Virus record (IMG/VR): IMGVR_UViG_3300045988_120248
Span: 45,063 to 109,062 of that record
Direction: 5' to 3' (one strand)
DNA: 64,000 nucleotides
From: a virus
Both the position numbers and the translations under genes were made by a program. Under the pieces are notes generated by a model that was not told where the DNA came from, did not search any database, and saw only the letters and a program-made list of their open reading frames with translations. Every line of letters starts with the position of its first letter. Within the stretch, counting starts at the first letter, position 1. Below are positions 1 to 64,000 of the stretch, in pieces.

Positions 1-1
1 A

Positions 2-97
2 GACGCGATTATCAACCAAGCAGCGGCAATCCTTGCGGAAAAGATGGCAAAGAGCACGAAAGTCCGCGAATCGGTCATCGCAAAGGCGGCGGAATGA
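2..97 (+). CDS. hypothetical phage protein, 3' end only (partial at window edge)
   Basis: Open frame from the window edge to TGA 95-97, which overlaps the next ATG (ATGA coupling). Confidence 0.3.
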   Translation, partial: DAIINQAAAILAEKMAKSTKVRESVIAKAAE

Positions 98-474
98 GTG
101 TCATACTTAGAGAAATCGACATTACGTCCTGCTATCCCATGACGTATCAACTTCAAGAAGGCCACGATTCAGGCGATCTTATTGATATCGATGAAATGAA
201 ATTCATCATTACCGATGAATCAAATTCCGTGATATATCTTGAAAAGGAAAACGAATGGCGCAACAGGTTTTACCCCGGAAAGTGGATTAGAATTTTCCCA
301 CTGGTCGGAATCCTTGAACTCGAATCGGATGAACCGATTGATGTACCGGGATTCAGAAGATTTCCTTGGGGAGAGGAAAAAAGGTGGTTGCTCCGTAATG
401 AGCAAATGGAAAAGAAATTGGCATGGCTGATTCAAGAGGAACGGAGAATAGCGGCATTGGAGGGGGAGAAATAA
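94..474 (+). CDS. hypothetical phage early protein (126 aa)
   Basis: ORF track; packed same-strand gene string, next ATG (475) directly follows its TAA; no domain recognised. Confidence 0.55.
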   Translation: MSVILREIDITSCYPMTYQLQEGHDSGDLIDIDEMKFIITDESNSVIYLEKENEWRNRFYPGKWIRIFPLVGILELESDEPIDVPGFRRFPWGEEKRWLLRNEQMEKKLAWLIQEERRIAALEGEK

Positions 475-1149
475 ATGGAAGATTTCATGTGTGCGCGTAT
501 CTTCGATAATCTGCAACTTGAACTTCATAAGGACGTGCTGCGGGCGATAATCGATCAGGATGAGTTCTACCGAGTATTGGGGAACTTCTCCGTGGAAATC
601 ATGGGCGTTGCGCCTGATACCGGCGCGTTCATCCTCAAATTCCATGACAAGGATAAAAAGCACGCGAAAACGGTCTGCGATGGCGAAGTCGTGGAAGTGA
701 CACCAGTGGATATGCTTAACCTCGATTTGAAGAACCGGTTCCGGGATTTGAAGAATCGGATTCAGAAGGGGAACTCAAATAAGTCGGAATCCAACAATGC
801 AAACGGAGCAACGGAGGGAAACAAACCAGTGGTAACAATTTATGGCTATAGCGACGATACGGTCGAAATTGAAAACAGCAGCTACAACGACGGCAGCATT
901 GATTGCTTTGACAAGGATGTACGGTTGTGGTTTAGCGACGGAACGATTATCCGCATCGGTTACTGCAAGCCAAATCTCGGTGTCTGGTACATCGTCAGAG
1001 AACATGTCGGAACGGCAGAGCAGACGCTTTTAGTTTGCGAGGACGAAGATGCAGACCCGTACAGCGATGTCTTTTGCATCAATGCGGAAATCGAACGGCA
1101 TGAACTGCTGGGAGGAAACTATGGAGAGATTAACGTTACGGAGCGGTGA
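475..1149 (+). CDS. hypothetical phage protein (224 aa)
   Basis: ORF track; ATG abuts previous stop; no domain recognised. Confidence 0.55.
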   Translation: MEDFMCARIFDNLQLELHKDVLRAIIDQDEFYRVLGNFSVEIMGVAPDTGAFILKFHDKDKKHAKTVCDGEVVEVTPVDMLNLDLKNRFRDLKNRIQKGNSNKSESNNANGATEGNKPVVTIYGYSDDTVEIENSSYNDGSIDCFDKDVRLWFSDGTIIRIGYCKPNLGVWYIVREHVGTAEQTLLVCEDEDADPYSDVFCINAEIERHELLGGNYGEINVTER

Positions 1150-1687
1150 CACCAACCATGAAAACGGCGTATGCTGCACACACTTCAAAAGCAAAGAGTG
1201 TCTCGAAGTCGGTGGGAACTGTGCTTACGGCTGCAAGTGGGAAGAAGCAGCATGGGAGAAACTTGCAAGCTATGAAGATTCCATGCTGTCTCCAGAAGGC
1301 TGCAAAGCGGCGGCAGAAGCCAATACCATCTTGGAGACCTGCGGATTATCACTGGATCACATCATCGATCTGATAAAGGCCGACAAAGCAGGCATAAGCG
1401 TCATTCTGCCGTGCAAACCGGGCGACAAACTGTTTGTTTTGACATCTGACAGTTTGACCGGCATCGAGGTAACAAGATGCACGCGCATCGTAATCTGCAA
1501 CGCCGCCGATGGCCTGTATGCAAAGATCGTTGCACCATGCGGCTATGACGATGGGAGCTACGCGCATTGGGAGTTCACAGAAGGGGACTTCGGAAGAAAA
1601 GTGTTCTTAAATCGGGAAGATGCCGAAAAGGCTTGGAGGAAAAATGAACTGCAAAATAAAGGAATGTCCTTTTATCAGAAGCGGTGA
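1121..1687 (+). CDS. hypothetical Cys-rich phage protein
   Basis: ORF 1049..1687 trimmed to ATG 1121, preceded by GGAGGA (1111-1116). Confidence 0.5.
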   Translation: MERLTLRSGDTNHENGVCCTHFKSKECLEVGGNCAYGCKWEEAAWEKLASYEDSMLSPEGCKAAAEANTILETCGLSLDHIIDLIKADKAGISVILPCKPGDKLFVLTSDSLTGIEVTRCTRIVICNAADGLYAKIVAPCGYDDGSYAHWEFTEGDFGRKVFLNREDAEKAWRKNELQNKGMSFYQKR

Positions 1688-1743
1688 GTGCGATGTGCCG
1701 CCGTGCGGAACGTGCTTCCTGCCGTGCGAAGCGAGGGAAGACC

Positions 1744-1938
1744 ATGATTGACTTAAAGCCATGTCCCTTTTGCGGCGGGAAGGCCGTCATGATAAGCGAA
1801 CCATACACGCACGATAGATTCCTTGTAGCCTGCAAAAATCGCGGGGACGTGTGCAAATGCGAACCGTGTACAAACTGGTTTGATACACGGGAAGAAGCTG
1901 CGGAAGTGTGGAATAGGAGGGAAAATGAACGATCTTAA
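1744..1938 (+). CDS. Lar-family (restriction alleviation-like) zinc-ribbon protein, paralog 1
   Basis: CPFCGG near the N-terminus and VWNRR near the C-terminus; start trimmed to ATG 1744 after GAGGGAAG. Confidence 0.6.
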   Translation: MIDLKPCPFCGGKAVMISEPYTHDRFLVACKNRGDVCKCEPCTNWFDTREEAAEVWNRRENERS

Positions 1939-2134
1939 AGGCTGCCCGTTCTGCGGTGGAAAAGTCGAGGAACGGGGTGGAACCTGCAACTATGGAAAAA
2001 AGTTCATGACGCTGGATGTAAAATGCCAGAAGTGCGAGACAACCTTTAAGTTTAAGCACAAATGGGCGCTTAACCCATACGTCGAAACCGTTGAGGCTTG
2101 GAACCGGAGGTTCAATGATGGAACAAATTCGTAA
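1925..2134 (+). CDS. Lar-family zinc-ribbon protein, paralog 2
   Basis: CPFCGG ... CQKC ... AWNRR; ATG 1925 after AGGAGGG; overlaps the stop of paralog 1. Confidence 0.6.
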   Translation: MNDLKGCPFCGGKVEERGGTCNYGKKFMTLDVKCQKCETTFKFKHKWALNPYVETVEAWNRRFNDGTNS

Positions 2135-2324
2135 CTGCCCGTTTTGCCACAAGTGCTCTGTGGAATGGCCAGTGTATCTTGATGAGATACACCAGTTTAA
2201 TGCAGACATATACCCAGAAGTGATGTATCAATGCCGCTGCACATACTGCGGGGCAAGCGGACCGATAAAAGGTACGAAGCGTGCAGCTATCAAAGCTTGG
2301 AATAGGAGGAATGAAAATGGTTGA
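2115..2324 (+). CDS. Lar-family zinc-ribbon protein, paralog 3
   Basis: CPFCH ... CTYCG ... AWNRR; ATG 2115 after GGAGG. Confidence 0.6.
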   Translation: MMEQIRNCPFCHKCSVEWPVYLDEIHQFNADIYPEVMYQCRCTYCGASGPIKGTKRAAIKAWNRRNENG

Positions 2325-2541
2325 AAATCGAGTGTGTTTTACCGTCCGAGGAGAGTTCGGAGCGCAGATGAGCTTCGAGTCAAAAAACACGATCCCGTAT
2401 GAAGATCTGTGCAAGTGTGTCAATAAAGACACGCTGATAGAGATGATGTGCCTTGACGTAGCCGGCTATACCGGCAAAGATATTCAGTTCATCACGCCAG
2501 AAGAATATGACGAGCAATTTGGAGATGACGAAGATGGTTGA
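2317..2541 (+). CDS. hypothetical protein
   Basis: ORF 2281..2541 trimmed to ATG 2317 (7 nt after AGGAGG; ATG 2311 is too close to the RBS). Confidence 0.45.
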   Translation: MVENRVCFTVRGEFGAQMSFESKNTIPYEDLCKCVNKDTLIEMMCLDVAGYTGKDIQFITPEEYDEQFGDDEDG

Positions 2542-2743
2542 TTGCTGTGCGACCTGCGCATTCCACGAATGCCAGAAGGGGTATCTTTACCCGCACCGGT
2601 GCAAAAAGCACAAAGGCGAGCGCTTTTCAGAGGTCGAATGGAATCGTATCGTGTACAGCCTGTACAAATGCGACGAGTTCAAAAGCATTGACGCTGTCAG
2701 TGATGTGGCGGACAGAGAATGTGAACATGAACGATGCCACTAA
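2534..2743 (+). CDS. hypothetical Cys/His-rich protein
   Basis: ORF 2507..2743 trimmed to ATG 2534; CCATC...HRC...C..H..CH pattern. Confidence 0.45.
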   Translation: MVDCCATCAFHECQKGYLYPHRCKKHKGERFSEVEWNRIVYSLYKCDEFKSIDAVSDVADRECEHERCH

Positions 2744-2762
2744 AATTGTCAGGGAGGACGCA

Positions 2763-3254
2763 ATGATGAACCTGGAATCAGTTTTCAATGAAATCAAGGC
2801 AATGTCGCAGGAACAATTCGACGATCTCATGGACAAAGTGCGTGCAATGTCCGAACCACCATATGATGAGACTGTCAATGAAGAACCTGTAGTTGCGCCG
2901 ATGAATCAGGCTGATATCAGCGAGGATAGCCGGTACAGGGAGCTGAAAGTGAACCCATGCGCAAGCGGCGTCCATTTTTCTGCTGTCATGGATGACGAAG
3001 ACGGTAGCATTGTCGTTTTCGGAGAAGGTGGATGGGCGATGGGGTACATCGACTACCCGATGGGCACGGCCAACTGGATTGTCACGGACGAGTGCAAGCC
3101 GGGTGTGCAGCGATATTGGAAGACGTGCTCGAAATGTGGACAGAAAAAATGGCTCTTCAACTATATCGACGCACGGAATCTGAAACAGAGGTATCCGCTC
3201 TGCGAGTGCGGGGCGAAGATCATTGGTGTGGAAGAAAGGATTGAATTTGAATGA
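2763..3254 (+). CDS. hypothetical protein with C-terminal zinc ribbon
   Basis: ORF 2538..3254 trimmed to ATG 2763 after AGGGAGGA; CSKCG ... CECG near the C-terminus. Confidence 0.5.
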   Translation: MMNLESVFNEIKAMSQEQFDDLMDKVRAMSEPPYDETVNEEPVVAPMNQADISEDSRYRELKVNPCASGVHFSAVMDDEDGSIVVFGEGGWAMGYIDYPMGTANWIVTDECKPGVQRYWKTCSKCGQKKWLFNYIDARNLKQRYPLCECGAKIIGVEERIEFE

Positions 3255-3279
3255 CACTTGTGCGTGAAAGGAGACAACC

Positions 3280-3777
3280 ATGATAATTTATACCGGAGAA
3301 CGCGGTAGCGGAAAAACCACTATGCTCATCGAGATGTCTGAAAAAACGGGTGCGACCATCGTTGTGGCTACATACCCGATGGTCAAGTATATCCAGAAGA
3401 CTGCGGGTCAAATGGGTAAGAAGATTCCCGTTCCTATCACGGTGACAAACTACATTCACCTTCTTGCAAACGGTGGTCTCAGTAAAAGTCAGAAGTATCT
3501 CGTGGACGAACTTCAGATGATACTCCATGGCATGAACATCGAAGTTGCTACATGTGACAATGATTGTTTGAGAGCGCTGGGAAATCTGTCGAGTGCGAAA
3601 TCTCAGCCAGATCGATACATCAACGCTACACAACTGATTGCCACACTGGAAGGTGCAATCGAGAGGGCGGAACGCGAAGAACCAGCAGGGATCGAGAAGC
3701 TTTGGGCTGTAACGTCGATGAAATATGCGAAACGGCTGCTCGAAGAAGCGTCCAAAACGGAGGGTGAACGTGGATAA
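3280..3777 (+). CDS. P-loop NTPase (small ATPase)
   Basis: Walker A GERGSGKTT at residues 6-14; RBS AAAGGAG upstream. Confidence 0.6.
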   Translation: MIIYTGERGSGKTTMLIEMSEKTGATIVVATYPMVKYIQKTAGQMGKKIPVPITVTNYIHLLANGGLSKSQKYLVDELQMILHGMNIEVATCDNDCLRALGNLSSAKSQPDRYINATQLIATLEGAIERAEREEPAGIEKLWAVTSMKYAKRLLEEASKTEGERG

Positions 3778-4150
3778 ATACGTTAATGCAACGCACATCA
3801 TTGAGGGAATCAACAAAGCACTTGACTCCCTACGGCGAGAAGATGGCAAGCTACCGGACACGGAAGATGTCGATGAATTGCTTCGATTCAGGAGCAAACT
3901 GGAAGCCGCGCCGGAAGCCCCAATTAGGGATTATCGTCCAGAGAACGCACCGTTTGTGACGTTCAACGGCAATCCCGTTGGACTTCTGAAAAGCATACGA
4001 CCTGATATTACTGAAATTGTAATTTCAACCAGCTACTGCGGATGCGAGTTTGTAAACGGTGAACTTGCATCAGTGGAAATTCTGAAAGAACCGTTGGACA
4101 AATTGGAGGAACGATATGGTAAAGCTATCGACGATTCAAAAGCACAATAA
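3770..4150 (+). CDS. hypothetical protein
   Basis: ORF 3725..4150 trimmed to GTG 3770 after GGAGGG; overlaps the previous stop. Confidence 0.4.
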   Translation: MDKYVNATHIIEGINKALDSLRREDGKLPDTEDVDELLRFRSKLEAAPEAPIRDYRPENAPFVTFNGNPVGLLKSIRPDITEIVISTSYCGCEFVNGELASVEILKEPLDKLEERYGKAIDDSKAQ

Positions 4151-4475
4151 CCCGCACGCCATCCTTCGGAGTGATAACGAAGGACCCGGAGGCGGCTATC
4201 ACGATTACACTGTGATGGATGTGGACAGAAAAAGTGTGATTGCACAGATAAAATTTCAGAAAGGCGCACGAAATGACCCGAATGCGCGTCATGGCGTTTT
4301 AGATGCTGACCTTTTGGAAATCGTGCGTGATAGGCTGACGGCCTTCAACAAGGGCGAATTTGCCACACGGGAGAACGCCTGCGCAATCACGCATATTGAA
4401 GAAGCCCTCATGTGGATGGCGAAACGCGCCGATGATCGGGCGGAACGCGGGGTGTTGGGGACGTATAACAAATGA
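4116..4475 (+). CDS. conserved phage protein of unknown function (119 aa)
   Basis: ATG after GGAGGA; helical C-terminal half ending RGVLGT looks like a recurrent phage family that I cannot name with confidence. Confidence 0.5.
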   Translation: MVKLSTIQKHNNPHAILRSDNEGPGGGYHDYTVMDVDRKSVIAQIKFQKGARNDPNARHGVLDADLLEIVRDRLTAFNKGEFATRENACAITHIEEALMWMAKRADDRAERGVLGTYNK

Positions 4476-4786
4476 GAGAAGATAGATTTAAAACTATTTT
4501 CGTGTGCAACACAATAACGGGCTGCGTATGTGAGGAGCAGTGTGGCGTTGACATCGACGAGAAGTGCATCAAGAATATTTTGGAACGCGTTAAAGCGCGT
4601 GGAGAGGAATATGCTGTGTTTATGCTTCCGGGCGTTGTAAAACATGGTGACATTGTGAGATATGCCAATGCTGTTGCAGATTTGAGACGACTTCAAGATC
4701 CTAGAATCCAAGAAATTGTGTATAGAACGCAAAAAGCGATTGAAATCCTGACGGACGGGAGGGAGAAACCGTATGGCGAAGCATGA
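4472..4786 (+). CDS. hypothetical protein
   Basis: ORF track; ATGA overlap with the previous gene. Confidence 0.5.
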   Translation: MREDRFKTIFVCNTITGCVCEEQCGVDIDEKCIKNILERVKARGEEYAVFMLPGVVKHGDIVRYANAVADLRRLQDPRIQEIVYRTQKAIEILTDGREKPYGEA

Positions 4787-5174
4787 CCAGAGGTGGCGTG
4801 ATGCCAGATGGAAGCAAAAGAAACGCCAGAGGGACGCTGAAAGCAAGCGACGGGAATGGGAACTGTCAGAATTTGCACGGCAGGCGGACGAAGCGCTTGA
4901 GCATATGCGGCAATTCTCCGATTGGGCGGAGCCGATGATAGAAAGACTTGATTTTTTGAAGGAAATCGGGCCGGGAGTCAACTTCGCGGAGATACTGGAA
5001 GGAACCAAGTACAGATTCGTTTCGCAGAAGTACAACGGCGATGGGACATATGATGTCACGTTCGAGGTAGACGTGCTGAGCAATGACAGCAAACACGAAA
5101 AGATCGGCGTGCTGACGGCAACTGCTTTGCGCGTGTCGTATATCGCGGGGAGGTTAGAAGTTCATGGACGATGA
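4773..5174 (+). CDS. hypothetical protein
   Basis: ORF track; RBS GGGAGGGAG upstream. Confidence 0.5.
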   Translation: MAKHDQRWRDARWKQKKRQRDAESKRREWELSEFARQADEALEHMRQFSDWAEPMIERLDFLKEIGPGVNFAEILEGTKYRFVSQKYNGDGTYDVTFEVDVLSNDSKHEKIGVLTATALRVSYIAGRLEVHGR

Positions 5175-5610
5175 TGAGAAATTTGAAGACTTCTACTCAA
5201 ACGCAGAACGGCGCATCCGAGAACTTAACAAGAAACGCGACGATGCAATGAATGAAACACCACAGAAGATTTACGCGAAAATCGGCGAACTGATTGGGAC
5301 ACTCACTTTAGATGGCGAAGATTATCCAATAAAGGGGCTATCGGATAAAACCGCGCAGCTTCTTCACAGAACGGTTTGCCCAAACTGCGGTGCGCCGCAC
5401 TCACCATGGGAAGCCCAATGCGAGTATTGCGGTGGGTATGTTGATGTGGAAATGAATCAATTTGAGATAAAACCGCAAACTGGAGACTATTCGTTCATAC
5501 GTTGGGACGGGGAAAGGTGGATACAAACACCTGCAAGACTCCTGGACCGTATTTACGCAGAGAGAATATCGGAAGAAGACATCGTTGGATACAAGGAGGA
5601 AAAACAATGA
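5164..5610 (+). CDS. hypothetical zinc-ribbon protein
   Basis: CPNCG ... CEYCG motif. Confidence 0.5.
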   Translation: MDDDEKFEDFYSNAERRIRELNKKRDDAMNETPQKIYAKIGELIGTLTLDGEDYPIKGLSDKTAQLLHRTVCPNCGAPHSPWEAQCEYCGGYVDVEMNQFEIKPQTGDYSFIRWDGERWIQTPARLLDRIYAERISEEDIVGYKEEKQ

Positions 5611-5849
5611 AGAATACAGCAATCGCTTCAGTCGGCAAACTTGTGGATCATAAGTTTGATCGCAGCGTTCCCGCCATTCCATGCAGAATGGAAGCAGGGA
5701 AAGCAGGGACAGACCCGCGTGTTTTTGAACTTCCGCAGGGAGCCATAGACCGAATTAACAACGAAGCATATGCTAATCCGTGTAATGGCATAGGAACGCT
5801 TGACGATGAAACGGCAAAGGCCATTTTGACCGCGTTTGAAACAGCCTAA
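5607..5849 (+). CDS. hypothetical protein
   Basis: ORF 5502..5849 trimmed to ATG 5607 after AAGGAGGA; ATGA overlap with the previous stop. Confidence 0.45.
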   Translation: MKNTAIASVGKLVDHKFDRSVPAIPCRMEAGKAGTDPRVFELPQGAIDRINNEAYANPCNGIGTLDDETAKAILTAFETA

Positions 5850-5870
5850 AACAAACTTTTGCAACTTCTC

Positions 5871-5899
5871 TTGCATTTTTGCTGATTATATGGTATAAT
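5871..5899 (+). promoter_or_regulatory. SigA-type promoter of the late (structural) operon
   Basis: TTGCAT (5871-5876), 17-nt spacer, TGgTATAAT extended -10 (5891-5899), in the only sizeable gap before terminase. Confidence 0.6.
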
Positions 5900-5925
5900 C
5901 AAGCAAAATAGATAGAGACGTTTAC

Positions 5926-5986
5926 GCGCTGTTCCGGTGCTTTTCCTATGGGAAAGGTATCGGGACAGCGCTTTTTGCGTTTTTTG
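5926..5986 (+). terminator. intrinsic terminator in the late-operon leader
   Basis: Long imperfect stem gcgctgttccgg...tcgggacagcgc (5926-5971) followed by TTTTTGCGTTTTTT; lies between the promoter and ATG 5995. Confidence 0.55.
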
Positions 5987-5994
5987 GAGGTAAA

Positions 5995-6942
5995 ATGAGC
6001 GAAAATGTCAGCGAACTGGAACAGCAAGAATATTATGCGCAGCTTGCAAAAAAGACCTCGGAAAGTCTTGCATATTTCTACTGCTGCATCAAGTATGATG
6101 TTCCTTTTGCGCGCGACTGCGTACCGCGCGATGAAGGGCGCGACAAGTGGCTTTCGTACCTCGATAACCTCCATATCAAGAAACTGGATGCCAGCAAGAG
6201 CGGCGAGCGTTACGGCTTCCTCGATGGCTTGACCGACATCACGAAGATATTTGGCGAGTGTCTGAAAGACGGAGAGTTTACGAAGGCCGTCTATGCAGAA
6301 AAAAATGCGCAGTCGGCCAAAACTGGCACGGTGAGGCAGCGGAAAGATTGGGGAACCGGAAACGACGAGCATCCATACACCAATGAAGACTATGCAGAAT
6401 TCGACAGAATATACACTGTCCTTGCATCTGACTTGGGAGGTGAAGATGCTCTGAGTGCGAAACAGCAGCTTATCCTTCGCAACGTTTCCAAATGGACGAA
6501 GCAGATGAACGATGCTTCCGATGCTGGAAAATTCGATGCAGCGAGAAAACTGTCAGCCATCATACAGGAAAACTTGGCGAGCGATAACCTCAGAAAGCGC
6601 GATGCCAAACCGGTAGAGGAAATCCGGGTTGACGGCATTACTGAACGGCTCGAAAAAGCTGGCCTGATGAAGAACGGTAAACCGGTAGACCCCGATACCG
6701 CATTTGAACTGCTTTTCCACAGAAGACCAAAGTATTCTTACACAAAAGACGCTGCGGAACAGATGCTTCTCGCAATTATCAACACGTCGCGTATGAATGA
6801 TTCGCTCCCGGAATTCTCAACGCTACCGGATAGCGCAAGAATCAAAGATGATCTCCATGAGTTCGCAGAAGAACCGAATGAAATGGAGAAAACCGCATAT
6901 GAAGGGTTCGGCTATGTGAAGATGCCCCCCGTAAAGGCATGA
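5995..6942 (+). CDS. putative terminase small subunit (positional call)
   Basis: First gene of the late operon, immediately upstream of the large terminase; no motif verified. Confidence 0.35.
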   Translation: MSENVSELEQQEYYAQLAKKTSESLAYFYCCIKYDVPFARDCVPRDEGRDKWLSYLDNLHIKKLDASKSGERYGFLDGLTDITKIFGECLKDGEFTKAVYAEKNAQSAKTGTVRQRKDWGTGNDEHPYTNEDYAEFDRIYTVLASDLGGEDALSAKQQLILRNVSKWTKQMNDASDAGKFDAARKLSAIIQENLASDNLRKRDAKPVEEIRVDGITERLEKAGLMKNGKPVDPDTAFELLFHRRPKYSYTKDAAEQMLLAIINTSRMNDSLPEFSTLPDSARIKDDLHEFAEEPNEMEKTAYEGFGYVKMPPVKA

Positions 6943-6951
6943 CAAAAATTT

Positions 6952-8805
6952 ATGGCAAGACGATATGGTAAGGCTTGGGCACCAGGAGTCGGATGGATAA
7001 GTAAACGCGAGGTTGAACAGCGCGATTACAGTAACTTCGAAAATGATTTTTGGTGTCTTCTGATTTGGGTCGGAAGATTCTTTCCAGATATACTTGCGGA
7101 TGTACTTCGTGCCGACGATGCAGACTACAAGACACTCGAAATTGTACAACGCGTCATGATGCGTGCAAATGCCAGATATCAGGATGTAGCAATCACGGGA
7201 ACCCGTGGACTGAGCAAGACCTACTCAGAAATGCTCGGCGAGGAAATCAACGGTATTGTTTGGCCAGGAACGCGAGTCCTTTATACTGGTCCGGCACTCA
7301 AGCAATTATCTGATATCGGAAGTAAAACACACGCAGACTTGGCAAAAAGCTACCCGTGTATTACAAAACACTGGCGTATTGCGGCAGAAAGCAAGGACGA
7401 TTTCAGAATTACGACAGATTATGGGTCATCATTCTACATAGGAGCAAAACGTGGTGACAACCTTCACGCTGTTATCGCGGAAGAATTTGCGCAGGAAGAA
7501 CAACCTGCGTTTGACTTCAACGAATATACGACAGTTGCGCTTCCAGCTGTTCGATTGGCTCACAACGTAAACGGTGAGAAGGACGAAAACTTCGTCGCAT
7601 ATAAAAACCACTCGATTACCAGCGCAGGAAGAAAGCAGAATCACGCATTCTTGGTTCGCTGCGAAGTTCGCAAGGGAATGCGGAACGGGGACAGCAGTTT
7701 CCAGATGGATGTTCCGTATCAATGCGTAATCCTTCAACAAATGCGCCCCTACTCATGGGCACAAAAACTCAAATCTAAGCTTACCCCAGAACGCTGGATG
7801 CGTGAGATGGAAAGTCGATACACCGGCGCGGATGAATATCCCATTATCTCGGATGAAAGTCTTTCTGAAAGCTGCTGCTTGCAAAGCATGGAACGTCAGC
7901 ATTGCTGCAAATACCCCGGAAACAAAACAGACCCAAAAGACGTGATATACATCGTCTGCTACGACGTTTCCTATGAAGACGCAAAAAAGAACGCAAAATG
8001 CGCTGTTGGCGTTTGGAAGCTTACGAAACAAGATGATTTCCTGAAACGGGACAGATACCTGAAGCAACTGGTGTGGCTGGACGATTGGCCCCCACCGGAT
8101 AACGCTATGAAACAGGCACGAAAACTGAAAGACGTCTGGTATCGGTTTTGCTTTGATGGCGGCAACACCACCTATATTGCAATCGACGGATGGCAGTACG
8201 GCAAGGCGGTCATTGAAGACCTTATGAAAGACCTCGGTGATGGGTTGCCACCGCTGTGTATCTTAGACCATACCGAATATGTGGCTTTGGAACAGGATGG
8301 AGCGTTGCCAATCATTTACCCAATCAAAGCCGGTGGTAGCGGCGTTACAGACCCAGATGTTGAAATGATTCGGTACGCACAGACGCAGTTCGATAACCAC
8401 AACGTACAGCTTCTTACGATGAATACTCGTGAGGGCGTGGAGGCGTACAAGCGGATTCATAAGATCAAGGACGATGATCTGGATTATCAGATTGCACGTC
8501 CATACCAAAAGACCAGAGAACTGTCTGGACAGATTCAAAACCTGAAGGCTGTCCCGTCGGGCGCTGGATTCAGCGAGAAGCGCATTTCCCGCGCAATACA
8601 AAGAGACAGCTGGTCTGCTATAAAGTACGGCTTGCGCCTTGCTCAAAAGCTGGAAAAAGAACTCGTCTTGAGCGAAGTCCGTAAAAAGAGCGACTGGGAC
8701 GCGCTTCTTTCCAAGTATAAGGCAAAAGGGAACGTAAAAAACGTTACCGGAGGAAGCACAGGCGCAAGGCTTGTGACGCAAAGACGCGGAGGAAGGATTT
8801 TTTAA
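6952..8805 (+). CDS. terL: terminase large subunit
   Basis: 617 aa; Walker-A-like GTRGLSKT; position ahead of the portal; typical size and order. Confidence 0.75.
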   Translation: MARRYGKAWAPGVGWISKREVEQRDYSNFENDFWCLLIWVGRFFPDILADVLRADDADYKTLEIVQRVMMRANARYQDVAITGTRGLSKTYSEMLGEEINGIVWPGTRVLYTGPALKQLSDIGSKTHADLAKSYPCITKHWRIAAESKDDFRITTDYGSSFYIGAKRGDNLHAVIAEEFAQEEQPAFDFNEYTTVALPAVRLAHNVNGEKDENFVAYKNHSITSAGRKQNHAFLVRCEVRKGMRNGDSSFQMDVPYQCVILQQMRPYSWAQKLKSKLTPERWMREMESRYTGADEYPIISDESLSESCCLQSMERQHCCKYPGNKTDPKDVIYIVCYDVSYEDAKKNAKCAVGVWKLTKQDDFLKRDRYLKQLVWLDDWPPPDNAMKQARKLKDVWYRFCFDGGNTTYIAIDGWQYGKAVIEDLMKDLGDGLPPLCILDHTEYVALEQDGALPIIYPIKAGGSGVTDPDVEMIRYAQTQFDNHNVQLLTMNTREGVEAYKRIHKIKDDDLDYQIARPYQKTRELSGQIQNLKAVPSGAGFSEKRISRAIQRDSWSAIKYGLRLAQKLEKELVLSEVRKKSDWDALLSKYKAKGNVKNVTGGSTGARLVTQRRGGRIF

Positions 8806-9186
8806 ATGGCTGAAAATCAGGAAAAGATCTATCGGCTTTATGCGCTGACCATAACACAGGAATCTGTGGAAATCGCCATGATGGAACGGTTCAGCCGAAT
8901 TGCACCGGGTTATATCCTGATTTATACGGCTGGAACACAGCCTAAAGGCAGCATTGAGATAAACGGCGAAGATGTAAAGCGGCTGACGAAAGCCGACAGC
9001 GACTGGATTATGATCTGTGCTGCAACGCTGCTTCGGGAACGTATGGAGCAAAACCAGACGCAATCAATGGAAAATCTGAGCCGAATGGTCGACCAACTTT
9101 CGGCAGCCCTCGCGGCGGAGCGCGAGAAGATCAAGACCGGCGGGGAGGAAATAACAGATGGCGATAGAGACGAGCGAACTCAATAA
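8806..9186 (+). CDS. hypothetical protein
   Basis: ORF track; ATG abuts the terL stop. Confidence 0.5.
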   Translation: MAENQEKIYRLYALTITQESVEIAMMERFSRIAPGYILIYTAGTQPKGSIEINGEDVKRLTKADSDWIMICAATLLRERMEQNQTQSMENLSRMVDQLSAALAAEREKIKTGGEEITDGDRDERTQ

Positions 9187-10912
9187 GCTACAGTATTCTT
9201 CTTTTCCGAAGATTTTTGAACGGTTCCGTAAGATGGCGGCTGAAAATCAGGGTATCCCGATGTCCAGTATTACCTCCGCGTTTGCCGGAATCAATTCTGG
9301 CCGCTATGGTCTTGCGAACCCGTACATTCAGAACCGGCGTGTAAAGCAGATTTCATCGCTGCCGGCTGATTTTACAAAAGATCAGGTCGCAGAAATGCTC
9401 ACAAAGCCGTATGACAGCGAACAGCCACTTCGGCAAGTGGCGCATATTCTGGAGTATACGGCGTATCCGCTTTTCCACATTCGAAAAGTCTATCAAGAAA
9501 TGCTGACGTATCATAACTATGTGATGCCGAAGCTGACGGACTCGGCCGACACCAAAAAGGACGAGTTCATGCGCGAATGGAAGCTGCTCGAAAAGCTGCG
9601 CGAGGAATTCAAACCGAAGGAAACTGCGCATCAGATCGTAGGCCAAGTTGGCATAGAAGGGAAGGTCTTCTATTATCCTCGCTACAGCGTAGATAAGAGC
9701 CATAACAAGGTGAACTACGCATTCATGCAGCAGCTTCCCAGTGACTGGACGAAAATCACCGGATACAACAATATTTCCAAGTACACCGTGGCATTTAACA
9801 TGATGTACTTCCTCCAACCGGGCTGCGTACCGGAGCAATACGGTGATCTGTTTACGCCGTACCTTTACGATTTCAGCAGCGTCGTGCAAAAGCCCAAGGG
9901 AACTGGCACTTCGCTGATTTTCGCGCAAAAAACGCGCGTTGATATGCAGCAATTCCAGCGCATCCAAGCGCGCGGCGATATGGCCGGAACCCCAGATGTC
10001 TATTATCAGAATGGGCGCTGGTACTATTGGGTTTACCTACCAGCAGATGCAGTATTTACGTTTGAAGCTGACGATGTAAGTCGGACTGCAATTTCTCCGT
10101 TTGCAGGACTGTTCCTCAACATGATTCAACTTGCTCAGATGGAGCAAATTCAGTTGGAGCTGATTCAAAACCCGTTGGTCAGCCTTCTGCATGGTGAAAT
10201 TCCGTACAGAGATGACAAAAATGCGACGGCAGAAGACCAATACAAACTTAGTAACGCCGGCCGACTCATGTTTGAAGCGATTTGGTATGATATGCTGCAG
10301 GCCAACAACACATCAGGTCTTGGCATTTATATGGCACCTGTGCAGTCAATGAAGCTGGAGACGCTGAGTGAAGCTCCGTCGGCTATGGACATCGTAAAAC
10401 AAGGATATAGTGACACAATCAATCAAGCAGGCCTTGGTGGCCTTATGCCGGTTGATTCCGACGCGAAAGCAGCTACAACACAGATTTCGTTCCAAATTGA
10501 GAGCAAATTCATGAAGACGGTCTACCATGACTATGAGCGAATGATGAACGCAATCATCAAAAAACTCAGCCCTCGGTATGAGTGGAAGTTCGTCATGTTT
10601 GGAGATCTCTCCGAAGACGAAAAAATGCTCGAACGGTGCATGAATGGGATGGAACACGGCATTCTGCCGGATACCATCGTATATAATGCACTGCTTGACC
10701 GATCCATTCTGGACGATATGTGCCTGTCTGACGCGGTATACAACAGCGGCATTTTGGACAAACGTATTCCACTTGTTACAAGCTATAACATGAAGCAAGA
10801 GTCTTCCGGATTGCCACCGCAGTCACCGGGAAGACCAAAGGGTGATGGTAATGTGACAAGCGAGGGAACTGAGTCGATGGTTGATACCTATGGGGATACG
10901 AACCCTATATAA
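9158..10912 (+). CDS. portal protein (positional/size call)
   Basis: 584 aa directly after the terminase module; RBS GGGGAGGA. Confidence 0.65.
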   Translation: MAIETSELNKLQYSSFPKIFERFRKMAAENQGIPMSSITSAFAGINSGRYGLANPYIQNRRVKQISSLPADFTKDQVAEMLTKPYDSEQPLRQVAHILEYTAYPLFHIRKVYQEMLTYHNYVMPKLTDSADTKKDEFMREWKLLEKLREEFKPKETAHQIVGQVGIEGKVFYYPRYSVDKSHNKVNYAFMQQLPSDWTKITGYNNISKYTVAFNMMYFLQPGCVPEQYGDLFTPYLYDFSSVVQKPKGTGTSLIFAQKTRVDMQQFQRIQARGDMAGTPDVYYQNGRWYYWVYLPADAVFTFEADDVSRTAISPFAGLFLNMIQLAQMEQIQLELIQNPLVSLLHGEIPYRDDKNATAEDQYKLSNAGRLMFEAIWYDMLQANNTSGLGIYMAPVQSMKLETLSEAPSAMDIVKQGYSDTINQAGLGGLMPVDSDAKAATTQISFQIESKFMKTVYHDYERMMNAIIKKLSPRYEWKFVMFGDLSEDEKMLERCMNGMEHGILPDTIVYNALLDRSILDDMCLSDAVYNSGILDKRIPLVTSYNMKQESSGLPPQSPGRPKGDGNVTSEGTESMVDTYGDTNPI

Positions 10913-11011
10913 GCAATGAAACACTGGGGATAGGGTAGCTCCTGAAAAGCGGTTCCCTTACCGCCTTCCCCTGTTTTTCAATAAGGGAATTACTGAAGGG
11001 AGTAATTGAAC

Positions 11012-11890
11012 ATGCCGAGGTTCCAAGACCTTACTGGAGTGAAATTTGGCCGCCTGACGGTTATTGAACAGGCCGGGCGTGACAAAAATAGATCAATTAA
11101 ATGGAAATGCAGATGTGAGTGTGGGAATTATACAACAGTCCTTGGAGGAAACTTACGAAAAGGGACTAGCAGAAGCTGCGGATGCCTTGCAAAAGAAATT
11201 GCAAGAGAAAGAGACAGTGCGGAAAATTTGACCGGCAGAACCTTTGGTCGGCTTACTGTCCTGTATCGTGTGGAAAATGATAGTAGTGGGAAGCCGAAGT
11301 GGCTGTGCAAATGTGAATGCGGAAATATGAAAGCTGCGTCAGCGAAACATCTCAAACACGGAGACGTAAAGAGTTGCGGCTGTCTTCCGAAAGAACACGC
11401 AAAAACACTGCATAAAATCAACGAAACACATGGAAAGAGTAACACTCGTTTATATCAGGTCTGGGAAGGTATGAAACAACGATGCAGACCAACATCTAAA
11501 AATTACGGCGCTCGTGGCATAAAAATGTGCAAAGAATGGGAAAACTTTGAACCGTTCTTTGAGTGGGCAATGTCAAACGGCTATGATCCTGGCGCAAAGC
11601 GGCTCCAATGTACACTTGACCGAATCGACGTAAACGGTGATTACTGCCCAGAAAACTGTAGATGGATTGACAACCTATCACAGCAAAACAATCGTCAAGA
11701 TAATCACAAAATTACGTTTAATGGGGAAACACACACGCTTGCGGAATGGTCAAGGATACTCAATATGAAGTATGAAACACTTATAGCCAGAATCGAAAGA
11801 TATGGCTGGAGCGTGGAAAAAGCGCTGTCCATACCAACTGTTTCACCACATGACAAGCGACGATGCGCACATGGAGGTACAAATGATTGA
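11012..11890 (+). CDS. free-standing DNA-binding / homing-endonuclease-like protein
   Basis: Two GRLTV...KW.C.CECGN...SCGC repeats, then a Y..W..M..RC ... YGARGI..C.EW motif. Sits alone between portal and head genes with noncoding flanks. Confidence 0.4.
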   Translation: MPRFQDLTGVKFGRLTVIEQAGRDKNRSIKWKCRCECGNYTTVLGGNLRKGTSRSCGCLAKEIARERDSAENLTGRTFGRLTVLYRVENDSSGKPKWLCKCECGNMKAASAKHLKHGDVKSCGCLPKEHAKTLHKINETHGKSNTRLYQVWEGMKQRCRPTSKNYGARGIKMCKEWENFEPFFEWAMSNGYDPGAKRLQCTLDRIDVNGDYCPENCRWIDNLSQQNNRQDNHKITFNGETHTLAEWSRILNMKYETLIARIERYGWSVEKALSIPTVSPHDKRRCAHGGTND

Positions 11891-12047
11891 TTATGTCAAA
11901 AAAGAAGACCTCCACATTATCAACAGGGCGCTTAATAATGGCAGTGATGTGAAGATTCAGCTCACAAAAGACGGATACCGTATCACGGAAGATACCATGA
12001 AAGTCCTGAAACGAGTGGCAATTAGTCAGGAAAAAATGGAAAAATAA
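11883..12047 (+). CDS. hypothetical small protein (54 aa)
   Basis: ORF 11802..12047 trimmed to ATG 11883 after GGAGG; ATGA overlap with the previous stop. Confidence 0.4.
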   Translation: MIDYVKKEDLHIINRALNNGSDVKIQLTKDGYRITEDTMKVLKRVAISQEKMEK

Positions 12048-12054
12048 AAAATTG

Positions 12055-12136
12055 GACCTGCGCCGAAAGAGCGGTGCAGAAGAGCCGAAGAGGGCTACCG
12101 ACACAGTGAAATGTGCCGGTAGCCCTCTTTTATTTT
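12055..12136 (+). promoter_or_regulatory. conserved hairpin + intrinsic terminator element, copy A
   Basis: 7-bp stem 12058-12064/12073-12079 with loop GAAAGAGC, linker AAGAGCCGAAGAGGGCT, then a 15-bp terminator stem and TTTTATTTT. Homologous to 26733-26812 and 41305-41394. Confidence 0.55.
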
Positions 12137-12156
12137 GCAAGGAAGGAGACAACGAA

Positions 12157-12690
12157 ATGGCTCGACTGAAAGAACGGTTTGACTTCGAGAACGGTGCGCT
12201 TGCCGCTGTGCGAGATGCTGCGAAGGATGTAACCGGCGCGTATCAAGATGCTGCGCGTGGACTGGATACGCTGAAAGAATGGGTTCTGATTGAATTTGGA
12301 ATGCCGAATACGGCCAATGCCATCCACAAACTGGCTCATCTTCAGCCCCAGAGATTCGATGTAGTCGGAGATCTGCTGCATCAGCGGCATATCCTGCAAA
12401 TCTACCCGGCAACTGCGGAGTACGAAGGACGGCCTGACAATCTGGATGGTGTGTTTGAGTCCATCATTGACATGCTCCAGAAAGTCGAAGATGCGCTTCA
12501 CAAATGTGTCGAGATCTGCGATAAAAACGGTCTTTATCCGCTTGGACGCGGATTTGAAAACCTTCAAATGGAAAACAGCGCAAGCTACGAGAAGTTCATG
12601 TATGCGTGGCAGATGTACTCCGAACACGAGATGAGCGCGACCAGTTTTGACGGCTGGATTGAAGAACTCTTCGAGGAAGAGGGTGACTGA
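12157..12690 (+). CDS. hypothetical head-module protein
   Basis: ORF 12052..12690 trimmed to ATG 12157 after GGAAGGAG; the upstream part is the RNA element. Confidence 0.5.
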   Translation: MARLKERFDFENGALAAVRDAAKDVTGAYQDAARGLDTLKEWVLIEFGMPNTANAIHKLAHLQPQRFDVVGDLLHQRHILQIYPATAEYEGRPDNLDGVFESIIDMLQKVEDALHKCVEICDKNGLYPLGRGFENLQMENSASYEKFMYAWQMYSEHEMSATSFDGWIEELFEEEGD

Positions 12691-12692
12691 CA

Positions 12693-14099
12693 ATGCCGCT
12701 GACGAAAATCAAAAGACCAGTTGCAACCGGTCAACTCAAGGTGCTTCAAAAGCTGAATCCGTATGAGTTTGGCGTTGAACTGTGGTTGATGCGTGAAGGG
12801 GTCAACCAGAACCGGTGGAATTATCAGAACTTGGAGAAATACTACAAGACGTTCGTGGGACGGCCAATTCTGATTGCCTACGTCATGGGGAAAATCGGCG
12901 ACGGTCACAACAGCCAACGCAAAACTGACCCAAGAACAGGTGAACAGTATAACTCCTATACGGATGGGACGGCGGAACGCATTGTTGGAACGCTGTCAGA
13001 TGATGAACGTGATTTCTCCCTCCAAAAGAGGGATGGTCAGACTTGGATTGTGGCGCGTGGAAAACTCTTCGCTTTCTATGCAAAGGAAACCGTAGATGAA
13101 ATCGTGCGAACAGGGCGCATGGATGTGTCTGTGGAAACCTTGATAGACGAAAACCACATGGACGGAGATGTCGAAGTTGAGGATGTCTGGTCTGGGGTTG
13201 GCGTCACGATCTTAGGAGCGGGCGTTGCTCCGGCTATTCCGGGGGCCAACATCGCTCGACTTGCCGCATTGGATGAAGAATTTAAAACATTGAAACTCAA
13301 AGCGGCATCTTTGCAGAAGGCCCCGGATAAGAACAATGCCCCGGATAACGGGAGTCTATCACACAAAGGAGTGAAAGATTTGAAAACTTATAACAAAAGA
13401 CAGCTTGCTGAACTGGCAGCGCGTTTTACGGATTATAAGGTTCTGGCGGCGGGCGAGAAGGACGGGAAAGTCTATGTTTGCCTGATGGCGAAGAATGGCG
13501 CGTACAAGTACTACGTCATTGAGAATTCCGCAGAAACCATTGTACCTGAACGTTTCCAGAGCATGTCTGTCAATGCGTCCATGCAGGTGGGCGAAGACTG
13601 CATCACCATGGAGGCACAGGACTTCGTGGATATGGTCGTCGTGGAAAACACAGACCGTCTGAATGCAGCCGAAAGCAAGGTTAATTCTCTGAACAAGGAA
13701 CTTGAAACTGCAAATGCACAGCTCGATGCCATGCGTGAGTTTGAAAACAAGCGTCGGCTGAATGCTGCCAAGGACAAGGCAAAGGCAACTCTCGCAAAGT
13801 TCAATGCGAACCGTGAGCAGAAGGTTGCTGAAAGTGCCATCGACAACATTCTGACCGATATCGAAGCTGGCCTCTACACGAACAGCTGCGACAAGGACAA
13901 GAACTGGACTGGCGAAACCGAGGTTGCGAAGGCCGTCTACGCGGTTTGCGGTGCAGCTGTCGAGAAGATGGATGCGGAAGCCGCTCAGAGAAACAGAACA
14001 GTTTACGCATGGGACAAGTTCAAGAACAACAGCGGCGAAGACGATGGTTCCATCAATGGGCTGCTTGCCAAGTGGGGCGTCGAAGCTGCATCGAAGTAA
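12693..14099 (+). CDS. head scaffolding / maturation protein candidate
   Basis: 468 aa; Ala/Lys/Glu-rich coiled-coil C-terminal third; position before the capsid gene. No protease catalytic residues verified. Confidence 0.45.
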   Translation: MPLTKIKRPVATGQLKVLQKLNPYEFGVELWLMREGVNQNRWNYQNLEKYYKTFVGRPILIAYVMGKIGDGHNSQRKTDPRTGEQYNSYTDGTAERIVGTLSDDERDFSLQKRDGQTWIVARGKLFAFYAKETVDEIVRTGRMDVSVETLIDENHMDGDVEVEDVWSGVGVTILGAGVAPAIPGANIARLAALDEEFKTLKLKAASLQKAPDKNNAPDNGSLSHKGVKDLKTYNKRQLAELAARFTDYKVLAAGEKDGKVYVCLMAKNGAYKYYVIENSAETIVPERFQSMSVNASMQVGEDCITMEAQDFVDMVVVENTDRLNAAESKVNSLNKELETANAQLDAMREFENKRRLNAAKDKAKATLAKFNANREQKVAESAIDNILTDIEAGLYTNSCDKDKNWTGETEVAKAVYAVCGAAVEKMDAEAAQRNRTVYAWDKFKNNSGEDDGSINGLLAKWGVEAASK

Positions 14100-14116
14100 G
14101 AGAGGAGTGAACAGAA

Positions 14117-14698
14117 ATGTTTAATGCAAAAACTGCATTTGAGGCCCGCGTGACGAACAACTCCCGCAATGACCTCATCAATGTTACCGGCAGATATCAG
14201 GCGTCCAGCGCGGATGCAGACTGTGATGCCGGCCGTCTGGTCATCCGAAATGGCCAGCTTCCGTGCGCCGGTTTTACCGGAGTGAAGAATGAGAATGCGT
14301 GGTACATGAACGACGCTACTTCCACCACTACAGCTGGTGATGTGGTATATGCCGCGAATACCTACGAAATCCAGCTTCTTCAGGGTAAGCATGGCAACAT
14401 GTATGCCGTTGGCACGGAAACACTTGGCCTTGGCATTCCTGCCGGCCGCGACGGTACGTTTACCAAGATCGTCTTCGACGGCGACCATGCGTACCGCTTC
14501 GGCATTGGCAACGTCAATGCCGCACTGAGCACCAATCAATTCTTCACCATTGATGCAGGCCAGTTGAAGCCCGCAGCTTCCGCCCCGACCGGCAATGGTG
14601 CGCTGTACTTCAAACTGCTTGGAACTGGCAACTTCACCGAAGGAACCACTTCCAGCTTCGAGTACGTTGACGTGCAGGCCTTCACGGTCTACGCATAA
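14117..14698 (+). CDS. hypothetical head protein (193 aa)
   Basis: ORF track, RBS GAGGAG; between scaffold candidate and capsid gene. Confidence 0.5.
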   Translation: MFNAKTAFEARVTNNSRNDLINVTGRYQASSADADCDAGRLVIRNGQLPCAGFTGVKNENAWYMNDATSTTTAGDVVYAANTYEIQLLQGKHGNMYAVGTETLGLGIPAGRDGTFTKIVFDGDHAYRFGIGNVNAALSTNQFFTIDAGQLKPAASAPTGNGALYFKLLGTGNFTEGTTSSFEYVDVQAFTVYA

Positions 14699-14715
14699 GG
14701 AAGGAGTGAATATCA

Positions 14716-15945
14716 ATGCCGAGAATCAATCTTAACAGCGTTTCTGCTGATGTTTTCCGCGTGAATGCTTCCACTGGAGAAGCCCAGCGTGCGGATATCG
14801 TCTCCAAGGGCCGTGTCCTCTTCTATGAGCACGCTCTTACGGGCAAGGAAGCGATGCTGGCCGTCAACGGCCTTCAGTCCACTGGCATTTCCCATATGCT
14901 GTCCGCGAACGGCTACAAGGATCTGAACGAGAAATTCCAGCGCGAACAGCTTATGTATGCGGCAAAGATTTGCTGCGCACAGACTGGTGAGACTGCTCCT
15001 GCGGACTTTGAGTCCTTCAAGAGAAACGGTCAGCTCTTTTATGGCAATGCCGCTTTCTATCGTGTCCTTCAGGGCATTTGGCAGGAAGTCGTTTATCCGA
15101 TTCTTCCCAATGTATTCTCCGAAGCCGTCGATTTCTTTGCAGAAACCGTTCAGGTCGGCTTTGGCGAGACTCATACAATCTCCATCGGATCTAACGACAT
15201 TCCCATCTTCCAGGATTCTTCTTGGGGTGCATCCAGAAGCGTTCCTCGCAACCGCTTCTACAGCAAGGATTACACGCTGAATCCGCAGCCGAAGACCGCT
15301 CAGATCACCGCAAAGTGGCATCAACTTGTCGGTAACAACACCGACTTCGGCGCGTTCTTTGCGAACCTCGTTGCTGGCATGTATGCGAAGGTTATGGGCA
15401 TGTGGAACCAGTCTATGACTCTGGCTGCGGCCGACACTACGCTCATCCCCACGAACCTGAACCAGACGTTCACCAACCAGAACTGGATTTCTCTGGCGAA
15501 CAAGCTGTCTACCGTCAACAACGTCGGTCTGCGCACCATCATCGCTACCGGTTCTCCGGTCGCTCTGAGCAAGGTTCTGCCGACGCAGGCTACCGGCTCC
15601 ACCAACGTCAACATGGACGCCGCTCTTGCGATGCTCCTCGGCACTCAGTACAACAGCACCGGTATGCTGGGTGAGTTCCTTGGCGTTCGCCTGATGCCGC
15701 TCCGTGACGCTGCGAGCCCGTTGAAGCTGAACACCGAGCCGACGACCATCCTGTCTGCAAACGACATTTGGATGCTGTCTGCTGCCGGCCGTAAGCCTCT
15801 GACCATTGCTTACAACGCCGAAACGCCCATTACCATCGAAATCGACCCGACTCGCACGGCCGACTTCGAGATGGGCATCAACCTCACGACCGCTCTTGAT
15901 TCGGTTGCAACGTTCTCCAGTAAGGTCGGACACGTGACTGTTTGA
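14716..15945 (+). CDS. major capsid protein (positional/size call)
   Basis: 409 aa, strong RBS AAGGAG, high-GC codon usage, followed by a stable stem-loop. Confidence 0.6.
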   Translation: MPRINLNSVSADVFRVNASTGEAQRADIVSKGRVLFYEHALTGKEAMLAVNGLQSTGISHMLSANGYKDLNEKFQREQLMYAAKICCAQTGETAPADFESFKRNGQLFYGNAAFYRVLQGIWQEVVYPILPNVFSEAVDFFAETVQVGFGETHTISIGSNDIPIFQDSSWGASRSVPRNRFYSKDYTLNPQPKTAQITAKWHQLVGNNTDFGAFFANLVAGMYAKVMGMWNQSMTLAAADTTLIPTNLNQTFTNQNWISLANKLSTVNNVGLRTIIATGSPVALSKVLPTQATGSTNVNMDAALAMLLGTQYNSTGMLGEFLGVRLMPLRDAASPLKLNTEPTTILSANDIWMLSAAGRKPLTIAYNAETPITIEIDPTRTADFEMGINLTTALDSVATFSSKVGHVTV

Positions 15946-15954
15946 CCTCTCCTC

Positions 15955-15986
15955 GCGGGGCGGGTTTTACCTCCAGCCCGTCCCGC
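15955..15986 (+). other. GC-rich stem-loop just after the capsid gene
   Basis: gcggggcggg / cccgtcccgc 10-bp stem (one G-U) with a 12-nt loop; no U tract. Confidence 0.4.
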
Positions 15987-16087
15987 ACCATATGGCTCTG
16001 CATGGTGCTGCGAGAGACGGTTCGAGTCCGGACGGAGCCAACATACGTGGAGGAAAATAGCCATTAAATCTGGAAGGAGTGTGCGAC

Positions 16088-16984
16088 ATGGCTGAAAACA
16101 AGAACACTGGAAAGAAACCCGGAAGACCGAAGAAAACGCCTGTGGCGGAGGAAGTCAAGGAAGAAGATGTTTTCTTTGATGTTCCGGAAGAAGATCATAC
16201 CGCGAATACTGCTGAAAAGGCAGAAACGGGCAAAGAAAATATCCTGTCTGTCAATGCAGATGATGTGACAGGAATCCGATACGACGGAAGCGAAGTCCCG
16301 CTGACGGAAGTTGCGCCTGAATTGGCGGGTGAAACCGTTGAAGTTCACAAGGAAACGAACAATCAGGCAGAACCGACGTTCACGATGGCAGATGTGCAGA
16401 AGATGGTAGCCGATGCGGTTGCCAAGGCGGTTGCAAATGTACAGCCGCAGACACCTGTGACTCCGCAGATTATTCAGGTAGCAAATGACTCCGAAATGGT
16501 GCATTTCCTCTGGGAAGCTCCTGTTGCGGACGATAACGTCGTATTCTTCGGAGAAGGCGGCATCTTCGGTCAGATCGTAGGCAAGAGTGGGAGTTTCTAT
16601 GTGCCGCACCGTGATCTCTCCCGCGTTCTGACGGACGTGAACCGTGTCTTTATGGCGCGCAGATGGCTGATCGTTGTGTCCGGACTGAGTGACGATGAGC
16701 GCGAGGCACTTGGCGTCAACTATAAGGATGGCGAAATCCTTGACAAGAGAGTATTCGCAAGGATGGCGGAATACAGCGATGAAATGCTGTCGCTTTACCC
16801 GAAGCTTTGCGAAGGCCACAAGAAGATGGTCGCGCAGACCTATGCGGAAGAATACGCGCTGGGCAATCCCAACATCACGCGAGAAATCGTCGTAAAACTG
16901 AACGAAATGAGCAAGACCCCGAAGAACCAGAGGGGTGACTTCATCTCCATTATCGAAGAAATGAACGCGCGGGACGCGCAGTAA
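16088..16984 (+). CDS. hypothetical structural-module protein
   Basis: ORF 16079..16984 trimmed to ATG 16088 after GGAAGGAG; basic GRPKK N-terminus. Confidence 0.5.
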   Translation: MAENKNTGKKPGRPKKTPVAEEVKEEDVFFDVPEEDHTANTAEKAETGKENILSVNADDVTGIRYDGSEVPLTEVAPELAGETVEVHKETNNQAEPTFTMADVQKMVADAVAKAVANVQPQTPVTPQIIQVANDSEMVHFLWEAPVADDNVVFFGEGGIFGQIVGKSGSFYVPHRDLSRVLTDVNRVFMARRWLIVVSGLSDDEREALGVNYKDGEILDKRVFARMAEYSDEMLSLYPKLCEGHKKMVAQTYAEEYALGNPNITREIVVKLNEMSKTPKNQRGDFISIIEEMNARDAQ

Positions 16985-17025
16985 ACATTGCGCCGCAAGC
17001 GGGCGCAGGAAAGAGGTATTGAAAC

Positions 17026-18021
17026 ATGAGTAGTCCTGTCTATAGTGAGTTTTCCTTTGCGCCTGCGTCCGCATACGCGGCAAGCAAAAACGTTCTGCCG
17101 ACGATTCGGACGGCAGTTGAAACCAACTTCAGCGACCATCTTTGGAATGGTTCGGAAGCGGAAATCCTCGGCGTCGAGATGACAGCCGCCGCATCTTTCA
17201 CGGTGAAACTGAACCGCGAAACGCAGCTGACAGCAAAGCCGGAAGGCGATGTATTTACTGTCCGGTATTATGGCCCGATTGAATATATCGTATTCAGTGC
17301 AGCTACAACACTTACCTATATGCACGTCAGATGGGCGGCGCAGAACAGGGTGCATGGAGTTGTTACGCTTACCGCTGTCACCGGCGCAAAAGTATCTCGT
17401 GGCGGTTATACAGTTCCAGAATCCGATGCTGGAAAGTATGAGCTGCAAGTCGGGGGCTATATCGTTACGGCAAACGGAGTAAACAGCGGATTCTTCTATA
17501 ATCTCGAAAATGCAGTTACGGTCAAGACCAGCATTGAGAGCGCAACTATTGTGGTGAGCGCGGCGCTTACCTATACGGGAAGCGAACAAACCAAAACGGT
17601 TACAAGCGTGACGCTCGGTGGAACAGAGCTTACGGCTGAAACGGATTACACCGTATCGGACAACAAAGGTACGAACGCCGGAGCATATTCCCTCCGAATT
17701 GACGGAATCGGAAACTATAAGGGAACCATCATTGTTCCGTGGACGATTGCAAAGGCCAGTGCTGGATTGAGCGTCAGTCCAGAAGCAATCGAAATGTCCG
17801 CTGGTGCAACCGAAACATTTACGATTACGACTGCATCAAATAGTCAGCTTACCATCGAAAACAGCAACCCTTCTGCGGTAGCAATCAGCCCAGTTGTGAA
17901 CAATACCACCGTCACCATAGAGGGACTGAATGCAGGTGATGCGGTTCTGTCTATCGTGCAGGAAGAAAACGACAACTATCTGGCAGGACAGGCGCAATGC
18001 ACTGTTACTGTCAAGGCTTAA
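17026..18021 (+). CDS. Ig-like domain-containing virion protein
   Basis: C-terminal half shows Big_2-type repeats (LSVSPEAIEMSAGATETFTI...AVLSIVQ...CTVTVKA). Confidence 0.5.
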   Translation: MSSPVYSEFSFAPASAYAASKNVLPTIRTAVETNFSDHLWNGSEAEILGVEMTAAASFTVKLNRETQLTAKPEGDVFTVRYYGPIEYIVFSAATTLTYMHVRWAAQNRVHGVVTLTAVTGAKVSRGGYTVPESDAGKYELQVGGYIVTANGVNSGFFYNLENAVTVKTSIESATIVVSAALTYTGSEQTKTVTSVTLGGTELTAETDYTVSDNKGTNAGAYSLRIDGIGNYKGTIIVPWTIAKASAGLSVSPEAIEMSAGATETFTITTASNSQLTIENSNPSAVAISPVVNNTTVTIEGLNAGDAVLSIVQEENDNYLAGQAQCTVTVKA

Positions 18022-18045
18022 TATAGGAAAGGCGGCGGTCGAACC

Positions 18046-18195
18046 ATGGACAGCAAGGAAAGAATTGAGGCTCTATGCGGCATCATCGAATCTCTTCTGC
18101 TTCTGATTGAGGATGAGGCTGCCGCCGATTGTATCCGGGAGGAATACCAAAATACTATGAACGATTCTTCCTATGAAAAGGAGGAATGGGACTAA
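18046..18195 (+). CDS. hypothetical small protein (49 aa)
   Basis: ATG 18046 to TAA 18193-18195, fills the gap between genes; below the ORF-track cutoff; weak RBS. Confidence 0.3.
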   Translation: MDSKERIEALCGIIESLLLLIEDEAAADCIREEYQNTMNDSSYEKEEWD

Positions 18196-18908
18196 TGGGA
18201 ACCTCTTGGAGCGATATCATTACAAATCACGCCATGGTTATTATCGGCGATGACCGAATGACAGATGACCTGAGAACAGACGCAGCACTGTTTTTCCGAC
18301 GTATGAGCGCATGGGTGAAAATGGCAATCCCTATGTTGAAAAGCCCGCCCGAACTGCTTGTGTTCCTGACAGAAGGACTTGAAGAACCACAGTATTCCGA
18401 TTTCGATTGGACAAGCGAACAGAACAGTACAACGCAGGAAACAACGATTCAGACAGGAAAAGTTGGATATGAACTTTGCAGCTGCGTAAGTGTGCAGTAC
18501 GCACGAAACGGGGATGCTTCATTTGTTCCATATACAGATTTTACCTACGACTCCGAAACGGGAAATGTAACATTTCCACAGCAGGACAACGCAGGTATCG
18601 AATATCGTTTAGACTTCTATACAGACGGCCATTTTTATCACGAACTTACGCTCAAACAGAAACGTCTATTGGGATTGGCCGTCGCGGTGACATGGGATAA
18701 CCGCTTTAACCGTGAATGGCTGAACATCCAGCCGAAAATAAAGGACAAGAGTTTTAATACACCGAACGAAAACACCACTATGAAGGAATCGACGGCTCGG
18801 TACAAGGAAAATTTGCAGTTATTCTACGATGAACTGCGTGGATATGAGCAGGAATGCGCGTATATGCGCCAGGTAAATCCAATGCGGCGTGTGTTCACGC
18901 TGCTCTAA
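18195..18908 (+). CDS. hypothetical head-tail joining module protein
   Basis: ORF 18186..18908 trimmed to ATG 18195 (9 nt after AAGGAGGA). Confidence 0.5.
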   Translation: MGTSWSDIITNHAMVIIGDDRMTDDLRTDAALFFRRMSAWVKMAIPMLKSPPELLVFLTEGLEEPQYSDFDWTSEQNSTTQETTIQTGKVGYELCSCVSVQYARNGDASFVPYTDFTYDSETGNVTFPQQDNAGIEYRLDFYTDGHFYHELTLKQKRLLGLAVAVTWDNRFNREWLNIQPKIKDKSFNTPNENTTMKESTARYKENLQLFYDELRGYEQECAYMRQVNPMRRVFTLL

Positions 18909-18935
18909 GAAGCATTCGAAAGGGGGCTGGACAGC

Positions 18936-20255
18936 ATGCCGCTCTCGGACAATATCAAAAACGGCCTGATTGCTTCCGGCCGCCTGAAAACAGCAATCAG
19001 AAATGCACCTGCGCAATATGGTGACCGGCAGAGGCAGTACCTTGGAGATCCCAGCACAGAGTTTGTTCATCAATATGCAAAGTATGCAACGGATTTCATA
19101 AAAGCACGTGTGCAGGGCCTGAACCAAGATGCTCCATATGAATGGGAAACCACATATATTCGTATGGCGGACATAGCGCCTGAGACTGCCTCCACGCTTC
19201 GGAAACAGGATGATTACAAGAGCGTCATGTTTGCGGATGAAAGCATTGAATATGTGCCAGAAGGTACAAAAATTGATGCAATGGGCAGTATTTGGCTGGT
19301 CACAAATCCACAGAACATATCCAATGCTGTTGGCGGCGGCGTGATACAGAGGTGTAGGTCGACTTGGAATCATCTGGACTGGTACGGCAATCTCCTAAAA
19401 GAGCCGATTTGCGTCGAGAAGGCGATCTTAACTGCAAACGAAAGTGATATGCAGGAATATGCGCTTATCACGAAGGGCTATGTCAACATTACGTGCCAGC
19501 GTAACGAAGAAACGAAAAAACTGAACACAAACAGCAGAATCATCTTGGGGTCTGCGGCATACCACATTACCGGTTTCGGCGATTACGCGCAGGAATTTAC
19601 CGGAGATTATGAATCAGTCCGGCTGCTTGAATTCACGGCTAGATATGAACCACCAAACGAAGAAATTGACGACATGGAAAACCATGTGGCAGGCGGAAAG
19701 ACGTTTTCGTGGGAAATCCGAGTAAGCGGGAACCCTATTATAAAAAGCGGCGCTACGGGCCAGTTGGAGGCCATCAGCCTTAGAATGGGCGAGAAAGCAG
19801 ACAGCGACTATGACCATCCGATCAGCTACATATGGGAGAGCAGCGACAGCAATATTGCGGATGTTGGCATGGACGGAAGCATTTTTGGCGTTTCAGAAGG
19901 GACTTGCACTGTGACTTGCACATTGGAACAGAACCGCAGCATCAGCGAGACATATGAAATAACGGTCGTTCCGGCGGAAAGCGGAAACGAAGTGGCGTTC
20001 CTCGGAAATATCCCGGACAAGATTCGCCCGTATGAGTCTGTTACGCTGGATGCAGCTTACTTCGAAAACGGCGAAGAACGGCTGGACAAAATAACGTTCT
20101 CTTATTCAGGTGCGGATATAATGTCGTATACTGCGACGGAAGCAGGGAACAGCACGCAAATTACTTGCTGGTCTGCAAGCGATGCGCCGTTGAAGGTAAC
20201 AGCGTCGTTTGGAGAATATGCAGCAAGCGTAGAAATCGGCTTGGAGGGCATTTGA
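18936..20255 (+). CDS. structural protein with C-terminal Ig-like (Big_2-like) domain
   Basis: 439 aa; ...ISYIWESSDSNIADVGMDGSIFGVSEGTCTVTCTL... motif. Confidence 0.5.
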   Translation: MPLSDNIKNGLIASGRLKTAIRNAPAQYGDRQRQYLGDPSTEFVHQYAKYATDFIKARVQGLNQDAPYEWETTYIRMADIAPETASTLRKQDDYKSVMFADESIEYVPEGTKIDAMGSIWLVTNPQNISNAVGGGVIQRCRSTWNHLDWYGNLLKEPICVEKAILTANESDMQEYALITKGYVNITCQRNEETKKLNTNSRIILGSAAYHITGFGDYAQEFTGDYESVRLLEFTARYEPPNEEIDDMENHVAGGKTFSWEIRVSGNPIIKSGATGQLEAISLRMGEKADSDYDHPISYIWESSDSNIADVGMDGSIFGVSEGTCTVTCTLEQNRSISETYEITVVPAESGNEVAFLGNIPDKIRPYESVTLDAAYFENGEERLDKITFSYSGADIMSYTATEAGNSTQITCWSASDAPLKVTASFGEYAASVEIGLEGI

Positions 20256-20256
20256 C

Positions 20257-20961
20257 ATGGCAATTTCAATTATGCAGGGCGACAGCTACTCCATGCCGTT
20301 TGTTCTGCGAATGCTGGATGGTACGCTCATTACAGAGGATATGGTGGAAATTGTAGTTCTGAACCTCGGGAAACTGTCCAGACAGTATCCGGGCGATGTT
20401 ACGTACAAGAGCGGGAAATGGCTGTTTCCAGTTGAGCAGGAACAATCTTTTTCGATGAGCGGGTGTGTCGAGCCACAGGCCAGAATACAGTTCAAGGGTG
20501 GGAATATTTTTGGCGGCATCGGCCGTCAAATCCGAATCCTGACAGCTGCAAACCGTGGCATTCTGATCGATGCGGATTCATCGGGCGGCACAGTCACGGA
20601 TGATATTCCGGTTGAAATCGGCGCGGTAAATGGGAACATTAGTGTAACGGTAATGGCGGCGGGCGTAAATGCCGCATTGGGTGCAGTCCGATACGATGTA
20701 GAACAAAACCTTACGCCGGAAGAGCAGCAGCGCGCACGCGCAAATATCGGCGTTGGTGCAGGCGATGATCTCCACTACGCATTTACGCAAAATGTAGCGT
20801 CCGATTTGTGGATGATACAGCATAACCTTGGCAAATACCCGTCTGTATCAGTTGCAGACAGCGCGGGTACGGAAGTTGTGGGGGATGTGCAGTATATCGA
20901 CAAGAATAAATTGTCTATCGCATTCACTGCGCCATTCTCTGGAAAAGCATATCTCAACTGA
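20257..20961 (+). CDS. fibre-like protein
   Basis: EEQQRARANIGVGAG motif typical of phage fibre proteins. Confidence 0.45.
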   Translation: MAISIMQGDSYSMPFVLRMLDGTLITEDMVEIVVLNLGKLSRQYPGDVTYKSGKWLFPVEQEQSFSMSGCVEPQARIQFKGGNIFGGIGRQIRILTAANRGILIDADSSGGTVTDDIPVEIGAVNGNISVTVMAAGVNAALGAVRYDVEQNLTPEEQQRARANIGVGAGDDLHYAFTQNVASDLWMIQHNLGKYPSVSVADSAGTEVVGDVQYIDKNKLSIAFTAPFSGKAYLN

Positions 20962-20990
20962 CCAGCAGACGGAAAGAGAGGAAATTTACG

Positions 20991-22523
20991 ATGAGTAGAA
21001 GTGTTCTTACAAACCTTGACCTCAATAAAAATGAAATTCAGAATGCGGTGCTTCAGCCGCTGGCTGCGGCTCCTGCGAACCCGAAGCAATTCCAAATCTA
21101 TACGAATTCTCAGGATAAGATCATTTATCAGTATGACGGTGAGAACTGGAACCCGGTAGGTGTTGTTTACAATCAGGCTGGCAGTACCGGCGCGGTCATT
21201 GTCGGCCTTGGTTCAAACGGCACTGTTACTACCAAGAAGATCGTTGAGCTCACGCTGAATGATTATCAGCCGGTCGAAGGCGGCTATATTGCAGATGGCG
21301 ATACGCTTCAGAAAGCATTTGCGGCGCTTGATACCGCTGTTAAGAACGCTGTAGCTGGCGGCGGTGAAGTCAACCAGAACGCGTTTTCTAATGTGACCGT
21401 TCCGACGCAGAGCACGAACGATACCGCCGAAGTTGCTGGGCAGAATGAAGCCGTGACGGTTTCTGCAACCAGCAAGACCGATACGTTCTCTCTTGCCTCC
21501 GGTGATAAGTGGATTCATGTCAACGGTGACGGCACGACCAAAATTATCACACTCGGCCATGTGTTCAGCGGAGCAACTGCCGGTCAGTATGGTGACGCAA
21601 CGCACACTGTTTCCATCACTGTTGACAAGGCCGGCCATATCACGGCGGCAGAAGTCGTTGAAATCGTTGGCGCACAGTACATTTCCGGCCTTACATCCGA
21701 TGCACAGGCACAGCTTAATGCCAAGATTCCCGCATCTGAGAAAGGCCAGCCGAACGGCGTCGCAACCCTCGGCGCAGATGGACTTGTTCCATCTGGGCAG
21801 CTCCCCAGCTATGTGGACGATGTTGTTGAGGCATACATCGTCGGTAGCACGCCTAGAGCAGCTGACTGGCTTTCCACCACAGAAGGCGGTGCTCCTCTGA
21901 CACCGGAAACCGGCAAGATCTACATCGTCATGACGGAAGGCAGCTACCAGAACAAGCAGTACCGCTGGGGCGGCACAGTCTATGTTCTCTGTAACCCTTC
22001 GGACGTCAATTCTGTCAACGGCAAAACCGGTGTTGTTGTGCTGACGCAGGATGATATCGGCGAGGGAGAAACCTATACGCAATTCAGCAAGACCAATAAG
22101 ACAAAACTTGATTCTGTTGCTGAAGGTGCAACTAAGAATACCATCACGCAGAACGGAACAGAGGTTGCGAACCCAACATTCTACGCCCCCACGACCGGAG
22201 GCGAGACTGGGCAGGTTCTGACTTCCAACGGCGAAGGTCAGGCTCCTACATGGCAGGCTGCTCCGGAAAATCTGCACAAGTATTCCATCACGAACCCGGT
22301 GCTTTCCGCTTCCGGCGGTGCATTCACATGGCAGATCGCTGCGCAGGCGAACGGCCCCCAGACCCCGATGCTGGTACAGGTGTATGATACGGCTACAAAC
22401 GCAATGGTTTTGACTGACGTAGAAATCGGTGCTGACAACAGCATTACAATCACCATTAACCAGACCGACGCAAGCGTGACTTCTCTGAGCGCTGGAGCGT
22501 ATCGTGCTGTCGCAATCGGCTGA
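20991..22523 (+). CDS. tail-fibre-like protein (510 aa)
   Basis: Motifs LGADGLVPSGQLPSYVDDVVE and SVNGKTGVVVLT, common in phage fibres. Confidence 0.55.
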   Translation: MSRSVLTNLDLNKNEIQNAVLQPLAAAPANPKQFQIYTNSQDKIIYQYDGENWNPVGVVYNQAGSTGAVIVGLGSNGTVTTKKIVELTLNDYQPVEGGYIADGDTLQKAFAALDTAVKNAVAGGGEVNQNAFSNVTVPTQSTNDTAEVAGQNEAVTVSATSKTDTFSLASGDKWIHVNGDGTTKIITLGHVFSGATAGQYGDATHTVSITVDKAGHITAAEVVEIVGAQYISGLTSDAQAQLNAKIPASEKGQPNGVATLGADGLVPSGQLPSYVDDVVEAYIVGSTPRAADWLSTTEGGAPLTPETGKIYIVMTEGSYQNKQYRWGGTVYVLCNPSDVNSVNGKTGVVVLTQDDIGEGETYTQFSKTNKTKLDSVAEGATKNTITQNGTEVANPTFYAPTTGGETGQVLTSNGEGQAPTWQAAPENLHKYSITNPVLSASGGAFTWQIAAQANGPQTPMLVQVYDTATNAMVLTDVEIGADNSITITINQTDASVTSLSAGAYRAVAIG

Positions 22524-22577
22524 TGAAAGCAACGCCTCCCGCGTGAAACATCGTGGGAGGCTAACTTGGAGGTATCT

Positions 22578-22964
22578 ATGAAAAATTTAAGTCGATACGA
22601 TGAATCCTTGTCTGTTCCTCGCAAGGAAGATGTGGATGCCAAACAAGATACGATCAATGTAATCGGTGTCCTCCACGGAGACGGATCGGGCGGTATCTCT
22701 GCCGCCGAGACCACGCAGGCGGAGACGATTCCGATTCCGGCGGGTATCCTGAAGGGCACGGCGTCCGGCGGCATCACAGCAGCGGAAGCGGGCACGGATT
22801 ATCTGACGGAAGCGCCCGTCACGTCTGTCAACGGCGAGACGGGCGCCGTCACAGTCCGTGAGGTGCCTGCCGTGACGGCATCCGACAACGGTAAATTCCT
22901 GCGTGTGGTAGGCGGCGTGTGGGCAGCCGTCTCAATTTCTGATGCGAATGGAGGGAGCTTCTGA
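22578..22964 (+). CDS. small fibre-like protein
   Basis: ORF 22566..22964 trimmed to ATG 22578 after GGAGG. SVNGETGAVTV motif. C-terminal DNGKFLRVVGGVWAAVSISDANGGSF is paralogous to the end of 43803..44612. Confidence 0.5.
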   Translation: MKNLSRYDESLSVPRKEDVDAKQDTINVIGVLHGDGSGGISAAETTQAETIPIPAGILKGTASGGITAAEAGTDYLTEAPVTSVNGETGAVTVREVPAVTASDNGKFLRVVGGVWAAVSISDANGGSF

Positions 22965-23977
22965 TGAGTTTATCACAGGCTGTGACGGAATATTTGACGA
23001 ATACGACTGACCTGACGGCGGTCGCCGACGCGATCCGCGCGAAGGGCGGCACGGCTGCGCAGCTGGTGTACCCGGCGGGCTTTGTGTCGGCCATTCAGGC
23101 GATCCAGACCGGCGTTACGCCGCAGCTCATCGTCACGACGAGCGCAGGCGCGGCGGTCACAGCCACGAAGGGCTCCAAAACCGTCAGCGGGACGGCGGGC
23201 ACGGACGGCACGTGTACGCTGGAGCTCTCCGAGGCGGGCGAGTGGAGCGTGACGGCTTCGCTGAACGGCAACAGCAAAACGGAGTCGATCATGATCGGGA
23301 CACAGACGCTGGATGTAAGTATTCTCTCTGATACATTTGCGGAGAACAGCTGGGCGCAGATCGCGGAGGCCTGCCAGACCGGGACTGTTCCGAGTACCTG
23401 GATCGTGGGCAACAGCAAGACCATGACCATCGGCGGAACAGACTATCAGATCGATATCATCGGCAAGAACCACGACCCGTACGCAGACGGCTCCGGTACG
23501 GCTCCGCTGACATTCCAGATGCATGACTGCTATGCAACAACCTATGCCATGAACGCCGCGAACACGAACGTAGGCGGATGGAAGGAGTGCGCAATGCGCA
23601 AAACGCATCTGCCTGCCATTCTGGCGCTCATGCCGGCGGAAGTCCAGACCGGCATCCGCGAGGTGAACAAGCTGACGTCGGCAGGCAACACGAGCGCCAC
23701 CATCGAAACCACTGCGGACAAGCTGTTTCTGCTGAGCGAGGTCGAGGTTTTCGGAACCAACAGATTTTCCTATGCTGGCGAGGGAACACGGTACGCTTAT
23801 TATCAGGCCGGAAACACAGCCACCAAAAATCGGAACGGCTCCTACCAGAAGTGGTGGACGCGGTCTCCGTACAAATCCGACGGAGAGAATTTCGGCACGT
23901 CTGCCTACCAGCCTGCAGAACCGGACACGAGTGGAGCCAACAACTCTAATGGCGTGGCCTTCGGCTTCTGCTTCTGA
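22964..23977 (+). CDS. surface/adhesin-type protein (DUF6273-like)
   Basis: C-terminal ...YQKWWTRSPY... and LFLLSEVEVFG motifs resemble the WW(L/T)RSP family of Firmicute surface proteins. Confidence 0.45.
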   Translation: MSLSQAVTEYLTNTTDLTAVADAIRAKGGTAAQLVYPAGFVSAIQAIQTGVTPQLIVTTSAGAAVTATKGSKTVSGTAGTDGTCTLELSEAGEWSVTASLNGNSKTESIMIGTQTLDVSILSDTFAENSWAQIAEACQTGTVPSTWIVGNSKTMTIGGTDYQIDIIGKNHDPYADGSGTAPLTFQMHDCYATTYAMNAANTNVGGWKECAMRKTHLPAILALMPAEVQTGIREVNKLTSAGNTSATIETTADKLFLLSEVEVFGTNRFSYAGEGTRYAYYQAGNTATKNRNGSYQKWWTRSPYKSDGENFGTSAYQPAEPDTSGANNSNGVAFGFCF

Positions 23978-23988
23978 GGAGGGGAGAT

Positions 23989-24528
23989 ATGGGCATCTTA
24001 ATCACAGACGGCAAGCTGCTGGCCGTGGACGGCAAGCTCACCACGGCGAACGCCGCCCCGTCCGGCGGCGGTCAAGATGAGACTGCGGAAGCGGCCTTGA
24101 TTTCCGATGTTGGTACAAACTTCCCAGCGACGTACAAAAACACGGTTGCTACGAAAATTAGGAACGCATGTTTTAACAGCTACACAAAGCTGGTATCGGT
24201 TGAATTTCCGGCGGTTACGAGCGTCGGTGTGCAGGCGTTTCAGAATTGTACATCGTTGAAAAAGGCAGATTTTAGTGTGCTTACCAACATCAGTATATGG
24301 GCGTTTAACGTTTGTAGTGCATTGAAGGCGTTGATTATACGGACAAATTCTGTATGCACATTGGCTGGAACCAATGCGTTTGCAAATAATTCTGGAATAT
24401 TGGCTGGCACAGGATATGTCTATGTTCCATCCGCACTCGTAGACAGTTACAAATCCGCAACCAACTGGTCAACATACGCCGACCAAATTCGATCCATAGA
24501 GGACTACCCGTCTATTACAGGAGGCTGA
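23989..24528 (+). CDS. leucine-rich repeat (BspA-type) protein
   Basis: Repeats of the form F..C..L..v.fp..vt.Ig..AF..C..L. Confidence 0.55.
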   Translation: MGILITDGKLLAVDGKLTTANAAPSGGGQDETAEAALISDVGTNFPATYKNTVATKIRNACFNSYTKLVSVEFPAVTSVGVQAFQNCTSLKKADFSVLTNISIWAFNVCSALKALIIRTNSVCTLAGTNAFANNSGILAGTGYVYVPSALVDSYKSATNWSTYADQIRSIEDYPSITGG

Positions 24529-24532
24529 TAGC

Positions 24533-24766
24533 ATGATTGTAAGAGAATTCTATGCAACTCGTAGAGACGGTGTGGACTTGTATCATACATATTCGGACGC
24601 CGGATACATGATCCGGCAGACGCAGACCGGCACGGAATACGCCGAGGCCGTCGACGTGGCCGACGCGCCGTACACCTACACAGAGACGGAAACGCCGATT
24701 AAAACGCCGGAGATGACTACAGAAGAAATGCTGGCAGAATTGGGGGCGGCCTATGACAACGGATAA
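24533..24766 (+). CDS. hypothetical protein
   Basis: ORF track. Confidence 0.45.
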   Translation: MIVREFYATRRDGVDLYHTYSDAGYMIRQTQTGTEYAEAVDVADAPYTYTETETPIKTPEMTTEEMLAELGAAYDNG

Positions 24767-25079
24767 GCTGAATCAGATCAAGAAGTCCATCACGGATGGC
24801 CGGATGGTGGCGAGAGCTGGCGGCATTTCGGTGGCGGTGGAGCAGAGCGACAAACTCGGCTTTGACTGGCGCAACATCTACGTCAACGACATTCTCGTCC
24901 GGCAGGAGTACGTCGAGCAGGCGGTCAAGCGCGGCACGGCGGACAACCCCATTGCATGGGCCTCCGGCATGGCACTGATCCAGAACGCTTATTACACCCA
25001 CAACGGCGAAACAAAGGTCTGGATGGGCGAGGCCGGGAAGAAAGCAAAGTGGACGGACGCGGCCTTCGTGCCGATCTGA
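24753..25079 (+). CDS. hypothetical protein
   Basis: ORF track; overlaps the previous gene by 14 nt. Confidence 0.45.
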   Translation: MTTDKLNQIKKSITDGRMVARAGGISVAVEQSDKLGFDWRNIYVNDILVRQEYVEQAVKRGTADNPIAWASGMALIQNAYYTHNGETKVWMGEAGKKAKWTDAAFVPI

Positions 25080-25241
25080 TAGCGCGGAAGGGAGAAAATC
25101 ATGGACTTGCAGGATCTGAACATTGCAGTCGCGGAGAGGCCAGACGCGAAATGAAGAAAGGCTGAACTTACATGAGTACCATCATTGACACCCTCATCAC
25201 CGACCGGACGCAGGCGGAATGGCAGCCACGTAGGAGGAAGT

Positions 25242-25415
25242 ATGCAAGGAACGTGTGAGTACGCATACAGAAAAAACGGTGATGTCAGCCTGCATTGCCG
25301 TTATCTGACGGAGAAAAAGGAACGGCACGACTGGTGCGCCCATCAGTATCTGTGTGCCAGAACGAAAAAATGGGAAGTTTCTTCTGAATCTTCCCACTGT
25401 AAAATCAAACCCTAG
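25242..25415 (+). CDS. hypothetical Cys-rich small protein
   Basis: ORF 25185..25415 trimmed to ATG 25242 after AGGAGGA. Confidence 0.35.
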   Translation: MQGTCEYAYRKNGDVSLHCRYLTEKKERHDWCAHQYLCARTKKWEVSSESSHCKIKP

Positions 25416-25458
25416 CGTACACTGAAAAAACCATACAACCGAAAGGAGCTGTGAGAGT

Positions 25459-26037
25459 ATGGGAAAGATTCAAATCACGAAGGAAAACCTCATTCGGATG
25501 CCGGACTATGTGCCGCTGCGTGAGAAGATGCAGTTTGTAAAGGAAGCAGCAGACCTCTGCTTTGACCGCATTGAGATAAAAATCGACGGTGGTCTGGATA
25601 GCATGCCGATGCCGCCGCTTTACAAGGAAAACACGGCAATCAAAAGCCGCGTCCTCATGGCGGCATATGCCAAACTCTATCTCAGCGAGCCGTATGAGTT
25701 TGAAAAGAATCAGTGGCTTATGACAGAACCAGAATATGACCGCTTTGCCTCAAGTCATATTATGAACCAGTTTGAACGACTGAAACGCTGCGACGGTGAG
25801 GTTCGCGATAAGGCGTTTGACGTGATTTCAGATATGCGTGACCTTGAGAAGCGCCTGAACACCGAAATATACGGCCTTACACAGGTCATGAACGAACCGG
25901 TAACGCGCATTATCATGGCAGTGCAGCAGCAGACCACTCCAGAGGCCGTCAGCGGCGCACTGAACGAGCTGAAGAATGCGCAAAAGGCATTCACCGACTA
26001 CATGGAAACGCGGCAGAAACAGGCGGAGGAAGGCTGA
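25459..26037 (+). CDS. hypothetical protein
   Basis: ORF track; RBS AAAGGAG. Confidence 0.5.
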   Translation: MGKIQITKENLIRMPDYVPLREKMQFVKEAADLCFDRIEIKIDGGLDSMPMPPLYKENTAIKSRVLMAAYAKLYLSEPYEFEKNQWLMTEPEYDRFASSHIMNQFERLKRCDGEVRDKAFDVISDMRDLEKRLNTEIYGLTQVMNEPVTRIIMAVQQQTTPEAVSGALNELKNAQKAFTDYMETRQKQAEEG

Positions 26038-26038
26038 T

Positions 26039-26722
26039 ATGGCAGTATCGGTCAATTCGGACTCTTATCCCTATGAAAGAATTCAGACGGGTTTCAACAG
26101 GCTTCGCGGCACTGAAGAAATCCCAATCAAGATTCTGAAGTACCTGATGGATTTGCCACTTCCGGGCTACACACCGAAGGACGATAACGACCGCGCCCGC
26201 GTGCGGCTGATGAAGTATCTGTGGTACGACGGCGCGCGTCCGCTGGCAAATCCGCTTCCAACTCCGCAAGAAAAGCTGTCCATGCTTTTTGACGGAGATA
26301 ATCCAGTTCTGAACACAGCGGAAGACAAGAAGCGGCACCCGAAGGGATACCGCATATACCCACAAAGAGTTTGGGGGCAGAGCGATACAGAAGCGGACAC
26401 GATACTGAAACTCTATATGGGAAGAACCATTGCAAAAGACAATTTCCATACGGTTCTCGGTTTGCAGTTTGAAATCCTTGTGAATGTCAACATGGAGAAC
26501 ACCACGCGGACAGACGCATATTCCAGAGCCTACAGTATCGAGCAGTGCATCATCGAAGCACTTCACGGAGTGAACATTACCGGAATCGGGGTCATTGACT
26601 TCGACCGGTACGCACACACCGACAATGGAAGCAAGAGTATATTCGACTACGGAAACCATATTGGCCGCATGCCGCATATGAGCGTGGAGTGGTGTGACTC
26701 CGAAATGGATATACCTGAATAG
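26039..26722 (+). CDS. hypothetical protein
   Basis: ORF 25976..26722 trimmed to ATG 26039 after GGAGGAAGG. Confidence 0.5.
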   Translation: MAVSVNSDSYPYERIQTGFNRLRGTEEIPIKILKYLMDLPLPGYTPKDDNDRARVRLMKYLWYDGARPLANPLPTPQEKLSMLFDGDNPVLNTAEDKKRHPKGYRIYPQRVWGQSDTEADTILKLYMGRTIAKDNFHTVLGLQFEILVNVNMENTTRTDAYSRAYSIEQCIIEALHGVNITGIGVIDFDRYAHTDNGSKSIFDYGNHIGRMPHMSVEWCDSEMDIPE

Positions 26723-26732
26723 AAAAATATTT

Positions 26733-26812
26733 GACCCGTGCCGAAAGAGCGGCACGGAAGAACCAGAGAGGGTTATCGACACATTGAGCTGTGTCGGTAG
26801 CCCTCTTTTTTG
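26733..26812 (+). promoter_or_regulatory. conserved hairpin + intrinsic terminator element, copy B
   Basis: Stem 26736-26742/26751-26757 with the identical loop GAAAGAGC; two compensatory base-pair changes relative to copy A; terminator stem then TTTTTT. Confidence 0.55.
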
Positions 26813-26847
26813 CTTAACACGGCAATCAGAAAGGCGGAAAAGAAAAC

Positions 26848-27681
26848 ATGCAAGACCTTTCTCCTGAGATGGCAAAGGCCGTTCGGCGATTCGAACCGAT
26901 TGAAACCGAAGGCTTGACCCTATATCCAATCTGCGTCAAGGACATCGATAGATTTACGGTAGCTAGGCCGGCAATCGAGTTTATGCAGCAGAGTCTCCCT
27001 GTGGCGCTGCTGTCAAAGCCTCTCTTGCAGGCGTACTACACGCTGGAACTTGACGCGGCAGTAAATGGACAGCCCGGAGGCGGACTTTTTTACAAGAGCA
27101 TTCTGTTCCTTCTGCTTGCGCTGCGGGCAGGGGATGGGCTGCCAGATGAGCAACGGATGGAGCTTGTGAATTTCGAGCTGAAGGAAAATGACCCGACGCG
27201 GCTGAAAAGTGTGCTCATTTTTGTGAACGGGGAAGTGAAAAGGATAACCCCGATGCAATTCCAGCGCCTGCGACCGATTTTGGCTGCTCAGAACGGCATT
27301 GAGCTGCTGTCTGAGAATGCCAACCCTGAGTTGGTTCAGGCGGAACGCGACTTGGCGGAAATGAACGCACCGAAACTCCAATACCGCATAGATGCACTGA
27401 AAGCTACAGTTGCCACTTTATCTGGGGCAGATGAATCCGACATGGAAGAGTGGCCAATCTTGAAGCTTTTGCTGCGGCGAGATGCTGTGCAGCGGATTGT
27501 TGGGTACATCGTTTGCAGCGTTGCAGAGGCGCAGGGCGCGAAATGGAAGCATGGAAACCCGTACCCGAGCCCTCTGTACGACCGCGAAATCGACTATTGC
27601 GGCGGACTGATCGATATGTCCACGTTCGCCGGCGGAGCCGGTATGCGGGCTGTCCAAAATGCAGGAAACCAGACCACATAA
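26848..27681 (+). CDS. hypothetical tail-module protein
   Basis: ORF track. Confidence 0.5.
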   Translation: MQDLSPEMAKAVRRFEPIETEGLTLYPICVKDIDRFTVARPAIEFMQQSLPVALLSKPLLQAYYTLELDAAVNGQPGGGLFYKSILFLLLALRAGDGLPDEQRMELVNFELKENDPTRLKSVLIFVNGEVKRITPMQFQRLRPILAAQNGIELLSENANPELVQAERDLAEMNAPKLQYRIDALKATVATLSGADESDMEEWPILKLLLRRDAVQRIVGYIVCSVAEAQGAKWKHGNPYPSPLYDREIDYCGGLIDMSTFAGGAGMRAVQNAGNQTT

Positions 27682-27726
27682 CACACACAAACATCTTTTT
27701 GAAACGCACAAAGGAGTGACAAAAGA

Positions 27727-28857
27727 ATGATTCGTTTTACTGATTCTCGCCTTTACGCAAAAGGCATTGGCGAAGCGATTTGTACCGATAAGACTACCGG
27801 ACAGATCCTTTACTTCTCCAACAAGTTCCAGACCGGTAACGTGACACCGAGCGTCACCATCGGCGAAATCCGCGCCGGCCTCGGAAACGCTATCGCTACT
27901 ACGCTTCCGTCTGACGCTTCTGTCAACGTCGAGTTTACGGCTGCCGACTTCAACCTGTGGGCCAAGGCTGCCCAGATGGGTGCGATGCTCCGTCACAACG
28001 CTCCGGTCATGGTTTGCCAGACCGTTACTGCGAACGGCACGGCGCTTTCCATCGACATCACCGAGGGTACGCCTGTCGCACAGAAGGGCTTCTCCAAGAT
28101 CTTCTGCTACGTGCAGGAAGTCGGCGCTCCGTCTCCCATTGCAACTGGTGGCGTGTCTTATGACCTGAATCCCACTACCGGTGCAGTCACCGGCTTCACT
28201 GCGACGTCCGGCAAGACTTACAAGGTCTTCTACTTTGTCAACAAAGCCACTGCTCAGATCGCGACCATCACCACGGCGATGGACCCGAAGGTCGTTCACT
28301 TCATCGCGACCGTTGCGGTCTTCTCCACTGCTTCCGGCTCCGCGCAGAACGAGGGCACTCGCGTCGGTACGCTGTACATCATCATCCCGTCTCTGAAGTT
28401 CGGTGCGAACGGCGGCGTTACCGGCGATCAGACCAACAACGACACCACGTCTCTGTCCGGTCAGGCAATCGCGTATGACCCGGATGTCATCACTGACGGC
28501 TGTGACGAATGCACCGGCGCAGGCAGCGACCTTGCGTACTACATCTACCAGCCGTGCGGCTCCGGTGTTGAGGAAATCGAGGGTATCGTTGCCAGCATCG
28601 GCGGCATTTCTCTCCCTGCCTCTACCACCTACCAGATGCAGCCGCGTCTCGCCATGAAGAACGGTGAGCTCGTCAAGGGCGATGCTGCGACGTTCACCTA
28701 CACCGCGACTGGCGCTCCGTCCGGTACGACTGTCGGCGAGAAGACCGGCCTGATTACCGCAGGCACGACCGCTGGCGATTTCACCATTGAAGTCAGCTAC
28801 ACGGCGGGTGAATCCACCTTTAAGGACACCTGCGAAGTAGAAGTCACCTCGACCTAA
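27727..28857 (+). CDS. major tail protein with C-terminal Ig-like domain (positional call)
   Basis: 376 aa, high expression-type codon usage, upstream of the tape measure; C-terminal FTYTATGAPSGTTV...TIEVSYT Ig-like segment. Confidence 0.55.
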   Translation: MIRFTDSRLYAKGIGEAICTDKTTGQILYFSNKFQTGNVTPSVTIGEIRAGLGNAIATTLPSDASVNVEFTAADFNLWAKAAQMGAMLRHNAPVMVCQTVTANGTALSIDITEGTPVAQKGFSKIFCYVQEVGAPSPIATGGVSYDLNPTTGAVTGFTATSGKTYKVFYFVNKATAQIATITTAMDPKVVHFIATVAVFSTASGSAQNEGTRVGTLYIIIPSLKFGANGGVTGDQTNNDTTSLSGQAIAYDPDVITDGCDECTGAGSDLAYYIYQPCGSGVEEIEGIVASIGGISLPASTTYQMQPRLAMKNGELVKGDAATFTYTATGAPSGTTVGEKTGLITAGTTAGDFTIEVSYTAGESTFKDTCEVEVTST

Positions 28858-28898
28858 CCACAAACCATATCCCGGAGGGGAAAAATCCCTTCCGGGGA

Positions 28899-28954
28899 AT
28901 GCGCAAACCTATCAATCAAGTGCAAGCGAAATGTTGGTGGGCTTGCGCATTTTT
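28899..28954 (+). terminator. possible attenuating terminator after the major tail gene
   Basis: atgcgcaa / ttgcgcat 8-bp stem enclosing a large loop, followed by TTTT. Confidence 0.3.
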
Positions 28955-28967
28955 AGAGGTGCTTGAC

Positions 28968-29426
28968 ATGAGAGACATTGAAAAAATGCTTGCGAAAATT
29001 TCAAATCTAAACCCGGCAATCGAAAATGCACTCGAACATGAAGTGGCGGATGAAGCGCGTCTCGCTATTAAAGATGCGGCGGAAGAAAGGGTGTACGAAG
29101 CATATAAGCCAAGGTTTTATAGCCGCAGAAAGGAAGACGGAGGCTTAATCGACCCGAACAATATCCTTTGCCAGGTATCCGGCGACACACTCACCATATC
29201 CAACGTTACAGGGCTTCAAAATCTGTGGGGCGGCGATGACGCAAGCTTACTGACACCAATCGTCGAAGACGGAGTTCCGGCCTACAATATGCAGAAAGCT
29301 GGCCCGCGTCCGTTTATGGATTATGCAAAAGAACTTCTGCTTGGCGGCAGAGCCGACGCCGCTCTCCGGCGAGGGCTTGAACGGCAGGGGATTGACACTA
29401 CAGGTCTTACATTCATTTTTGAGTAG
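28968..29426 (+). CDS. hypothetical tail-assembly module protein
   Basis: ORF 28899..29426 trimmed to ATG 28968; the upstream part is the hairpin region. Confidence 0.45.
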   Translation: MRDIEKMLAKISNLNPAIENALEHEVADEARLAIKDAAEERVYEAYKPRFYSRRKEDGGLIDPNNILCQVSGDTLTISNVTGLQNLWGGDDASLLTPIVEDGVPAYNMQKAGPRPFMDYAKELLLGGRADAALRRGLERQGIDTTGLTFIFE

Positions 29427-29437
29427 GGGTTGAAAGA

Positions 29438-32400
29438 ATGGCTGAAATTATTACTTTAACTGTAAAACAGGTTGGTGTTTCGGACGCGAGTAATGCGCTG
29501 AGGGACATCCTTAAAACAATCAACACAATCAACTCCACTCCGGTAAAAATCACCGTTGATGCTTCGGGGCTGGATGCAATCAAACGATTTAACACCGCTG
29601 TGCAGACCGTTACGCAGAGCGCAGATGGACTGAGCGGAAAGTTTACGCGTATATGGGCAGGCGCGGCGGACGGCGCACCGACCCGAACGATTGAAACCGT
29701 CAACGAGGGCCTTGGCCGGACTACTGAGATTATTCGGACTCTGGACGAAGAAACACAGCAGTACACGACGGTTCAGACGAAAGCTACCACCAACTACGAT
29801 GAGATGGCGAAAGCGGCGCAGAAAGCCGCTGAAAAGGCCGAAAAGGCAGCGAAAGAACAGGCAAAAGAAACCGAGAACGCCGCATCCAAGGTCGATACAC
29901 TCCGCAAAGGATTCGCCGACCTCGGCTTGCAGATGAAATCCGCAGCAGAGAAATATCCAACCGGTACATTCTCTGAAATAGAATCAGACGCAAAGCAGGC
30001 AAGCGCCGCGCTGGAAGACCTGTATAGCAGTTGGAAGAGTGGAACTATCAGCGATCAGGAGTTTGTCGCTGGCGTAAAGGACGCTTCCGGTTCGCTCAAA
30101 AACCTGCGTGCAAACTATGCGCAGACCCGTAACGAGACGGACAAGCTTACAAACTCCACCAACGTCCTTGGTGATACGTTCAGTCATATCGTCGGAAAAA
30201 TTACCGTTTGGCAGGTCGTTAATGCGGCTGTTGCAAAGGTAAAGCGGTCGTTTACGGAAGCTATCGATACGATGAAGCAGGTCGATACGGAAATGACGGC
30301 CATCCAGAAGGTCACGGGCAACACTGCCGCCGAGATGGAGAAGCTTGGCGATGCAGCGTATGAGGCTGCGTCCAAGTACGGCGTTGCTGTCACTGACTAT
30401 CTGGAATCCGTCGGCACTTTCGCAAAGGCCGGCTATAAGGATATGTCGGAAGATATGGCAGAGCTTGCAACGAAGACGCAGCTCGTCGGCGATGTGACTT
30501 CTGATATTGCGAACCAATTCCTCCTTTCTGCTGATGCTGCTTTCAAATTTGAAGGCAACGTTACAGCTCTGAATACCGTTCTCGACAAAGCCAATGAAAT
30601 CGAGAACAACTATGCCACGTCCATTCAGAAGATGGCCGAAGGCTTCCCGATTGTTGCGAACGTCGCATCGATGGCGAATATGTCCATCGATGAACTGATG
30701 GCGGCGCTCGGCACAATCACGGCTGTCACACAGGAATCTGGCACGAAAGCATCGACAGCTCTGCGCGCCCTGATTCTGAACATCATCGGCGACACCGAGA
30801 CGGAAATTGAAGACGGCGTTTCTTGGACAAAGGAAGAAATCAACAGCCTCAATGACGCACTCTGGATTTACGCAGAAGACGCGATGAAAGCCGCGCAGGA
30901 ATCTGGCAAAATCGTTGACCCCATGAAAGCCATTGCGGCTCTTTCTCAAGCATATAAGGACGGCCTTCTTTCCCAAGCAGAATTGGCTGAATTGGAATCC
31001 AAACTTGGCGGCAAACTCCGTACAAACCAGCTCGACGCGCTCATCACGAACTATGATATGTACGCGGAAATGCTGGACAAGGTAGCGAACTCCGCTGGCA
31101 GTGCCGACAAAGAAGTCGAAATTATGCTGACGAGCTGGGATGCCAAGGCAAAAATCCTCAACAACACATGGACGAAGTTCATCGCCGACACTGTTGATAC
31201 GAAATGGGCAAAGGGGCTGCTTGACATGCTCACTTGGCTCATTGAAGGATTCGGGAATCTCGGAAACGCAATCCTTATTGTTGCCGGTATCTTGGCAACG
31301 ATAAAGATGCCGTCAATCATCTCAACGTTCTCAAAGTTCGGAGCAGGAATTTCAGCTCTGGCTCAAAAATTTGTACTGCTTACTACCAACACGACGGCCT
31401 ATAAACTGGTTACTGATGCCACTGTTACATCTGTAAGTGCGATGCAGGCAGCAATGGGCGCTCTGACAGCGGTTATTGCAATCGTCACTGTGGCCTATAA
31501 CAAAATCAAAGCTGCACAGGAAGAAACACGACAGGCAGCTATCGACGCAGGAGAAGCCTCAACGACAGAAGCAAAAGAAATCGTATCTTTATATCAGAAT
31601 TATGAAGACCTACGAAAAGCGGTTGAAGATGGCACGGGTTCAAAGACCGAGTTCATTGATGCTTCTGATAGACTGATTGACAAACTCGGAATCGAAAAGA
31701 GCAGCGTATACGATCTCAAGAAGGAACTTGGAGGGTTAAGCGGGGCATATAAAGAAGCTACTGCGGCAAAGATTGAGAGCGCATTGTATGATGCGAAATC
31801 CGCAACAGCTGCAGCAGAAAAAGGTCTTAGAACTGCAGCCGAAAAAGCATGGGGTTCAATGCTTGCAGATTCTGGGAACTTAAAAGACCCATCATCTATT
31901 CTTGCTGACTACCAAAGCTGGATTGACGCGCGAAATAAGATGATTGACGAGGGGGATACATCATCTATCGCGTACAAGGAAGCCGAAAGAGTAATTTCAG
32001 CATATAAGCAAGCCGTTGAAGAATACAACAAAGCTGTTGAAGATCAAACTTATTTGGAAGGTGCGCACAAGGCCGCACTAGACGGAACGCTTGATAGTTA
32101 CCTGAAATCCGAAGAAGCTGTCAATGATTACTCGGATGCGCTAGATAATGCGGCGGAGACTGAAAAGACGACAGTCGAAACGCTCCAAGAATACGCAAAG
32201 ACGCTCAAGCAGCAGGAAAGTGACCTGACAACCGCATCGCAGGCGCTTGCTGAGTACCAGCAAAACGGCCGAGTCTCTGCATCTACAATGAAGTCGCTGA
32301 TTTCCATGAGCGATCAATATGTAAATGCGCTGACAGACGAAAACGGCAAACTCGATGTATCAGAGAAAAAACTGCGTGACCTCGTAGAAGCAATTTTAGA

Positions 32401-34474
32401 CGATGTTGACGCGACGAATGACCTCATCGGTGTCACAAAAAAGTCCAGCGGAGCAATGGGGAGCTTCGTCACCGGCCTGAAAAATGCAGCGAAGCAGTCC
32501 GGCGTAACAGACGATGCTATAGATGGTGTTGTTGCACAGATGATTATCTTCAACAACACTGCGCTGTCTGTTTCAGACAAAATCGCCGCCCTTCAAGCCC
32601 TTGCATTGCAAGCTGGGGTCACGCAATCTGCGATTGCCGGCATTAGCCTGAACAACATCGGCCGAGACGCGGGAATGACTGCCGAGGAAGCCCAGAAAAA
32701 ATACGGCATGTCTGCGACAGAAGCGCAGCGATATGTCAAGAGCCAAGCGGAAAAAGCCAAAAACAACGATCAGGCACTGATTGACTATTGGAATTCTCTC
32801 GCCTCGAAAATCCCGGAAACAAAGCCTTCTTCCGGTGGCGGCGGCAGCTCATCCGACGCGAATCTCGACGCACACAAGCAGAAAGTCGAGCTGTTGAAAT
32901 CCGAGCTGACTTTGCTGGAAAAGCAGAATGCCAGCGAGGATTCGCAGAAGGACAAAATGCGGCAAATCCAGCAGGCGCTCCATGCGCAGGCGCAGTATCT
33001 GCGTTCCATCGGCGGCAGCCAGTCGGATATCAACGCGCTTTCTGCCGAATGGTGGGAGTGGCAGGAGAAAATAAACGGGACACTCAAGAACACGGATGAT
33101 CTGCTGAACGAGCTGCAAGGTGTTATGTCGGATAAGCTTTCCGACCTCTCTGACCAGCGGCAAAATGAGCTGGATGCCATCGACGCGCAGATTGATGCGC
33201 TCAAACAGCAGAAGGACACCCGCGACGAGCAGCTTGACCTCGAAGAAAAAATCCTCGCTGTCCAGCAGGCACAGGCCAAGCTTGCCAATGCGCAGAATGA
33301 GCGCACGGTTCGGCAGTATAACGCCCGCACTGGCCAATGGGAATGGGTGGCCGACCAGAAGGAAGTTGACAGCGCACAGAAAGCCTTGGATGAGGCTAAA
33401 AAAGACCTTGAGGACTTCAAGGCAAACATGGCTTACGAAGCTGCACTGGCCGAACTGGAAGCCAAGAAAGACGCAATAAACGCCCAGTATGACGCGCTTG
33501 AAAGAAGCTACAACAATTTCCTGAAATCTCTCAAGGAAAAAACTCGCGGCATCGGTGAAATTTTGCAGGATATCTGGAAAAACGCCACGCCAGAACTCCG
33601 TCAGATCATTCAGGAAAACGCAGAGCTTTTCAAACAGTTCGGATTCGATGTGTCGCAGCTTTCCGACGCCGTAAATGACACTGCCAAGAAATTGTATGGT
33701 ATCTCCAAGAATGGAGATAGGTACGAAATCGGCAGCGATAAGGGCTTGGATTTCATCAACAATAAGCCTGCAGGTTCTACAATGACAGGCGGTGACGGTT
33801 CTACATGGACGAAGAACGCGGACGGAACAGTCACAATCGTTGATAAGGACGGCGTTACCTACACGGTATACCCGAACGGCGGTTCTGGTGGAACAGAAGA
33901 TTCTACCGGTGGCTCGGCTTCTGGCTCAAAATACAGTGGCACCGTCTTTGCGAAACGATTGGACGGAAAGGGCGAAGACTACAAGATTTCCAGCGCGAAC
34001 GGCCTGTACTTCCTGAACAATGCAATCGCCGGTGAGAAAATGGACGGTGGCGATGGTTCCCATTGGGTGAAGAACGAGGACGGAACAACATCCATCACAG
34101 ACAAGTATGGCATCGCATACAAGGTCTACGACCAAGGCGGTATCCTGCACGGCATGGGTGGCATCAAGGCCACGATGCAGGACGAAGGAATTACCCCACC
34201 GGATGTAACGGCGCTGCTCAGAAAGCGGCTGTTGAAACCCATTGAGGACAAGACATTCGGCCAGAACATGGATCAGATCAGATGGATGATGGCAAGCAAC
34301 GGAGCAAATTCCAATGCTGTTCATAATGCTTCCTATGATAACCACAGCATTGGCACGCAGAACAACGGAAATGTCTACAAGTTTAACGGTATAACAATCA
34401 ACGAGCCGCAAGCAAGCTCAATGACGTTAAAACGTTTCGCAGATATTGCACACAATCTTGGAAACTTTAGCTAA
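29438..34474 (+). CDS. tail tape measure protein
   Basis: 1678 aa, long coiled-coil Ala/Lys/Glu-rich segments, central hydrophobic helices; canonical position. Confidence 0.85.
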   Translation: MAEIITLTVKQVGVSDASNALRDILKTINTINSTPVKITVDASGLDAIKRFNTAVQTVTQSADGLSGKFTRIWAGAADGAPTRTIETVNEGLGRTTEIIRTLDEETQQYTTVQTKATTNYDEMAKAAQKAAEKAEKAAKEQAKETENAASKVDTLRKGFADLGLQMKSAAEKYPTGTFSEIESDAKQASAALEDLYSSWKSGTISDQEFVAGVKDASGSLKNLRANYAQTRNETDKLTNSTNVLGDTFSHIVGKITVWQVVNAAVAKVKRSFTEAIDTMKQVDTEMTAIQKVTGNTAAEMEKLGDAAYEAASKYGVAVTDYLESVGTFAKAGYKDMSEDMAELATKTQLVGDVTSDIANQFLLSADAAFKFEGNVTALNTVLDKANEIENNYATSIQKMAEGFPIVANVASMANMSIDELMAALGTITAVTQESGTKASTALRALILNIIGDTETEIEDGVSWTKEEINSLNDALWIYAEDAMKAAQESGKIVDPMKAIAALSQAYKDGLLSQAELAELESKLGGKLRTNQLDALITNYDMYAEMLDKVANSAGSADKEVEIMLTSWDAKAKILNNTWTKFIADTVDTKWAKGLLDMLTWLIEGFGNLGNAILIVAGILATIKMPSIISTFSKFGAGISALAQKFVLLTTNTTAYKLVTDATVTSVSAMQAAMGALTAVIAIVTVAYNKIKAAQEETRQAAIDAGEASTTEAKEIVSLYQNYEDLRKAVEDGTGSKTEFIDASDRLIDKLGIEKSSVYDLKKELGGLSGAYKEATAAKIESALYDAKSATAAAEKGLRTAAEKAWGSMLADSGNLKDPSSILADYQSWIDARNKMIDEGDTSSIAYKEAERVISAYKQAVEEYNKAVEDQTYLEGAHKAALDGTLDSYLKSEEAVNDYSDALDNAAETEKTTVETLQEYAKTLKQQESDLTTASQALAEYQQNGRVSASTMKSLISMSDQYVNALTDENGKLDVSEKKLRDLVEAILDDVDATNDLIGVTKKSSGAMGSFVTGLKNAAKQSGVTDDAIDGVVAQMIIFNNTALSVSDKIAALQALALQAGVTQSAIAGISLNNIGRDAGMTAEEAQKKYGMSATEAQRYVKSQAEKAKNNDQALIDYWNSLASKIPETKPSSGGGGSSSDANLDAHKQKVELLKSELTLLEKQNASEDSQKDKMRQIQQALHAQAQYLRSIGGSQSDINALSAEWWEWQEKINGTLKNTDDLLNELQGVMSDKLSDLSDQRQNELDAIDAQIDALKQQKDTRDEQLDLEEKILAVQQAQAKLANAQNERTVRQYNARTGQWEWVADQKEVDSAQKALDEAKKDLEDFKANMAYEAALAELEAKKDAINAQYDALERSYNNFLKSLKEKTRGIGEILQDIWKNATPELRQIIQENAELFKQFGFDVSQLSDAVNDTAKKLYGISKNGDRYEIGSDKGLDFINNKPAGSTMTGGDGSTWTKNADGTVTIVDKDGVTYTVYPNGGSGGTEDSTGGSASGSKYSGTVFAKRLDGKGEDYKISSANGLYFLNNAIAGEKMDGGDGSHWVKNEDGTTSITDKYGIAYKVYDQGGILHGMGGIKATMQDEGITPPDVTALLRKRLLKPIEDKTFGQNMDQIRWMMASNGANSNAVHNASYDNHSIGTQNNGNVYKFNGITINEPQASSMTLKRFADIAHNLGNFS

Positions 34475-34497
34475 CACGAAGATACGGAGGAAATAAT

Positions 34498-37400
34498 ATG
34501 CTGTATCAGCCGACGAATATCTATCCCAGCATGACAGGCGCTCTCGGAAACGGCGTAATTGATGCAAACAATAGTCTTCCCGTGAGCTGGCAGGTCAACG
34601 GCAATTCTCCAATGACCGCATATCAAATCACAATTTATGCGAATAATACTGCGTCTACGCAACTGTTTTCCACGGGAAAACTGACGAACGGATGCCCGTT
34701 TTATGGAGTCAACTATGCTGGAGAGCCCCAATTCTTCTCTCATACAATAACAGCAGAACAGCTCTCCACAGCACGAATTGTGAACGGGCTTGACTACAAG
34801 ATTGTCATCCAGCAGTGGTGGAATGACACGGACTCTGTTACACAGTCCAGCGCAAGCGTGTTTCAGGCAAGGACTGCTCCGTCCATCCAAATCGGCGCAA
34901 TCCCGACACCGTTGGCAACAAGATCGTTCACGTTTAGCGCGTCTTATTACCAAAAGGAAAACGAACCGCTGAATTGGGCAAGATGGGAAATTTCCTCGGT
35001 GGAGAATGGAGAACACTCTATCATAAAAGATACGGGTAAGATCTATGGAGTATCGGAGTTGCTTCTTCCGTATGACGGATTCCTGACAGGACGCACCTAT
35101 GCAGTAAGGTTATCCATTCAGACGGAGAGCGGAGTCGACGTTACGACTGGATGGGAAGACTTTAACGTCAATTATACAGTAACCCCTATAACCGGTGAGC
35201 TTTCTGTGTGTCAAGCAAACAAGGCGCACGGAATTGCAATCACTGCGCCGCAGATAAACAATATTCCAGCGACTAACACGGAAGGGGTTTATGTAAATGG
35301 CAGCAATATGGTGATTCCGCAAATTGTTTCATCTGAGGTGACATGGAAAAGCAAAAATGGTGAGCCATTATCCATAAAACCGCCGTTTGATTTGCTCTGG
35401 GATGGCGATGGATACTCCGCTGGTGACGTCTTAACCATTAGCGGAACGGCAAGCTCATACGGATTCCAACCGAGTGAAGCATTCACGGGGGGGAGTGTAG
35501 GCGCTTATGGAAACGAGTATTGGTGCTGCTATGGCGGCGGAAAATACGTTGCAATCTTCTACGATGGAACAGTCAGGTATAGCACGGACTTCGTGACCTG
35601 GAATTCCTCGAAAATTCAGCTTGCCAATAATACCGGATGGTGTGGAGTCGCTTACGGAAACAACACGTATGTGGCGATTTCCTACACTACAAAGTGTGTG
35701 GCGTATTCAACTGATGCGGCTTCGTGGACCGTTACAACAAATGTGCCAAGTCAATTCATGTCCTTGATTTTCGCCGCTGGTAAATTTGTTGCAGGTGGAG
35801 AGGGACTCATCGCATATTCAACGGATGGAATTTCGTGGACAACTGCAAACGCACCTGTTAGCAGCACAGAAGAAGTTACTGCAATCGCGTATGGAGGCGG
35901 AAACCCTTACGCAAGCAAATATATAGCATCGACTACATCTGGCGCGATATACTATTCCACCAATGGAACAGAGTGGGTGAAGGGAAACGATACACTCCCC
36001 TTTTGGACTGGCTCTATTTGCTTTGGCGCTGCCACGGTCGGCGGATACAGAGAAGGATTCGTTGCAGTTTTCAACAGAGATGATACTATCGCTGTAAGCG
36101 CAGACGGTGTGAACTGGGAGACAAAAGGTATACATGCACCCGGAAATCTTTATAGCATACATGCCTCGTGGAATCAGAATGACGGTTTCAAAATAGTTGC
36201 GGCTGGCGATGGATGTGTAATCTACAGCTCCGATTTGGGCGAGACATGGACATCCTTGAATAATGAGCCGTTTGCTGATTCGTCTGTTTATGTGTTTGAA
36301 GGAAACGGCGATGCCTTTGTTATAGCAGCCAGAACGGACGGCGTTTATTCTACAGCAATGGCGTCGCAAGTTGCGCAGCCGACGGATATGGTTATCAATT
36401 TCTCGAGCGATATTTCCATTCGAACCAGAACCTCGGTGCTTCCAAGTGAAATCCAATGGAAGGATTGCGTATATGGCGATGGCGTTTATGTCGCTGTTGC
36501 ATCCTATTCGGAAACAGCTCAGACAACGGCATTCGCCGCTACATCTGGAACCCTGACAGAGTGGACTTCAAGCCCACTTCCGAGTGGATACTGGAAAAGC
36601 ATAAGTTACGGAAACGGTCAAGTTATTGCTGTCGGTACGAGTGTTGAAGATTCAAAGCCTATTGCGGCGTACTCCCTTGACAAAGGAACGTCGTGGACGG
36701 TTGTTTCCATCGCGTGCGAGAATCCAAACTGCATAAGGTTCCTAAATGGAAACTTTTATATTGCGGGAAACGGCATTTACAGATCTCCAAACTGGGTTGA
36801 TTGGGAAAAATGCACGCTGGAACAGTACCAAAACTATCCGCTGATGTCCTTGGCATATGGAAATGGAACCTATGTGTGTGTCACAACATACGAGTCTTAT
36901 TACTCATACGACGGGATCTCATGGTCAAAGAGCCAAACGTATAAAGATTGGTGGAGATGTGTTGCTTTCGGAAATGGTCTGTTTATTGCCGGCGGAATTG
37001 GAGGCACAACTTCGTATAGCAAAGACGGAATTACATGGGAGGAAACGCCTGGGACAAGGCCCGGAGATATTAGCTGGAACTGCCTTTGCTATGGAGCCAA
37101 CCGGTTTGTCGCACTTTCTGGATACTTCGTTTACATGTCAATCGACGGAACTGATTGGGATCTTATTCAAAATATTCCTGCCAACGGGGCATGCTGCTTT
37201 GGAAACGGGACATTTGTGTTTTTCGGTGACGACACAACGCTTTCAGAAACATACGGCCGTACTGCAAATGTTTTTGCTCGCTTGAATGGGGGGAATGTCG
37301 CGAAAGTCCCAATAGATGCGCCGAAGAAAATCCGGATGTCTACTTATGGTGAGCTCAGAAGCTTCGGCCTCGCTACGTCAGTGGACGGTATATCTACGGA

Positions 37401-38301
37401 AAAGGCGATGAGAGTTTTTGGAATGCCGCAGTTTTCTGAAATTACGTCCATTAAGGCGGGGGGCACACAGTCTACGAACTATATTTTCCTGAGTGATGGA
37501 CATATCAGCTTTGAACAGATGGAAACGTTCAACGATGATTGGAGTTACCATCCCTCCGACCTACCAAGCCAATTCTATGCGGACTTTACATCCGACCTCA
37601 ATGGCGATACTTATGGAGGAACCGTTTTTTCAGAGCTGTATATTTATCGGTCGGCATTGGGGAACGGCACACTTCAAAGAGTCGCAAAAATAAGCGCGGA
37701 AGGTGGAAACAGAATCGTTGATATACGTGCGGCAAACGGCATACCATACACTTATTACGCGTTTGGCGTGTCTGACGAAGAGACCACGGATGCAATCATA
37801 AGCAGACAGATAACTGCGTGCATTTGGGATTGGGCGGTGATTTCCTGCAAAGCAGACAGCGACGGAGTATTCCACGCGCAAAAGATATTCGCCTTCGGGA
37901 AAAATTTCTCCAGTGGAGACATCAGCAACAATAATGCACCACAGATTCTCCAAAATTTCACAAGATACCCGACGATTCAGCCACCGCCCTTCAACTACAA
38001 GAGTGGTACGCTGACGAGTTTGATCGGAACAATCTCAAACGGTTCGTATTCAGATACGCTTGCCGGAAGGGATGACATTTTTGAATTGTCCACGACGAGC
38101 AATACAATGTTCCTGAAAAGTCGGAAAGGCGACTTCATAAAGATCAGGATCAGCGGCGCGATAGAATGCACCACCATGGACAATTCTCCGACGCAGGCTC
38201 AGAACATCAAATTACCATGGGTGGAGATTGGTGATGTGTCGGATGCGCAAGTTATATGCACTATGGACGATGAAGCATGGCCTTATCAGGATGCGCCGTA
38301 A
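34498..38301 (+). CDS. large distal tail protein with Asp-box (BNR) beta-propeller region
   Basis: 1267 aa directly after the tape measure; about 10 S-x-D-x-G-x-(T/S)-W type repeats (YSTDGISWTT, YSSDLGETWTS, YSKDGITWEE ...). Confidence 0.6.
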   Translation: MLYQPTNIYPSMTGALGNGVIDANNSLPVSWQVNGNSPMTAYQITIYANNTASTQLFSTGKLTNGCPFYGVNYAGEPQFFSHTITAEQLSTARIVNGLDYKIVIQQWWNDTDSVTQSSASVFQARTAPSIQIGAIPTPLATRSFTFSASYYQKENEPLNWARWEISSVENGEHSIIKDTGKIYGVSELLLPYDGFLTGRTYAVRLSIQTESGVDVTTGWEDFNVNYTVTPITGELSVCQANKAHGIAITAPQINNIPATNTEGVYVNGSNMVIPQIVSSEVTWKSKNGEPLSIKPPFDLLWDGDGYSAGDVLTISGTASSYGFQPSEAFTGGSVGAYGNEYWCCYGGGKYVAIFYDGTVRYSTDFVTWNSSKIQLANNTGWCGVAYGNNTYVAISYTTKCVAYSTDAASWTVTTNVPSQFMSLIFAAGKFVAGGEGLIAYSTDGISWTTANAPVSSTEEVTAIAYGGGNPYASKYIASTTSGAIYYSTNGTEWVKGNDTLPFWTGSICFGAATVGGYREGFVAVFNRDDTIAVSADGVNWETKGIHAPGNLYSIHASWNQNDGFKIVAAGDGCVIYSSDLGETWTSLNNEPFADSSVYVFEGNGDAFVIAARTDGVYSTAMASQVAQPTDMVINFSSDISIRTRTSVLPSEIQWKDCVYGDGVYVAVASYSETAQTTAFAATSGTLTEWTSSPLPSGYWKSISYGNGQVIAVGTSVEDSKPIAAYSLDKGTSWTVVSIACENPNCIRFLNGNFYIAGNGIYRSPNWVDWEKCTLEQYQNYPLMSLAYGNGTYVCVTTYESYYSYDGISWSKSQTYKDWWRCVAFGNGLFIAGGIGGTTSYSKDGITWEETPGTRPGDISWNCLCYGANRFVALSGYFVYMSIDGTDWDLIQNIPANGACCFGNGTFVFFGDDTTLSETYGRTANVFARLNGGNVAKVPIDAPKKIRMSTYGELRSFGLATSVDGISTEKAMRVFGMPQFSEITSIKAGGTQSTNYIFLSDGHISFEQMETFNDDWSYHPSDLPSQFYADFTSDLNGDTYGGTVFSELYIYRSALGNGTLQRVAKISAEGGNRIVDIRAANGIPYTYYAFGVSDEETTDAIISRQITACIWDWAVISCKADSDGVFHAQKIFAFGKNFSSGDISNNNAPQILQNFTRYPTIQPPPFNYKSGTLTSLIGTISNGSYSDTLAGRDDIFELSTTSNTMFLKSRKGDFIKIRISGAIECTTMDNSPTQAQNIKLPWVEIGDVSDAQVICTMDDEAWPYQDAP

Positions 38302-39657
38302 AACCCCTGCCTTTAGGCATGGGGATATAAGGCGCTCCAGCTGATGTCAAAAACAATGCGTTCGACCGGGGGAAGCATTGGAAATATGACATAATGTAGC
38401 ATGAAAGGCGGTGATTTCATGGAATATAGCTATAAGTTTCGCATCTACCCTACAAAGGAACAGACATTGCAGATTCAGCGTACCTTTGGATGCTGCCGTT
38501 TCATCTACAACCACTATCTTGCGGCACGCATTGAGTCCTATGAGGCGAACCGAACGACGTTCGGCTATAACGCCTGTTCCGCTGATATGACGGTTTTGAA
38601 AAAGTCACTTCCATGGCTCACCGAAGTAGACTCCACTGCGCTTCAATCCTCGCTGAAAGACTTGGATACCGCCTATCAGAACTTCTTTCGTCGAGTGAAA
38701 TCTGGCGAAAAGCCGGGATTCCCACGATTCAAAAGCAAACGTGACCACCGCAAAAGCTACAAGAGCAAAGCCGTGGGCGCGAACATCAAGGTCTTGGACG
38801 GCGCGGTTCAACTTCCGAAACTCGGCAAAGTCAAGTGCCGCATCAGCCGAAAGGTTGAGGGAAGAATCCTCTCCGCGACGGTATCGCAAAACCCAAGCGG
38901 CAAATATTTCGTATCACTCTGCTGCACTGACGTTGAAATCGAGCCATTGCCGAAGACCGGTGCTGTGATTGGCGTTGATATGGGACTGAAAGCGTTCGCA
39001 ATCACGTCCGAAGGGACGGAATACCAGAACCCGCGCTATTTAGCCAAGAACCAGAAGAAACTTGCCAGACTGCAACGGCAGCTCTCCCGAAAATCAAAGG
39101 GGAGCAACCGGCGCGAAAAAGCGAGGATTCAGGTGGCACGGCTGCATGAGCATATCGCAAACCAGCGCAGCGACATGATGCACAAACTGTCAACGCAGCT
39201 CATCCGCGAGAACGATGCGATCTGCATCGAGGACTTAGCACCGCAGAACATGGTCAAGAACCATCACCTTGCGAAGTCCATCAGCGACGCATCTTGGGGT
39301 GAGTTTCGACGGCAGTTAGAATACAAAGCTACGTGGTATGGGAAGAAAGTAATACCAATAGACCGGTTCTTCCCATCCAGTCAGCTATGCTCCTGCTGCG
39401 GGTATCGGAATACCGACACGAAGAATCTGGCGGTGCGGGATTGGACGTGTCCTGAATGTGGGACGCACCATGACCGGGACATCAACGCAGCAAAAAATAT
39501 TCTAAGCGAGGGATTGCGACTACTGGCCTAGCCCAAACATACGGTAGGGCGGGACACGTCCGAACCTATACGCTCGGGGAGACTGTGTAAGACGCCGCTA
39601 CGGCGCGACGGTCGTAGAAGCGAGAATCCCCCGGCTTTAGCCGTGGGGATTGTCAAT
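38302..39657 (+). mobile_element. IS200/IS605-family element carrying tnpB only (no tnpA)
   Basis: Subterminal hairpins of the same design at both ends: LE cccc-tgcc-ttta-ggca-t-gggg (38304-38325), RE cccc-cggc-ttta-gccg-t-gggg (39628-39649). RE ends GTCAAT as in the other copies. The left boundary is approximate. Confidence 0.75.
38419..39531 (+). CDS. tnpB: TnpB RNA-guided endonuclease (IS1341/OrfB type)
   Basis: [13 protein letters not shown]-terminus, RuvC motifs GVDMGLK / IEDL / [12 protein letters not shown] and CSCCG...CPECG zinc finger. Start trimmed to ATG 38419. Confidence 0.85.
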
Positions 39658-39677
39658 GAGAAAGGTGGGAGAATAGG
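39500..39677 (+). ncRNA. TnpB omega (right-end) RNA scaffold plus flank-derived guide
   Basis: About 125-nt block after the tnpB stop, conserved in all three copies and ending at the RE hairpin and GTCAAT (39657). The guide would be the adjacent 39658-39677. The 5' limit is a guess. Confidence 0.55.
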
Positions 39678-40957
39678 TGGCAACAACTCCTTTGGCTATA
39701 AGCACGCATGCTTGGAGGACTAATGACTATATCGCGCAGCTTCGGACTCCGTTTACAAAACTATGCCGGCTTCGCTTCCTGCAGCCTGACGGAAGCACTG
39801 CATTTGCAGTTGACAACAATCCACTGAATAAACACAGTGGGACTTTTATCCAAGAAGGAAACATTACATGCAATCTGCAAAACGGGCAGCGGAGAACTGC
39901 AAGTGTAACGCTTTCTAACATCGACTCGGAATATGACTACAACATCAATAACGTATGGTTTGGACAGCAGATCGCGATTGATGAAGGGCTGGTTCTCTCT
40001 GACGGTTCAGAGTATTACATCCAGCAAGGCGTGTTTTATATCGCCGACCCACAGGAAACGTTAAATCCAAATCTGCGGACCATGACATACCCACTTGCTG
40101 ATAAGTGGTCATACCTTGACGGAAGCCTGTTTGGCAGACTCGAATCTACCTATGAGGTTCCAGCTGGCACAAACATATTTGCGCCGATATCAGCAATCTT
40201 GCAGCTCGACAGGGGAAATGGGAAACTGGTAGATTACGTGAAACCCGTATTCACAAACTACTACAATGGGATGTCGCAGACACTCCCTGACGGTACATCT
40301 GCTTTACTGACGGCGGCTCCGTATACGCTGCGGGTCGACAGCGATGATGGAACATATGCTGATGTCGTTCTAGGAATGGCTGAAATGCTGAATGCTTGGG
40401 TTGGATACGACCAAACGGGTTCGCTGCGGGTAGACCCTTCACAGGATGATATCGTTGACACAAACAAGCCTGTCTTATGGCGGTTCTCCACGGAGGAGGC
40501 GCAACTGCTCGGAGCAACCTACACAATAAAGAACACGGAAGTCTTCAACGACTACATTGTCCTTGGCGAGCAAACAGACGATAACCCGCAGGCCGCAGGG
40601 AGAGCGCAAAATCTCGACCCAAGCAGTGATACAAACGTCAATATCATTGGGCGGAAAACGTATCGTGAAACTGCATCTGGATATTATACGTCGACACAGT
40701 GCCGCGATTTGGCAGAGTGGAAGTTGAAACGTGCGACGGTTCTACAAAAGGCAGTATCAATTTCATGCATACAGATGATGCACATATTTGAGAACAATCT
40801 TGTTGAAGTCGTCCGCACGGATAAGCCGGGTTCCCCAGTAGAACGGCATCTGATTCAAGGCTACACTAGGCCGCTTGCAACTAACGGAGCAATGACAATC
40901 AATGCCGTGTCCGTGGCGGATTTCCCAGTTGCAACGATTACAAGCTGGCCGGAATGA
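39677..40957 (+). CDS. tail protein (tail-tip / Tal-like, positional call)
   Basis: 426 aa, GTG start after AAAGGTGGGAG; follows the distal tail gene once the IS is ignored. Confidence 0.5.
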   Translation: MATTPLAISTHAWRTNDYIAQLRTPFTKLCRLRFLQPDGSTAFAVDNNPLNKHSGTFIQEGNITCNLQNGQRRTASVTLSNIDSEYDYNINNVWFGQQIAIDEGLVLSDGSEYYIQQGVFYIADPQETLNPNLRTMTYPLADKWSYLDGSLFGRLESTYEVPAGTNIFAPISAILQLDRGNGKLVDYVKPVFTNYYNGMSQTLPDGTSALLTAAPYTLRVDSDDGTYADVVLGMAEMLNAWVGYDQTGSLRVDPSQDDIVDTNKPVLWRFSTEEAQLLGATYTIKNTEVFNDYIVLGEQTDDNPQAAGRAQNLDPSSDTNVNIIGRKTYRETASGYYTSTQCRDLAEWKLKRATVLQKAVSISCIQMMHIFENNLVEVVRTDKPGSPVERHLIQGYTRPLATNGAMTINAVSVADFPVATITSWPE

Positions 40958-40975
40958 GAAAGGGGGTGCATATAG

Positions 40976-41152
40976 ATGGCGGAGAAAAAAGCTTCTCAGT
41001 ATGTCCTCAAACTCAAAACGGGAGAAACATTTCATGTGATTGGGGAGACCGCGCGGTATTGGCTGTGCAAGGGAACTCAATTCAAGAAGACAAGCCGACA
41101 AGTGGAGAGCGTCAAGCGGCGCACGACAAGAAAGGACACAGACGATGATTGA
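40976..41152 (+). CDS. hypothetical small protein (58 aa)
   Basis: ATG after AAGGGGGTG; better RBS and context than the overlapping track ORF 40954..41148. Confidence 0.35.
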   Translation: MAEKKASQYVLKLKTGETFHVIGETARYWLCKGTQFKKTSRQVESVKRRTTRKDTDDD

Positions 41153-41315
41153 CAAATGGTTGATTCGCAGATGGCTTGACGCTATCAGAAATGATACGAA
41201 ATCGTGCAAAGCTTCCATTGAATCTGCATACGGAATCAGCGCCTGCATCCACTTCTTCTGTGGCAAGTGGATTCCACCCCCCATTGCAAAAAAACAGAAT
41301 TATTTCCTGCGCTGA
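41145..41315 (+). CDS. hypothetical small protein (56 aa)
   Basis: ORF 41040..41315 trimmed to ATG 41145 (ATGATTGA overlap with the previous stop). Confidence 0.35.
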   Translation: MIDKWLIRRWLDAIRNDTKSCKASIESAYGISACIHFFCGKWIPPPIAKKQNYFLR

Positions 41316-41394
41316 AAGAGCGGTGCGGAAGAGCCGAAGAGGGCTGTGAGCGAAGCGAAAGAGGGCTACGTTCACTGCTCTCTTTCTCTTTGCT
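41305..41394 (+). promoter_or_regulatory. conserved hairpin + terminator element, copy C
   Basis: Stem 41307-41313/41322-41328 (kept by G-U pairs), the same GAAAGAGC loop and linker, partial internal duplication of GAAGAGGGCT, then a stem and a U-rich tail. Confidence 0.5.
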
Positions 41395-41423
41395 TATACA
41401 GAAAAAACGATTGGAGAAAAACA

Positions 41424-41729
41424 ATGGATATTTTTAAAGACATCGTGACCGTCTTCGGTGGTATTACTACGATTGGCGCTGTACTGGTGATCCTTGTCCG
41501 GCCAATCCGAGAGTGGGTCATGGGAGATAGCGCAATCAAAGCTGGGATGAAGTGTCAGCTTCGTTCGGACATGCTGCACACTTATTATAAGAACAAGGAT
41601 GCACAGAAAATCCGGCAGTATGAAGCCGAGAACTTTGAGTATTCGTACAAAGCCTACAAAGCCTTGAAGGGAAATTCATTCATCGACAAAATCAAGAAGG
41701 AAGTGGACGAGTGGGAAGTGGTGACGTGA
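41424..41729 (+). CDS. membrane protein of the lysis module
   Basis: ORF 41346..41729 trimmed to ATG 41424; one N-terminal TM helix (IVTVFGGITTIGAVLVILV). Confidence 0.5.
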   Translation: MDIFKDIVTVFGGITTIGAVLVILVRPIREWVMGDSAIKAGMKCQLRSDMLHTYYKNKDAQKIRQYEAENFEYSYKAYKALKGNSFIDKIKKEVDEWEVVT

Positions 41730-41730
41730 C

Positions 41731-41997
41731 ATGGAGTGGAGCAAAAAAATCTTAATTTTCTCATACCTGATGCTGGGCGTCTTCATAATCATCTTTTTGG
41801 CTGTTGAAGACAAAACAGCTGCTGCAACCGTTCTTTGCGGTTGGATTGTAGAATGCGGTGGTGCTACTGCGTTCTACTTTTGGAAAGCAAAGAACGAAAA
41901 CCGGAGCAAGTACGCATTAAAATTCGTCCGGGAACTGGCCGACAAGTACGGCCTCGACGCAACGGCACGAATTATTGAGTCAGTCCTTAAAGACTGA
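41731..41997 (+). CDS. holin-like membrane protein
   Basis: 88 aa, two predicted TM helices, adjacent to the endolysin. Confidence 0.5.
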   Translation: MEWSKKILIFSYLMLGVFIIIFLAVEDKTAAATVLCGWIVECGGATAFYFWKAKNENRSKYALKFVRELADKYGLDATARIIESVLKD

Positions 41998-42011
41998 GAA
42001 AGGAAACTATT

Positions 42012-42233
42012 ATGAACAACAACTGGTGGCAAACTGTCGTCGAAAACTTATTCAAGGTTAAATCTCTCGTTACAATCTTGCTTACCACAGCATTCGTCGT
42101 AATGGCGCTCAAGGGTGGAGTGGAACCGAAAGATTTCTATTCTATCATCGTTATGGTACTCACGTTCTACTTTGGATACCAAAGCGCAAAGAGCGAAGAC
42201 AAGAACAACCCAAAACACGATGACCAAGAATAA
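42012..42233 (+). CDS. holin
   Basis: 73 aa, two TM helices, charged C-terminus, immediately upstream of the endolysin. Confidence 0.6.
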   Translation: MNNNWWQTVVENLFKVKSLVTILLTTAFVVMALKGGVEPKDFYSIIVMVLTFYFGYQSAKSEDKNNPKHDDQE

Positions 42234-42266
42234 TCGCTGCATCCGTATGGAAGGAGGAACGTTAAA

Positions 42267-43784
42267 ATGACGATTCAGGATGCACAAAAGAAACTTATCT
42301 CCGTAGCAGAGGCCGAAGAAGGGTATTTGGAAAAAGCTTCGAATGCGAAGCTTGATGATAAGACGGCGAATGCCGGCTGGAACAATTACACAAAATACGC
42401 CCGCGATCATGCGAAATGGGGGACGTATCATGCTCCAAAACAAGGACTTGCTTGGTGTGATATGTTTGTTGACTGGTGCTTCATCACGGCGTTTGGATTC
42501 GACATTGGCATGAAAATGACATGTCAACCGAAGGGCGCGTATGGTGCAGGATGTACGGAATCGTACAACTACTACCGGTCTGCCGGCCAATCTGTCACTC
42601 TCGCGAATGTGCAGCCGGGCGATCAGATTTTTTTCGGAAATCTCGGAAACATGACACATACCGGGCTTGTGTACAAGGTGGATAGCACGAAAATCTATAC
42701 CATCGAAGGAAACACAGGAGCTGGAAGCAATGTCGTGATTGCGAATGGCGGGGGAGTATTCAAGAAGTGGTATTTCCGCAATTCTTCGGCTATCGGCGGC
42801 GTTGGAAGGCCCAAATGGGAACTCGTCACAAATATTCCGCAGAGCGTGACACCATCGTCAAAACCGGAATCTACGTCTGTGACCTACGCAGAGTTCCAAG
42901 GTGGAATTTTTGCAGAAATCCCATTCTCCTGCATTGACCACATCGAACACGTCAAAATGAGCGATGCAAGGGGCGAGACGACGGGTAGCGTAGCGATTCG
43001 CGCACAATGGAATGGCCGGTATCCGGACATCGTTATCAACGCCGAGCTGTTCAACTACGGAAAATACACGCCGGCCTCTGGTGTCAAGCACAAGGGAACC
43101 ATGGAATATCAGGGGTGGCAACCGTTCATTGGCTTCAAGGATTTCAAAACACCCATTCATGAACCGCGTGGAGCCGTCACATCACCCGATGCCTTAGGGG
43201 GCTACCCAGCTATAGTCCAGAACGGAACGAAGGAGTTCACGGTTCCCAAGGGTTTGGAGGGCAACAAGTACCGGACTGCAATGGGCCTGAGAGGAAAGAC
43301 GCTCGGCATCATAGTCACGGAAAAGCCCGTCCCGATGGATGTTGTTGCGAACAAGTTCGTCACGGAGAAGTACGATTTTGCAATCAACCTTGACGGCGGA
43401 TCGTCCAGCAGCTACGTCACCCCTTCAAAAGTGTGGGCGCGTCCGAACAAACTGCGCGGGTTCGTGGCAATTTGGCTGAAAGGCGGAAGCGGGAACTATC
43501 TGAGCAAACGGCAGTACGGGACGAACCCGATTCAATCTAAGCCTGTAAAGTCTGAAGGCTGGACTGAACCAGATAAGTCGGCGTCAAAAGGTGTGAGGTT
43601 TAAAGTCACGGCAAGCGAATTGAACCTTCGCGCCGCTGCGTCGACCAGCAGTGAAATCCGATTTGTCCTGAAGTTTGGCGAAATAGTCACCTGGTACGGA
43701 TACCAGACAAAAAACTGGTATTACGTGAAGACGGCTTCGGGCAAAGAAGGATATGTAAGCAAACGGTACGTCAAAAGGACGTGA
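42267..43784 (+). CDS. multidomain endolysin (CHAP + central domain + SH3b)
   Basis: N-terminal Cys/His pair (WCDMFVDWC ... MTHTGLVYKV), central INLDGGSSSSYV (phosphodiester-glycosidase-like), C-terminal SH3b-like LNLRAAAS...GYVSKRYV. Confidence 0.8.
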   Translation: MTIQDAQKKLISVAEAEEGYLEKASNAKLDDKTANAGWNNYTKYARDHAKWGTYHAPKQGLAWCDMFVDWCFITAFGFDIGMKMTCQPKGAYGAGCTESYNYYRSAGQSVTLANVQPGDQIFFGNLGNMTHTGLVYKVDSTKIYTIEGNTGAGSNVVIANGGGVFKKWYFRNSSAIGGVGRPKWELVTNIPQSVTPSSKPESTSVTYAEFQGGIFAEIPFSCIDHIEHVKMSDARGETTGSVAIRAQWNGRYPDIVINAELFNYGKYTPASGVKHKGTMEYQGWQPFIGFKDFKTPIHEPRGAVTSPDALGGYPAIVQNGTKEFTVPKGLEGNKYRTAMGLRGKTLGIIVTEKPVPMDVVANKFVTEKYDFAINLDGGSSSSYVTPSKVWARPNKLRGFVAIWLKGGSGNYLSKRQYGTNPIQSKPVKSEGWTEPDKSASKGVRFKVTASELNLRAAASTSSEIRFVLKFGEIVTWYGYQTKNWYYVKTASGKEGYVSKRYVKRT

Positions 43785-43802
43785 CGAAGGAGGGGAGCTG
43801 CA

Positions 43803-44612
43803 ATGGATGAAAATCAGGACATGAAACGATTTGCAGATCGGTTGTGGGAATACTTCAAGCCGAGAATTGAAGAACTCACAAGGTCTGGAATCTGGTATTT
43901 TCGCGCACAGGTCACAAAAGAAGCTGAGAACGGGAAAATCACTGTGCAGCGTCCGTTTGATGGTGAAATTGCGCTCCCTTATGTATCGAGCATGGCAAAT
44001 GCAGCTGCTGGAAGTCAGGTCACTGTGTTTGTGCTCGGCTCCAGCATGACCAACGCAGTTATTTGTGGCAACGGCTCGTTGAGTATCCTCGGCGGTACGC
44101 CGAATTCGGGCGGCGGAGGCGGCGATCCGGCAAACGCCGTTCTATACACTGCACAAATACTGAATTCTTCACAGCAGGCACAAGCCAGAACCAACATCGG
44201 TGCTGGTACAAGCTCATTCAGCGGCGCATATTCCGATCTGCGCGGTGCTCCTGACATTCCGACGAAGACCAGCGAGCTGAAAAATGACAGCGGGTTTGTC
44301 ACTGCATCGGCAATCCCAGCCCCATATACGCTGCCCGTTGCGTCGGCAAACGTCCTTGGCGGTATAAAGGTTGGCGCTGGATTAACAATCAGCCAGCAAG
44401 GAACCCTGTCAGCAACCGGAAGCGGCGGTGTGGCGGATTCAGTCGAGTGGGAAAATGTGCTTGATACACCTACGACTGTAGAAGGATATGGGATAAAAGA
44501 CGCAATGAAAAAAATCCCTGTTACCGCAGATGATGACGGGAAGTTTATGCGTGTAGCCAATGGACAATGGGCAGCAGCCGATGTTGCCAACGCAAACGGA
44601 GAGAGTTTCTGA
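43803..44612 (+). CDS. fibre-like protein downstream of the lysis cassette
   Basis: QQAQARTNIGAG fibre motif, Gly run; C-terminal DDGKFMRVANGQWAAADVANANGESF is paralogous to 22578..22964. Confidence 0.5.
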   Translation: MDENQDMKRFADRLWEYFKPRIEELTRSGIWYFRAQVTKEAENGKITVQRPFDGEIALPYVSSMANAAAGSQVTVFVLGSSMTNAVICGNGSLSILGGTPNSGGGGGDPANAVLYTAQILNSSQQAQARTNIGAGTSSFSGAYSDLRGAPDIPTKTSELKNDSGFVTASAIPAPYTLPVASANVLGGIKVGAGLTISQQGTLSATGSGGVADSVEWENVLDTPTTVEGYGIKDAMKKIPVTADDDGKFMRVANGQWAAADVANANGESF

Positions 44613-44614
44613 AC

Positions 44615-44658
44615 AAAAGAGAACCGGGGGATAATTGAATCCCTCGGTTCTTTGTATG
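44615..44658. terminator. bidirectional intrinsic terminator between the convergent blocks
   Basis: 11-bp stem gaaccggggga / tccctcggttc (44621-44650), A run upstream and TTTGTATGTT downstream; lies between stops at 44612 (+) and 44659 (-). Confidence 0.65.
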
Positions 44659-44958
44659 TTAGTCGTGCCCCTCATCAAAATACATGATGCCGTCTTCACC
44701 TGAATCAAAGATTATTCTGTATCCCATATAGACGATTTCTTTTTGGTGATCCCAGTCTGTGCCACATGGTGTACCAAACAAACCATGATTTTCTTCAAGC
44801 CACCGGAGTGTGTTTGGCGTTGTGTGAATTGGGCCGATGGGGTTTCCGCCGCATAGCTGACAAAGCACCTCAGCGACAGCATACGTTGGTGTCATTGGGG
44901 TTCCGTTTCCTATTACCAGAATCTGCCCGTTTGGCTTCGCGACAAAAGTTTTTCTCAT
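44659..44958 (-). CDS. hypothetical protein
   Basis: ORF 44659..44973 trimmed to ATG 44958 after GGGGGGGA. Confidence 0.45.
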   Translation of the reverse strand: MRKTFVAKPNGQILVIGNGTPMTPTYAVAEVLCQLCGGNPIGPIHTTPNTLRWLEENHGLFGTPCGTDWDHQKEIVYMGYRIIFDSGEDGIMYFDEGHD

Positions 44959-44977
44959 TGCAATCCCCCCCACAATC

Positions 44978-45157
44978 TCAGTTTGCGCAGTCTTCCTCCG
45001 AAAGCAAGACGGTATAGAATCGGTCTTCTGGAAGCTTTAACACCGCTGCGTCCACGCTTTCTGCCTCGACAGTAATGAACTCAGCACCTTTTTCCCAGTA
45101 CATCACATGGAATGTATAGCGCTTGTTGATTACGTTCGTGCGGAGTTTTCCGTCCAT
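44978..45157 (-). CDS. hypothetical small protein
   Basis: ORF 44978..45178 trimmed to ATG 45157 after GGAAGGAG. Confidence 0.45.
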   Translation of the reverse strand: MDGKLRTNVINKRYTFHVMYWEKGAEFITVEAESVDAAVLKLPEDRFYTVLLSEEDCAN

Positions 45158-45161
45158 ACAC

Positions 45162-45506
45162 TCACTCCTTCCAAACATTTGCGACCGTGAAAGTCATGCG
45201 CAGCCGGCAGTTGACATCCGCGAACGTTACCATATCGGCCATCTTGTACATTTCGGAAATGCGATTGCGGATGCTGTCATTGAGAATACTGACTGGAAGA
45301 GGGAAGTCAACGTAGACGAACGTATTCTGCTCACGCAGTCCCAAATTATCCGCGTGCCACGGGGTACGCATTGCCTTGGAAATCGCTGCCGCGTGTTCCT
45401 TGAGTTTGCTGTATACCTCGACCTTCTCAGGAACCATCTCGGTCCCACGGAATGCCTCGTTCTTCGCTGCCATCGCAGCCACCATATCCTGAATATCCAT
45501 TGCCAT
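45162..45506 (-). CDS. hypothetical protein
   Basis: ATG 45506 after AGGAGG; first gene behind promoter-like motif 45559-45585. Confidence 0.5.
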   Translation of the reverse strand: MAMDIQDMVAAMAAKNEAFRGTEMVPEKVEVYSKLKEHAAAISKAMRTPWHADNLGLREQNTFVYVDFPLPVSILNDSIRNRISEMYKMADMVTFADVNCRLRMTFTVANVWKE

Positions 45507-45558
45507 TGTGTTTGCCTCCTATAATTTTTGATGTGCCCGTGAGGGCTTACAATTTTGA

Positions 45559-45585
45559 TTCTACCGGAAAATCAGATTTGTCCCG
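45559..45585 (-). promoter_or_regulatory. recurrent promoter-like motif CGGGACAAAT-N10-GGTAGAA, copy 1
   Basis: Gene-strand sequence CGGGACAAATCTGATTTTCCGGTAGAA, 53 nt upstream of ATG 45506. Confidence 0.45.
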
Positions 45586-45591
45586 CGTGGA

Positions 45592-46095
45592 TTAAAATAT
45601 ATTTCGCGGACGTGCTTTTTCTATGTCCAACAAATGATCTGTAGCTTCCGCAACCCAAAGCACATCTTCTGATTCCAGAATCCTATTTAGTGCATCATGC
45701 GCCGCTGATTTCTTGAGGGAAATAAATATGTTATCATCTTCGGTTTCAGTTGAAATCCTTGCTAGATTCTCAGCGGCTTTCCCTGAAATGCCAAGTGTAG
45801 CAGCTGCAACTTGAATGTTTTGCTCAACGCTTTCAATGTTTGTTACACCTAGCAGCCAGTCCGTAGATACGCTGAAGTATTCTGCGATTTTTGCGATATT
45901 CTCCCAACTGGGCTGTCCAGAACCGTCACAGTATGCAGATACAGACTGCCTTGCCTTCAGACCGAGATAATCCGCTAATTCTTGCTGAGATACAGTTCTG
46001 TTGATTTTCCCTGCGTCCCCACGCATGAGTCTACGAAGACGGTTGGGGAATGGCTTGTAATAGTTGTCTGTGTAATTGAGTTTTTTGCGCGGCAT
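45592..46095 (-). CDS. XRE-family helix-turn-helix protein
   Basis: HTH_3-like segment VSQQELADYLGLKARQSVSAYCDGSGQPSWENIAKIAEYFSVSTDWLLG. Confidence 0.7.
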   Translation of the reverse strand: MPRKKLNYTDNYYKPFPNRLRRLMRGDAGKINRTVSQQELADYLGLKARQSVSAYCDGSGQPSWENIAKIAEYFSVSTDWLLGVTNIESVEQNIQVAAATLGISGKAAENLARISTETEDDNIFISLKKSAAHDALNRILESEDVLWVAEATDHLLDIEKARPRNIF

Positions 46096-46096
46096 A

Positions 46097-47185
46097 TTAT
46101 ATACCCCTCATTTCCCGCACATTCTGTGCCACGATTTTTACTGCGTCATCAATGATTTTGATATCTCGTTCGAGGTTCAGCCCGTAGTTATTGCCCATAT
46201 CATTTGCATTCGGGTCGAGTTTGTAATCGAAGCTGAACCGGATGGCCGACCGGGCGCGTTCCTCAGAATACCCCGAAGCGAGAAGCACACGGGATGGCGC
46301 GTTATCACCGCTGGAACACGCTGCGCCGGATGAAACCATCAGACCGTCAGCCGAAAGCCGCAGGACGAGCGCATGGTTCTCAATTCCGGGGAAAGAAATG
46401 TTTGCGATATATGGAGACTGTCCAAACTGATGGCCAAAGCATTCCAAACCGTTTAGCTGCGCATCTGGTAGTTCATTCATAATACCATCGATCAAGTGGT
46501 TATGCAACACCCTCGTTGTTTCTGCGAACCAGTCCAGATGATTTGTGCGGAATTCCAATGCGACAACAAACGCAGCGGCAAGCGGAGCGGATGGCGTTGC
46601 AAAATGGAAGTTCTCTGTGACTTCATCCGGATTTCGTGCAATTAACACACCGATTCCAATCGGAGCACCGAATTTATGACCCGCGCCGCATATGAAATCT
46701 ATTCCGCTTTCACGGAAATTGATTTCCTGTTTCCCCATGGCTGCGGTGCAGTCGGAGAATGTCAAGTCATACCCCGCAAAAGCGCTTTTCAAATCATAAA
46801 TTTCACCGGTTTCGTTGTTTGTGTGGATATGAGATATACCGCGCAGTTTGTTTCCAATACGGCTTATTGGCATCATGCGGTCTGTAATGCTTGTCACTGC
46901 TGCGTGCTCCGCACTGCTCGCAGAAATACCCTTGCATTTGTCATTCATAATCGTGAGCGCAATCCTGCACGCTTCCGTTGCGGACGAAACGAAGAAAACT
47001 TGGTCCGGCTCACAGCCCAAGCACAGCGCTACGCCCTTGCGGGATGCTTCAAATGCCTTTCTGGTAGCTTGCCCAAAGGAATGTATAGAATTCGGGTTCC
47101 CCCATACCGGCACCTGCGCCCCTACGAATGTTCCCATCGCGCCCTTAAGCGGGGGAGAAGTAGCCGCGTAATCCAAGTAAATCAT
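46097..47185 (-). CDS. class V aminotransferase / NifS-IscS-like cysteine desulfurase
   Basis: YLDYAATSP, GNPNSIHSFG, PLP-lysine motif GAGHKFGAPIGIGVL, active-site loop SSGAACSSG. Confidence 0.8.
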   Translation of the reverse strand: MIYLDYAATSPPLKGAMGTFVGAQVPVWGNPNSIHSFGQATRKAFEASRKGVALCLGCEPDQVFFVSSATEACRIALTIMNDKCKGISASSAEHAAVTSITDRMMPISRIGNKLRGISHIHTNNETGEIYDLKSAFAGYDLTFSDCTAAMGKQEINFRESGIDFICGAGHKFGAPIGIGVLIARNPDEVTENFHFATPSAPLAAAFVVALEFRTNHLDWFAETTRVLHNHLIDGIMNELPDAQLNGLECFGHQFGQSPYIANISFPGIENHALVLRLSADGLMVSSGAACSSGDNAPSRVLLASGYSEERARSAIRFSFDYKLDPNANDMGNNYGLNLERDIKIIDDAVKIVAQNVREMRGI

Positions 47186-47727
47186 GCGCCCAACTCAACC
47201 TCCTTCGGCCAACGCGGCAACGCAGCGGCACAGATTTTTTCGTAAATTTCTTTCTGTGCAAGCAGCGTATCGCGTTCCTTCTGAATCACACGATATGCGT
47301 CTTCTAATCCGAATGGCTCGTTGAGTGGAACACGGATCTTTTCTGACTCTGACGCTTGAGAGGCAGTTACAATGCCAGTAGGGGGGGCGTTAAGCCCCAA
47401 GGAGACGATAACCGCTTGGTCAACAAGTTTCATTTCATCGGATGTCAACGTGCAATAGTAGTTCTCCAGACGATCCTTATCGACCGTGTAGATTGCTTCG
47501 CAAAGCGCGGTCGACTGCTTGCCCATCGTATCAATGGAAACGTGCGTGGGCATTGGCTTTTTCTCGGCAGTCGTGAGATAAACAATCTCTACAGTGCCGG
47601 AATATGTATTGTTTTTTTCATTACTGACAATAATCGCGGGGCGATTCTTTTTTTGCTCGGAACCGACAGCAGCATAGTCCTGACGAACCCAGAAAATGTC
47701 GCCCCGATGGATTCTTATATCCTGCAT
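47182..47727 (-). CDS. PemK/MazF-fold toxin-like protein with about 65-aa C-terminal extension
   Basis: RGDIFWV...GSEQKKNRPAIIVSN...VEIVYLTT N-terminal domain; stop overlaps the next ATG (ATGA). Confidence 0.6.
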   Translation of the reverse strand: MQDIRIHRGDIFWVRQDYAAVGSEQKKNRPAIIVSNEKNNTYSGTVEIVYLTTAEKKPMPTHVSIDTMGKQSTALCEAIYTVDKDRLENYYCTLTSDEMKLVDQAVIVSLGLNAPPTGIVTASQASESEKIRVPLNEPFGLEDAYRVIQKERDTLLAQKEIYEKICAAALPRWPKEVELGA

Positions 47728-47784
47728 AGAAGTGTATCCTTTCTGTATTTTTCAATATGTATAGGGGCTGTGAAGCCCCATGAA

Positions 47785-48060
47785 TTACTTTGCAACTGCG
47801 TTTTTCAGAATGCTGCTCGGCGAGAATTTGACCGAAAAACGGGCTGGAACCTTGATGTTTTCACCGGTCTTCGGGTTCCGCGCATCTCTGGCCTTCTGGT
47901 ACTTCGCAGCAAACTTGCCGAAGCCAGCGATAGAGACATCTTCATGCGAAATGAGGGATTCTCCAATCGCTTCAAACACGGCATCGATGGCTTCCTGGCT
48001 GGCGGTCTTCGGCATATTAGTCTTGCTGGCAACTGCCTGAACGAGTTCTTCTTTGTTCAT
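47785..48060 (-). CDS. hup: HU-type DNA-binding protein
   Basis: MNKEELV...GFGKF...RNPKTGE.I.VPA.....F typical HU/IHF signature, 91 aa. Confidence 0.85.
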   Translation of the reverse strand: MNKEELVQAVASKTNMPKTASQEAIDAVFEAIGESLISHEDVSIAGFGKFAAKYQKARDARNPKTGENIKVPARFSVKFSPSSILKNAVAK

Positions 48061-48087
48061 GTGTAATCCTCCTTTCTCAAGAGTAAA

Positions 48088-48163
48088 TGGTGGGCCGTCT
48101 CGGAGTCGAACCGAGATTTTACCAGTTATGAGCTGGTCGCTCTAGCCTTTGAGATAACGGCCC
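48088..48163 (-). tRNA. tRNA-Met or Ile2 (anticodon CAT), CCA encoded
   Basis: Acceptor GGGCCGT/ACGGCCC, anticodon arm ACCAG-CTCATAA-CTGGT, T arm CTCGG-TTCGACT-CCGAG. Lacks initiator features; one weak D-stem pair. Confidence 0.85.
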
Positions 48164-48947
48164 ATCTATAACCGGCTTGACGTACCGGCCGTGAGGTCTT
48201 GCGCGCAGACCAACGGCAAATTCAGGCGGTTGCACACCGGCGCTTGTGTGTCAACAGTCCTTAAAGCGTCCCCAAAGGTGCTGCCTAGTTTGGCGGATTT
48301 CAGTTCGCCCAAAGCGTTACGAAATTGTGCGGATTCATCCGGTTCGACCACTAGTGAGTCTTTCCCGGCAAGCTGAACGGAACTTTCCAAAATGGACTTG
48401 TGCCGTCTCTACGAAGGTCTATATCCGCTTGACCTTTACCTTTTCGGACCGAAACGCGCAAACGGCTTTTACTGCGCTGTCGGCACAAGTGTTACCTTGC
48501 CCCGGTGGGTTTTCACCACTATATTCTGTTAGTTTCGGTAGCCCACGCATCAAGCGTAGGGGATATGATGGCTGTTCATCAAACTCCATTTAACTCAGTC
48601 AAGCACCAACCTCCAACTTATTGGCCAATGCTTATCTGCTGCACCATCATTTTTTGAGCGATTAGGTACAAGCAATCGCTCGAACTTGGCTTCTTGGGTT
48701 CTCCCCGTCGTTGGACGGGCGGATTTGCCATCTCCGGAAAGGCTTCCGCATTGCCATTGCAGCGTAGCCATTATCCCGCTTTCGACCCATATAGCTGCAT
48801 TTTGCCTCGTTCTCCTTGGACGCTGTGGGTCAGCGTCTTTAGCCGGTGGCGCTACGCTCCACGATCACGCTATTGCGTGCGTGAATGGATAGCTGTATGA
48901 TTCCCACCATGTTAATTTGTCGCGCGGAGAACCCCAACGGGCGGCTA
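48164..48947 (-). ncRNA. candidate large structured noncoding RNA between two tRNAs
   Basis: 784 nt with no credible ORF on either strand; many local helices; abuts tRNA-Met and tRNA-Gln without spacer. Family untested. Confidence 0.4.
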
Positions 48948-49024
48948 TGGCAGGGGTAGCAGGATTTGAACCTACGAATATGGGAGTCAAAGTCCCATGC
49001 CTTAGACCGCTTGGCGATACCCCT
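48948..49024 (-). tRNA. tRNA-Gln (anticodon TTG), CCA encoded
   Basis: AGGGGTA/TACCCCT acceptor, TGGGA-CTTTGAC-TCCCA anticodon arm, GTAGG-TTCAAAT-CCTGC T arm; resembles bacterial tRNA-Gln. Confidence 0.9.
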
Positions 49025-49178
49025 TTGTTGCCGGCCTTTCCCGGCTGTCAGAGTGCTTACATTCCCGAAGAACTCGTCCGTGGTATCGGCTATATCAACC
49101 CGACGACACCGCTGCCAGATGCGGAGGTTTCATTCCAACTACGGTTTAACGAGTAACAACCTCGTATGTTGGTGGGCA

Positions 49179-49208
49179 TGGTGGATGCGGCGAGGATTTG
49201 AACCCCGC
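49179..49208 (-). pseudogene. tRNA-like 3' module (T arm + acceptor 3' strand + ACCA) without an adjacent 5' half
   Basis: GCGGGG-TTCAAAT-CCTCGC then CGCATCC-A-CCA; no complementary 5' strand within 90 nt. A matching GGATGTG lies at 50587-50593 beyond the tnpB element. Confidence 0.45.
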
Positions 49209-49246
49209 ACGGTGCAGGCAGTATGCGACGAGCTTTGTTCCCGTCC

Positions 49247-49420
49247 GAGGTGGCTGCTTCAACCCCATTGACACTTCCCGTGGAAAAACAGGGGATTCTC
49301 GGTTCAGCGACCGTTGCGCCGTAGTTGCGTCTTACATGGTCTCCACGAGCGTATAGGTTCGGGCGTGTCCCGCCCTACCGTATGTTTAGGCTAGGCCAGT
49401 AGGCGCATTCCTTCGTGCAA
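49247..49420 (-). ncRNA. TnpB omega RNA scaffold plus guide, copy 2
   Basis: Same conserved block after the tnpB stop, ending GTCAAT at 49267; the RE hairpin is partly degenerate; guide would be 49247-49266. Confidence 0.5.
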
Positions 49421-50601
49421 AATGTTCTTCGCGGCATTTACATCCCGGTCATGGTGTGTCCCACATTCAGGGCACGTCCATTCCCGTACCGCCAGATTCC
49501 TTGTTCCGGTATTCCGATACCCGCAGCAGGAACATAGCTGGCTGGACGGGAAGAACCGGTCTATCGCTATGACTTTCTTTCCATACCACGCGGCCTTGTA
49601 CTCTAACTGCCGTCTGAACTCGCCCCATGCTGCGTCACTGATGGACTTCGCAAGGTGATGGTTCTTGACCATGTTCCTCGGTGCTAAGTCTTCGATACAG
49701 ATCACATCATTTTCCCGGATGAGCTGCGTTGACAGCTTGTGCATTATGTCCCCACGCTGGTTTGCGATATGCTCATTCAGCCGTGCCACCTGAATCCTTG
49801 CTTTTTCGCGCCGGTTGCTCCCCTTTGATTTTCGGGAGAGCTGCCGTTGCAATCGGGCAAGTTTCTTCTGGTTCTTGGCTAGATAACGTGGATTTGGATA
49901 TTCTATTCCATCGGACGTGATTGCAAACGCTTTCAATCCCATATCAACGCCGATCACAGCGCCGGTCTTCGGCAGCGGCTCAATCTCCACGTCGGTACAG
50001 CAGAGCGATACGAAGTATTTTCCACTAGGATTTTTGGATATCGTGGCAGACAGAATTCGGCCTTTGACTTCTTTTGAAACCCGACATTTGACACGCCCCA
50101 GTTTCGGAAGCTGGACGGCATCTTCAAAAACTTTTATACCGCCTTTTGATTTATAACTCTGTCTATGCTCACGTTTGCTCTTAAATCGCGGAAATCCGGG
50201 TGGCATTCCATTCTTGACGCGGCGAAAAAAATTCTGATATGCGTCATCCAAATCCTTCAGCGATGATTGGAGCGCTGTAGAATCGGCCACTCGAAGCCAC
50301 GGAAGAAACTTTTTTAGTTGCGTCATATCCGCGGAACATTCACAATAGTTCATCATCTTGGAATCTTGTTCATATGCGTTTTGCCTCATTCTGAGATAGT
50401 AATTCCAAATGAACCGACAGCATCCGAATATCTGTTGAATCAGACAGGTTTGGGAATACGAAGGATATATTCGGAATTTATAACTGTACTCCATTATCTC
50501 TCCTTGCATATTTTTTATGATTTCCATGGAAACGTGTGTCACGCTTTCCTGCACCGCATACCCTTGCTGCCTTTTCCATTCGGCCACACATCCGTATGTT
50601 T
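49267..50601 (-). mobile_element. tnpB-only IS200/IS605-type element, copy 2 (rearranged left end)
   Basis: The RE matches copies 1 and 3. The region upstream of tnpB is unrelated to copy 1 LE but has its own bulged hairpin (50528-50549). The left boundary is uncertain. Confidence 0.55.
49391..50494 (-). CDS. tnpB: TnpB RNA-guided endonuclease, copy 2
   Basis: Starts [12 protein letters not shown] after AAGGAGAG. The C-terminal about 200 aa are nearly identical to copy 1 and the N-terminal part is diverged. RuvC and zinc-finger motifs intact. Confidence 0.85.
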
Positions 50602-50877
50602 CTATTCGTTGTTGCTTTTGGGCACTAGGTACATTGCGTAAGAAATGCTTTCGCTGAACCTCACCGGATACTTTTCCATGAGATATACCATGAGTTCGTC
50701 CAAATCCAGCGCGTGTACCGAACCTTCTAGTTCTGGATATTTCCCAATGATGCCGTGCTCCCCAATATCCCAAGGATCGCGCCATCCAATTTCGTAGCAC
50801 TGTTTCAGAATATCTGACAGATCGTATTTATCCAACTCCGCTGCAGCTTGCTTTGCTTCCAAACAATAGTCAAACAC
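50602..50877 (-). CDS. hypothetical protein (91 aa)
   Basis: ORF track; GTG start after GAAAGGGTGG. Confidence 0.45.
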
Positions 50878-51075
50878 CGTCGTACCACCCTTTCCTTTTT
50901 GGCCGTCTTCTCGCTTAGATTGTCACATCACGGGCATCCTCAACAGAACCATTACGTTGTGGGCTTTACGTTCTCTCGAACCTCAATCCACCTACCGTGC
51001 AGTTTTCAGCGGGCATTTTCGTTCTCTGTGTGGCTCGACGGTCGCGCACACATCATCCGGGAGCGACCCGGCAAC

Positions 51076-51162
51076 TGGCGGCAGATGGAGGTGTCGAACC
51101 CCACGGCTTTCACCGCGCACTGTTTTCAAGACAGGCTCCGAGGCCGCTCGAATTCATCTGCC
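51076..51162 (-). tRNA. tRNA-Ser (anticodon TGA), class II, CCA encoded
   Basis: GGCAGAT/ATCTGCC acceptor, loop CTTGAAA, long variable arm, T loop TTCGACA. Confidence 0.85.
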
Positions 51163-51166
51163 GTAT

Positions 51167-51243
51167 TGGCTGGAGGTTTTGCACCATGCACGATCAGGAG
51201 TCGAACCTGACCATTTGGGGACTCGGACCCCGCTGCACCTCCA
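51167..51243 (-). other. 77-nt tRNA-sized, non-canonical cloverleaf-like element ending GCCA
   Basis: 7-bp closing stem TGGAGGT/ACCTCCA + G + CCA. Three internal hairpins: GGGG-TCCGAGT-CCCC, TCAGG-TTCGACT-CCTGA, TGCA-TGG-TGCA. The T-loop-like arm is in the wrong position for a tRNA. 4 nt from tRNA-Ser. Confidence 0.35.
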
Positions 51244-51494
51244 AGGATAACCGTTACCCTATATTGCGCGGAATTGGTTTCGTCACCGCACTATGAGCCT
51301 TTAACCAAGCCTGCTCTTTGTCTGTTTCCCGAATTATTGAACAGCAGTCAACGTTGCGTGTTACGCGCGATATTCACCAACGATTTTTGCCCGCGCTGTT
51401 GTGTTTGGCGTACCAGCGCAACGAGGACTTTCATGGGTTCCGATTTTCTACACAGCGGCACGCTTGTGCGAACTAGCCAAACTCGGATGGTATC

Positions 51495-51818
51495 TCAACA
51501 CCTTTCGGTGATGAAATCTTTCAATACTTTTTCTGCAAATTCAATCTGCGGCCGGATGTGTTCATAGTGGCCTGAATACAAGATTGCTTTGATACAGCAG
51601 ACGCTATTGATCGCATCCTTCACGTCCTTGTCATTGCTGCCAAGCACGGCATAGACGGGAAGATTGTCTTTCTGAATTACATCACGATACCATGATTTGA
51701 ACCCCGTGCAGATGTCCGTTTGATGGGAATAGCCGGATTCAAACCCTGCGCTATATATCTCAAATAGGAACGATTTGATCTGCGCGTCGCTGAAATCGAC
51801 TGTCCTGACATCGTTCAT
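51495..51818 (-). CDS. hypothetical protein
   Basis: ORF 51495..51869 trimmed to ATG 51818 (GGAGG upstream, ATGA overlap with the previous stop). Confidence 0.5.
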   Translation of the reverse strand: MNDVRTVDFSDAQIKSFLFEIYSAGFESGYSHQTDICTGFKSWYRDVIQKDNLPVYAVLGSNDKDVKDAINSVCCIKAILYSGHYEHIRPQIEFAEKVLKDFITERC

Positions 51819-52138
51819 GCCCCTGCCTCCGTGTACCTGCCCTTGCACGCTTGCCAACATAATTGGCATGATTCAAAAATGCAAGGGAGCCCTACGAATT
51901 CCGGTAGAGAGCATCGTTCGTTCATCAAATCCGGGTACAGAGCCTTCATTGCGAAAAGCTTCCTTGCTTCGTCAGGACCGACAAACATCGGCTTTCCTTC
52001 CGGCGCGTAGTGCCGAATCTGAACCGGAATCTCATCCCGCGTGTCGTAGTAGTTGACAGAAACTGGGCGAGATGCACTGTCTACGACAACGTAGACGTTT
52101 TTTGTGCCGTTGGTTAAGTAACGAATATCAAGACTCAT
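51815..52138 (-). CDS. hypothetical protein
   Basis: ORF track; ATGA overlap with the upstream gene. Confidence 0.5.
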   Translation of the reverse strand: MSLDIRYLTNGTKNVYVVVDSASRPVSVNYYDTRDEIPVQIRHYAPEGKPMFVGPDEARKLFAMKALYPDLMNERCSLPEFVGLPCIFESCQLCWQACKGRYTEAGA

Positions 52139-52392
52139 GTTTTACCTCCATTTGAGTCAAATTTGTTTCTGAGCTTTTCCAGCGCTTGGTTGAACTCAAA
52201 CTTCATAGCAGCATAATTTCGGTCTTCAAGTTTTGGAACGTAGACTTTTTCTCCGCAACTTATACAACAGGGCCTATTCTCAATATAGCCGAAACGCACC
52301 CCACAAACATTCACTCTCACGCGCTGAAGCTTTATCAAATAATCTGTCGTCTTACCGCACCTGATGCAGTACGCAGTATTGTTTTCGTCCAT
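52135..52392 (-). CDS. hypothetical zinc-ribbon protein
   Basis: CIRCG ... CCISCG motifs. Confidence 0.5.
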   Translation of the reverse strand: MDENNTAYCIRCGKTTDYLIKLQRVRVNVCGVRFGYIENRPCCISCGEKVYVPKLEDRNYAAMKFEFNQALEKLRNKFDSNGGKT

Positions 52393-52762
52393 CGTTTTTA
52401 CTCACTTCCCACCCATTTTTCACAGTCATCCACTCTTGGCCCCAGAGCCGCCATTACTCAACGCCTAGACGCGGCATTGCGCCGTTGGTCTGCGTCGCCA
52501 CACCAGTTTTTCTTCCATCTTTCACGCCTCACAGCGAGCCGTATGGAAGCCAAGAGGGGATTGACCACGGAACTTTTCAGCCCTGCGCCGGCGCATCGGT
52601 CGCATCCGTTTCTTTTTACACACATTAAGCCGGGGCCAGCTAATTAGATTCGCAATCTGTCGTATTCGCGCTACCTACAGATTGAGCGGATGGCTGGATA
52701 TATCGTTTCACCAAAGCCTTTGGAACCTCAAAACTTTCCCTGGGTCCGCCACAATACCCATG

Positions 52763-52836
52763 TGGAGTGCGTGAGGAGAATCGAACTCCCACCATCAGAT
52801 TGGAGGTCTGATGTTCTGCCGTTAAACTACACGCAC
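52763..52836 (-). tRNA. tRNA-Gly(TCC)-like with C at position 33
   Basis: Good cloverleaf (GTGCGTG/CACGCAC, D stem GTTT/GAAC, T arm GGGAG-TTCGATT-CTCCT, U73, CCA). The anticodon loop is CCTCCAA instead of CTTCCAA. Confidence 0.7.
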
Positions 52837-53030
52837 ATGAATACTCCCTGTTTTACTCCGGTGCGGGAGCGATCTTCCCGAAAACCCATAGCTGGTCTTC
52901 CCAGACCAGAGCGCCGGAATCTCCAAAATGTTCCGGCGAGCGCCTGCGCTTACTTGGGCGACGCTTTTCCTTATCAGAAAGGAGGCCATATGCCGTGCCG
53001 CAGAGAAATCGAAAAAAACTGCGGCATTGT

Positions 53031-53095
53031 GGCGAGAATCGGATTCGAACCGATGCAGCGTGGTTTTGTAGCCATTCCGCGCACCTGCTCCTGCC
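53031..53095 (-). other. truncated tRNA-like element next to the integrase gene (possible att core)
   Basis: ATCGG-TTCGAAT-CCGAT T arm + TCTCGCC-A; imperfect 5' partner GGCAGGA; only 65 nt, no D/anticodon arms, no CCA. Confidence 0.35.
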
Positions 53096-53183
53096 GTACA
53101 CCGGGTTTGAAAGAAACCCGGATGGTTTTAATTTTCTTGGTTTTTCTCGCTGGCCTACTGGCTGTTTGTTTTCTTGGTTTTGC

Positions 53184-54272
53184 TTACGCTATCTCCGGCT
53201 GTGGAACCTGCTTCAACCGGAGGCTTCCGAAAAAATTGTCTCCCGATGCCTCCAACCGGTCGATATTTCTACGCGCCTGACGCTCCTTTTCTTCTTGCAC
53301 GACTTTGGTCATTCGTCTGTTCTTGCGGCTTGTCAGTTTGCCGGAATAGATCTGCGTGGTTGAAACTGATTCATGTCCGAGTTTTGCTTGCAATTCTTCA
53401 TACTTCATACCGCTGTTCAGGTCAAGCCGTGCGCCGACGTGCCGCAGATCGTGAGTACGAATCATGTCGACCCCGGTAACTACTTTCACATGCCGACGAA
53501 CGACGTCTGACAGCCATTGCCGTGTCCCTGCGTGCCATTCTTCTCCCTTGTTGTCACCCTTGAATTTGAACGTCGCTTCTGTCCCAAAAAGTGGGTCACT
53601 GTTACCGGCAGCTGCGGGGCGAATGCCACTGTTTAGATACATGCGAACAGCTGTCTGCGCCAGAATAGGGAAGTCCACTGGACGGAATTTGTCTCCCTTG
53701 CCATGTTCAACGGTCAACTCCGAATTTTCCCAGTCAAGATCGTTCGGCGTAAGCGCCAGGAGCTCGCTGTTCCTGATTTCTGTAGTCAGGAGCAAAATCA
53801 CGATGGAGTAGTTTCTCGGCCAAAATTCAGGGCGCTTGAGATTTGCCGGCGGATTATTTCTCCAGAGCAGTAGGACTTGTTCGTCGGTCAGCAGCTGGTC
53901 GTATGGGCGTTTCTCAAGTTTTCTTGTGTCTGGAATCAGAAGCGGCGCAACCGGATTACTCTCGTACCATCGGCTCTCGCCGAGCTGTTCGGATGATGCG
54001 AATTTGTATAACAGAGAAAGAGCCTTCAAGTATTGCTTAATTGTGTTTGGCTTTTTTCCGTCCCTCCGCAGCTGGTCTCTCCAAGCCTGAATATCGATAA
54101 AACTTTCTTCTCGCCCGTCCCATCTCTTATTGTCCAGCATGAATCCGGAGAAAAGCCGGAATATCTGCTCCGCGTTCTTGACCGTTATCTCAGAACGACC
54201 GATAGCTCGAAGGTTTTCTTCATATGCCACCATCGCAGACTGGAATTTTTCACAGGCATTTGGAAAACCCAT
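53184..54272 (-). CDS. int: tyrosine recombinase / phage integrase
   Basis: C-terminal catalytic signature TEIRNSEL ... HDLRH ... LGHESVSTTQIY. Confidence 0.85.
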   Translation of the reverse strand: MGFPNACEKFQSAMVAYEENLRAIGRSEITVKNAEQIFRLFSGFMLDNKRWDGREESFIDIQAWRDQLRRDGKKPNTIKQYLKALSLLYKFASSEQLGESRWYESNPVAPLLIPDTRKLEKRPYDQLLTDEQVLLLWRNNPPANLKRPEFWPRNYSIVILLLTTEIRNSELLALTPNDLDWENSELTVEHGKGDKFRPVDFPILAQTAVRMYLNSGIRPAAAGNSDPLFGTEATFKFKGDNKGEEWHAGTRQWLSDVVRRHVKVVTGVDMIRTHDLRHVGARLDLNSGMKYEELQAKLGHESVSTTQIYSGKLTSRKNRRMTKVVQEEKERQARRNIDRLEASGDNFFGSLRLKQVPQPEIA

Positions 54273-54336
54273 TTGAAAACCCCCTTACAATTTTTATTAT
54301 ACTTTCCACTGCAAATGTTTTTTGCCCATTTTTATG

Positions 54337-54831
54337 TCAACTTGCTACACCCAAAAACTGCGCGTTGATTCTGTCCAATTCTTCTACGTACTTTGGCGGG
54401 ATATACCCGTTTAGTGCGCGTTCGACGTTTTGCGCTTCCGGCTCTCTCCCACAAATCCGCAAATAGTCTGCAGCAATCTGCCGAAATGCTTTCCGTGCCT
54501 GGTTGAGCGGATCAAGATATTGCTCGAATATAGGCGTATAGCCAACCGGATAGTCCAGCCCAAACAATTCTTTGTATCCCTGCGCGATCAGCGGACAAAA
54601 ATCAACTGCAAATGTCTGCTCATCCATGAGGAAAGAATCCTTCTCACCCGTTACGCGCTCACCGTCCTCGGTGAAGAATTCACCGTGATTCGCGGCATAT
54701 TCATACGCCGCTTTCGAACGCGCCATTGCGTCCTTATACGCCTGTTCTGCTGACTTTAATGCTGCGTAGCGAGCCAAGCCCACTACGCGCAATTCGTCCA
54801 ACTGCTTCTGAATATTTGATGTGATTACCAT
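54337..54831 (-). CDS. hypothetical protein (164 aa)
   Basis: ORF track; RBS AAGGAG. Confidence 0.5.
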   Translation of the reverse strand: MVITSNIQKQLDELRVVGLARYAALKSAEQAYKDAMARSKAAYEYAANHGEFFTEDGERVTGEKDSFLMDEQTFAVDFCPLIAQGYKELFGLDYPVGYTPIFEQYLDPLNQARKAFRQIAADYLRICGREPEAQNVERALNGYIPPKYVEELDRINAQFLGVAS

Positions 54832-54839
54832 ACTTTTCT

Positions 54840-55656
54840 CCTTTGCCTTTGCTACTCAAAGCCGCGCCGGGCGACGCATTTCCATTGCTTTTCATCGCGA
54901 AGCCGTGCATCACCTCGCGGTTCCATGCCGCCGCTCGGCAAAGCCCTACCTAACTACTCCGTAGCTTTCCCTGCTTGGCCTAGCTAACCTGCTCCACTCC
55001 ATTTCTTTGCAACACTAAGCTCTGCCTTGATTTGACATGCCTGTGCGTAGTGATGCAACTCGTATCGCCGCCCAGCCGTCGCAGACCAAATCGATACTAT
55101 GCCTTTGCTGTTCCCACCGCTGCCGTGCCTTGCGAAGCAGCCCAGCGCGAGACTTCACCTTGCCTTTTCATAGTTCTACTTAACTCCGCTCCGCTGTTCC
55201 ATGGCTACCCGTTGCTCAACTAATCCGCTGCTCCGCTTAACTCCGCTCCGCCGTTCCATGGCTATTCACTGCTCAACTGTCCCTTGCCGTCGCTATGATT
55301 ATCAGGTCGATACACTTCCGTTGCTGTGCCATGCGAATCCGTGCAATTCCATCGCCATTTCAACGCAAGACAGCGCTTCGCGTTTCCGTTGCTGCATCTC
55401 GCTACACTTTGCTGCGCTGCACAATTCCGTTGATTCACGTCACTAACCCCCGCATCGCCCTTGCGTTTCTGTGCGCGGAGACTCTTTACTTTGCCATTCC
55501 TTTGCCGTGCTCCTCTGCGCATCGCAACGCCGCTGCTTTACTTTTCAACTCTTTACCGTTCCTTTGCTTTGCTTGGCAAAGCGGGGCCGGGCATTGCCGT
55601 CGCTACGCATTACAGAACCTCGCGATCCTGAACCGTTGCCCCGTTCGGCGGGCCAA
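54840..55656. repeat. 0.8-kb noncoding, strand-skewed, short-repeat-rich region
   Basis: No credible ORF; + strand about two-thirds pyrimidine in the lines counted; about 19 TTGC cores (YTTGCY); CCGTTGCT three times; related about 40-nt segments at both ends. Confidence 0.5.
55179..55292. repeat. tandem duplication, 2 x 57 nt
   Basis: Units start at 55179 and 55236 (cttaactccgctccgc.gttccatggcta......gctcaact...), about 42/57 identical. Confidence 0.6.
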
Positions 55657-56361
55657 TCAGCCCGCCTTTTCCTCCGGGAAGAAGTTTGCTTCCTGCATCA
55701 GACAGCTAAATTTCTCTGCCGTGCCGCCGAGGCTGTTTCCTTCCTCATCGAGCATCTTGTAGACGAAGCGACCCTTTCCAGAATTCCGCCACTGACCGAG
55801 GCCACGCCAGAATCCGTTGTCCAGCCATTCTTTCAGCAGGGCTTCGTGCGCCGAATCTGCGAGTGATACGCCGAACTGGATCGTGCTACCGGCCGGGATT
55901 TCTTCCGAGTTTGCGAGGCTGACACGCTCGCCCTGTGCGGTCTGCGCACGAAGCGGACGCTGACACTCTCCAATTTCGCCATGGACATCAATGCGAATCG
56001 CGCGAGGGAATGGGAAAATCATGCCGTCGATGACCTTCTTATACGCTTTCAGTGTGCTGGACTTCGTGTACTTCGCACGAGCCAGGGCACTGCAGGTGTC
56101 CTTGAAAAATCCCTTGATCTGATAATCATAGAACACGGGCTTACCATCGACACGCGGGAAGATCGTCATGGCCTTGTCGGCGACAGCATCTACGCCGACC
56201 GCTGCGACCTCATCCTCAATCGTGCTTGCGTCCGGGGCCTTGGACGCGATAAAGTCACGCGCAACATTCTCGTTGCTGGGCCACGTACCGAGTACCGGCT
56301 CGATGAACGTGAGCTTGATGTACCGTCTGATTTCCTTGGTTTCCTTGGTTTCCTTTGCCAT
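55657..56361 (-). CDS. hypothetical protein (234 aa) with C-terminal glycine-rich loop
   Basis: ORF 55657..56376 trimmed to ATG 56361 (the first ATG is part of GGAGG). Motif GLGQWRNSGKGRF near the C-terminus. Confidence 0.55.
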   Translation of the reverse strand: MAKETKETKEIRRYIKLTFIEPVLGTWPSNENVARDFIASKAPDASTIEDEVAAVGVDAVADKAMTIFPRVDGKPVFYDYQIKGFFKDTCSALARAKYTKSSTLKAYKKVIDGMIFPFPRAIRIDVHGEIGECQRPLRAQTAQGERVSLANSEEIPAGSTIQFGVSLADSAHEALLKEWLDNGFWRGLGQWRNSGKGRFVYKMLDEEGNSLGGTAEKFSCLMQEANFFPEEKAG

Positions 56362-56413
56362 TGTTTTTACCTCCATAAAATAATTGTTGTTGTGTGATTG
56401 CTTACATTTACTG

Positions 56414-56440
56414 TTCTACCTGGATTCTGGATTTGTCCCG
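56414..56440 (-). promoter_or_regulatory. recurrent promoter-like motif, copy 2
   Basis: CGGGACAAATCCAGAATCCAGGTAGAA, 53 nt upstream of ATG 56361. Confidence 0.45.
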
Positions 56441-56524
56441 GAAAATCTACGCTTTTTGCGGGTATCTTGCGGGAACTTACGGAGATTTTGCGGGTTCAAA
56501 CGCTTGCTCCGCAAGTGTTTTGGA

Positions 56525-56779
56525 TCACAACTCCACTTCACGCTGAGAAGGGATCTCGCAGTCTGGGTTACAGGCATCTTGCGGAGCAAACGCCTGTTCA
56601 CAAGTGGCTGCGAATGCTGGCCAAAATGCTTGCAGCATGTCTTCCGACCAGTTGAACTTTGTACCGCACACGGGACACTGCGCCGGCATATCCCCGCACT
56701 CGTCACACACGATACTGGAGTGACATTTTGCACAGAACAGTTCACCGTACTGCTCAAGGAGTTTCCATCTGTTATCCAT
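56525..56779 (-). CDS. hypothetical zinc-ribbon protein
   Basis: ORF trimmed to ATG 56779 after AGGAGG; CAKC...CDEC...CPVCG. Confidence 0.5.
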   Translation of the reverse strand: MDNRWKLLEQYGELFCAKCHSSIVCDECGDMPAQCPVCGTKFNWSEDMLQAFWPAFAATCEQAFAPQDACNPDCEIPSQREVEL

Positions 56780-56780
56780 G

Positions 56781-57371
56781 TCAGCCTGCCTCCTGAACGG
56801 ATTTGTACCCGTAGTCATGATGGACGAACTCTTTCAATTCTTCTGCGGTCATCAACCGCGCCATTTTATCAATGGCTGCAATGTTGCGGCGGCAGGTGGC
56901 TTTCTCAGCCTTCGTCATGGACTCGCAATCCAGCCAGTTCCGACGATCCCATTCCATGTACTCAGCAGCGGACATCGGAGTTTCGCACGCCATGTCTTCC
57001 GTCTTCCGGAACGCATAAGAGATCTTTCCGTCTTTCGTGAAGTCGATGAACAGCTGGCCGTCGTTGTTGTCCTGCCAGTCAAACACAACATCATTGAAAG
57101 GCTTGTCTGGAAAAACGTCCTTCCATTCTTCGATGATCTTGATCGAAATCTGGTAGTCCTTGAGGTCGAAGTTTACGTCCAGGATGCGGCGCAAATGTTC
57201 GACGTTCACGTCGCGGAGAAAAATCCAGTTGCTGTAGTCCTTGACCGAATCGATGTACTCAATGCCGTATCTAGCACGCGAAATCATTCGCTCGGCATAG
57301 TTCCATTGATAGTAGTTTGCGACGATGAGCTGCCCGGACGCGCGGACATAGATCTGTGAACGCTGTCCCAT
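56781..57371 (-). CDS. hypothetical protein (196 aa)
   Basis: ORF track. Confidence 0.55.
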   Translation of the reverse strand: MGQRSQIYVRASGQLIVANYYQWNYAERMISRARYGIEYIDSVKDYSNWIFLRDVNVEHLRRILDVNFDLKDYQISIKIIEEWKDVFPDKPFNDVVFDWQDNNDGQLFIDFTKDGKISYAFRKTEDMACETPMSAAEYMEWDRRNWLDCESMTKAEKATCRRNIAAIDKMARLMTAEELKEFVHHDYGYKSVQEAG

Positions 57372-57372
57372 T

Positions 57373-57552
57373 TCAGATACCTCCGTACATCAGATCAGCG
57401 ACGCGAACGTCGAACGTTTCCTCGAACCAGTGCCAAATTTCCTCCCGATTTGTTCCGGCCGGGAACCCGTGCCATGCTTCCTCAATGCACTCTGTTTCCG
57501 GGTTCATCGGCACATCGCCGAACTCGTCCCATAATTCCTTGACTTTCTTCAT
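57373..57552 (-). CDS. hypothetical small protein
   Basis: ORF 57373..57627 trimmed to ATG 57552 after AGGAGG. Confidence 0.45.
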   Translation of the reverse strand: MKKVKELWDEFGDVPMNPETECIEEAWHGFPAGTNREEIWHWFEETFDVRVADLMYGGI

Positions 57553-57593
57553 TGTTTTGGCCTCCTGTATGGTGTTTTGTCTTACACCTACGT

Positions 57594-57620
57594 TTCTACC
57601 GAAAAAATGGATTTGTCCCA
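57594..57620 (-). promoter_or_regulatory. recurrent promoter-like motif, copy 3
   Basis: TGGGACAAATCCATTTTTTCGGTAGAA, 42 nt upstream of ATG 57552. Confidence 0.45.
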
Positions 57621-57636
57621 CTCCCAAATAAATTTC

Positions 57637-57882
57637 CTATCGAAAATCATGCTCAAGGAAATCTTCGCAAGCACGTTCATGGTTGAGAAGTCCTTTTATG
57701 GCCTTTTCATACAATGCGCGGGTGAACTCTGCTACATGAGAGAGTTCTTCGTCTTCTGGCGCATCTTCCGCTTTGTCACGCGCAGAATTCAGCTTCTCGC
57801 GCAGGAGCTCGCATTCCTTTTCGCGGATGTTCTTCTCTTTCTCAAGCAGAGAAGCGATAGTTACAAGCGTTGCGTATGTCAC
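57637..57882 (-). CDS. hypothetical coiled-coil protein
   Basis: GTG start 5 nt after the previous stop; RBS GGGGGT. Confidence 0.45.
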   Translation of the reverse strand: MTYATLVTIASLLEKEKNIREKECELLREKLNSARDKAEDAPEDEELSHVAEFTRALYEKAIKGLLNHERACEDFLEHDFR

Positions 57883-57885
57883 GTT

Positions 57886-58071
57886 TTAGTACCCCCAATC
57901 TTGAATGACCTTTCCATCTTTGACGAGCCTCGGAAAGAACTTCCCGCCCGTTGCCTCATCCATTTTCTGCGCGGCCTCCCGCGCCTGATCGGCACTCTCA
58001 AATGTGCCAATCAGAGCGGGGCAGTCGGAATAGCTGTCATACAACGTGTACAACCGCACACCTCCATTCAA
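57886..58071 (-). CDS. hypothetical small protein
   Basis: ORF track; ATGA overlap with the upstream gene. Confidence 0.45.
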   Translation of the reverse strand: MNGGVRLYTLYDSYSDCPALIGTFESADQAREAAQKMDEATGGKFFPRLVKDGKVIQDWGY

Positions 58072-58298
58072 ACCGTCGCAAGAACACCGCTTGTGATGAG
58101 CAGCGTGGCGGCTGCGGCAAGCGAGGATACGACGATCACGATAGAGGCAATGCAGCGGTGTTTGCGTTCCAAATACCGTTTGTAGGCCCGCTGTGCGTTT
58201 CTGGCGCGCACAACGTCTGCATGGTGATTAACCATGTGGCTAAACACGTCCTCCGGCGTGAGCTCCGGCACATAGACCAGAGCGGTTGATTTCTTCAT
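58068..58298 (-). CDS. hypothetical membrane-anchored protein (76 aa)
   Basis: ORF 58068..58649 trimmed to ATG 58298 after AAAGGAG; C-terminal TM helix IASIVIVVSSLAAAATLLI. Confidence 0.45.
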   Translation of the reverse strand: MKKSTALVYVPELTPEDVFSHMVNHHADVVRARNAQRAYKRYLERKHRCIASIVIVVSSLAAAATLLITSGVLATV

Positions 58299-58349
58299 GT
58301 GAACGATCTCCTTTCTTTTCTGCATGGGCATTTCGCCCTGTGGTTTCTG

Positions 58350-58376
58350 ATCTACCGGGTTTTTTCGTTTGTCCCG
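58350..58376 (-). promoter_or_regulatory. recurrent promoter-like motif, copy 4
   Basis: CGGGACAAACGAAAAAACCCGGTAGAT, 52 nt upstream of ATG 58298. Confidence 0.4.
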
Positions 58377-58392
58377 CTGATCGCAAGACTTT

Positions 58393-58752
58393 TCATGCTG
58401 ACATCCGGCGCTCGATTTCGCTTGCGCACTGGAAGACGAACATGACATTTGTGGGTTTACCTCTGTTCGGATCGATTGAGTTTCCGAAGATCTCATACTT
58501 GCGCGGTGTGTTGACACCATCAAATGCCATTTCGACGGCATGGCGCATGCAACGTTCAACCTTGCTGCTCGTTTTGCTGAACCTCTGGGCAATGTCGCAG
58601 TACAAACCGCCGGGTTTCGTTGCACAGGTGCCTTTGTATGCCCCGTCACAGGCGCGCTTGACGGCTTCGGTCAAGTACTTATACCCGTCGAGATTTGCCG
58701 GAATCCCAAGCTCTTTGAAGAGATCGTAGATTGCACATTCTGTTTTAGTCAT
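58393..58752 (-). CDS. Spo0A C-terminal (DNA-binding) domain-like protein
   Basis: ...YCDIAQRFSKTSSKVERCMRHAVEMAF...FGNSIDPNRGKPTNVMFV... matches the Spo0A effector-domain pattern; no receiver domain. Confidence 0.65.
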   Translation of the reverse strand: MTKTECAIYDLFKELGIPANLDGYKYLTEAVKRACDGAYKGTCATKPGGLYCDIAQRFSKTSSKVERCMRHAVEMAFDGVNTPRKYEIFGNSIDPNRGKPTNVMFVFQCASEIERRMSA

Positions 58753-58803
58753 TATTTTGTTTTCCTCCTATAGTCTTGATTTCTAATTTTTGCTCTGCTT
58801 GGG

Positions 58804-59637
58804 TTAAGCGCTTGTCCCGCTGAGTTTGCTCACTGCAACCATGTTGTTGAACAAGACGGTCAGAATCGCCATCAGCCGCTTGTCCTGTGCGACGATGCCG
58901 AGTTTTGAAATTGCCGCGATATCGGCTTTCGTTGCACCGGTTTGTTCAAGACGCTTCCGTGCGTTTTCCAAACGGATATCGAGGCGAACGCCTGCCACTT
59001 CGTCAAGCTGCGCATAAAGATCATTGAATGTCTCGTTGAAATTTCGCCCAGTTTGCATACAAAATCCTCGAACGTTCCGGTTGAATTGAGATTTCCAGTT
59101 CCCTGCCGTTGCCGGCAGAGAAACCAGACTATCTAGCGCATCTTTGATAGTATCCACTGCCAGCGACGTTTCAGCGCTGCTTGCTTCAATCTCCGCCATA
59201 CGCCGTTCGGCCTCTTGCTGACGCATTTCAATATTGATTAGCGTTTGCAGCTGTGGGGATAAACTTGAAAACTGATTTTGCAGTTCGCGCGCTCTGAAGT
59301 ATCCGTTGACAAGCTGCTTTTGAACTTTCCATGCAAGCTCGTCAGTAAAGGCCTTTGCAAGCATGAGATACCCGGATTCCGTCATGAGAACAATGTCCGC
59401 ATCGGGGTTAAATCCATTTGGAGGGGTCTGTCCGAAAAACGGACGCACCTCCGAGCACTTAACCTTGAAGTAATCTTCTCCGTCGACGAAGTGCTCTCGG
59501 TTGTCGCTAAACCGCTTCCGCGCGGTTCCGCCTGGCCGCTTGTGTACTGCATCGATGTCCTTGAATGTCACGACACGCTGTCCGCGATATTCTTTAATTG
59601 CGATACTTGTGCTGTTGATGATTTCTGACTTCTGCAT
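58804..59637 (-). CDS. ORF6N-domain phage antirepressor-like protein
   Basis: IKEYRGQRVVTFKDIDAVHKRPGGTARKRFSDNREHFVDGEDYFKV typical ORF6N N-terminus. Confidence 0.7.
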   Translation of the reverse strand: MQKSEIINSTSIAIKEYRGQRVVTFKDIDAVHKRPGGTARKRFSDNREHFVDGEDYFKVKCSEVRPFFGQTPPNGFNPDADIVLMTESGYLMLAKAFTDELAWKVQKQLVNGYFRARELQNQFSSLSPQLQTLINIEMRQQEAERRMAEIEASSAETSLAVDTIKDALDSLVSLPATAGNWKSQFNRNVRGFCMQTGRNFNETFNDLYAQLDEVAGVRLDIRLENARKRLEQTGATKADIAAISKLGIVAQDKRLMAILTVLFNNMVAVSKLSGTSA

Positions 59638-59785
59638 TTAATTCCTCCTTTGACTTTCGACCTGTATCGGCCTTTCTAATTATAATTATACTCGCGCCAC
59701 AAATAATTTTTTTCCCATGTTTCTCAAAGAAAACAAGAAGAAAGCAGTCGAAAATGTTCGGAGAAAAATTTCGGCTCTGAAAAAT

Positions 59786-59932
59786 TTAGATTCCGGAGAT
59801 CACCCAAGCATCCCAGATATCCTCGACGGACTCGCCGCTTCCCAGCAGCTCTTTGCAGAAGTGCATAAAGAGCAGAAAGCGGTGCGTATCTTTGACTTCG
59901 CTGATAAGAGCAAGAAACTGTTCATTCATCAT
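59786..59932 (-). CDS. hypothetical small protein (48 aa)
   Basis: ATG after AAGGAGG on the gene strand; preferred over the antisense track ORF 59717..59962. Confidence 0.4.
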   Translation of the reverse strand: MMNEQFLALISEVKDTHRFLLFMHFCKELLGSGESVEDIWDAWVISGI

Positions 59933-59942
59933 TTGTTCCTCC

Positions 59943-60716
59943 TTAATTTCTCGGCATTTTAGCCGCTACCAGCTGCGCGTATCTGCGCTGGACGATTCCA
60001 GCGAAGATTTCCCGCAGCCGCTGATCGTGGGCGATAACGGTGAGTTTGTTGACGGCCTGACGGTCTGCGTATTTTGCGCCGCCGACCTTCATGCGCTCGC
60101 GCTGATGCTTCACTCTGACTTCAAGGTTGCATCCAGCGGATTCTTCCAGCGACTTATAGAGTGCGCCGGTTTCTTTCTGGAAGTTGAGATCGAATTCCAT
60201 GCACATCTGCCGAATGCGGCTTCTTGTTTCCACTTGCCAATGATCGCGGCTGACGGTAGGGGAAGCGAGTGCGGAGAACGCCGTGCTCATTGTGTCGCAC
60301 ATCTGCGTTTGGCCGGTTTCAAGAGCGGCGATGCGGCGCTCCTGATCTACCATAAGCTGTGCTTGCGCAAGTAACTGCTCGGCAGGGGAGGGTGACATTT
60401 TTAAGCGCTTCTGCATTTCCTCAAAAGCTGTGACGTATGCCGCAGTAAACAGAACACCTTTTTCACCGGTCATCTTGTTCGCTACCATGTCGCAGCCCTT
60501 GCGCGTGAGAAGGTATCGCGGGCGAGTTTTCCCTTGAGCGTCAACATAATCGCTCGGAACAAAGAAATCCAGCGAACGGAATTTTCCGTTGGCTAAAAAA
60601 TCGCTGTAGGTGTTGATTTTTTCAAGCAAATCCGCGTGCCGGATTTCGATAACCTGTGCGACTTCTCGGCTGTCTAAAACCTCGATACCGTTGTTCGTGG
60701 TAACTTGCAGCTTCAT
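59943..60716 (-). CDS. Rha-family phage regulatory protein
   Basis: ORF trimmed to ATG 60716 (MKLQVTTNNGIEVLDSREVA...RHADLL...YLLTRKGCDMVANKMTGEKG...), Phage_pRha pattern. Confidence 0.7.
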   Translation of the reverse strand: MKLQVTTNNGIEVLDSREVAQVIEIRHADLLEKINTYSDFLANGKFRSLDFFVPSDYVDAQGKTRPRYLLTRKGCDMVANKMTGEKGVLFTAAYVTAFEEMQKRLKMSPSPAEQLLAQAQLMVDQERRIAALETGQTQMCDTMSTAFSALASPTVSRDHWQVETRSRIRQMCMEFDLNFQKETGALYKSLEESAGCNLEVRVKHQRERMKVGGAKYADRQAVNKLTVIAHDQRLREIFAGIVQRRYAQLVAAKMPRN

Positions 60717-60764
60717 CGTGTAATCCTTTCCGGGAACTATAAAAATCCCCCTATCAAATTTGGA

Positions 60765-60793
60765 TTGACAGGGGAATGTAATCACGGTATAAT
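60765..60793 (+). promoter_or_regulatory. consensus SigA promoter pointing against the surrounding genes
   Basis: TTGACA (60765-60770), 17 nt, TATAAT (60788-60793). Confidence 0.6.
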
Positions 60794-60799
60794 GAAAAA

Positions 60800-60896
60800 A
60801 CCGTAAAGTATCCCCATGTCATGCGGGTATTTTCGGGCAGCTCCCTTCTTTGCGCCGGTCGGCAAACTAGCCGCAGAGAAGGGGGTGTTTTTATTT
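60800..60896 (+). ncRNA. candidate about 100-nt antisense small RNA
   Basis: Runs from the consensus promoter to a 12-bp terminator stem (60843-60854/60872-60883) followed by TTTTT. Antisense to the RHH-Rha intercistronic region. Confidence 0.45.
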
Positions 60897-61034
60897 ATCG
60901 GATTCGAGTTCAAGGTCTTTTTGAATCAATTTCAGAATGTATTCTTTTAGAGTGATGCCCTCTTGCGCAATCTTGATTTTGATCTTCTTGTACAGTTCTG
61001 CGTCAACCTTGATGCCGATATTTTTTTCTGCCAC
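60891..61034 (-). CDS. ribbon-helix-helix (CopG/Arc-like) small DNA-binding protein (47 aa)
   Basis: GTG 61034 after AAGGAGGTG; (M)AEKNIGIKVDAELYKKIKIKIAQEGITLKEYILKLIQKDL fits a beta-strand plus two-helix RHH layout; below the ORF-track cutoff. Confidence 0.5.
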   Translation of the reverse strand: MAEKNIGIKVDAELYKKIKIKIAQEGITLKEYILKLIQKDLELESDK

Positions 61035-61063
61035 TTATCACACCTCCTTACGCAAACATGATA

Positions 61064-61094
61064 ACACGATTACACGATAATGTCAATACACGAT
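61064..61094. promoter_or_regulatory. ACACGAT direct repeats (operator-like)
   Basis: ACACGAT at 61064, 61072 and 61088, with related ACACGAA at 61123, between motif copy 5 and the RHH start. Confidence 0.4.
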
Positions 61095-61119
61095 TCGAGA
61101 AAATCTCTCTATTTTTCTA

Positions 61120-61146
61120 TCTACACGAAATATGTGATTTGTCCCG
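61120..61146 (-). promoter_or_regulatory. recurrent promoter-like motif, copy 5 (variant)
   Basis: CGGGACAAATCACATATTTCGTGTAGA, 86 nt upstream of GTG 61034. Confidence 0.4.
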
Positions 61147-61232
61147 GAATGCTTAATATTTACTGTATTTCCACGATAACACACATGTGCTGTCGAAACG
61201 TGTCGCAAAGAGTCGAAAATTACATATAGCGT

Positions 61233-61262
61233 ACAAAAGAAAAGCCGCCCGTATGGGCGGCT
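61233..61262 (-). terminator. intrinsic terminator after 61268..62143
   Basis: agccgccc-gtat-gggcggct stem followed on the - strand by TTTTCTTTT. Confidence 0.55.
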
Positions 61263-61267
61263 CTCTT

Positions 61268-62143
61268 TCAGTCAAACACATAGTCATCGAAAATATTGTA
61301 GAAGTGAAAATATGTTATGGACGTATCTGGATATTCTACCGTGATTCCGTCTGTGAAATTTCTCCAGCAGAATACTCTCGTTGACTCATATCCGACTTTT
61401 GTGCTTGGATACTTGTAATATCCAAGATAATATCCGCCCATTAACTTTTTGTCCGGAAGATACTGCGAAACCAAGTCATATACATCCACTTGATAAGAGC
61501 GCAGTTTTGAAATTGCTTCTTCTTTTTGCTCATCTGTGTATTTGATTGAATACTTGAGATCATACCACGGGAAGTAGCATTCGGTCCTCACTTCATAATC
61601 CTGCGGGAACATTGATGAAGTGTTTTCTGAAATTGTGACTTTAGCTTTAAAATCGCCAAACGGGGTAGAGATGGTTCCCATCTCTTGATTTATGTAAGAG
61701 GCCAGTCCGTCAACAGTTGAAAGGTCATAAGTTTCGCCGATCTCTTCTCCCGCTTGGAAATTATTATTATTTGATTGAACGTCAGAATTTCCGCTGGTTA
61801 TAAGAACGGCGTTGTTCACTCCGTCCCAATCAATGCTAACGCCAAGTGCTTCGCTAACCTTTCTTATCGGAAGATATGTTGTCCTTCCGCCAGTGCTGTC
61901 AATATAAACCAAACCAGAAGGAGCATTACACCCATTCCCAAGAGGATAAGACCCTCCCTGCCAAACGATTGTTTTCCCGTCTACTTCGACGTTTGGCGAT
62001 TTAAAGCTAATCTTTCCTGTTACGCTAAATTCAGGGAAGTCTATACTTATTTCACCCATTGAAACAGCAACGGCTCCGATGGAAAAAGCAATGACGAGTA
62101 CGGCAAAAAGAAAACCCATAACAAAAGCTCTGATGTTTTTCAT
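61268..62143 (-). CDS. membrane-anchored/secreted protein with copper-amine-oxidase-N-terminal-like (stalk) segment
   Basis: N-terminal TM helix; GRTTYLPIRKVSEALGVSIDWDGVNNAVLITS resembles the stalk domain common in Clostridia; AT-richer than neighbours. Confidence 0.5.
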   Translation of the reverse strand: MKNIRAFVMGFLFAVLVIAFSIGAVAVSMGEISIDFPEFSVTGKISFKSPNVEVDGKTIVWQGGSYPLGNGCNAPSGLVYIDSTGGRTTYLPIRKVSEALGVSIDWDGVNNAVLITSGNSDVQSNNNNFQAGEEIGETYDLSTVDGLASYINQEMGTISTPFGDFKAKVTISENTSSMFPQDYEVRTECYFPWYDLKYSIKYTDEQKEEAISKLRSYQVDVYDLVSQYLPDKKLMGGYYLGYYKYPSTKVGYESTRVFCWRNFTDGITVEYPDTSITYFHFYNIFDDYVFD

Positions 62144-62163
62144 TTGATTTGCTCCCTTCTATG

Positions 62164-62850
62164 TTAGTCGAAGTAAACCTGATCGCCGATTTGAACCATG
62201 ACCAGCGACACTTTATCCCCGTCCACCTTTGCCATGATTCCCCAAGTTTCTTTCAGCATAGCTCCGTAGCTGTTTTCTGATTCAACTGTTCCTGCCATCA
62301 TGTATACGCCGTCTTCACCTTTTTGGAATTCGCAGTCAGACATACTGCAAAACTTCGCACTGGAAGGGGATTTCAGGTGGTTCTTCACGCATTTCTCAGC
62401 AAGAGTATACACGCCTGCCATGATTTCATCGGAAGAATACTTGGACGAGCTAGACTTTGACGAACTACTATTGCTCGAACCAGCGCTGCTTGCGGACGTG
62501 CTGGCTGACGTTGAACTCGTATTCGTGGTAGGTGAATGACGTGACATTCCTCTGGATGGGTCACTTATAATGCCAAGTGCAAGCAACGCGCTCATGATGG
62601 CGGCAAAAATCAACACGGCGCGTCGATCTTTTTTCTTTTCGTTTACTCCACAATCGGCTTTGTCACTTGAAGGAATACTTTCACCTAATGGTTGTTCCTT
62701 TTTCGGTTCGCTGGCTTGAGCCGATGGCGAAGTTTCAAAATCCATAGCCCATTCAAGTGGATCTTGCGAAATTGGATATCCACAATTAGGGCATGAAAAC
62801 GCCTTGTCGCTTACTTCTCGCCCACATTCAGGGCATTTGATTAGAGCCAT
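62164..62850 (-). CDS. zinc-ribbon membrane protein with Ser-rich linker
   Basis: CPECG...CPNCG N-terminus, one TM helix, poly-Ser/Thr tract, C-terminal globular part. Confidence 0.55.
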   Translation of the reverse strand: MALIKCPECGREVSDKAFSCPNCGYPISQDPLEWAMDFETSPSAQASEPKKEQPLGESIPSSDKADCGVNEKKKDRRAVLIFAAIMSALLALGIISDPSRGMSRHSPTTNTSSTSASTSASSAGSSNSSSSKSSSSKYSSDEIMAGVYTLAEKCVKNHLKSPSSAKFCSMSDCEFQKGEDGVYMMAGTVESENSYGAMLKETWGIMAKVDGDKVSLVMVQIGDQVYFD

Positions 62851-62955
62851 TGCAAATCCCTCCTTAAATTTTCCCTAGTTTATCCTACCATACCATTCCA
62901 TATTTTCAAGTGTTCCGTCGAAATTTGTAAATTCTGACGGAACGCCACACTATCC

Positions 62956-62982
62956 TTCTACCTGCATTTCGCATTTGTCCCG
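62956..62982 (-). promoter_or_regulatory. recurrent promoter-like motif, copy 6
   Basis: CGGGACAAATGCGAAATGCAGGTAGAA, 106 nt upstream of ATG 62850. Confidence 0.45.
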
Positions 62983-63007
62983 CCCGCCCTTAAATTTTCT
63001 TGGTTTG

Positions 63008-63036
63008 TTGACATTATGTTATTGTACCGTTAAAAT
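63008..63036 (+). promoter_or_regulatory. SigA-type promoter for the small toxin-like ORF
   Basis: TTGACA (63008-63013), 17 nt, TAAAAT (63031-63036). Confidence 0.55.
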
Positions 63037-63117
63037 AAAAAAGCCCACCTTCCGGTGGGCGGGGCGCTGCATGGAGGTGGCAGACGGTCGGCACTTCCTA
63101 TAAAGGAGGTGTTGCGC

Positions 63118-63204
63118 ATGGCTACATGGACTGAGATCTTCTCGTTCTCCACCGTACTCATCGCATTTGCGGGTTTGATTGTTCAGATCTGCAAAAAGAA
63201 ATGA
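63118..63204 (+). CDS. 28-aa hydrophobic peptide, holin-like type I toxin candidate
   Basis: MATWTEIFSFSTVLIAFAGLIVQICKKK after AAAGGAGG; single TM helix plus KKK tail, as in small holin-like toxins of Firmicutes. Confidence 0.5.
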   Translation: MATWTEIFSFSTVLIAFAGLIVQICKKK

Positions 63205-63282
63205 CCGCCATCAGCATAAAGGTTAGGTCAAATCCCATAGGCATCCTTGGCTGACCGCTTGTGGCAGCGCCCCTTTTTCTTC

Positions 63283-63310
63283 ATTATACCGCAAAAACTG
63301 AATGTGTCAA
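63283..63310 (-). promoter_or_regulatory. convergent SigA-type promoter (antisense RNA candidate)
   Basis: On the - strand: TTGACA (63305-63310), 16 nt, TATAAT (63283-63288). The transcript would cover the toxin ORF and reach the - strand terminator gcccacc-ggaa-ggtgggc + TTTTTT at 63037-63059. Confidence 0.5.
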
Positions 63311-63311
63311 T

Positions 63312-63352
63312 AAAAACCAGAACCGTCCGAACGTGGATGGCTCTGGTTTTCT
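63312..63352. terminator. bidirectional terminator between tnpB copy 3 and the toxin locus
   Basis: aaccagaacc / ggctctggtt stem (63315-63348), flanked by an A run on one side and a T run on the other. Confidence 0.5.
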
Positions 63353-63366
63353 TGGTTTTCAACCAT

Positions 63367-63545
63367 TTTCGTGACCTCGCGGAAATGTTGACACTCCCCA
63401 CGTCTAAAGCCGGGGGATTCTCGGTTCAGCGACCGTTGCGCCGTAGTGGCGTCTTACATAGTCTCCACGAGCGTATAGGTTCGGGCGTGTCCCGCCCTAC
63501 CGTATGTTTTGGCTAGGCCAGTAGTCGCAAGCCCTCACTTAGAAG
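63367..63545 (-). ncRNA. TnpB omega RNA scaffold plus guide, copy 3
   Basis: Conserved block after the tnpB stop ending GTCAAC at 63387; guide would be 63367-63386. Confidence 0.55.
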
Positions 63546-64000
63546 GTTTTTCGCGGCGTTGATGTCCCGATCATGGTGTGTCCCGCATTCAGGGCACGTC
63601 CACTCCCGTACCGCCAGATTCCTTGTTCCGGTATTCCGATACCCGCAACAGGAACATAGCTGACTGGATGGGAAGAACCGGTCAATCTGTATGACTTTCT
63701 TCCCGTACCACGCGGCCTTGTACTCCAGCTGCCGCCTGAACTCGCCCCACGAGGCGTCGCTGATAGACTTCGCAAGGCGATGGTTCTTGACCATGTTCTT
63801 CGGTGCTAAGTCTTCGATGCAAATCACATCATTTTCTCGAATGAGCTGCGTTGACAGTTTGTGCATCATGTCGCTGCGCTGGTTTGTGATATTCTCATGC
63901 AGCCGCGCAACCTGAACCCTCGCTTTCTCACGCCGGTTGCTCCCCTTTGATTTTCGGGAGAGCTGCCGTTGCAGTCTGGCAAGTTTCTTCTGGTTCTTGG
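63387..64000 (-). mobile_element. tnpB-only IS200/IS605-type element, copy 3 (runs off the window)
   Basis: RE hairpin tcccc-cggc-ttta-gacg-t-gggga nearly identical to copy 1. Confidence 0.7.
63513..64000 (-). CDS. tnpB: TnpB, C-terminal part (5' end outside the window)
   Basis: The frame stays open to the window edge (...[51 protein letters not shown]...); near-identical to copies 1 and 2. Confidence 0.85.

What the first reader, a model, noticed from the sequence alone, without database searches (positions are those of the whole stretch)
54840..55656. 0.8-kb noncoding, strongly strand-skewed, short-repeat-rich region between two co-oriented genes
There is no credible ORF on either strand. 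The + strand is about two-thirds C+T (my count of 55201-55260: 9 A, 11 G, 40 C+T). The core TTGC (YTTGCY; RGCAAR on the gene strand) occurs about 19 times against roughly 3 expected. CCGTTGCT occurs 3 times, TTGCCGTCGCTA twice and CTAAC-type motifs 6 times. The two ends share a related roughly 40-nt segment (54846-54880 versus 55561-55610). On the gene strand the RNA would be purine-rich with many AYGGAA / GCAAAGG units. Candidate roles are a replication origin or partition site with iterons, or a long protein-titrating or structured RNA. It lies next to int and to an unknown 234-aa protein.
Basis: seen in the sequence. Interest (0 to 1): 0.65.

Follow-up and report, generated by a model that had tools for sequence, protein, structure and literature searches.

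The report
Phage VIPR guide-RNA array beside RAMP gene
The 0.8-kb "non-coding, skewed, repeat-rich" stretch is most likely an array of five-base-repeat guide RNAs (vrRNAs) belonging to a phage VIPR system, and the unknown protein next to it is the Cas7-like Vipr protein that binds them, a CRISPR-like system first described in 2026 preprints, so this is a clear new example and not a new kind of element.

Summary
The short motifs are a by-product of a deeper order. On the gene (-) strand, 54832-55656 parses into 158 units: 135 five-mers and 23 six-mers, 150 of them starting with G (parse score 183.9 against 65.6 +/- 7.7 for shuffles). The units form blocks of 26-41 nt, G-Y-N-N-N repeated 4-7 times and closed by GCAAN-G.

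The periodic zone coincides with the intergenic gap. The region has no ORF, no Rfam match and no excess folding energy.

The upstream "unknown" protein (55657-56376) models as a Cas7-type RAMP. It aligns end to end with the experimentally studied Vipr protein of phage SUSP1, including the G-loop (G-x-G-[D/Q]-W-R...G-R-F).

The gene plus a same-strand periodic zone recurs in all 33 IMG/VR relatives and in 69 of 80 GTDB genome loci, mostly gut Oscillospiraceae and Clostridia. The phase-0 G is 91% conserved between relatives; other phases are 64-73% conserved.

This matches VIPR systems (bioRxiv 10.64898/2026.04.26.720920 and .720927). The repeat fits the "YNNNG/NNNNG" variant those authors mention. 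Blocks are short and have no structured tail. I could not identify targets.

Verdict: a new member of a known, very recent kind. The origin, partition-site and sponge readings are not supported.

The parts
54832..55656 (-). vrRNA array. It holds 158 repeat units (135 five-mers and 23 six-mers), giving about 23 blocks of mostly 26-41 nt (four outside that range: 6, 46, 56 and 71 nt). Each block is (G-Y-N-N-N) x 4-7 closed by GCAAN-G. Block starts on the - strand, in window coordinates: 55654, 55628, 55592, 55551, 55525, 55489, 55453, 55422, 55381, 55350, 55344, 55313, 55277, 55246, 55220, 55194, 55153, 55097, 55066, 55020, 54989, 54918, 54877. The last about 10 nt (54841-54832) are the ribosome-binding site of the next gene.
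   Evidence: Parse; autocorrelation; context profile of 463 GCAANGG sites; phase-specific conservation; no ORF; no Rfam family; no excess structure.
55657..56376 (-). vipr gene, encoding a small single-domain Cas7-like RAMP protein. The ORF as listed is 239 aa. The likely true start is the second ATG at 56358, which gives 233 aa, because GGAGG lies 7 nt upstream of it. G-loop: G192-L-G-Q195-W196-R197-N-S-G-K-G-R-F204. Thumb: about residues 136-160.
   Evidence: AF2 model with pLDDT 74 and pTM 0.71. All top Foldseek PDB hits are Cas7/Csm3/Cmr4/type VII Cas7, E 1e-8 to 1e-5. Profile against PDB hits Csm4 and Cas7 at the G-loop. hhalign to SUSP1 Vipr gives E 7e-4 over 173 columns. BFVD top hit is annotated as a RAMP superfamily protein, 72% identity.
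55647..55666 (-). Perfect 7-bp GC hairpin (GGCGGGC-TGATTG-GCCCGCC) that overlaps the vipr stop codon and marks the 5' edge of the array. Its 3' arm with the following bases (GGCCCGCCGA) is found in 24 of 25 related arrays. Read on the + strand it is followed by a T-run, so it looks like a terminator for antisense transcripts.
   Evidence: Sequence; terminator scan; k-mer GGCCCGCCGA present in 24 of 25 distinct arrays.
54337..54831 (-). Neighbouring 164-aa gene of unknown function whose ribosome-binding site is formed by the last array block. It is not a core part: it is present in only 5 of 33 related loci (one of those matches is cut off by the end of the locus), and elsewhere the array abuts int.
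   Evidence: no Pfam, PHROG, PADLOC or NCBIfam match.
53184..54272 (-). Tyrosine integrase. It gives the context: the VIPR module sits at the lysogeny end of the phage genome, co-oriented with int.
   Evidence: Pfam PF00589 at E 7e-17; PHROG 1 integrase.

Best explanation
The region is the guide-RNA (vrRNA) array of a phage-encoded VIPR (Viral Interference Programmable Repeat) system, and the gene immediately upstream encodes its Vipr protein, a minimal Cas7-like RAMP.

Shown here:
- The RAMP fold of the protein and its distant homology to the validated Vipr of phage SUSP1.
- The pentanucleotide frame of the RNA-sense strand.
- Selection on the frame: the G is conserved, the other positions vary, and indels preserve the frame.
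- Strict gene-plus-array linkage across more than 100 loci from many lineages.

Inferred from the SUSP1 and P. fulva work in the two 2026 preprints:
- The array is transcribed with or after vipr.
- One Vipr protomer binds each 5-nt repeat. It sequesters the conserved G, stacked on the G-loop Trp (W196 here), and the following pyrimidine (R197 here).
- The filament presents the variable bases, which read double-stranded DNA of competing phages through a gapped code and silence it. That would suit a module sitting next to int in a temperate phage.

Specific to this clade:
- Only one G per repeat is fixed (n-G-Y-N-N in place of G-G-Y-N-N). This fits the replacement of both residues that hold the first G in SUSP1 (H17 to T31, D177 to Q195).
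- The array has no structured tails. It is cut into 26-41-nt blocks by GCAAN-G with a +1 frame step. This may correspond to the 'staggered arrays' and the 'YNNNG/NNNNG' repeats that the preprint mentions but does not characterise.
For: - Periodicity: 150 of 158 units start with G; parse score 183.9 against 65.6 +/- 7.7 for shuffles. Autocorrelation peaks at 5, 10 and 15, then 21, 26, 31, 36 and 41. Motif spacing is of the form 5n+1.
- Selection: the phase-0 G is 91% identical between relatives against 64-73% at phases 1-4. 146 of 201 alignment gaps have lengths of 0 or 1 mod 5.
- Protein: all 50 listed Foldseek PDB hits are CRISPR effector-complex chains, those checked being Cas7-family RAMPs, at E 1.5e-8 to 4e-5 and TM 0.37-0.54 by query length, 0.4-0.67 by target length for the single-domain Cas7 chains. 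The profile hits the Csm4/Cas7 G-loop.
- Homology to SUSP1 Vipr: collinear hhalign alignment at E 7e-4 and BLASTP at E 0.008. The identity of the SUSP1 protein was confirmed by matching 13 of the 14 residue numbers quoted in the structural preprint.
- Linkage: all 33 IMG/VR relatives, including those at about 60-63% protein identity, carry the zone right after the gene. 69 of 80 GTDB loci do too, 58 downstream and 11 upstream, always on the gene strand.
- Family consensus: 85 arrays from the GTDB loci pool to G 92% / C 50% / N N N with GCAA(N)-GG punctuation.
- RNA character: no ORF, no fold excess, no Rfam family, and a hairpin plus T-run at the array end in L030 and L031.
- Literature: VIPR definition, alternative repeats NNNGG, YNNNG and NNNNG, staggered arrays and phage location. 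One protomer per repeat, with G2 on the Trp and Y3 in the Arg pocket.
Against: - No expression, processing or binding data exist for this locus.
- Sequence similarity to SUSP1 Vipr is weak: 25% identity and hhalign probability 26%.
- The repeat consensus differs from the characterised GGY/NN. Blocks hold only 5-8 repeats against 9-16, and there is no conserved 3' tail or pseudoknot, so processing and the reading code may differ.
- No natural targets were found. Gapped-code searches of about 1 Mb of related phage and prophage DNA showed no excess over shuffled guides. Four exact-pattern scans of IMG/VR returned nothing.
- The single 16/16 hit puts the skipped base on codon position 1, not on the wobble position.
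- No accessory (vap) gene is conserved next to vipr in this clade.
- I could not confirm from the text held that this clade is among the preprint's seven types.
Confidence: 0.87

Rival explanations
1. The RNA is a scaffold, not a guide. The whole 0.4-1.6-kb transcript is coated by the Cas7-like protein into one long filament, read straight through the GCAAN-G punctuation. The filament itself would be the function, for example sequestering a host factor or acting as a decoy for host type III/I CRISPR complexes. In that case the variable positions are unconstrained and do not carry information.
For: - The blocks are short and have no tails.
- Positions 2-4 of each unit are nearly independent of each other.
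- No targets were found.
- The arrays are very long compared with SUSP1 vrRNAs.
Against: - The homologous SUSP1 and P. fulva systems are programmable DNA binders.
- Some blocks are kept at 98% identity across arrays that otherwise differ by about 25% (query positions 152-202). This implies selection on the variable bases of particular blocks.
- The punctuation motif is conserved family-wide, which suggests discrete units.
Confidence: 0.08
2. The region is a DNA-level element, such as a replication origin, a partition (centromere-like) site or a recombination-protecting motif cluster. It would be made of short polar iterons bound by a phage protein.
For: - Strong strand polarity and many short direct repeats.
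- It lies in an intergenic region next to int.
- AGCGG, recalled from memory as the B. subtilis Chi pentamer, occurs about 7 times by hand count against about 2 expected.
Against: - The conserved information is one G, with or without C, per 5 nt, not a protein-sized site. TRF and standard repeat finders see no iteron family.
- No rep, par or helicase gene is linked to it. The only constant partner across more than 100 loci is an RNA-binding RAMP protein on the same strand.
- Length varies fourfold between near-identical phages.
- Cumulative GC skew shows no origin-like switch at the site.
Confidence: 0.02
3. The region is a protein-titrating sponge RNA for a host RNA-binding protein, for example a CsrB/RsmZ-like sponge for CsrA built from A-N-GGA motifs.
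For: - A-N-GGA occurs 16 times against 8.1 in shuffles.
- Several GGA motifs can be drawn in the loops of 3-4-bp hairpins, by inspection.
Against: - GGA itself is not enriched: 26 observed against 28.7 expected.
- The conserved feature is the 5-nt frame, not GGA.
- There is no excess folding energy (z-score 0.24).
- The partner gene is a RAMP, not a CsrA-related gene.
Confidence: 0.02
4. The region is a decayed gene or a neutral expanded microsatellite, (GCAAA)n drifting apart, with no function.
For: - GCAAA is the commonest unit.
- Long stop-free frames exist in some relatives on the pyrimidine-rich strand.
Against: - The periodicity is 5 nt, not 3 nt.
- The stop-free frames occur in several frames at once and give low-complexity products, which is a composition effect.
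- Drift would erode all five positions equally. Instead G is 91-97% kept while the others are near random.
- The feature persists in lineages whose Vipr proteins are only 42-72% identical.
Confidence: 0.01

Closest known systems
VIPR systems, type II (Escherichia phage SUSP1 and a Pseudomonas fulva prophage), described in bioRxiv 10.64898/2026.04.26.720920 and 10.64898/2026.04.26.720927
   Same: - A phage-borne small single-RRM RAMP protein with a thumb and a G-loop carrying G-x-G-x-W-R...G-R-F.
- An adjacent same-strand intergenic RNA built of tandem pentanucleotide repeats, with a fixed G followed by a pyrimidine and then variable bases.
- No cas genes and no CRISPR array.
- The Trp and Arg that hold G2 and Y3 are conserved.
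   Different: - The repeat is n-G-Y-N-N (G 92%, C 50%) and not G-G-Y-N-N. Both G1-contacting residues are replaced (H17 to T31, D177 to Q195).
- There are about 23 abutting blocks of 5-8 repeats, not 3-4 separate roughly 100-nt vrRNAs of 9-16 repeats.
- There is no structured 3' tail or pseudoknot. Blocks are closed by GCAAN-G with a +1 frame step.
- Arrays reach 1.65 kb.
- No conserved vap gene is present.
- The protein has about 40 extra residues.
- The hosts are gut Clostridia and not Proteobacteria.
Other VIPR architectures mentioned but not detailed in the preprint: 'staggered arrays with overlapping vrRNAs' and the alternative repeats 'NNNGG, YNNNG, NNNNG'
   Same: - Read in the Y-first register, the repeat here is exactly YNNNG or NNNNG.
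- Consecutive blocks abut without spacers and are offset by one nucleotide, which resembles the description '1 nt overlapping positions'.
   Different: I could not verify the correspondence, because the figures and data tables that define those types are not held as text. Those architectures are not among the ones the preprint reports confirming by sRNA-seq.
Class 1 CRISPR backbone proteins (Csm3/Cmr4 of type III, Cas7 of types VII and IV) bound to crRNA
   Same: - The same fold is the best structural match: E 1e-8 to 1e-5 and TM 0.5-0.65.
- One protomer binds per fixed-length RNA segment, and a thumb interrupts the guide periodically.
   Different: - The register is 6 nt in CRISPR and 5 nt here.
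- crRNA spacers have no internal sequence periodicity.
- CRISPR needs repeats of 23-50 nt, Cas6 or Cas5 handles, and adaptation genes. None of these is present here.
TRAP (trp RNA-binding attenuation protein) binding sites. This comparison rests on my own knowledge and was not tested here.
   Same: It is an RNA with a short conserved element every 5-6 nt that wraps a protein oligomer, one subunit per repeat.
   Different: - TRAP reads (G/U)AG triplets, 9-11 per site, in a leader RNA.
- The protein fold is unrelated to RAMPs.
- It is not phage-borne and has no variable guide positions.

Membership tests
VIPR system (Vipr + vrRNA) | The Vipr protein is a small RAMP with a single RRM core, a thumb and a glycine-rich loop, encoded outside any cas operon. 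| tested here: met
   - The AF2 model gives only Cas7-family top hits in the PDB.
- The G-loop is hit by a Csm4/Cas7 profile match.
- Family-invariant residues cluster in the thumb (Q139-R151) and the G-loop (G194-R203).
- No Cas protein family was detected among the neighbours scanned.
VIPR system (Vipr + vrRNA) | Homology to an experimentally validated Vipr (SUSP1). | tested here: met
   - hhalign gives E 7e-4, 173 collinear columns and 25% identity. BLASTP gives E 0.008. The match is weak but runs end to end and includes the beta1, YD-Q, KVID and G-loop motifs.
- The SUSP1 protein's identity was verified against the published residue numbers.
VIPR system (Vipr + vrRNA) | An intergenic region next to vipr, on the gene strand, made of tandem pentanucleotide repeats with conserved G(G)Y and hypervariable N positions. 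| tested here: met
   - Shown: - The consensus is the variant n-G-Y-N-N, written YNNNG or NNNNG in the preprint's notation.
- The linkage holds in 33 of 33 viral loci and 69 of 80 genome loci.
VIPR system (Vipr + vrRNA) | Carried mainly by phages and prophages. | tested here: met
   - The window has phage-like organisation: a long + strand gene block that includes a 1678-aa ORF (not scanned for function), then a - strand module with integrase and anti-repressor.
- All relatives are IMG/VR viral contigs.
VIPR type II architecture (SUSP1-like) | Each vrRNA has 9-16 repeats followed by a conserved structured 3' tail (hairpin or pseudoknot). | tested here: not met
   - Blocks hold 5-8 repeats and have no tail between them.
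- There is no excess structure.
- SUSP1 shows roughly 45-nt tails in the same analysis.
- The locus is therefore not type II. The preprint allows other architectures.
VIPR system (Vipr + vrRNA) | An associated vap accessory gene. | tested here: inconclusive
   No neighbour family is shared by more than 14 of the 80 GTDB loci. The window's p196, p97 and p164 are clade-specific.
VIPR system (Vipr + vrRNA) | The vrRNAs are expressed, processed and co-purify with Vipr as a helical filament. | not testable with these tools
   This needs small-RNA sequencing, a pull-down or cryo-EM.
VIPR system (Vipr + vrRNA) | The variable bases match DNA of competing mobile elements through a gapped (1-nt-skip) code. 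| tested here: inconclusive
   - There was no excess over shuffled guides in about 1 Mb of local phage and prophage DNA for 12 reading rules.
- Four exact IMG/VR scans found nothing.
- One 16/16 hit is not wobble-aligned.
- The database and the exact-match limits make this a weak test.
CRISPR array | Near-identical direct repeats of 23-50 nt separated by unique spacers, usually with cas1/cas2 nearby. | tested here: not met
   The best direct-repeat families are 29-43 nt long at only 60-76% identity with irregular spacing. TRF finds nothing in the region. No Cas1 or Cas2 family was detected among the eight neighbouring proteins scanned.
CsrB/RsmZ-type CsrA sponge RNA | Many GGA motifs, enriched and displayed in hairpin loops. 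| tested here: not met
   GGA occurs 26 times against 28.7 expected. The MFE z-score is 0.24. There is no Rfam hit.
Iteron-type origin or partition site | Repeated protein-binding sites of about 15-22 bp, linked to a rep or par gene. | tested here: not met
   The unit of conservation is 5 nt with one fixed base. No rep or par gene is linked, and the constant partner is a RAMP.

The most novel reading that the evidence does not exclude
This very large gut-Clostridia clade of VIPR (more than 7,600 protein clusters) may use a reading code and an RNA biogenesis different from the characterised type II systems.
- Only one anchoring G per pentamer is kept, because the G1 pocket has been lost (H17 to T31, D177 to Q195). 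Three bases per repeat may therefore be free to read the target, possibly giving a triplet or codon-sized code.
- Dozens of tail-less mini-guides of 5-8 repeats would be delimited only by GCAAN-G and a +1 frame step.
- This would imply a new processing or assembly signal and very short, combinatorial target recognition from arrays up to 1.6 kb long.
Probability: 0.3. Interest if true: 0.7.

Novelty: new member of a known kind. Interest (0 to 1): 0.45.

Why it matters
VIPR is a newly reported RNA-guided DNA-recognition system, proposed to be older than CRISPR. This locus shows three things about it.

- A huge, unannotated protein family of human- and animal-gut phages belongs to it. The family has more than 7,600 clusters and no Pfam, PHROG, NCBIfam or PADLOC model.
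- These phages devote up to 1.6 kb next to their integrase to guide arrays.
- Standard tools (ORF callers, Rfam, TRF, CRISPR finders) miss the arrays completely, while a simple 5-nt G-phase statistic finds them with almost no false positives.

The clade also offers a natural variant for working out how the code depends on the protein. Its repeat has a single fixed G, and the two residues that hold the second G in SUSP1 are replaced. It may also reveal how tail-less arrays are cut into guides.

For the temperate phage in this window, the practical inference is that the module is a weapon or shield against competing phages in the same gut host.

Tried and rejected
- Coding or pseudogene, including recoded stop codons. 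I translated all six frames of the window and of the relatives. Rejected: stops of every kind occur, stop-free frames are only on the pyrimidine strand and in several frames at once, and the periodicity is 5 nt, not 3 nt.
- Known RNA families. I ran Rfam at gathering threshold on the whole window and at E <= 10 on the region. Nothing relevant came up; only three tRNAs and an int-alpA motif elsewhere.
- Large structured RNA (GOLLD/ROOL-like). The MFE z-scores are about 0 on both strands. Rejected.
- CsrA sponge. This was my first idea from the A-N-GGA motifs. Rejected because GGA is not enriched over composition.
- Similarity to GenBank phages at the DNA level: no match. At the protein level there are four unannotated human-faecal phage records.
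- Defence and annotation libraries (Pfam, PHROGs, PADLOC, NCBIfam) find nothing for p239, p164 and p196.
- Target prediction.
  - I ran local gapped searches with 12 reading rules, first on 120 blocks and then on 400-476 blocks of at least 7 units, against about 1 Mb of DNA (2 Mb counting both strands) with shuffled controls. There was no significant excess. The best was the 1-nt-skip rule, with 77 guides at 1 mismatch or fewer against 66-67 in controls.
  - One perfect 16/16 match links an L001 guide to L085:5731, inside a 275-aa ORF. The skipped bases fall on codon position 1, so I treat it as chance.
  - Four exact IUPAC scans of IMG/VR, under contiguous-triplet, triplet-plus-skip and dinucleotide-plus-skip rules, gave zero hits.
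- Codon-like signatures in the variable positions: no clear stop-codon avoidance or dinucleotide bias.
- Conserved accessory gene: ORF clustering around vipr in 114 loci found none shared across lineages.
- Assigning the locus to one of the preprint's seven types: not possible, because the figures and data tables are not held as text.
Full report
**1. The observation**

The region 54832-55656 lies between two - strand genes: a 164-aa ORF (54337-54831) and a 239-aa ORF (55657-56376).
- 19 TTGC.
- 3 CCGTTGCT.
- 2 TTGCCGTCGCTA.
- 6 CTAAC-type motifs.
- 9 A, 11 G and 40 C+T in 55201-55260.

C+T is 63.5% on the + strand. On the gene strand GCAA occurs 19 times against 4.8 +/- 2.1 in shuffles, and GCAAAG occurs 9 times against 0.5. 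All six frames are interrupted by stops; the three - strand frames carry 9-16, and all three stop codons occur among them.

**2. What the repeats really are**

I aligned the contexts of 463 GCAANGG sites from the window and its relatives. G sits at -15, -10, -5, 0, 5|6, 11, 16 and 21 in 85-91% of sites. Motif-to-motif distances are 26, 31, 36, 41... = 5n+1.

G autocorrelation peaks at lags 5, 10 and 15, and then at 21, 26, 31, 36 and 41.

A dynamic-programming parse of the - strand divides the whole 825 nt into 158 units: 135 five-mers and 23 six-mers. 150 of them start with G. The score is 183.9 against 65.6 +/- 7.7 (maximum 89.5) for 300 dinucleotide-preserving shuffles. The periodic signal switches on and off at the edges of the intergenic region.

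The units group into about 23 blocks. Each block has a moderately conserved first unit, 3-5 units of G-Y-N-N-N, a closing GCAAN, and one extra G that shifts the frame by +1.

The "related 40-nt ends" are two similar blocks.

Tandem Repeats Finder reports nothing here. The ordinary repeat finder sees only 60-76% identical families with irregular spacing.

**3. It is not coding, not a known RNA family and not a folded RNA**

- Rfam gives no match at gathering threshold or at E <= 10.
- The MFE z-scores are 0.24 on the - strand and 0.34 on the + strand.
- In relatives, stop-free frames of up to 317 codons occur. They are on the pyrimidine-rich strand, occur in two or three frames at once, and give low-complexity products. 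I read this as a composition effect.

**4. The neighbouring protein**

p239 has no Pfam, PHROG, PADLOC or NCBIfam match. It has more than 7,600 homologues in metagenomic protein space, and none of the 120 best listed carries an informative name or a Pfam domain.

Its C-terminus, G-L-G-Q-W-R-N-S-G-K-G-R-F, looked to me like a RAMP glycine-rich loop. The following results support that:
- A profile search of the PDB hit Csm4 and a type VII Cas7 at exactly this loop, at E 1.5e-3 and 3e-3.
- An AlphaFold2 model has pLDDT 74 and pTM 0.71. The low-confidence parts are a helical insertion at 32-68 and a beta-hairpin tip at 141-154.
- Foldseek on that model returned only CRISPR effector-complex chains among the listed PDB hits; those I could identify are Cas7-family proteins: type VII Cas7, Csm3, Cmr4, Cas7-11 and type IV Csf2. 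E-values run from 1.5e-8 to about 4e-5 and TM 0.37-0.54 by query length, 0.4-0.67 by target length for the single-domain Cas7 chains.
- In the viral structure library, the top hit (72% identity) is a gut-virome protein that its depositors already called "Cas system-associated RAMP superfamily protein". Weaker hits include proteins of archaeal viruses.
- Family-invariant residues cluster in the hairpin (Q139-R151) and in the G-loop (G194-R203).

**5. Gene and array travel together**

All 33 IMG/VR loci that encode a p239 relative carry a purine-rich region immediately after the gene, including loci at only about 60-63% protein identity.
- In the 29 loci where the next gene could be mapped, base composition is nearly constant (A 0.28-0.35, C 0.18-0.21, G 0.32-0.37, T 0.12-0.17).
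- In those loci the length ranges from 413 to 1655 nt.
- The region is 5-nt periodic and non-coding, and there are almost no other periodic zones in the 12-kb loci.
- p164 is present in only five of these loci (one match cut off by the end of the locus). Elsewhere the array abuts the integrase gene.

In 80 loci from GTDB species genomes, protein identity to p239 is 42-72%. They are mostly Oscillospiraceae, Faecalibacterium, Ruminococcaceae and other Clostridia MAGs from guts, with some Coriobacteriia, Planctomycetota and Chloroflexota.
- 69 of them have a same-strand periodic zone of at least 200 nt abutting the gene: 58 downstream and 11 upstream.
- 85 arrays from these loci pool to G 92% / C 50% / N / N / N, with the same GCAA(N)-GGC/GGA punctuation.
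- No other neighbouring gene family is shared by more than 14 of the 80 loci.

**6. Selection acts on the frame**

- In an alignment of 14 arrays, the phase-0 G is 91% identical to the window, against 64-73% at phases 1-4. The second G of each six-mer is 96% identical.
- 146 of 201 gap runs have lengths of 0 or 1 mod 5. That is, whole repeats, or whole blocks containing one six-mer, are gained and lost. These counts are not phylogenetically independent.
- Some blocks are 98% identical across arrays that are otherwise about 75% identical.

**7. Comparison with what is known**

A literature search found two 2026 preprints that describe VIPR (Viral Interference Programmable Repeat) systems. As the preprints describe them:
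- VIPR systems are phage-encoded, minimal, single-RRM RAMP proteins (Vipr, about 20 kDa) flanked by intergenic vrRNAs.
- The vrRNAs are made of tandem pentanucleotide repeats (GGY/NN, written YNNGG).
- One protomer binds each repeat and forms a helical filament.
- The thumb and G-loop sequester G1, G2 and Y3, and the NN bases read double-stranded DNA with one target base skipped per repeat.
- Natural targets are competing phages and satellites.
- Seven types are reported, with alternative repeats "NNNGG, YNNNG, NNNNG", "staggered arrays" whose vrRNAs abut with a 1-nt overlap, ribozyme-interspersed arrays, and variable accessory (vap) genes.

I located the reference locus in phage SUSP1 (KT454805): vipr at 28474-29061 and vap at 28031-28471, both on the - strand, with GGTNN runs followed by roughly 45-nt tails in both flanking intergenic regions. 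The protein's identity is confirmed because 13 of the 14 residue numbers quoted in the structural preprint fall on the stated residues.

p239 aligns with this protein collinearly over 173 columns at 25% identity. hhalign gives E 7e-4 and BLASTP gives E 0.008. The aligned parts include the first strand, the Y-D-x-Q and K-V-I-D motifs, and the G-loop: GVGDWRPRFGRF in SUSP1 against GLGQWRNSGKGRF here.

**8. How this clade differs, with one structural rationale**

Put in the preprint's register, the repeat here is n-G-Y-N-N. G2 is 92-97% G. Y3 is 50-53% C and about 64-68% pyrimidine. The position that corresponds to G1 is G in only about 20% of units.

In SUSP1:
- G2 stacks on W178.
- Y3 sits against R179.
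- G1 is read by H17 and D177.

In p239, W196 and R197 are kept and invariant. The two G1 contacts are T31 and Q195, which are also invariant. The protein change and the RNA change therefore agree. This is an inference from an alignment at 25% identity, not a structure.

The other differences from SUSP1 are:
- 5-8 repeats per block, against 9-16.
- No structured tail.
- Blocks delimited by GCAAN-G with a +1 frame step.
- Arrays of 20-45 blocks.
- No constant vap gene.

The locus fails the type II architecture but fits the family definition. It may be the "staggered / YNNNG" kind. I could not verify this because the figures are not held as text.

**9. Mechanism proposed for the window**

- The vipr gene has a likely true start at 56358, with GGAGG 7 nt upstream. 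It and the array are co-oriented with int at the lysogeny end of a temperate phage of a gut Clostridia host.
- A conserved perfect 7-bp GC hairpin overlaps the vipr stop codon at the array's 5' edge.
- In more distant loci the array ends with a hairpin plus T-run.
- The inferred sequence of events is as follows. The array is transcribed from the vipr promoter or as read-through. Vipr protomers load one per pentamer on the G-Y anchor. The RNA is cut or partitioned at GCAAN|G. The resulting filaments bind DNA of competing phages through the exposed variable bases and silence them.
- The steps after "one protomer per pentamer" are extrapolated from SUSP1 and P. fulva.

**10. Targets**

- I tested 12 reading rules on 120 blocks, and five rules plus three skip lengths on 400-476 blocks of at least 7 units. 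The database was all fetched loci plus the window with arrays masked (about 1 Mb, 2 Mb counting both strands), and controls were shuffled guides. No rule gave a significant excess. The 1-nt-skip rule was nominally best, with 77 guides at 1 mismatch or fewer against 66-67 in controls.
- One 16/16 match links an L001 block to L085:5731, inside a 275-aa ORF of another VIPR-bearing element. The skipped bases lie on codon position 1, not on the wobble position, so I regard it as probable chance.
- Four exact-pattern scans of IMG/VR found nothing.
- The database is small and the collection scans allow no mismatches. This leaves the targeting step untested; it does not refute it.

**11. Rivals**

- A pure scaffold or decoy filament is the only serious rival. 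It is disfavoured by block-specific conservation and by the conserved punctuation.
- Origin or partition iterons, a CsrA-type sponge, a CRISPR array, and a decayed gene or microsatellite each fail a defining feature that was tested here (see the membership table).

**12. Verdict**

The finding is real and biologically meaningful. Its kind was described in 2026, so I rate it a new member of a known kind. It has residual novelty in the single-G repeat, the tail-less punctuated array, and the size of the gut-phage clade. Confidence that this is a Vipr/vrRNA module is 0.87. Confidence in DNA targeting of competing phages by a gapped code is lower, roughly 0.6, because it rests on homology alone.

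Noticed in passing
window 56456-56495 (about 80-120 nt upstream of the vipr start, - strand): An 11-nt unit TTGCGGGTATC is repeated 3.7 times (TRF). On the gene strand it reads as three CCCGCAA boxes spaced 24 and 11 nt start to start. It sits in the AT-richer gap before vipr and could be an operator or promoter-control site for the module.
   Followed up: no
window 55647-55666: A perfect 7-bp GC hairpin overlaps the vipr stop codon. Its sequence is conserved in 24 of 25 related arrays. Read on the + strand it is followed by TTTTCC, so it looks like a terminator for antisense transcription. Its role could be a processing signal, an mRNA 3' stabiliser or an antisense terminator; this is unknown.
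   Followed up: partly
window 49391-50800 (-) and 63513-63869 (-): The 469-aa ORF has a TnpB-like (IS200/IS605-family) sequence, judged by eye. A second copy of its C-terminal 118 aa, nearly identical, lies near the window end. This suggests two copies of one insertion element in the phage genome, and their omega-RNA regions were not examined.
   Followed up: no
window 10923-10987 (+): Rfam reports an int-alpA RNA motif (RF02996, 52 bits against a gathering score of 35.8). It lies between two + strand ORFs in the long + strand gene block, far from the integrase.
   Followed up: no
window 48088-48163, 48948-49024 and 52763-52836 (all on the - strand): Three tRNA genes (Met-CAT, Gln-TTG, Gly-TCC) lie in the - strand module. 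tRNA-Gly lies about 350 nt downstream of int with its 5' end facing int, so it looks phage-borne and not like an attachment-site tRNA. The attachment site was not located.
   Followed up: no
window 58393-58752 (-): A 119-aa protein consists only of a Spo0A C-terminal DNA-binding domain (PF08769, E 3e-24). In loci L026-L028 its homologue sits directly upstream of vipr. It may be a phage regulator that mimics the host sporulation master regulator.
   Followed up: no
L001:6753-6793 (guide block) and L085:5731-5753 (target): Under the published 1-nt-skip rule, all 16 variable bases of one array block from a related phage match a 275-aa ORF. That ORF lies about 700 nt beyond the array of a different VIPR-bearing element, in an Anaerotignum MAG. 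The skipped bases fall on codon position 1. This is probably chance but worth rechecking with a mismatch-tolerant search.
   Followed up: partly
window 56331-56355 (the N-terminal coding part of vipr): The 9-nt unit TTTCCTTGG is repeated 2.8 times. It encodes the K-E-T-K-E-T-K-E stretch at the N-terminus of p239. Many homologues start after it (matches begin at residue 8 or 20), so it is a clade-specific N-terminal extension.
   Followed up: no
L060:3626-3925, 5201-5825 and 6476-7025; also L084, L098 and L101: Some genome loci carry periodic zones on both sides of vipr, or additional zones 0.6-2.5 kb downstream. This resembles the upstream-plus-downstream vrRNA layout of SUSP1.
   Followed up: no
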